From: Candidatus Thorarchaeota archaeon
GTDB taxonomy: Archaea; Asgardarchaeota; Thorarchaeia; Thorarchaeales; Thorarchaeaceae
Assembly (NCBI GenBank): GCA_016933575.1
Contig: JAFGAR010000059.1
Coordinates: forward strand, 1 to 11,861
Length of the DNA stretch: 11,861 bases
Direction of reading: 5' to 3'
The notes under the pieces: generated by a model
Seen by the model: the letters and a program-made list of their open reading frames with translations, nothing else
What the model was told of the DNA's origin: nothing
Database searches by the model: none
Program-made: the position numbers and the translations under genes
Part shown: positions 1 to 11,861 of the stretch, piece by piece
Layout of the letters: every line of letters begins with the position of its first letter
Numbering within the stretch: the stretch's first letter is position 1

Positions 1-1
1 A

Positions 2-3000
2 CCGAACATCATTCTCTACCATGCAGGAGCTGCAGCGACAAGGTCCGGTCCGACTGCTGCATGGATCGCCAGCTACTGGCATGGGCTGCAGCTCATCAAG
101 CAGAGATCTGGATCAGAGAAGGTGCTATGGATCGACCTTACGGGGGACTTTTCTCAGAGTCGTTTGGCACGAGATCGTCTACGAATCTCTTGTCAGGAAC
201 AGGATGTTCGAGAGATATGGGACCGAATCGAGTGGGTAGGTCTTTCGGGGGGTGTCACTGCTCTGCTCTCAGGAGAATCTTCCATCCCAAACTTGCTATC
301 AGAGCTGGATGCACATCTCGATGCAACAGGCCTCTCAATGATCGTGGTCAGCGGATGGAGCGACCTTGAGGAGTCGACCCCGGAGTTTCGAACGAAGCCT
401 CTCATGAGCATCAAGAAGGCACTTATCGAGTCCATTTCTAGGACTGCCATTCCGGTTCTCTGGTTCATGTCACCAAGAGTATCTGAAGAAACCTCAGTCA
501 TCTACCAGAGTCGTGCATTTGGACCTGTTGATGATATGCTCCTGGATGATAAGGTGGCTGAAACGATCTGGAATCTTCCTGTCAAGCCCTATGCCTTTGG
601 TCAGATAACGCCGTTGTTAGATGACCTGCGTGTCATCATTTGCGAACAAGGAGATGATATCTACCCTGAGCTGGTAGAGGTCCCCCCTCTCAAAGAATGG
701 TCCTCCAGATTCTGGACCCAACAACGGGGTGGAAAGGCATCCTATCAAGGCACGAGAGGGAGGATTGTGCTGGAGGCATCCGATGTGAAGGAGAGCTCCT
801 TCCTCAGAAATGAGATGCTACAGGCAGCTCTTGAGATGGTCCCTCAGCTACGAGCAAAGAGGAAACGAGAGGAGTCCCTGTCAGTCATGATCGAAAAACA
901 ACCCATTAGCACGACTCCGGGCATTCCTTCTCGGTTGATCTATCGTTCATATGGCCATAAGATTGGAATGGGAAAAGGCTATGCAGCATCTACTCAATCG
1001 GTTCCAGCCATATCATTTAGACGAAGATACAGAGTCGATAGCGTTTCAGAGTCTGAGATCAGAGTGACAACGAGAATCCCGCATCTCGCATCCATGCGAA
1101 TGGTTGGGCTTGATCATGACCTTGCTAGAAAGATCGAGCATGAGCGGCTTCACCAGGTACTGGACTTCTTGGCCAACTTAGACTCCGAAAGCAGTGATAC
1201 TACTTCTTTATGGCTCTCGTTCTTATCCTTATTGGAAGAAATCTTAGCCACTTCAAAGGATCCCTCCATGGATTCTGCAGCGATTCCAAGGTTTCTTGAG
1301 ATGCATCCCGTATCCAGCGAGGTCTGGGAGGTAATCTACTGGATACGAGAGAAGACCTTGCTCGATGGTGTGAATCCACGAGAACGACGACTGCTTGATG
1401 TCATACTGTCCCAAGAACCCGCGATTATACAAGAGGTTGGCAACTATCTGCTATTGCTCATTCTTGGCATTTCCCACAAGTATCCCGCTATTGGTACAGA
1501 TGGTATCAAGAGACTCTGGAAAGACGCTTCCGGATGGGTCTTGATGCAGTTGGGTCTTAGGTTCGATAGGCCAGTAGCGTTCAACGTCTGCGCATTATGG
1601 AATTTTCTATGCAAGAGTGCTCGATACTACGGAACGAGAATAGTCGTATCTAATCCAGATACAAAAGGGATCGTGATAGTAGTCGAGGCTCCAGAGAACT
1701 TGAACGACTTCTGGCTATTCATTGAGGAGCCCACCAATACAGATCGCATCTTGAGTGGTGTCTGGCGAGGACTCAATCCCTTCTTTCCAAATGACAAGAT
1801 GCGTTGGGGACTCGTTTCTCATGACGATATCACATCAAGTGCAGCCGCTTGTGATGCTCCATCTGAAGAGTATGGGGTTGTGATACATCATGAGGGTGAT
1901 CAGAGATATCTCTGGATACGTGAGGAGTACACTTGGCAGCTTCTGGGCGAGGTCCAGCTTGTACGACAGTGCAGACAGCTTCTCGATATCCGTGGCATGC
2001 ATATTACTGCTCAACCCGATAGCCACATCCTTCCTCCTCCCGCTAAAGAGGAGGATTCGCACGAGCTGAGGATACGAATTCAAAAGAAGCTCGCGGACAT
2101 AAGGGAAAGGGCCAGAAGAAGAGTTCCCGTGAAGATTCATCTAGACATTGAGAGAAACGACTTTGTTATCATTCTGCTTGAGGACAACCAGGTCTTGGAG
2201 GAAGTGAGGCTCAGGAAGACCGCAGAGATGATCGACTTCCTGCGTATCCCCATTATTCTTCATGGATTATCAACCGATTTCGAGGTGTACAAGGACGCGT
2301 ATACTTGGAACCCATACGAAGATATCGAGTTCGGAGAACTCAAGATCATCCGTCCATTCGTTGAGCGGAGAAATCCCTTTCCTGGGTTTCAATTCACATT
2401 GCCTCGAGATGTCACTGGCTTCTCATCTCTTGAGCAGGAGGAACTGAGGGTTGAGATTACGCATGACAAATCCCTCTGTCCGCTATTCCTAGGTAAGTCC
2501 CTACAACATGATACCTGCTGGAGGATGCAAGTGCATGATGTGATAAATCCATCGCTCGCCCTGCATCTAAGCAAGCGTGTGACCGATCTAGACATATTCA
2601 GGTTACAGGCTGCTGAGGAAATCATCATGGGCAACAAACAATACCATTTGCAGCTCAGATTCACTCCCAATCCCACCTCTCGAGATGGTGTTGTCTTTAG
2701 AGAGAGTGGTAGAATCGCTTGGCAACTAGGGCTGAGAAGGCTCCCAGCTGGGACCTACCTAGAGATGGATCAGGAGAAGCTGGTCTGCGCATTGCAAAAA
2801 CACAAGAACGAGGTCCAATTGATTGTACGATCGAATAAGACCGCTGATCAAGTCTATTCTTGGCTTCTCTTCAAGACAGACTCGAAACCTGATGAGGAGG
2901 AGCTACTTGAGGCATTGGACCAAACTCTTGAAGGGATCGTGGAAACGTATTTTGGAGATAACCAATCTGTAGAAGAGGATGTTTCAGGTTATGAAGAGCT

Positions 3001-3034
3001 AGTATCAGATTTGAGAACAATGATTGAAGACTAA
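2..3034 (+). CDS. Large hypothetical protein (>1010 aa, cut at the window's 5' edge) with a degenerate RecA/RadA-like domain in the visible N-terminal part
   Basis: The frame of the 122..3034 ORF is open back to position 2 (PNIILYHAGAAATRSGPTAAWIASYWHG...EKVLWIDLTGDF), so GTG122 is probably internal. Stop TAA at 3032-3034. Segments VLWIDLTGDFSQSRL, LSMIVVSG and IPVLWFMSP resemble RadA-family core strands. Confidence 0.85.
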   Translation, partial: PNIILYHAGAAATRSGPTAAWIASYWHGLQLIKQRSGSEKVLWIDLTGDFSQSRLARDRLRISCQEQDVREIWDRIEWVGLSGGVTALLSGESSIPNLLSELDAHLDATGLSMIVVSGWSDLEESTPEFRTKPLMSIKKALIESISRTAIPVLWFMSPRVSEETSVIYQSRAFGPVDDMLLDDKVAETIWNLPVKPYAFGQITPLLDDLRVIICEQGDDIYPELVEVPPLKEWSSRFWTQQRGGKASYQGTRGRIVLEASDVKESSFLRNEMLQAALEMVPQLRAKRKREESLSVMIEKQPISTTPGIPSRLIYRSYGHKIGMGKGYAASTQSVPAISFRRRYRVDSVSESEIRVTTRIPHLASMRMVGLDHDLARKIEHERLHQVLDFLANLDSESSDTTSLWLSFLSLLEEILATSKDPSMDSAAIPRFLEMHPVSSEVWEVIYWIREKTLLDGVNPRERRLLDVILSQEPAIIQEVGNYLLLLILGISHKYPAIGTDGIKRLWKDASGWVLMQLGLRFDRPVAFNVCALWNFLCKSARYYGTRIVVSNPDTKGIVIVVEAPENLNDFWLFIEEPTNTDRILSGVWRGLNPFFPNDKMRWGLVSHDDITSSAAACDAPSEEYGVVIHHEGDQRYLWIREEYTWQLLGEVQLVRQCRQLLDIRGMHITAQPDSHILPPPAKEEDSHELRIRIQKKLADIRERARRRVPVKIHLDIERNDFVIILLEDNQVLEEVRLRKTAEMIDFLRIPIILHGLSTDFEVYKDAYTWNPYEDIEFGELKIIRPFVERRNPFPGFQFTLPRDVTGFSSLEQEELRVEITHDKSLCPLFLGKSLQHDTCWRMQVHDVINPSLALHLSKRVTDLDIFRLQAAEEIIMGNKQYHLQLRFTPNPTSRDGVVFRESGRIAWQLGLRRLPAGTYLEMDQEKLVCALQKHKNEVQLIVRSNKTADQVYSWLLFKTDSKPDEEELLEALDQTLEGIVETYFGDNQSVEEDVSGYEELVSDLRTMIED

Positions 3035-3057
3035 TGGTCCTCTGCGTCTGGATGTTT

Positions 3058-3106
3058 AAGTGTTAGAAGAAGGTGAGTGAACTTTCTCAGCAACTTCAAA
3101 CTCCCG
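3058..3106. repeat. Left copy of an imperfect 49-bp direct repeat (partner 11685-11733)
   Basis: aagtgttagaagaaggtgagtgaactttctcagcaacttcaaactcccg vs aagtcttagtggaaggtgagtgaaccttctccataaccttcaactcccg: 39/49 identical ungapped, with a perfect 14-bp core gaaggtgagtgaac (3069-3082 / 11696-11709). Confidence 0.85.
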
Positions 3107-3601
3107 ACTTTGTTATTAGATTCCCAGAGGATAGGAAAACTCTCGAAGAGGTTCGACTCAGGGAGACTTCGGATTTGCTGAATTCCGACGTATTTCATTG
3201 GTTGGATATAGAAATGATGTTGAATTACAAGCCAACAATTGAACTCAATATTGGAAGCAAAAGATATTCAGAGAAAGCGAAAGATTGGCATGACTTGCTG
3301 GACTAAGAAAAATAATTCCTGTAATCTATCTAAAAATGAATAAAGAAAGGTTAGTCTGTTCCTTATTGAAACACCGAAATGAAGTTCAACTGATTGTAAA
3401 GTCGGACAAAACACATGATATTATACATTCTAGCTTTCTCTTCGAGATTGATACAAAACTATAGAGCAAGAAATAGTGTTATCTTTAGATAATCATCTTG
3501 AACGAGTTATTGAAGCATACTTTAGTGATATCCATAGTGTAGAAGAGGTAGTTTTGGACTATAGGAATCTATTACCTGATATCAAGAATATAATTCAAGG
3601 A
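3106..3601 (+). pseudogene. Decayed, internally deleted second copy of the C-terminal region of the upstream large gene
   Basis: 3106-3183 DFVIRFPEDRKTLEEVRLRETSDLLN matches DFVIILLEDNQVLEEVRLRKTAEMID (2159-2236). 3267-3458 FRESERLA*LAGLRK..YLKMNKERLVCSLLKHRNEVQLIVKSDKT.. matches FRESGRIAWQLGLRR..YLEMDQEKLVCALQKHKNEVQLIVRSNKT.. (35/64 identical; Trp replaced by TGA at 3291). A frameshift near 3460 is followed by EQEIVLSLDNHLERVIEAYFSDIHSVEEVV, matching EEELLEALDQTLEGIVETYFGDNQSVEEDV. Confidence 0.92.
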
Positions 3602-3615
3602 TCTTGCCAGTTGCA

Positions 3616-4596
3616 TCAGAAGACAAACAGCCCATTGTCAAATGCATAAAGATGGATTGATCTTATCATTGTCAGAGTTAGTAATGCTATCTCTATAGCG
3701 CCCTCCGGATTTATCGTCCATATTTCCGAGGTCTTTTTATCCATACTATGTGTTGCCGCATTCCGAACAGAGCCAATGCCTTCACATAATTCTCTGTGCT
3801 TGTTATCCATCTTTTTTTCACTATAGATTTTCTGAGAGAGTTCAATTATCCCATTTGAATTGGAATCATCAATCCCTATAGATTTACATATTATCCTCAG
3901 ATAGTTTTCAAAAGCTCTTCCTGAGTCGTCTATCGAATGGCGAGGATTTGCTCGATGATTCATCACAGCTGATACAATGTGGTCAATTGATTTATCCAAC
4001 AACCTAAAAGAATAATCTCCAACACGTTGTGCAATATAGGTCCTGATGTTCAATTCACTTTTCATAGCTTCGAGAAGTTCCTCGATAATTTCCACGCTCA
4101 AGGAATTCGTTTTCACTTTGACAAGAAGCTTCCCTTCTTGATTCTGTTCTAATAAATCCGAATAGATACCCCACCCAGATAGGACACGTCTTGTTCTATC
4201 CGCATTCAAACCAATCTCAAACACAGTTGCTGTTTTTCGTCCTGCTTCCTCAAGGGAATCACCTCTTCCAATTTGAGAAACAAACAAGACAAATGGAGGA
4301 TATTTAACAAGAGATCTTCCAAAAACTATGCGATATTGATTCTTTGTAGCTCTTGACACTTCTATGGCACTTTCAGAAATGAAATACCTATCATCTCGCT
4401 TGACTAAAAGGTTCAGCTGAAGAGCACAGGAAAGAGCGCTTCTTGCATACCTCTCTGTTTTTTCCAAGTATTTTGCCAGGAATTTTGTGTCTACTCCTTC
4501 TTCTCGTTTATTCCAGCTAGCTTCCACAGCTTGCATAATTTTATCAGCGGTCACATCCTGAAGTTTATACTCTTGACTATCATTCATATCAATCAA
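3616..4596 (-). CDS. Tandem winged-helix-like module fused to a C-terminal HEPN RNase domain (Abi_C/DUF4145-like)
   Basis: 326-aa ORF (alternative start ATG at 4587, MNDSQ). The C-terminus has a HEPN-like helix SGRAFENYLRIIC and an intact Rx4H motif RNAATH (3748-3765), followed by the helix PEGAIEIALLTLTMIRSI. The N-terminus (VTADKIMQAV..FLAKYLEKTERYARSALSCALQLNLL..Y) resembles the 5491 ORF. It overlaps the stop of the upstream gene. Confidence 0.8.
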   Translation of the reverse strand: MIDMNDSQEYKLQDVTADKIMQAVEASWNKREEGVDTKFLAKYLEKTERYARSALSCALQLNLLVKRDDRYFISESAIEVSRATKNQYRIVFGRSLVKYPPFVLFVSQIGRGDSLEEAGRKTATVFEIGLNADRTRRVLSGWGIYSDLLEQNQEGKLLVKVKTNSLSVEIIEELLEAMKSELNIRTYIAQRVGDYSFRLLDKSIDHIVSAVMNHRANPRHSIDDSGRAFENYLRIICKSIGIDDSNSNGIIELSQKIYSEKKMDNKHRELCEGIGSVRNAATHSMDKKTSEIWTINPEGAIEIALLTLTMIRSIHLYAFDNGLFVF

Positions 4597-5266
4597 TCCT
4601 CAGTTTATCGGATACAGATTTTCCCTCTCGCTCAATGTAGCAAACCAATGCTTCTCTATCAATTGCATATATGTTAGAATGAATCTCGAGCAGAATTATA
4701 TCCTTATCATTTGGAATCTCAAGAATTTTCCTTGTGGTTTTATCGGATTCTGACGAGTCATGAATAAACGTAACAATATCATCAAGTACGGCAATCAATT
4801 TAATCTCTGTCAGTAGGTCAAATAGCGTATTAATACGACATTCTGATGCTTTCTTTCCTGTCTGCGTTTTGAAAGCTTTAGCAATTGAGTCTTTCAACTC
4901 GTTGACATCGAATTTTGGTTTTATCTTTGATTTCAATCTGATGAGAGAGCCTATCCATGATTCCAGAATATGTTTCTGTAATGCCTCTCTTAGATCATTA
5001 TCCGAGGATAGCACCTGAATAAAATCTTCAGATGGTTGATATCTGCTACCTTCAGCTCTTTCCAAGACTCCTATACTTATCCAAAACCCAACACATCTAC
5101 TGACATTGTCGACCGCGAGAGTTACAATAGGAGCGACATCTCTTCTGCTAACCCCCTTTTCTGTTTCTTCGTATATCGCCAGAATGGACTGTATCAACTC
5201 CAGTTGTCTTTCCACACTTACTTTGGCATATGGCAAATCAATTACATCACCTGAATCCTTACTCAC
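4589..5266 (-). CDS. Tandem winged-helix-like protein (subtype II, DUF5343-like in style) with a small C-terminal domain
   Basis: 225-aa ORF with GTG start preceded by GAGGGG. HTH-wing pattern VSRRDVAPIVTLAVDNVSRCVGFWISIGVLER..RYQP and a second unit INTLFDLLTEIKLI. Similar to the 6302 ORF and to the N-terminus of the 7685 ORF. Confidence 0.75.
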   Translation of the reverse strand: MSKDSGDVIDLPYAKVSVERQLELIQSILAIYEETEKGVSRRDVAPIVTLAVDNVSRCVGFWISIGVLERAEGSRYQPSEDFIQVLSSDNDLREALQKHILESWIGSLIRLKSKIKPKFDVNELKDSIAKAFKTQTGKKASECRINTLFDLLTEIKLIAVLDDIVTFIHDSSESDKTTRKILEIPNDKDIILLEIHSNIYAIDREALVCYIEREGKSVSDKLRID

Positions 5267-5405
5267 CTTATTACCCCTCTAATCTAGCACCACTTCAAGA
5301 GCATATTAGAAAGCCAAGAAACCCATATCTTTTTTTTCATGATATCTGCAGAGCAGCATTGTTTCTGATTTAGGAGTCCTTGAATTCTCATGTATTGATT
5401 TATAT

Positions 5406-5436
5406 TTGACATAACAACTTAGTTTCACGTTATAAT
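5406..5436 (+). promoter_or_regulatory. Perfect sigma70-type hexamers TTGACA-N19-TATAAT in the divergent intergenic region (function uncertain)
   Basis: TTGACA at 5406-5411 and TATAAT at 5431-5436, 19-bp spacer. Dyads ataac (5411-5415)/gttat (5429-5433) and aact-t-agtt (5416-5424). Confidence 0.3.
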
Positions 5437-5466
5437 TTAGGGTACAGTGCGTATTAAGTACTACAA

Positions 5467-5477
5467 TATATATATAA
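5467..5477 (+). promoter_or_regulatory. Putative archaeal TATA box for the rightward operon
   Basis: tatatatataa lies about 40 bp upstream of the likely ATG5518 (MSDNQ), which is preceded by gtggt. Confidence 0.45.
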
Positions 5478-5490
5478 GTTTATTAGGCAA

Positions 5491-6342
5491 ATGAAATACT
5501 ATGCACTAGTGGTATTAATGTCAGATAATCAAGAAAGCTTGGAAATAGCCGTTCCGAGTGTGACAATTGAAATAATTGGAAAGGTGGTGAGAGGATTATA
5601 TTCCTTCAAGAAACCGGCAGGATACAAGGATTTGAAGGCATTAGTCAGTCTTCATGAAATCACGGTCAGTCAAGGTCTTAATGCTGCCAAAGATTTAGGA
5701 CTGGCTAAGCAAACTGGAGGTAGGGGTATATATGAATTGACTGAAACTGGAATGAATTTTGCCAGACTTCTAAGTTTTGGAAAGGAATCAGAATGCAGAT
5801 TACTATTAGCAAAGCAGATCATGACCATGAGCAACTGGTCCGAAGTTGTTTCATTTCTTGAAATGAACGTAAATACATCTCGTAATCCACTTGATTTGGT
5901 TATGCATGTTGAAGGGAGACTGGGAAAAATGTGGAAGAATCGTATGCGCTCAAAGGTAGCAAATTCATATCGATCAATATTGGAATATGCGGGACTAATA
6001 GAAATAGACGGGAATGATATTGTTTCAGTACTACCCGATGAAGATGAACAACACAAGTTCCTAGAATCAGAGGCATCTCCGATGAAAAGCCGTGAAAAAC
6101 AACCTCCTGATTCAGGAATCTACTCTTTCTCAATAACACAAGCAAGGATTGAAAGTGATTATTCGGAATTCAGCATTCCCGAGTTCTTCATAGTATTTGT
6201 GAAGAAAACGCAATATGCCATAAAATTCTTTCAAGATCAAATAAAAGATGGGAGCGTCTTCTCAGCATGGCTTGAAACGTTGAAAGTGGGACTAAAAAAC
6301 GATGAGCAAACTGCTATGGAGGTGTATGAGGATATTGAGTGA
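5491..6342 (+). CDS. Tandem winged-helix-like protein (subtype I) with a linker and small C-terminal domain
   Basis: 283-aa ORF (likely true start ATG5518). YKDLKALVSLHEITVSQGLNAAKDLGLA..GIYELTETG is a classic wHTH wing motif, and the second unit is YRSILEYAGLIEIDG. A nearly full-length paralogous pseudogene lies at 6841-7591. Confidence 0.8.
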   Translation: MKYYALVVLMSDNQESLEIAVPSVTIEIIGKVVRGLYSFKKPAGYKDLKALVSLHEITVSQGLNAAKDLGLAKQTGGRGIYELTETGMNFARLLSFGKESECRLLLAKQIMTMSNWSEVVSFLEMNVNTSRNPLDLVMHVEGRLGKMWKNRMRSKVANSYRSILEYAGLIEIDGNDIVSVLPDEDEQHKFLESEASPMKSREKQPPDSGIYSFSITQARIESDYSEFSIPEFFIVFVKKTQYAIKFFQDQIKDGSVFSAWLETLKVGLKNDEQTAMEVYEDIE

Positions 6343-6844
6343 GGACAGACCACCAACATTGGTGCCGACATCGAGTATGAGCTTTGAAAAGCAAATCCTT
6401 ATTCTCAGAGCATATGTTGTTCTGACAAATGATGGGACCGAACCTGTTCACTATAAAGTGGTAATGAACAGAACTGGATTAGCGCGAACTCAAATAGCTG
6501 GTACAAATGCCTTTTTTGTGAGCTTGGGGCTTCTTAGGCATGCTAGTAAGGGAACATATCTTCCCCCTCCTGAAACTGTTCAATTCATTGGCGAAAAACC
6601 TGGAAATGAAGATTATTCCACAATCAGAACGACGCTAGAAAAATCACCGCTGTTTGATTTCATTAGAGAACTAATCAGAATTCATGGTGAAGTCACGATT
6701 GATGATGCTATATCTTTCTTGTTGACTGAATCAGGTGAAAAGACTCGATCTAGAGCAGAACGATCTATTCAATGGTTGGAAAAATGCGGAATTTTAGAAG
6801 TATCTGAGGAGGGGATTCTATCGCTAAGTGGTGAAATACAATGA
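6302..6844 (+). CDS. Stand-alone tandem winged-helix-like protein (subtype II)
   Basis: 180-aa ORF. The likely start is TTG6335 after GGAGGTG (6318-6324), overlapping the upstream stop. LVPTSSMSFEKQILIL..AFFVSLGLLRH..GTYLP aligns with LPYAKVSVERQLELI..GFWISIGVLER..SRYQP of the 5266 ORF. The second unit is SIQWLEKCGILEV. Confidence 0.8.
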   Translation: MSKLLWRCMRILSEDRPPTLVPTSSMSFEKQILILRAYVVLTNDGTEPVHYKVVMNRTGLARTQIAGTNAFFVSLGLLRHASKGTYLPPPETVQFIGEKPGNEDYSTIRTTLEKSPLFDFIRELIRIHGEVTIDDAISFLLTESGEKTRSRAERSIQWLEKCGILEVSEEGILSLSGEIQ

Positions 6845-7591
6845 CAGATGATGACCAAATAACAACAAACAAGCAATGGCATGTATTCATATGGATAATC
6901 AGCTGATAGGAAAAATCTTGCAAATCACATTGGTATGAATGAATCTGAATTTGGTATAACCTTGTCCGATGCATTGGATTTGGATCTGGTTTCAAAAGGA
7001 TTAGAACGAGGCCATTATGTTCTAACTGATGAAGGAAGAAGTTTTGCAATTTTTCCTGGGCATGCGAAGGATGATGATTGTAAAGAAATACTTGGCAATC
7101 CTATTCTTTCGTCTAGAAAATAGAGAACAATTGTCAATCATCTAAACTCCCAAATTGATAATCAAATGCCCATATCTGATTTAGTGGTCTTCGTTGAGCA
7201 AAAGCACAACCGGTCTTGGAGTCGAGGCCGCCGAAGCAAGGCGGAAGGTGCTTATCAAACAATCTTGAGCTATGCTGGACTTGTTGAAATAAAAGATAAT
7301 CTACTCACAACCACTTCCAGAATAATGGAAAACACAGGACTGCCAAAGGGGATTGCTATTTCTGATAGTATCTCCCTGAACACATACCAACTTGGCTTAT
7401 TATCACTAAAGGAGTTGATTCAGAAGAAGAGGAATTCATAATATGCAGAGCTTACCATTCCTGATACTTGTTATATATTCTTAATAATGAGCTTGGAGTC
7501 AATAAATAACCTTAGAGCATTAATCTCAGCAGATGGGTTTATTCATGTCTGGTTAGATGAGCTCTCAAAACACACCAAGAAAATCAATTAA
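6841..7591 (+). pseudogene. Pseudogene paralog of the 5491-6342 subtype I wHTH gene
   Basis: ATG6841 overlaps the previous stop (ATGA). After an early deletion/frameshift one frame reads GMYSYG*SADRKNL..ALDLDLV..GHYVLTDEG..SRK*RTIVNHL..YQTILSYAGLVEI..NS*YAELTIPD..VWLDEL, collinear with GLYSFKKPAGYKDL..AKDLGLA..GIYELTETG..SNWSEVVSFL..YRSILEYAGLIEI..SDYSEFSIPE..AWLETL. Internal stops are at 6896 (TAA), 7121 (TAG) and 7439 (TAA); the final TAA is 7589-7591. It joins the track ORFs 6935..7123 and 7166..7441. Confidence 0.9.
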
Positions 7592-7684
7592 AACTTGATG
7601 ATATTCACGAAATCAAGCTTTATTTGTATCGGATTATCCCATTGTTGATGCTAGACTTGCTCGAATAGATGGTGGTAGGATAGA

Positions 7685-9634
7685 TTGTCCGATAGTAAAC
7701 TAGCAATACCCATTGGAGTTTCAAATTTAGGACTGAAAGGTGTGCTAAAATCTTGGTTCAGGTCCCGAGCACACATCAATCCTCTTACAATAGACGATGT
7801 GGCAAAGAAAACAGCATCAAAAAAGCAGACAATTCAACGACAGATGCCGTTTCTGCTTCAAATAGGGATTCTCGAAAAAACCAATGACACATATCAACTC
7901 ACTGAAGATGGTCGATATGCCGCACAGTATTCTGAATACTCTCAAGATGTAGATTTTGCAGCAACTTTGAACCGTCTTGTTTCAAGGTGGAGTGAAATTC
8001 AGTCGATCTTGGACTATTTGGAGGATGCAAAAGAAGTTCACGTTTCAACCCTGAAAAAGAGGATAATGATGTACTCGGAAAGGGCTCCTACAGATAGGAA
8101 TGTGGAGATGGGTGCTGATGCGCTGATTGATTTATTGACAGAGATAGGAGTCTTGACTAAAATCGAGCATAAAATCAGAATCCTTAGGCGCACGCATCCT
8201 GGAGTGGAACCCGTTACTCCAACTCGCATAGATACTAATGAGATGTGGATAGATTCCATACGAATCAAGAATATCAAGTCCATCATTGATACCACATTCA
8301 CTACAAGAAAGATGAATATCTTCATCGGAGCGAATGGATCCGGAAAATCATCTATATTGCATGCACTTCTATCCCTTCGAAACATCAAATGGGAACGATC
8401 CCATGCGGAAGGAGTATATTCCGAGTTGTTTCTTTTGCAGCGTAAGGGATCTCAAGATTCTATGTATATTGAACTAGAAGGACATGTTCCATCCGAAAAC
8501 GCCAATGATAGATTTGAGTTCAGGGTTACTATCACCCCTGCAATGTCATTTTTCTGGCAACTATGTCTTGAGAGAAACTCGATCGGACTATGCGACACTT
8601 CAATGCTTACCAAAGCCCAAGATTTACGACCTCCATTATCACTCTATAAAGGTCTTGAGCCGATTAAGGAGTTTGTTGAAAAGACATCTCAGGGCATGTC
8701 CCAATTGAATGAAATGTTTCATGGCAATATGGACTTCGATGAATCAGAAAAGTCAAGTTCTGAACCTTTTACGAGTATGATTTCATTTCTAGAAGATAAT
8801 CATGGCAACATTGTACAGAATTTTCAAGAACGAAGATTTCTGACCTCTTGGAATCAAGTACTGCCCGAATTTCTAAGAAACGACGAGTATGAAAATATTC
8901 GATTGAGTTACCTGAAAGTAAGACCTATACTTAGCACCTATATCGACTCATTTGAGTTCGTTCCTGTCCTTAGAGGTTTCCTCAGCACAGAATACGAACA
9001 ACGAAAAGCTCCCTCCGACCGGATTCCAGATGATCTCAACTATGTCTTGTATATTCTGAATAAAATGGTCTACAAAGATGATATTGACCCTCTAAAGATG
9101 GAAAAACTCAAGAGATGGGCTGAGAGATTTGGGATACGTGATTTTGAAGCTGTGATTACACGGGGCCCAAGAATAGAACCCCGCGGATCAATATTTGATG
9201 GAAAGGCAACTCTTCCAGTTTCGTTGTATGGTTTTGGATTAAATCAATCTCTTGCACTGATGGCAAAATGCATTTACTCAGAGGATAATTCGCCAATTTT
9301 AATTGAAGAACCCGAGATACATCTTCATCCAGAATACCAAGCACAAATTGCAGATTTTCTTATTGAATCTATGAAGGAAGGTCATCAGCTTTTCATAGCC
9401 ACTCATTCAGAGCATCTTATCGGACGAATCCAGAGGAGAATTGCGGAAGGAATACTGAAGCAAAAGGATGTACAAATTCTCTGGGTAGTACATGATTCAG
9501 AAAAGGGAACGCAAGTCGAAGAAGTGGAAATGGACGATTCTGGAATCATTCATGAAGGACTTCAATCATATCTGAGCTTTCTGGAGGAGGAAATGCGAGC
9601 AACAGAACGAACTCGTAGAGAGCACAAGGAGTGA
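7685..9634 (+). CDS. N-terminal tandem wHTH-like module fused to an ABC-superfamily ATPase (AAA_15/AAA_21-like) with a DUF3696-like tail
   Basis: 649 aa, TTG start after GGTGGT. IDSIRIKNIKSI, Walker A GANGSGKS (8327-8350), signature variant LYGFGLNQ (~9224-9247), Walker B/D-loop ILIEEPEIHLHP (9296-9331), H-loop ATHS (9398-9409). The first ~165 aa contain DVAKK..FLLQIGILEK..YQLTEDG and DLLTEIGVL. Confidence 0.9.
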   Translation: MSDSKLAIPIGVSNLGLKGVLKSWFRSRAHINPLTIDDVAKKTASKKQTIQRQMPFLLQIGILEKTNDTYQLTEDGRYAAQYSEYSQDVDFAATLNRLVSRWSEIQSILDYLEDAKEVHVSTLKKRIMMYSERAPTDRNVEMGADALIDLLTEIGVLTKIEHKIRILRRTHPGVEPVTPTRIDTNEMWIDSIRIKNIKSIIDTTFTTRKMNIFIGANGSGKSSILHALLSLRNIKWERSHAEGVYSELFLLQRKGSQDSMYIELEGHVPSENANDRFEFRVTITPAMSFFWQLCLERNSIGLCDTSMLTKAQDLRPPLSLYKGLEPIKEFVEKTSQGMSQLNEMFHGNMDFDESEKSSSEPFTSMISFLEDNHGNIVQNFQERRFLTSWNQVLPEFLRNDEYENIRLSYLKVRPILSTYIDSFEFVPVLRGFLSTEYEQRKAPSDRIPDDLNYVLYILNKMVYKDDIDPLKMEKLKRWAERFGIRDFEAVITRGPRIEPRGSIFDGKATLPVSLYGFGLNQSLALMAKCIYSEDNSPILIEEPEIHLHPEYQAQIADFLIESMKEGHQLFIATHSEHLIGRIQRRIAEGILKQKDVQILWVVHDSEKGTQVEEVEMDDSGIIHEGLQSYLSFLEEEMRATERTRREHKE

Positions 9635-10143
9635 TAGGAATGGCTTGTCAAGGGTTGAGAGTCATTCTAGACACATCTGTGTTCGTCTTTTGGTATAATA
9701 GATATGATAATTATCTTGAAATAATGAAGTGTATTCGAGAAGAAGGATTCAAACTGGTGCTTTGCGAAGGATTGAGAAGGGAATATCTAGCAAATCTCTT
9801 TGGTAGATCCACATCTAACTACTATTTGCTTCAAAGAGAGCTCGAAAAACTAAGGATGGAGCAAATCCTTGAATATGCTAATCCTAAGAATAATAACAGT
9901 GTTGTCATCCACGAGGACGACCAGCATGTACTAGATTGTGCACTTACAGAAGATTGTCATGTACATATGATTGTAACAGATAATACGTCTCATTTTCAAT
10001 CCAAATCCGTAAAGTATAACCTACCACTGATTATATCTTCCAAAGAGTTTCAAGAGAAGAACACTTGTCATACCTTTTGCAGCGAAGCAAAAAGAATCTG
10101 TCAAAAAATCATAGAAATTGGTGAGAAGGTAAGATACAGTTGA
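9631..10143 (+). CDS. PIN-domain ribonuclease (VapC/PIN_3-like)
   Basis: 170 aa with GTGA overlap on the ATPase stop (alternative start ATG9640). PIN acidic motifs VILDTSVF, LRREY, HEDDQHVLDCAL and MIVTDN. Confidence 0.85.
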   Translation: MIGMACQGLRVILDTSVFVFWYNRYDNYLEIMKCIREEGFKLVLCEGLRREYLANLFGRSTSNYYLLQRELEKLRMEQILEYANPKNNNSVVIHEDDQHVLDCALTEDCHVHMIVTDNTSHFQSKSVKYNLPLIISSKEFQEKNTCHTFCSEAKRICQKIIEIGEKVRYS

Positions 10144-10150
10144 CAGTATA

Positions 10151-10157
10151 TTTTTTT
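10151..10157 (+). terminator. Oligo-T (T7) archaeal-type terminator candidate
   Basis: A T7 run starts 8 nt after the PIN stop codon. Confidence 0.45.
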
Positions 10158-10237
10158 GAGAATTGTCATTGAGATAGTATATCCAATGATTTCCTATACT
10201 TGTTAGACTAAGACCATGTTCCAACTTAGAATACCAC

Positions 10238-10253
10238 AAAGAAATATATATTT
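10238..10253 (+). promoter_or_regulatory. Putative BRE/TATA promoter of the membrane protein gene
   Basis: aaag followed by the palindromic aaatatatattt (10242-10253), about 50 bp upstream of the GGAGGTG RBS at 10300-10306. Confidence 0.4.
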
Positions 10254-10291
10254 GCTAACTATTGAAGGCACACGCTAGCCAGCGTACCTGA

Positions 10292-11533
10292 ATGGGATGG
10301 GAGGTGCGCTTGGTGAAACTAAATAAATCAGTGGTAGGAAAAGCAGTCATTTCTATTGTTTTAGTAACTTCCATAGTAGTTATTTGGAATATCTTTCAGG
10401 AACCCTTATCGGATCCGAATCAAGGATTGTACAATGGTTCAGGGGCAAAAGATGCATACTTACCGGAAGGGCGTGTTTACTACCTTTCTGGGGCAGTAAA
10501 TATCACTCAAGATCAAAGCCATCATGTCTATTTATGGTATAATCAATCCGCACTTGGAGATTTGAGATGGGCATATATCGTCTATTACAATGGAACTCAT
10601 AATCCAAACTATGATGGAAACCTAACAACCCCATGGGGGAGTCCGAATCTTGATTGGTGGACTGAAAAGTCATACCTCTTCGCTGATGTGTTTAACAGTA
10701 GTGAGTTTTATCCGCAGCAATACAATATACCAGCTCAAGAACCCGGAACTACAGTGACTTACCAGCTAAGATTCCACATTTGGTCTGAGGGTCAGATGAT
10801 TTACCGCACAGTGAATCAAACTTACACAGTGATATATTCAGACTTGTATATAGAAGCTCAGGAATTATTGCATTCGATTGTTGAATTCTATTTCGTGACA
10901 TTCCCAATAATCATTCTAAGCGTCATGGCTCTCTTTGAAATATCATCTAGGATTGATACTAGTCCTTCTCTTCCAATCATAGATATCAGAGATGCTCCAC
11001 TTGCGAAGCTGGAGAAACCAATACTCGTGGCACGATGTGACAAAATGGAGGATATAAAGAATAATCTCCTGATTCAATCTGCAGCACTCGTCGGGCTTGG
11101 TAGCTTTTGGAGTCTTGTTGGATTTGATATAATCAATGGCATGTTCACATCTTTTGGCAGTATAATTCTAGTTATCCTATCATTTCTTTCAGTAATGGCT
11201 TCAATTCCAGAAATCAATGCTACTGCTTATGATACCGAACTAAGTATGAGTCTACTACCAAGAGGTCAAAATGAACAACAATATGAAAAACAACTTGAGT
11301 ATTTGATCGAACGAAAAGAAAAGGTAAACAAAAATATGAAATCTCTGATGCATTTGGGAGTTGGAGTGTTTGTCGCATCGATTATTGCAGATATCATATC
11401 TCCCATATTCCCATATCACGATAATTTAGCAGGAATATTCTGGTGGCCATATTTCTTCATTTGCGTGATTTATGCAATGCTATGGCTAATGATAATGATC
11501 CTCGACATTATCTTCAGTCTACTCCGAAAATAA
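10292..11533 (+). CDS. Multi-pass membrane protein with a predicted N-glycosylated extracellular domain; function unknown
   Basis: 413 aa (likely start TTG10310 or GTG10313). Basic N-terminus plus hydrophobic anchor AVISIVLVTSIVVIW, then a ~155-aa Tyr/Asn/Gly-rich domain with seven N-x-S/T sequons (NGS, NIT, NQS, NGT, NLT, NSS, NQT), then about five further hydrophobic segments. Confidence 0.85.
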   Translation: MGWEVRLVKLNKSVVGKAVISIVLVTSIVVIWNIFQEPLSDPNQGLYNGSGAKDAYLPEGRVYYLSGAVNITQDQSHHVYLWYNQSALGDLRWAYIVYYNGTHNPNYDGNLTTPWGSPNLDWWTEKSYLFADVFNSSEFYPQQYNIPAQEPGTTVTYQLRFHIWSEGQMIYRTVNQTYTVIYSDLYIEAQELLHSIVEFYFVTFPIIILSVMALFEISSRIDTSPSLPIIDIRDAPLAKLEKPILVARCDKMEDIKNNLLIQSAALVGLGSFWSLVGFDIINGMFTSFGSIILVILSFLSVMASIPEINATAYDTELSMSLLPRGQNEQQYEKQLEYLIERKEKVNKNMKSLMHLGVGVFVASIIADIISPIFPYHDNLAGIFWWPYFFICVIYAMLWLMIMILDIIFSLLRK

Positions 11534-11537
11534 AGAC

Positions 11538-11562
11538 ACATCATCAAATAGGACGATGATGT
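11538..11562. terminator. Short inverted repeat after the membrane protein gene
   Basis: acatcatc-N9-gatgatgt (8-bp stem) starting 5 nt after the stop; no adjacent U-tract. Confidence 0.3.
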
Positions 11563-11682
11563 TCATATCCTTTGGGGGCATTTGACTTTCATCACCCTTA
11601 GTAGTACAATCTCGCAGTGACTCAGTCCTACATATAATCTTTCACGTAGAGTGATGTCTTCGGCTGCATACACCAATCTGTT

Positions 11683-11861
11683 TCAAGTCTTAGTGGAAGG
11701 TGAGTGAACCTTCTCCATAACCTTCAACTCCCGTGTTCCACCATTCTCACGACACTCGTCACCGATGAAACTCGAGAATAGACTTCAGCGTTTGCAAATT
11801 GTGAGTGGCTCCCAGTTTTATCATGTGGGATGCAAAGAACGTATTCGCCTTGAACGGCAAA
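11683..11861 (-). other. Possible 3' end of a convergent, possibly disrupted gene entering from beyond the window
   Basis: The frame ending ..EKVHSPSTKT*(11683) is blocked upstream by a stop at 11785-11787. The two other minus frames are open from the window edge but end earlier, so the true frame is unresolved. Confidence 0.3.
11685..11733. repeat. Right copy of the imperfect 49-bp direct repeat (partner 3058-3106)
   Basis: 39/49 identity to 3058-3106. The minus-strand translation RELKVMEKVHSPSTKT* compares with REFEVAEKVHSPSSNT* in the left copy. Confidence 0.85.

Follow-up and report, generated by a model that had tools for sequence, protein, structure and literature searches.

Positions 3616-10143 of an 11,861-nt stretch from Candidatus Thorarchaeota archaeon (assembly GCA_016933575.1, contig JAFGAR010000059.1, positions 1-11,861 of the forward strand; hereafter the window) contain six copies of a ~160-aa double winged-helix module, and we read this locus, with moderate confidence, as a defence-island segment of combinable immune cassettes that share one bipartite winged-helix DNA reader. 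Module homology, the identities of the attached domains, their intact catalytic motifs, the recurrence and shuffling of the cassettes and the island context were established in this analysis. An earlier note on the same DNA had suggested a locus of the conflict or defence type. This is supported. In the PADLOC search, no system model covered 3616-10143 as a whole.

Gene layout and island context

The genes are arranged in two divergent sets. On the minus strand, g2 (4589-5266), a stand-alone module with a ~55-aa beta-beta-alpha tail, is followed by g1 (3616-4596), a diverged double winged-helix module with a C-terminal HEPN domain. The plus strand carries, in order, g3 (5491-6342; a stand-alone module with a C-terminal beta-beta-alpha-alpha extension), g4 (6302-6844; a module-only protein), the remnant of g5 (~6863-7591; a pseudogene of a second g3-type paralog), g6 (7685-9634; the module fused to an ABC ATPase of OLD-ABC/NsnB type) and g7 (9631-10143; a single-domain PIN nuclease of 170 aa). 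Adjacent genes touch or share a few bases. Judged from orthologs, the true starts are likely to be 5518 for g3, an ATG at 4587 for g1 and 9640 for g7, while that of g4 was placed between 6302 and 6335, its exact codon being uncertain. The intergenic region between the two sets (5267-5490) is AT-rich and has a TATA-like run ~16 nt ahead of the g3 ATG at 5491; it is a putative promoter region as read from the sequence.

The island has a GC content of 38.3% against 42.3% for the genome, which places it in the 2nd percentile, and it is bracketed by two plus-strand copies of a ~52-nt repeat (3055-3106 and 11682-11733; 79% identity, 8627 bp apart). Two more copies of this repeat flank an Mrr_cat restriction-endonuclease cassette on another contig (C32), the end of which is nearly identical to the final ~180 nt of the window. 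Upstream of the island lies the C-terminal 1010 aa of BIG (2-3034, plus strand), a giant Thorarchaeota-specific protein of ~1600-1800 aa in full length with a nuclease motif and a RecA/KaiC-like domain. The first ~240 residues of its AF2 model matched Rad51/KaiC-type folds (Foldseek E 8.5e-6). BIG has a TnpB-like neighbour, and the BIG/TnpB-like pair is multi-copy. BIG adjoins module cassettes in the window and at L004/L037, L006, L012/L038 and L019, and about 8 other BIG loci are without module cassettes. BIG is an upstream neighbour that recurs beside the cassettes but is facultative.

Six copies of one winged-helix module

A module profile was built from family members without any g1-like sequence and run against all 7650 ORFs of at least 80 aa in the 3.47-Mb genome. 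It matched g3 (4.7e-47), g4 (3.8e-39), g6 (3e-36), g2 (1.4e-30) and a piece of g5 (1.5e-8). Because just one further locus in the genome scored (3e-9), the clustering of the module is far beyond chance. The window copy of g1 was matched in its first winged helix only (6e-5), no better than generic wHTH proteins; for four g1 orthologs the match ran the full length of the profile (positions 3-163; 1e-8 to 1e-12). Thus g1 carries a diverged full module, and the six related tandem winged-helix copies proposed in the earlier note are real, five of them through the profile and g1 through the full-length matches of its orthologs.

Three of the copies (g2, g3 and g4) stand alone and one (g5) is a pseudogene, as had been noted before. 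The AF2 model of g3 (pLDDT 88.7) showed a first winged helix at residues 26-83, three linker helices, a second winged helix at 133-179 and a tail at 222-283. Its ortholog in locus L004 is 59% identical, and those of g4 in L004 and L011 are 61% and 44% identical, respectively. The pseudogene g5 has lost its start and N-terminus and is broken by in-frame stops at 6896 (TAA), 7121 (TAG, replacing a conserved Trp) and 7439 (TAA). Both of its pieces were matched by the module profile, and its read-through, with X at the stops, aligned to intact orthologs from L004 (266 aa) and L012 (251 aa). As g5 is dead, this particular locus may be decaying. The window copies are 30-66% identical to their own orthologs at other loci and at most ~25% identical to neighbouring copies, so the paralogs are old.

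The module family comprises about 1600 representative clusters. Most members are stand-alone proteins of 230-280 aa or carry extra wHTH domains only, a make-up that also fits plain transcription factors. By sequence, the module is a divergent branch of Pfam PF09821 (AAA_assoc_C), a family without assigned function whose description places it at the C-terminus of transporter-type ABC ATPases. PF09821 (and DUF7226) is the nearest sequence family: 13 of the 29 longer module-bearing proteins pass E 1e-3 (best 2.4e-12), sub-threshold matches were given by L011, P0020, P0030 and one g1 homolog, and the Atlas structural neighbours of the module carry the PF09821 name. None of the six window copies matched PF09821 even at E 1, let alone at its gathering threshold of 27.6 bits; their relatives reached 23.8-26.9 bits, and some longer members passed clearly. 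The window copies therefore form a divergent sister branch.

In structure comparison, the module fold resembles the bipartite DNA readers of BrxA, SspB and FokI type, and its two (w)HTH units are set in a BrxA-like arrangement. No window copy had a Pfam match to the DUF1819, DUF4007 or FokI domain families at E<=1. Unlike BrxA (DUF1819), the N-terminal DUF4007 of SspB and the FokI, BpuJI and N.BspD6I recognition domains, the reader occurs here as 5-6 paralogs, fused to RNase and ATPase effectors, at a locus with no BREX or Ssp partners. The earlier note had proposed either a sensor or a homotypic adaptor. Since the predicted fold matches that of known DNA readers, the sensor half of the proposal gains, and a DNA-sensing function is preferred to that of a pure adaptor.

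The HEPN cassette

The module of g1 spans residues ~10-165 and the HEPN part residues ~170-326, with an RxxxxH motif at R278 and H283, both of which are invariant in 5 homologs. Pfam gave HEPN_Apea at 0.02 for g1, below threshold, and DUF4145 for its orthologs, also below the cut-off. The Atlas model of the C-terminal part matched clusters named Abi_C, DUF4145, HEPN and RiboL-PSP (TM 0.59-0.72) as well as unnamed ~320-aa clusters (TM 0.86-0.95). With Rx4H set in a helical HEPN fold, this part is a predicted HEPN RNase domain, and the claim of a HEPN Rx4H domain on one copy holds on the invariant motif and the modelled fold. The Rx4H motif and HEPN fold are shared with the HEPN abortive-infection proteins (Abi_C/AbiJ-like, DUF4145 and RnlA-type), whereas g1 scores under the Pfam cut-offs of the HEPN families and has a double winged-helix reader as its N-terminal partner in the place where AbiJ and RnlA have N-domains of their own. 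In L012, L013/14, L015/16 and L017 the g1-like gene is immediately preceded by a g2-like gene; g2 is the conserved upstream partner of g1.

The ABC ATPase and PIN cassette

The intact g6 protein consists of the module (residues 1-170) and an ABC ATPase (residues ~185-649). It matched AAA_15 (1.9e-24, 87.5 bits) and AAA_21 (6.3e-20, 72.9 bits) in Pfam, both above cut-offs, and NsnB (2.6e-39), AriA (1.5e-25) and the HEC-03 model (8.9e-24) in PADLOC. Walker A, Walker B and the H-loop are invariant across 6 orthologs. The g7 protein matched PIN_3 (2.5e-9; 38.4 bits against a cut-off of 27), and its acidic residues D14, E51, D97 and D117 are invariant in 4 orthologs; it matched none of the PADLOC models, PIN models included. 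The PIN gene comes 0-5 nt after the ATPase gene, and it always follows it, being the next gene after the ABC gene also in L004, L005, L006 and L012. An ABC ATPase copy followed by a PIN gene, as first described from the reading frames, is thus confirmed by Pfam scores above cut-offs and by conserved Walker and catalytic motifs.

HEC-03 (Hma-embedded candidate 03; Payne et al., bioRxiv) is a two-gene system of an ABC ATPase and a VapC-like PIN protein, both of which were needed for phage defence with the homolog studied there (10.1101/2024.01.29.577857). Its OLD-ABC-type ATPase is followed by a VapC-like single-domain PIN, an architecture that g6 and g7 share. The HEC-03 ATPase model (PDLC04148) had its best stretch on g6 at residues 515-643 only, and NsnB and AriA scored higher. 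Compared with HEC-03, the N-terminus of g6 bears a double winged-helix reader in addition, and the locus has 3-4 more reader paralogs and a HEPN cassette in an archaeal host.

Menshen (NsnA-NsnB-NsnC; Millman 2022) provides the nearest relative of the ATPase. NsnB was the best match of g6 (model positions 2-325 of 345), which marks g6 as an NsnB-type ABC ATPase, and g6 has, like the Menshen ATPase, a G-x-N/G-x-G type motif in place of the SGG signature. In Menshen, a sensor acts on an ABC ATPase and this on an effector with a PIN domain, a logic that the locus shares, and the sensors often have wHTH domains (PMC12065111). The Menshen sensor is a separate protein, whereas in g6 the sensor is fused to the ATPase; NsnC combines an inactive PIN with a C-terminal nuclease, whereas g7 retains the acidic residues of its PIN and bears no second nuclease. 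An NsnA-type DUF262/ParB domain was matched by no ORF of the window at E<=1 and by none of the scanned genes of L004, L006 and L012, and Pfam detected no DUF3696 tail in g6. Full membership in Menshen was rejected, as NsnA (ParB-DUF262, ParBDB) is absent and g7, with its single domain, is not of NsnC type. The SMC kite arrangement (ScpB/MukE/JetB) was also rejected: g6 is of AAA_15/NsnB type without a long coiled-coil insert, and no kleisin-like gene was recognised. Kite proteins were not among the structural matches listed for the module, which is a weak negative on its own. The earlier view that no named system has this architecture is too strong, since the ABC and PIN pair is that of HEC-03 and the ATPase is nearest to Menshen NsnB.

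Recurrence and shuffling of the cassettes

The distribution of the module is patchy (22 of the 400 Asgard genomes searched), and the ATPase was found in 4 of 61 relatives. The module recurs in multi-copy clusters, for which the earlier note had proposed to look. It is found beside or fused with varied effectors: HEPN, ABC and PIN, ABC-TOPRIM, an Rce1-like protease (a module fusion) and HD-CE with GHKL. The module-linked ABC-TOPRIM gene adjoins SMODS, HNH and NucS genes, and one module gene is adjacent to a PARIS-like AAA_15/DUF4435 pair. Other loci have ABC-PIN without HEPN, the HEPN cassette without ABC-PIN, or modules with other effectors; free module copies without effectors, and effector cassettes without the full set of free copies, also occur (L019, L011). 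Many of the related contigs are short, and a cassette "absent" there is often merely not adjacent. Because the parts recur separately, the locus looks like combinable cassettes in a defence island and not like a fixed six-part machine; the idea of one six-part system is not supported, the HEPN and ABC-PIN cassettes being found apart at other loci.

Discussion

In the cassette of g6 and g7, the reader would position the ATPase on invader DNA, or on DNA in an abnormal state, or would gate it there. The PIN nuclease would then be turned on when the ATPase binds or hydrolyses ATP, and its activity would halt the invader or the infected cell. In the cassette of g2 and g1, a reader of this kind is fused to the predicted HEPN RNase, and a partner gene for a reader with a tail always lies just upstream; the g2-type partner is probably a co-sensor or a restraint. 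The proteins g3, g4 and the dead g5 would be old, functionally differentiated readers, most likely for extra DNA specificities or effector regulation. Throughout this scheme, we infer the binding to DNA, the sequence of the activation steps, the RNA target and any antiviral effect. A tighter arrangement appears rather improbable, namely that the 3-5 reader paralogs are obligate subunits of one DNA-scanning "reader array" that assembles with the reader-tagged ABC ATPase where it meets invader DNA and licenses the PIN and HEPN RNases, BIG perhaps being another partner on the DNA side.

HEPN and PIN domains are well known from toxins. The free copies could be ordinary transcription repressors, and g2 with g1 and g6 with g7 toxin-type modules that stabilise a mobile island and are not antiviral. 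Such an addiction role would suit the toxin-type effectors, the many family members that stand alone or bear extra wHTH domains only, and the repeat-bracketed, low-GC island beside the multi-copy BIG/TnpB-like pair. We nevertheless think it unlikely: 3-5 different paralogous "repressors" per locus are excessive for autoregulation, the nearest characterised ABC and PIN pair is a validated phage-defence system, and fusions of the module to OLD-type and other defence effectors occur within defence islands. Assembly of proteins through the module, with free copies docking on the module-bearing ATPase and HEPN protein in one complex as effector-associated domains do, is a further and quite doubtful reading. 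Each locus has one module type on both effectors and on 3-4 free proteins, the paralog types are conserved from locus to locus, and the small conserved tail of the g2-type and g3-type copies could be a docking element; but the module belongs by fold to the DNA-recognition domains, and effectors and free copies are met apart. Docking is moreover compatible with DNA reading and thus only a partial rival.

The cassettes might also be accessories of BIG and its TnpB-like neighbour, forming with them a mobile-element or DNA-transaction machine in which the readers guide BIG. At 5 loci of different genera BIG is the immediate upstream neighbour of module cassettes, a sixth has a BIG remnant, and a four-taxon likelihood test does not reject one topology for BIG, ABC and PIN. 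Yet module genes are missing from at least 8 BIG loci whose downstream DNA could be read, the BIG copy at one of these is closer to the window BIG than any cassette-linked copy, BIG occurs in 44 of 86 genomes of the family and the module in 16 of 85, and module cassettes outside Thorarchaeota are without BIG. We consider this role very unlikely.

The preferred reading is that of combinable immune cassettes sharing a DNA reader. The locus would then be a variant of the known ATPase-plus-nuclease anti-virus systems, its antiviral role being presumed from its genes, and not a wholly new kind. What is new here is its recurrent flank, a giant RecA-like protein with a nuclease motif and a TnpB-like neighbour.

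Six module copies at one locus

The window makes up all of contig C33 in a metagenome-assembled genome of 3.47 Mb (215 contigs, 85% completeness), and genes were called from the ORF listing together with family scans (Pfam, PADLOC). All homologs that carry a source name are assigned to 'Candidatus Thorarchaeota archaeon'. A giant, 5'-truncated ORF designated BIG (2-3034, +) is followed by g1 (3616-4596, -, 326 aa), g2 (4589-5266, -, 225 aa), g3 (5491-6342, +), g4 (6302-6844, +), the broken gene g5 (about 6863-7591, +), g6 (7685-9634, +, 649 aa) and g7 (9631-10143, +). A scan of the whole window gave no tRNA and no Rfam RNA. The next gene, g8 (10292-11533, +), encodes a predicted multi-pass membrane protein of 413 aa, for which no family was found in Pfam or PADLOC and no counterpart in the related loci compared; it sits within the repeat-bracketed island but is not counted as part of the system. 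Five genomes seemed to have TAG codons within their g4-like genes, but each of these is simply where the gene normally terminates. Contigs from one DNA run gave only fragmentary, uninformative cover of the island, with no island-skipping joint in it.

The earlier note had claimed that g1 to g6 each carry one copy of a related module of about 160 aa. Pairwise BLAST among the window copies gave weak matches (best 1e-6 to 1e-8; none for g1), and hhalign with tiny profiles linked four subfamilies at 72-97% probability, with g1 at 23% or lower. Homology was settled only with a larger profile and with the orthologs of g1. When 1.84 billion proteins were searched with the first module profile, comprising 21 copies from the window and related loci, 1602 representative clusters reached E<=1e-3, and 560 of these reached E<=1e-10. 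A second profile was rebuilt from those matches with every g1-like sequence left out, and was searched against all ORFs of the genome. Scores of 1e-30 to 1e-47 were obtained for g3, g4, g6 and g2, and both pieces of g5 scored too. g1 itself matched by its first winged helix only (6e-5), and four g1 orthologs covered profile positions 3-163 at 1e-8 to 1e-12. On the basis of the g1-free profile scores and the ortholog matches, six module copies were therefore accepted, g1 being the most diverged. Elsewhere in the genome, a single ORF scored with this profile (3e-9; contig C105, start 19416, +, 198 aa, profile positions 35-153). g5 is indeed a pseudogene, as had been proposed: its start is absent, stops occur at 6896 (TAA), 7121 (TAG) and 7439 (TAA), and it aligns to intact orthologs over its whole length.

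In the AF2 model of g3 (pLDDT 88.7, 82-sequence alignment), three linker helices join a winged helix to a second unit that is winged-helix-like, and the protein ends in a small beta-beta-alpha-alpha tail. A Foldseek check on the module gave no significant match. The two HTH modules of BrxA are structural homologs of the FokI/BpuJI recognition domains and of SspB/DUF4007 (2026 NAR BREX analysis, PMC12839542), and given this kinship the module model falls within a recognised class of defence-system DNA readers. The model thus suggests a BrxA/FokI-like reader fold, with DNA reading as its predicted role. The nearest sequence family is PF09821 (AAA_assoc_C). None of the window copies reaches it in the Pfam scan; module relatives fall just below its cut-off, and of the 29 longer family members 13 do better than E 1e-3. 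One g1 ortholog matches PF09821 at 5e-5, in keeping with the other module-family members. In the ESM Atlas, the neighbours are PF09821, DUF7226, FokI-recognition and Mrr_cat+nSTAND1 clusters, whose sources include Actinomycetota and Methanobacteriota. Neither NCBIfam nor PADLOC has a model for the module, and PDB sequence-profile searches with g1, BIG-N and BIG-C gave no meaningful match.

Effector domains at the locus

The proposed order of an ABC ATPase followed by a PIN gene was confirmed, since AAA_15 and AAA_21 in g6 and PIN_3 in g7 all exceed their cut-offs and the motifs are invariant. Walker A, Walker B and the H-loop of g6 are unchanged across six orthologs, and g7 is a single PIN domain with four invariant acidic residues. 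The best PADLOC match of the g6 ATPase is NsnB of Menshen (2.6e-39, near full length), followed by AriA and the HEC-03 model. At the signature position g6 reads F-G-x-N-Q, which recalls NsnB, where SGG is replaced by GxG (PMC12065111). Menshen differs in using ParB-DUF262 as a sensor protein of its own and, unlike g7, in having an effector in which the PIN is inactive and a nuclease is appended. The nearest architecture to g6+g7 is that of HEC-03, described as the pairing of an ABC ATPase with a VapC-like PIN protein, where phage defence needs both genes (10.1101/2024.01.29.577857). A kite/SMC reading was rejected, as g6 is an AAA_15/NsnB-type ATPase without a long coiled-coil insert and no kleisin-like gene was recognised.

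The assignment of a HEPN Rx4H domain to one module copy also held. In the C-terminal half of g1 the R-x4-H motif is invariant, and its Atlas model superposes on Abi_C, DUF4145, HEPN and RiboL-PSP-HEPN clusters, with Pfam HEPN scores below threshold.

Recurrence and shuffling of the cassettes

Relatives that match g6 over its full length are rare, with four clusters among 5.8 billion proteins, and the plus-strand operon of the window is repeated at their loci. L004/L037 carry BIG, g3 and g4 orthologs (59% and 61%), an intact g5 ortholog, ABC and PIN. In another genus, L012/L038 carry BIG, a divergent g2 ortholog, a g1 ortholog (51%), a further module protein, a g5-type gene, ABC and PIN. At L006, BIG is accompanied by a g4-type gene, three further small genes, ABC and PIN. 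The g2-like/g1-like pair was also seen in other samples, on contigs where it follows a g3-type or double-module gene and has no ABC/PIN adjacent. Further arrangements exist. At L019, BIG has g3- and g4-type genes only, and at L011 a free module of g6N type accompanies g4-type proteins and module proteins of 390 aa. At L020, two module genes are followed by an HD-CE+GHKL protein, L023 encodes the module fused to an Rce1-like part, and in a further case an ABC-TOPRIM protein bearing the module adjoins SMODS, HNH and NucS genes. The module does recur in multi-copy groups and with variable partners (HEPN, ABC+PIN, ABC-TOPRIM, Rce1-like and HD-CE+GHKL), the best 150 of about 1600 module clusters having been inspected; judged by gene order, the cassettes are freely combined. 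A non-module family of small proteins (155-183 aa), all with a beta-hairpin-like motif at the N-terminus, accompanies module cassettes in three loci (L006 6778-7248, -; L015 1225-1692, +; L017 2779-3330, +).

A search of 400 Asgard genomes gave module matches at E<=1e-8 in 22, of which 16 belong to the family of the window, and the copies mostly lay within a few kb of one another. Every paralog resembles its ortholog at other loci far more than it resembles its neighbours, which indicates that the paralogs are old and differentiated.

Repeats and the BIG gene beside the island

A 52-nt element stands directly behind the BIG stop codon. The genome holds four copies of about this length: the window pair (3055-3106 and 11682-11733) brackets the 8.6-kb island, and the pair on the 2.8-kb contig C32 (168-204 and 2673-2709) brackets an Mrr_cat restriction endonuclease gene and a 222-aa unknown gene. 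The terminal ~180 nt of C32 and of the window contig are nearly identical, so the assembly breaks within this repeat. The element may mark a cassette array or exchange site. Island GC is 38.3%, in the lowest 2-3% of genome windows. The stretch 3055-3646 (+) contains, at about 3073-3646, the final ~290 codons of BIG in a second, degenerate version that is interrupted by stops and frame changes. It lies directly behind the intact gene and gives the impression of a displaced C-terminal segment. In two other genomes (G029 and G030), C-terminal remnants of BIG likewise occur close to BIG or module genes or a few kb further downstream (L047 7066-7803; L018 17268-17774).

BIG proteins (1400-2000 aa; no Pfam domain) form about 39 homolog clusters, essentially all from Thorarchaeota, and occur in 44 of 86 family genomes, often in 5-9 or more copies (examples: L004 2107-7491; L038 573-5708). 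The N-terminal part, outside the window, has an E...D...(D/E)xK pattern, a nuclease-like motif. The window part opens with a Rad51/KaiC-like domain (Foldseek E 8.5e-6) whose degenerate Walker A is without lysine, followed by helical and beta-rich domains and a conserved H-C-H-C motif. BIG is always preceded by a divergent gene for a ~608-aa protein with a Cas12f1-like TNB (TnpB-type) domain (L004 77-1927, -; L038 5959-7785, +; L053 5327-7153, +), copies of which share 50% identity between genera. The two genes look like a conserved multi-copy unit, possibly a mobile element.

At eight BIG loci with readable downstream DNA, housekeeping-type genes and not module cassettes were found there. Together with the cassette-linked loci, this makes BIG a recurrent but facultative neighbour, and the association may reflect a functional link or an insertion hot spot. 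Separate histories of BIG and ABC-PIN, suspected from identity values, were unsupported by a four-taxon likelihood test, in which the ABC/PIN topology was also best for BIG, though unresolved. In five other genomes or samples (L043, L045, L049, L050, L060) the contig ends 70-1200 bp past the BIG stop codon, which suggests repeated or variable DNA at that spot in many Thorarchaeota.

Discussion

We lean towards a model in which the module would read invader or abnormal DNA and gate the ATPase and, through it, the PIN protein, with the HEPN cassette using the same kind of reader. From DNA binding onward, these steps are drawn by analogy with HEC-03, Menshen and BrxA. It is doubtful that the free copies are instead repressors and the effectors toxin-type modules of an addiction system, although PIN and HEPN domains are well known from toxins. 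Somewhat more doubtful is that the module serves protein-protein assembly as a homotypic adaptor; several stand-alone copies do accompany the two effector cassettes, and the g3 model places the fold among DNA readers. That the cassettes serve BIG and its TnpB-like neighbour appears improbable: although BIG recurs at the ABC-PIN loci, it also occurs with housekeeping-type genes downstream.

The pieces of the locus belong to known kinds. The earlier statement that no named system has this architecture stands in part: our literature search brought up no paper on this reader family in combination with such effectors, but the ABC+PIN pair is nearest in architecture to HEC-03.

Systems that combine an ABC ATPase with a nuclease (OLD, Gabija, PARIS, Septu, Menshen, HEC-01 to HEC-04) form one of the major classes of immunity in prokaryotes, and their way of sensing infection is, to our knowledge, largely an open question. 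At the present locus the presumed sensor can be named, a predicted BrxA/FokI-like reader that the ATPase carries; a HEPN RNase bears the same kind of reader, and further copies form conserved free paralogs. Several questions thereby become directly testable, among them what the ATPase reads and whether the free readers are specificity subunits or brakes. The family around PF09821, which is large (about 1600 clusters) and unannotated, also gains a likely function and a context. The Asgard defence repertoire has mostly been inferred via bacterial models, and the present loci add candidate immune systems to these archaea.

Follow-up and report, generated by a model that had tools for sequence, protein, structure and literature searches.

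Three candidate immune cassettes built on unlike tandem winged-helix modules within a low-GC genomic island from a Thorarchaeota archaeon

Six diverged copies of one protein module, some free-standing and some joined to other domains, lie side by side in a Candidatus Thorarchaeota genome (assembly GCA_016933575.1, contig JAFGAR010000059.1, positions 1-11,861, forward strand; this 11,861-nucleotide stretch is the window referred to below). The original prediction sorted these modules into two subtypes, I and II, arranged as three I+II pairs. The question raised by the locus is whether such neighbours belong together and, if so, what they do. Our preferred reading, to which we assign a probability of roughly one half, is that this low-GC Thorarchaeota island holds three separable cassettes, in each of which unlike tandem winged-helix modules are paired as the sensing part that controls effectors.

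Two of the module genes point leftward and the others rightward. On the reverse strand, B (3616-4596) joins an N-terminal module (4072-4596), called type I in the prediction and forming its own family, to a C-terminal HEPN RNase domain of the Abi_C/DUF4145-like sort (3616-4071), and the module-only type II gene C (4589-5266) lies upstream with an 8-nt overlap. The forward strand carries D (5491-6342), a module-only type I gene of the D/F family; E (6302-6844), a minimal module-only type II gene that overlaps the end of D; F (6863-7591), a pseudogene of a type I module protein of the D/F family; G (7685-9634), whose N-terminal module (7685-8242; predicted type II, again its own family) precedes an OLD/NsnB-type ABC ATPase domain (8243-9634); and H (9631-10143), a PIN RNase gene that begins within the last 4 nt of G. 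The peptides originally quoted were all found in the ORFs of B, C, D, E and G, and the order given for the genes ([II, I-HEPN] leftward; [I, II] and [pseudo-I, II-ATPase] rightward) is correct. The divergent intergenic region between C and D contains no operator-like inverted repeat, and no further paralogues of the six modules were found elsewhere in this genome.

The six modules are homologous, as a single alignment spans both winged-helix (WH) domains in all of them. Among the six, plain BLASTP links only D with F, plus a marginal match of C with G, while family HMMs that include orthologues give cross-matches between families, those of C and E matching mutually at 1e-5 to 1e-8. The AF2 models of D (pLDDT 78) and C (pLDDT 80.5) each show WH1, WH2 and a tail, that of C being a small beta-hairpin/helix element, and the two proteins are predicted to have the same layout and fold. 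A homologous small C-terminal domain common to C, D and F was also considered, on the strength of an AF2 look-alike, yet tail HMMs and hhalign do not relate the tails of type I to those of type II, and the tail likeness was therefore dropped as evidence.

The only PDB chains that span both WH domains of the D and C models are FokI, N.BspD6I, SspB, 3bhw and BrxA. The D model aligns to them with VIA-align Z scores of 7.6-10 and the C model with 6.1-7.2, over ~154-191 residues. These values lie near the aligner background (typical best Z 7-8), Foldseek returns generic WH matches alone (SelB, RPC62, MarR), and no sequence similarity of the modules to BrxA, SspB, FokI, BpuJI or N.BspD6I was found. 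The FokI/N.BspD6I/SspB/BrxA set has been viewed as DNA-sensing bipartite wHTH modules (PMC12839542, PMC12065111), and the predicted module fold is probably a bipartite wHTH like that of FokI, BpuJI, BrxA and SspB. The pI of the modules is mostly 5-6.5, a mildly acidic range that is odd for DNA binders.

The module of G matches Pfam HVO_A0261_N at 4e-5 (23.8 bits; gathering threshold 35), no window protein reaches the gathering threshold of PF09821 AAA_assoc_C or PF25213 HVO_A0261_N, and PF09821 is passed by relatives, namely P0086 (42.8 bits) and a 310-aa protein of locus L076 (40.3 bits). None of the curated models spans the full module. Profile searching finds at least 2,068 representative clusters (50% identity) in the superfamily, whilst word-based searches return just three homologues of D and none of the B module, and a PDB sequence search with the B family gives no match. 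Scanning metagenome contigs for relatives of the module yielded a single 1.2-kb contig, and the viral contig scans yielded nothing.

How secure are the two subtypes? In a maximum-likelihood tree of 36 modules (LG+C20), a branch with 95/95 support parts D, F, B and the two-module proteins from C, E and G, and the same split of D, F and B from C, E and G appears in a tree of 211 modules (SH-aLRT 98). Both trees group B with type I and make G sister to C+E, so that the two clades expected in the original prediction are recovered at both sample sizes. However, the alternatives are not rejected by AU tests, whether G is placed with D/F (p 0.20) or B with type II (p 0.40). Leave-one-family-out HMM scoring puts C and E clearly in type II, but eight of the nine G sequences score higher, slightly, against type I, and B is unclassifiable. 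Because these tests leave the sides of G and B open, the binary grouping is the best supported but is not secure. The division into four families (D/F, C/E, G and B) is solid, and firm groupings are limited to D with F and C with E. Of the three predicted I+II pairs, what stands robustly is that each adjacent pair unites two different, anciently diverged families; the labels attached to G and B within those pairs are insecure.

The pairs are also units in relatives. Across three other Thorarchaeota genomes, C-B, D-E and F-G(-PIN) are present or absent as wholes: C-B recurs in G035, D-E in CSMAG_407 and E44_bin77, and F-G-PIN in CSMAG_407 and G035. The genes run A, D, E, F, G, H in locus L007 and A, D, E in L005; in L006, H, G and F in leftward orientation lie beside rightward C and B. 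The B orthologue in G035 (51% identity) is preceded by a C orthologue; the D orthologues (59% and 44% identity) each have an E orthologue next to them, which in L007 and L005 comes after D; and in L007 and L006 an intact F orthologue (43% and 34% identity) comes before the gene for the ATPase. In eight loci, the genes of a pair share 1-44 nt or are separated by 2-15 nt; C and B overlap by 8 or 4 nt, D and E overlap, and the spacing in relatives is similar.

The coupling of these three pairs does not extend to a general I/II rule. The type II profile matches 14 other Thorarchaeota genomes, and a canonical type I neighbour occurs in just three of the 14 (G011, G359 and G035). Most of the remaining genomes have type II without type I, and in genus g3 a solo E-like gene is found 3' of a STAND-TPR protein. 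There are II+II pairs (E-like with G-N-like, in L062 and L063), an I+I pair (L032) and I-I fusions (25 among the best 150 representatives). In the loci studied here the partners are as a rule unlike. More generally, a cassette brings together at least two unlike modules, most often as a free module protein adjoining a module-effector fusion. Elsewhere among Asgard families, a module-HEPN or other module-tail fusion comes after a protein with two modules (L036, L074), which speaks for the cassette reading.

These distributions bear on another account, in which each module protein binds DNA on its own as a sensor or regulator and forms no heteromer, and the adjacency of the genes reflects tandem duplication and operon packing. 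Such modules would need no partner, and this fits the solo type II genes, which are common, the I-I fusions, which imply that two modules can act in cis without a separate partner, and the match of the D and C models to domains that recognise DNA as monomers (FokI, BpuJI, N.BspD6I, BrxA). Tandem duplication sits poorly with neighbours that always come from different, anciently diverged families rather than being recent duplicates; the retention of the pairs as units with overlapping genes, and the acidic to neutral character of the modules, also count against independent binding, which we consider rather unlikely.

Turning to the effectors, these are attached to modules from both sides of the tree, as had been predicted: a HEPN domain on B (type I), an ABC ATPase on G (type II), and further fusions in relatives. 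Type II modules of relatives bear CPBP/Rce1-like and OLD-Toprim effectors, and one relative with a weak type I module has a possible deoxyribosyltransferase-like tail. Taken together, relatives carry or adjoin OLD-Toprim, CPBP, HD+GHKL and STAND, links that are typical of defence islands. A PADLOC scan of the window gives a significant match for G only, with C and D at chance level, and to our knowledge no defence phenotype has been described for any member of the module family.

The RNase domain of B has R278-x4-H283 (Rx4H), invariant in three homologues, within a helical domain, and so shows the Rx4-6H arrangement by which the HEPN superfamily is recognised. Its Pfam match to HEPN_Apea (E 0.02, 15.8 bits) is below the gathering cut-off of 24.4, and one homologue of B matches DUF4145 (E 0.027). 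An Atlas structural search gives TM values of 0.67-0.72 to Abi_C and DUF4145 clusters (0.59-0.72 with HEPN clusters included), and the neighbours so found bear Abi_C, AbiJ_NTD4 and DUF4145. An adjacent minimal nucleotidyltransferase, the antitoxin of HEPN-MNT systems, was sought and no NTP_transf match was obtained with Pfam; the upstream gene, C, encodes a tandem-WH protein.

In G (649 aa) the ATPase domain matches Pfam AAA_15 (1.9e-24) and PADLOC NsnB (2.6e-39, residues 189-623), with weaker PADLOC matches to AriA, PtuA and GajA, and the Walker A, GxG signature (YGFG), Walker B (EEPE) and H-loop are invariant. H (170 aa) matches Pfam PIN_3 (2.5e-9) and has no extra domain; D14, E51, D97 and D117 are invariant in three orthologues. 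G and H are co-directional with their 4-nt overlap, the arrangement of an OLD-ABC ATPase and nuclease dyad, and H follows G in L007 and L006 as well. The "6841 pseudogene" of the original prediction proved to be a real decayed paralogue of D (BLASTP to D 1.5e-22): F lies in one frame, interrupted by TAA at 6896, TAG at 7121 and TAA at 7439, and has lost ~20 N-terminal residues. Recoding of these stops was rejected, as they mix TAA and TAG whereas the stops used by the real genes are TGA and TAA. F may be dispensable, since it has decayed here next to an intact G and H.

PIN and HEPN are classic toxin folds, and the cassettes could instead be addiction modules of the toxin-antitoxin kind that keep a mobile island stable, with HEPN and PIN as the toxins, the module-only proteins as antitoxins and autorepressors, and no antiviral sensing. 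The order of C and B, a small WH gene first and an overlapping HEPN gene after it, is antitoxin-like, and the low-GC island contains a duplicated end of the flanking gene. The PIN gene, though, is coupled to a large OLD-type ATPase and not to a small antitoxin, the relatives tie the modules to STAND, GHKL-HD, OLD-Toprim and CPBP, and a Pfam scan found no integrase or other mobility gene in the window. We judge this account unlikely.

The D-E cassette has no effector and comes after the giant protein A (2-3034, forward strand, 5' end cut), for which no Pfam, PDB or Atlas match was found. The giant protein stands beside the recurrent pairs in all three other Thorarchaeota genomes; its homologues adjoin cassettes in L005, L006 and L007, D-E follows it directly in L007 and L005, and a homologue or C-terminal relic adjoins cassettes in five loci in all. 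One could accordingly picture the module proteins as accessory subunits of A in a large cellular machine, with the HEPN and ATPase-PIN genes added later. We think this very improbable: the A family is multi-copy (51 of the 86 Thorarchaeota genomes have it, and one genome can hold 10 or more copies), most copies have no module neighbours, other Asgard families have module cassettes without A, and the relics of its 3' end that flank islands point to a hot spot for insertion more readily than to a functional association.

The recurring unlike pairs look like shuffled immune cassettes, and the cassette reading that we prefer would work as follows. In C-B, the module-only C stands beside B with its Abi_C-type HEPN RNase, and in F-G the module-only F stands beside G with its NsnB/OLD-type ABC ATPase, translationally coupled to H. 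The unlike modules of one cassette would bind each other, and probably nucleic acid too, to form a sensing and regulating part; the module-only partner would silence the effector or set its specificity; and an invader cue would release the RNases, through ATPase action for G-H, so that the infected cell is arrested. Counting against this reading are the structural Z scores close to background, the mildly acidic modules, the frequent solitary type II genes, the decay of F beside intact G and H, the lack of an effector in D-E, and a significant PADLOC match for G alone. The I/II dichotomy, even as the best tree, is not required by this model. If unlike modules do pair, these loci would follow a simple recipe for assembling immune cassettes, in which a free module is matched with a module-effector fusion, and this in the archaea most closely related to eukaryotes. 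The present analysis gives a testable handle on a large module family and on the restraint of OLD-type ATPase/PIN and HEPN effectors, and the two-subtype idea supplies clear pairs for in vitro work.

More tentatively still, the tandem-WH module might be a dedicated hetero-pairing adaptor, the free module docking on the effector-fusion module so that any sensor half could be placed onto HEPN, OLD-ABC+PIN, OLD-Toprim or CPBP. Were this doubtful extension true, no fewer than 2,000 clusters (50% identity) would make up a large family, as yet without a name, of combinatorial, Asgard-centred immune adaptors. Hetero-pairing of this kind can be likened to the Nse1/Nse3 KITE pairs or to ESCRT-II.

Among known systems, KITE proteins (ScpB, MukE, Nse1/3) are tandem WH dimers bound to the kleisin of an SMC-type ATPase. 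This locus has tandem WH modules and an ABC ATPase; ScpB matched one WH only (Z 5.5), and a Pfam scan of the window gave neither a kleisin nor a coiled-coil SMC. Menshen (NsnA-NsnB-NsnC) is similar in that NsnB is the best PADLOC match of G, which has GxG in place of SGG, and that the ATPase gene is followed by one for a PIN-fold protein. Menshen sensors often bear tandem wHTH pairs resembling FokI/BpuJI (PMC12065111); here such a pair forms part of the ATPase protein and also has a gene of its own. Pfam and PADLOC find no DUF262, ParB or NsnA match among the window proteins (NsnA is ParB-DUF262 + ParBDB), and the Pfam scan did not report DUF3696. Whereas NsnC combines an inactive PIN with a C-terminal nuclease, H keeps D-E-D-D and has no C-terminal nuclease.

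The OLD-family dyads (PARIS AriAB, Septu PtuAB, Gabija) resemble G-H in coupling an AAA_15/AAA_21 ATPase translationally to a small nuclease, and dyads of OLD-ABC with PIN have been reported (PMC12839542). G differs in its N-terminal tandem-WH module and conserved upstream module-only partner, F, and H is a PIN rather than a Toprim or HNH nuclease; no Toprim match of the PARIS AriB type (Toprim/DUF4435) was found in the window with Pfam. BrxA, SspB and the FokI/BpuJI/N.BspD6I recognition domains match both WH domains at Z of just 6-10 and likewise come from a defence context, but here the modules come in unlike pairs with RNase or ATPase effectors. BREX, Ssp and restriction genes are absent from the vicinity, and among the window proteins Pfam and PADLOC pick out neither a methyltransferase nor a PglZ, BrxC or restriction nuclease domain. 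B shares with the AbiJ/Abi_C-type HEPN proteins (Anantharaman et al. 2013, PMC3710099) an HTH-type region at the N-terminus and an Rx4H HEPN at the C-terminus; in contrast to them, its N-terminal part is a tandem-WH module common to five neighbouring genes and it has a dedicated upstream partner, C. For a WH protein that silences a HEPN, the type IX retron Kva2 offers a functional precedent: a WH-containing protein wraps the HEPN nuclease, which is silent until a phage cue (bioRxiv 10.64898/2026.07.14.738597). That protein consists of two alpha/beta domains and one HTH, with no homology detected to the proteins here, and this locus has no retron RT or msDNA. What is new in the island is a variant of known parts, a BrxA/FokI-like sensor, an OLD-ABC + PIN dyad and an AbiJ-like HEPN.

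The window, one complete 11.9-kb contig of a Thorarchaeota MAG, begins with gene A (2-3034, plus strand), which encodes a giant protein and is cut off at its 5' end, and GC content, about 0.47-0.53 within A, is 0.35-0.41 in the sequence beyond it. On the minus strand lie B (3616-4596, 326 aa) and C (4589-5266, 225 aa), and on the plus strand D (5491-6342, 283 aa), E (6302-6844, 180 aa), pseudogene F (6863-7591), G (7685-9634, 649 aa), H (9631-10143, 170 aa) and, 3' of this PIN gene, I (10292-11533), a predicted membrane protein of 413 aa which matched no known family and was not found beside cassettes in the related loci examined. The original prediction placed six modules here, as three pairs of a type I (D, F, B) with a type II (C, E, G). 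The peptides it quoted were all located in the window's ORFs, and its pseudogene at 6841 is F, with an N-terminal deletion of about 20 residues and three nonsense codons (TAA 6896, TAG 7121 and TAA 7439) in a single frame, no frameshift being found across about 700 nt. Intact F orthologues are present in other genomes. G and H are intact downstream of the pseudogene.

Plain BLASTP among the six modules linked D with F (1.5e-22) and, marginally, C with G, but no other pair. Family HMMs built after orthologues were added gave reciprocal C and E matches (1e-5 to 1e-8), and the D/F HMM matched G N-termini (1e-9 to 1e-3), a C orthologue (1e-6) and a B orthologue (3e-5). In every module family one alignment covers both winged-helix domains, WH1 and WH2, and just one column is at least 90% conserved across all families, a near-invariant N-terminal proline. 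This is P22 of D (window about 5554, in the alignment across all families), within a short hydrophobic strand; B of the window's genome is without it. Since AF2 confidence is low in this region, the strand may act as a docking peptide. In their AF2 models, D (pLDDT 78) and C (pLDDT 80.5) share one layout, with linker helices between WH1 and WH2 and then a disordered linker leading to a small beta-hairpin/helix tail. For both, the only PDB chains spanning the two WH domains were FokI, N.BspD6I, SspB, 3bhw and BrxA, with Z of 7.6-10 for D and 6.1-7.2 for C, near the aligner's background; the likeness rests on the agreement of the two models and not on the Z-scores. Published work regards this set of chains as bipartite wHTH modules with which defence systems sense DNA (PMC12839542, PMC12065111).

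The predicted two subtypes reappear exactly in both trees. A maximum likelihood tree of 36 modules separates D, F, B and the two-module proteins from C, E and G (95/95), and the same split returns (SH-aLRT 98) in a tree of 211 modules, 175 of them from the representative library. There, type II has the topology (E+C)+G, and type I comprises D/F, the first modules of two-module proteins, and their second modules with B. However, AU tests rejected neither G grouped with D/F (p 0.20) nor B grouped with type II (p 0.40). With profiles from which the family being scored had been left out, C and E came out clearly as type II and D/F leaned to type I, but the type I score was the higher in 8 of 9 G sequences and B fell on neither side. 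Thus four module families (D/F, C/E, G and B) can be taken as solid, whilst the binary grouping is the best arrangement of them but unproven.

All three pairs recur as adjacent genes in other genomes. The order is A>D>E>F>G>H, all on one strand, in CSMAG_407, A>D>E only in E44_bin77, and H<G<F facing away from C>B, then a 278-aa gene and A, in isolate BC. From these orders, D-E, F-G-H and C-B are gained and lost as whole units. Partner genes overlap or lie a few bases apart (8 loci). The 278-aa gene (12222-13058 of the isolate BC locus), which lies downstream of the B orthologue, matches the module weakly, and the C-terminal end of its product resembles the tail of C (E 4e-4); it may thus be a fifth, diverged module protein of that locus. 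Two-module proteins of other Asgard families precede a B-like module-HEPN fusion in L036 and a module-tail fusion in L074, where the two-module protein also faces an OLD-type ATPase.

Members of the multi-copy A family are 1,400-2,000 aa long, occur in 51 of 86 Thorarchaeota genomes and can reach 10 or more matches in a single genome; the family had no match in Pfam, PDB or Atlas. Short decayed copies of A's C-terminus in three genomes (window 3073-3649, L063:17265-17705 and G029:C2:124098-124802), either some kilobases downstream of A or adjoining module clusters, are consistent with the 3' end of A-family genes being a hot spot for insertion. In CSMAG_407, a 616-aa, TnpB-like protein with a Cas12f1-like TNB domain (2460-4310 of that locus) is encoded immediately upstream of the A orthologue.

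The I+II pair is not the general rule, and other arrangements occur. Across 400 Asgard genomes, 7 of the 85 Thorarchaeota genomes were matched by the type I profile and 14 by the type II profile. In genus g3, a solo E-like gene accompanies a 1,054-aa AAA_16+TPR STAND protein (66-85% identity between genomes) at four loci, directly downstream in three (L064:4156-7952, L066:9615-13457 and L071:510-4470) and as a neighbour in L067:4051-8787. L062 and L063 pair E-like with G-N-like modules (II+II), L068 and L075 hold two modules within one protein, and L032:916-5538 has two tandem D-like genes (I+I), after which come a 79-aa ORF and an 860-aa HD-CE+GHKL (HATPase_c_3) protein; transcribed divergently from these is a HerA/FtsK-like P-loop gene. 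The all-module profile found 2,068 representative clusters, 998 with E <= 1e-10; the best 150 representatives included 88 II, 36 I, 25 I-I and two II-II architectures. Type II modules are also fused to a full OLD nuclease, comprising both ABC ATPase and Toprim domains (P0119, 717 aa), and to an Rce1/CPBP-type membrane protease (L073:8218-10263, 681 aa). Among the type I relatives, some reach the Pfam PF09821 threshold.

The effector domains retain their motifs. Beyond its wHTH N-terminus (HVO_A0261_N, 4e-5), G is an AAA_15/AAA_21 ABC ATPase (top PADLOC match NsnB, 2.6e-39), and its H-loop, GxG signature and both Walker motifs (A and B) do not vary among orthologues. In H, a PIN_3 protein, the D-E-D-D tetrad is invariant. 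The C-terminal half of B is a HEPN domain, with invariant R278-x4-H283, weak Pfam matches to HEPN_Apea and DUF4145, and Abi_C, DUF4145 and HEPN structural neighbours in Atlas (TM 0.59-0.72).

We read the cassettes as probable immune or conflict units that can be separated from one another, built from a free module and a module-effector fusion, in which the wHTH pair would be the sensor or adaptor part. From the unlike partners, their conserved coupling and the fusions, we infer that cassette partners may form heteromers. A simple obligate DNA-binding heterodimer is disfavoured by the mildly acidic pI of the modules and by how often type II genes stand solo. Among known arrangements, F-G-H comes closest to Menshen and the OLD-ABC+PIN dyads, and B to AbiJ-like HEPN proteins.
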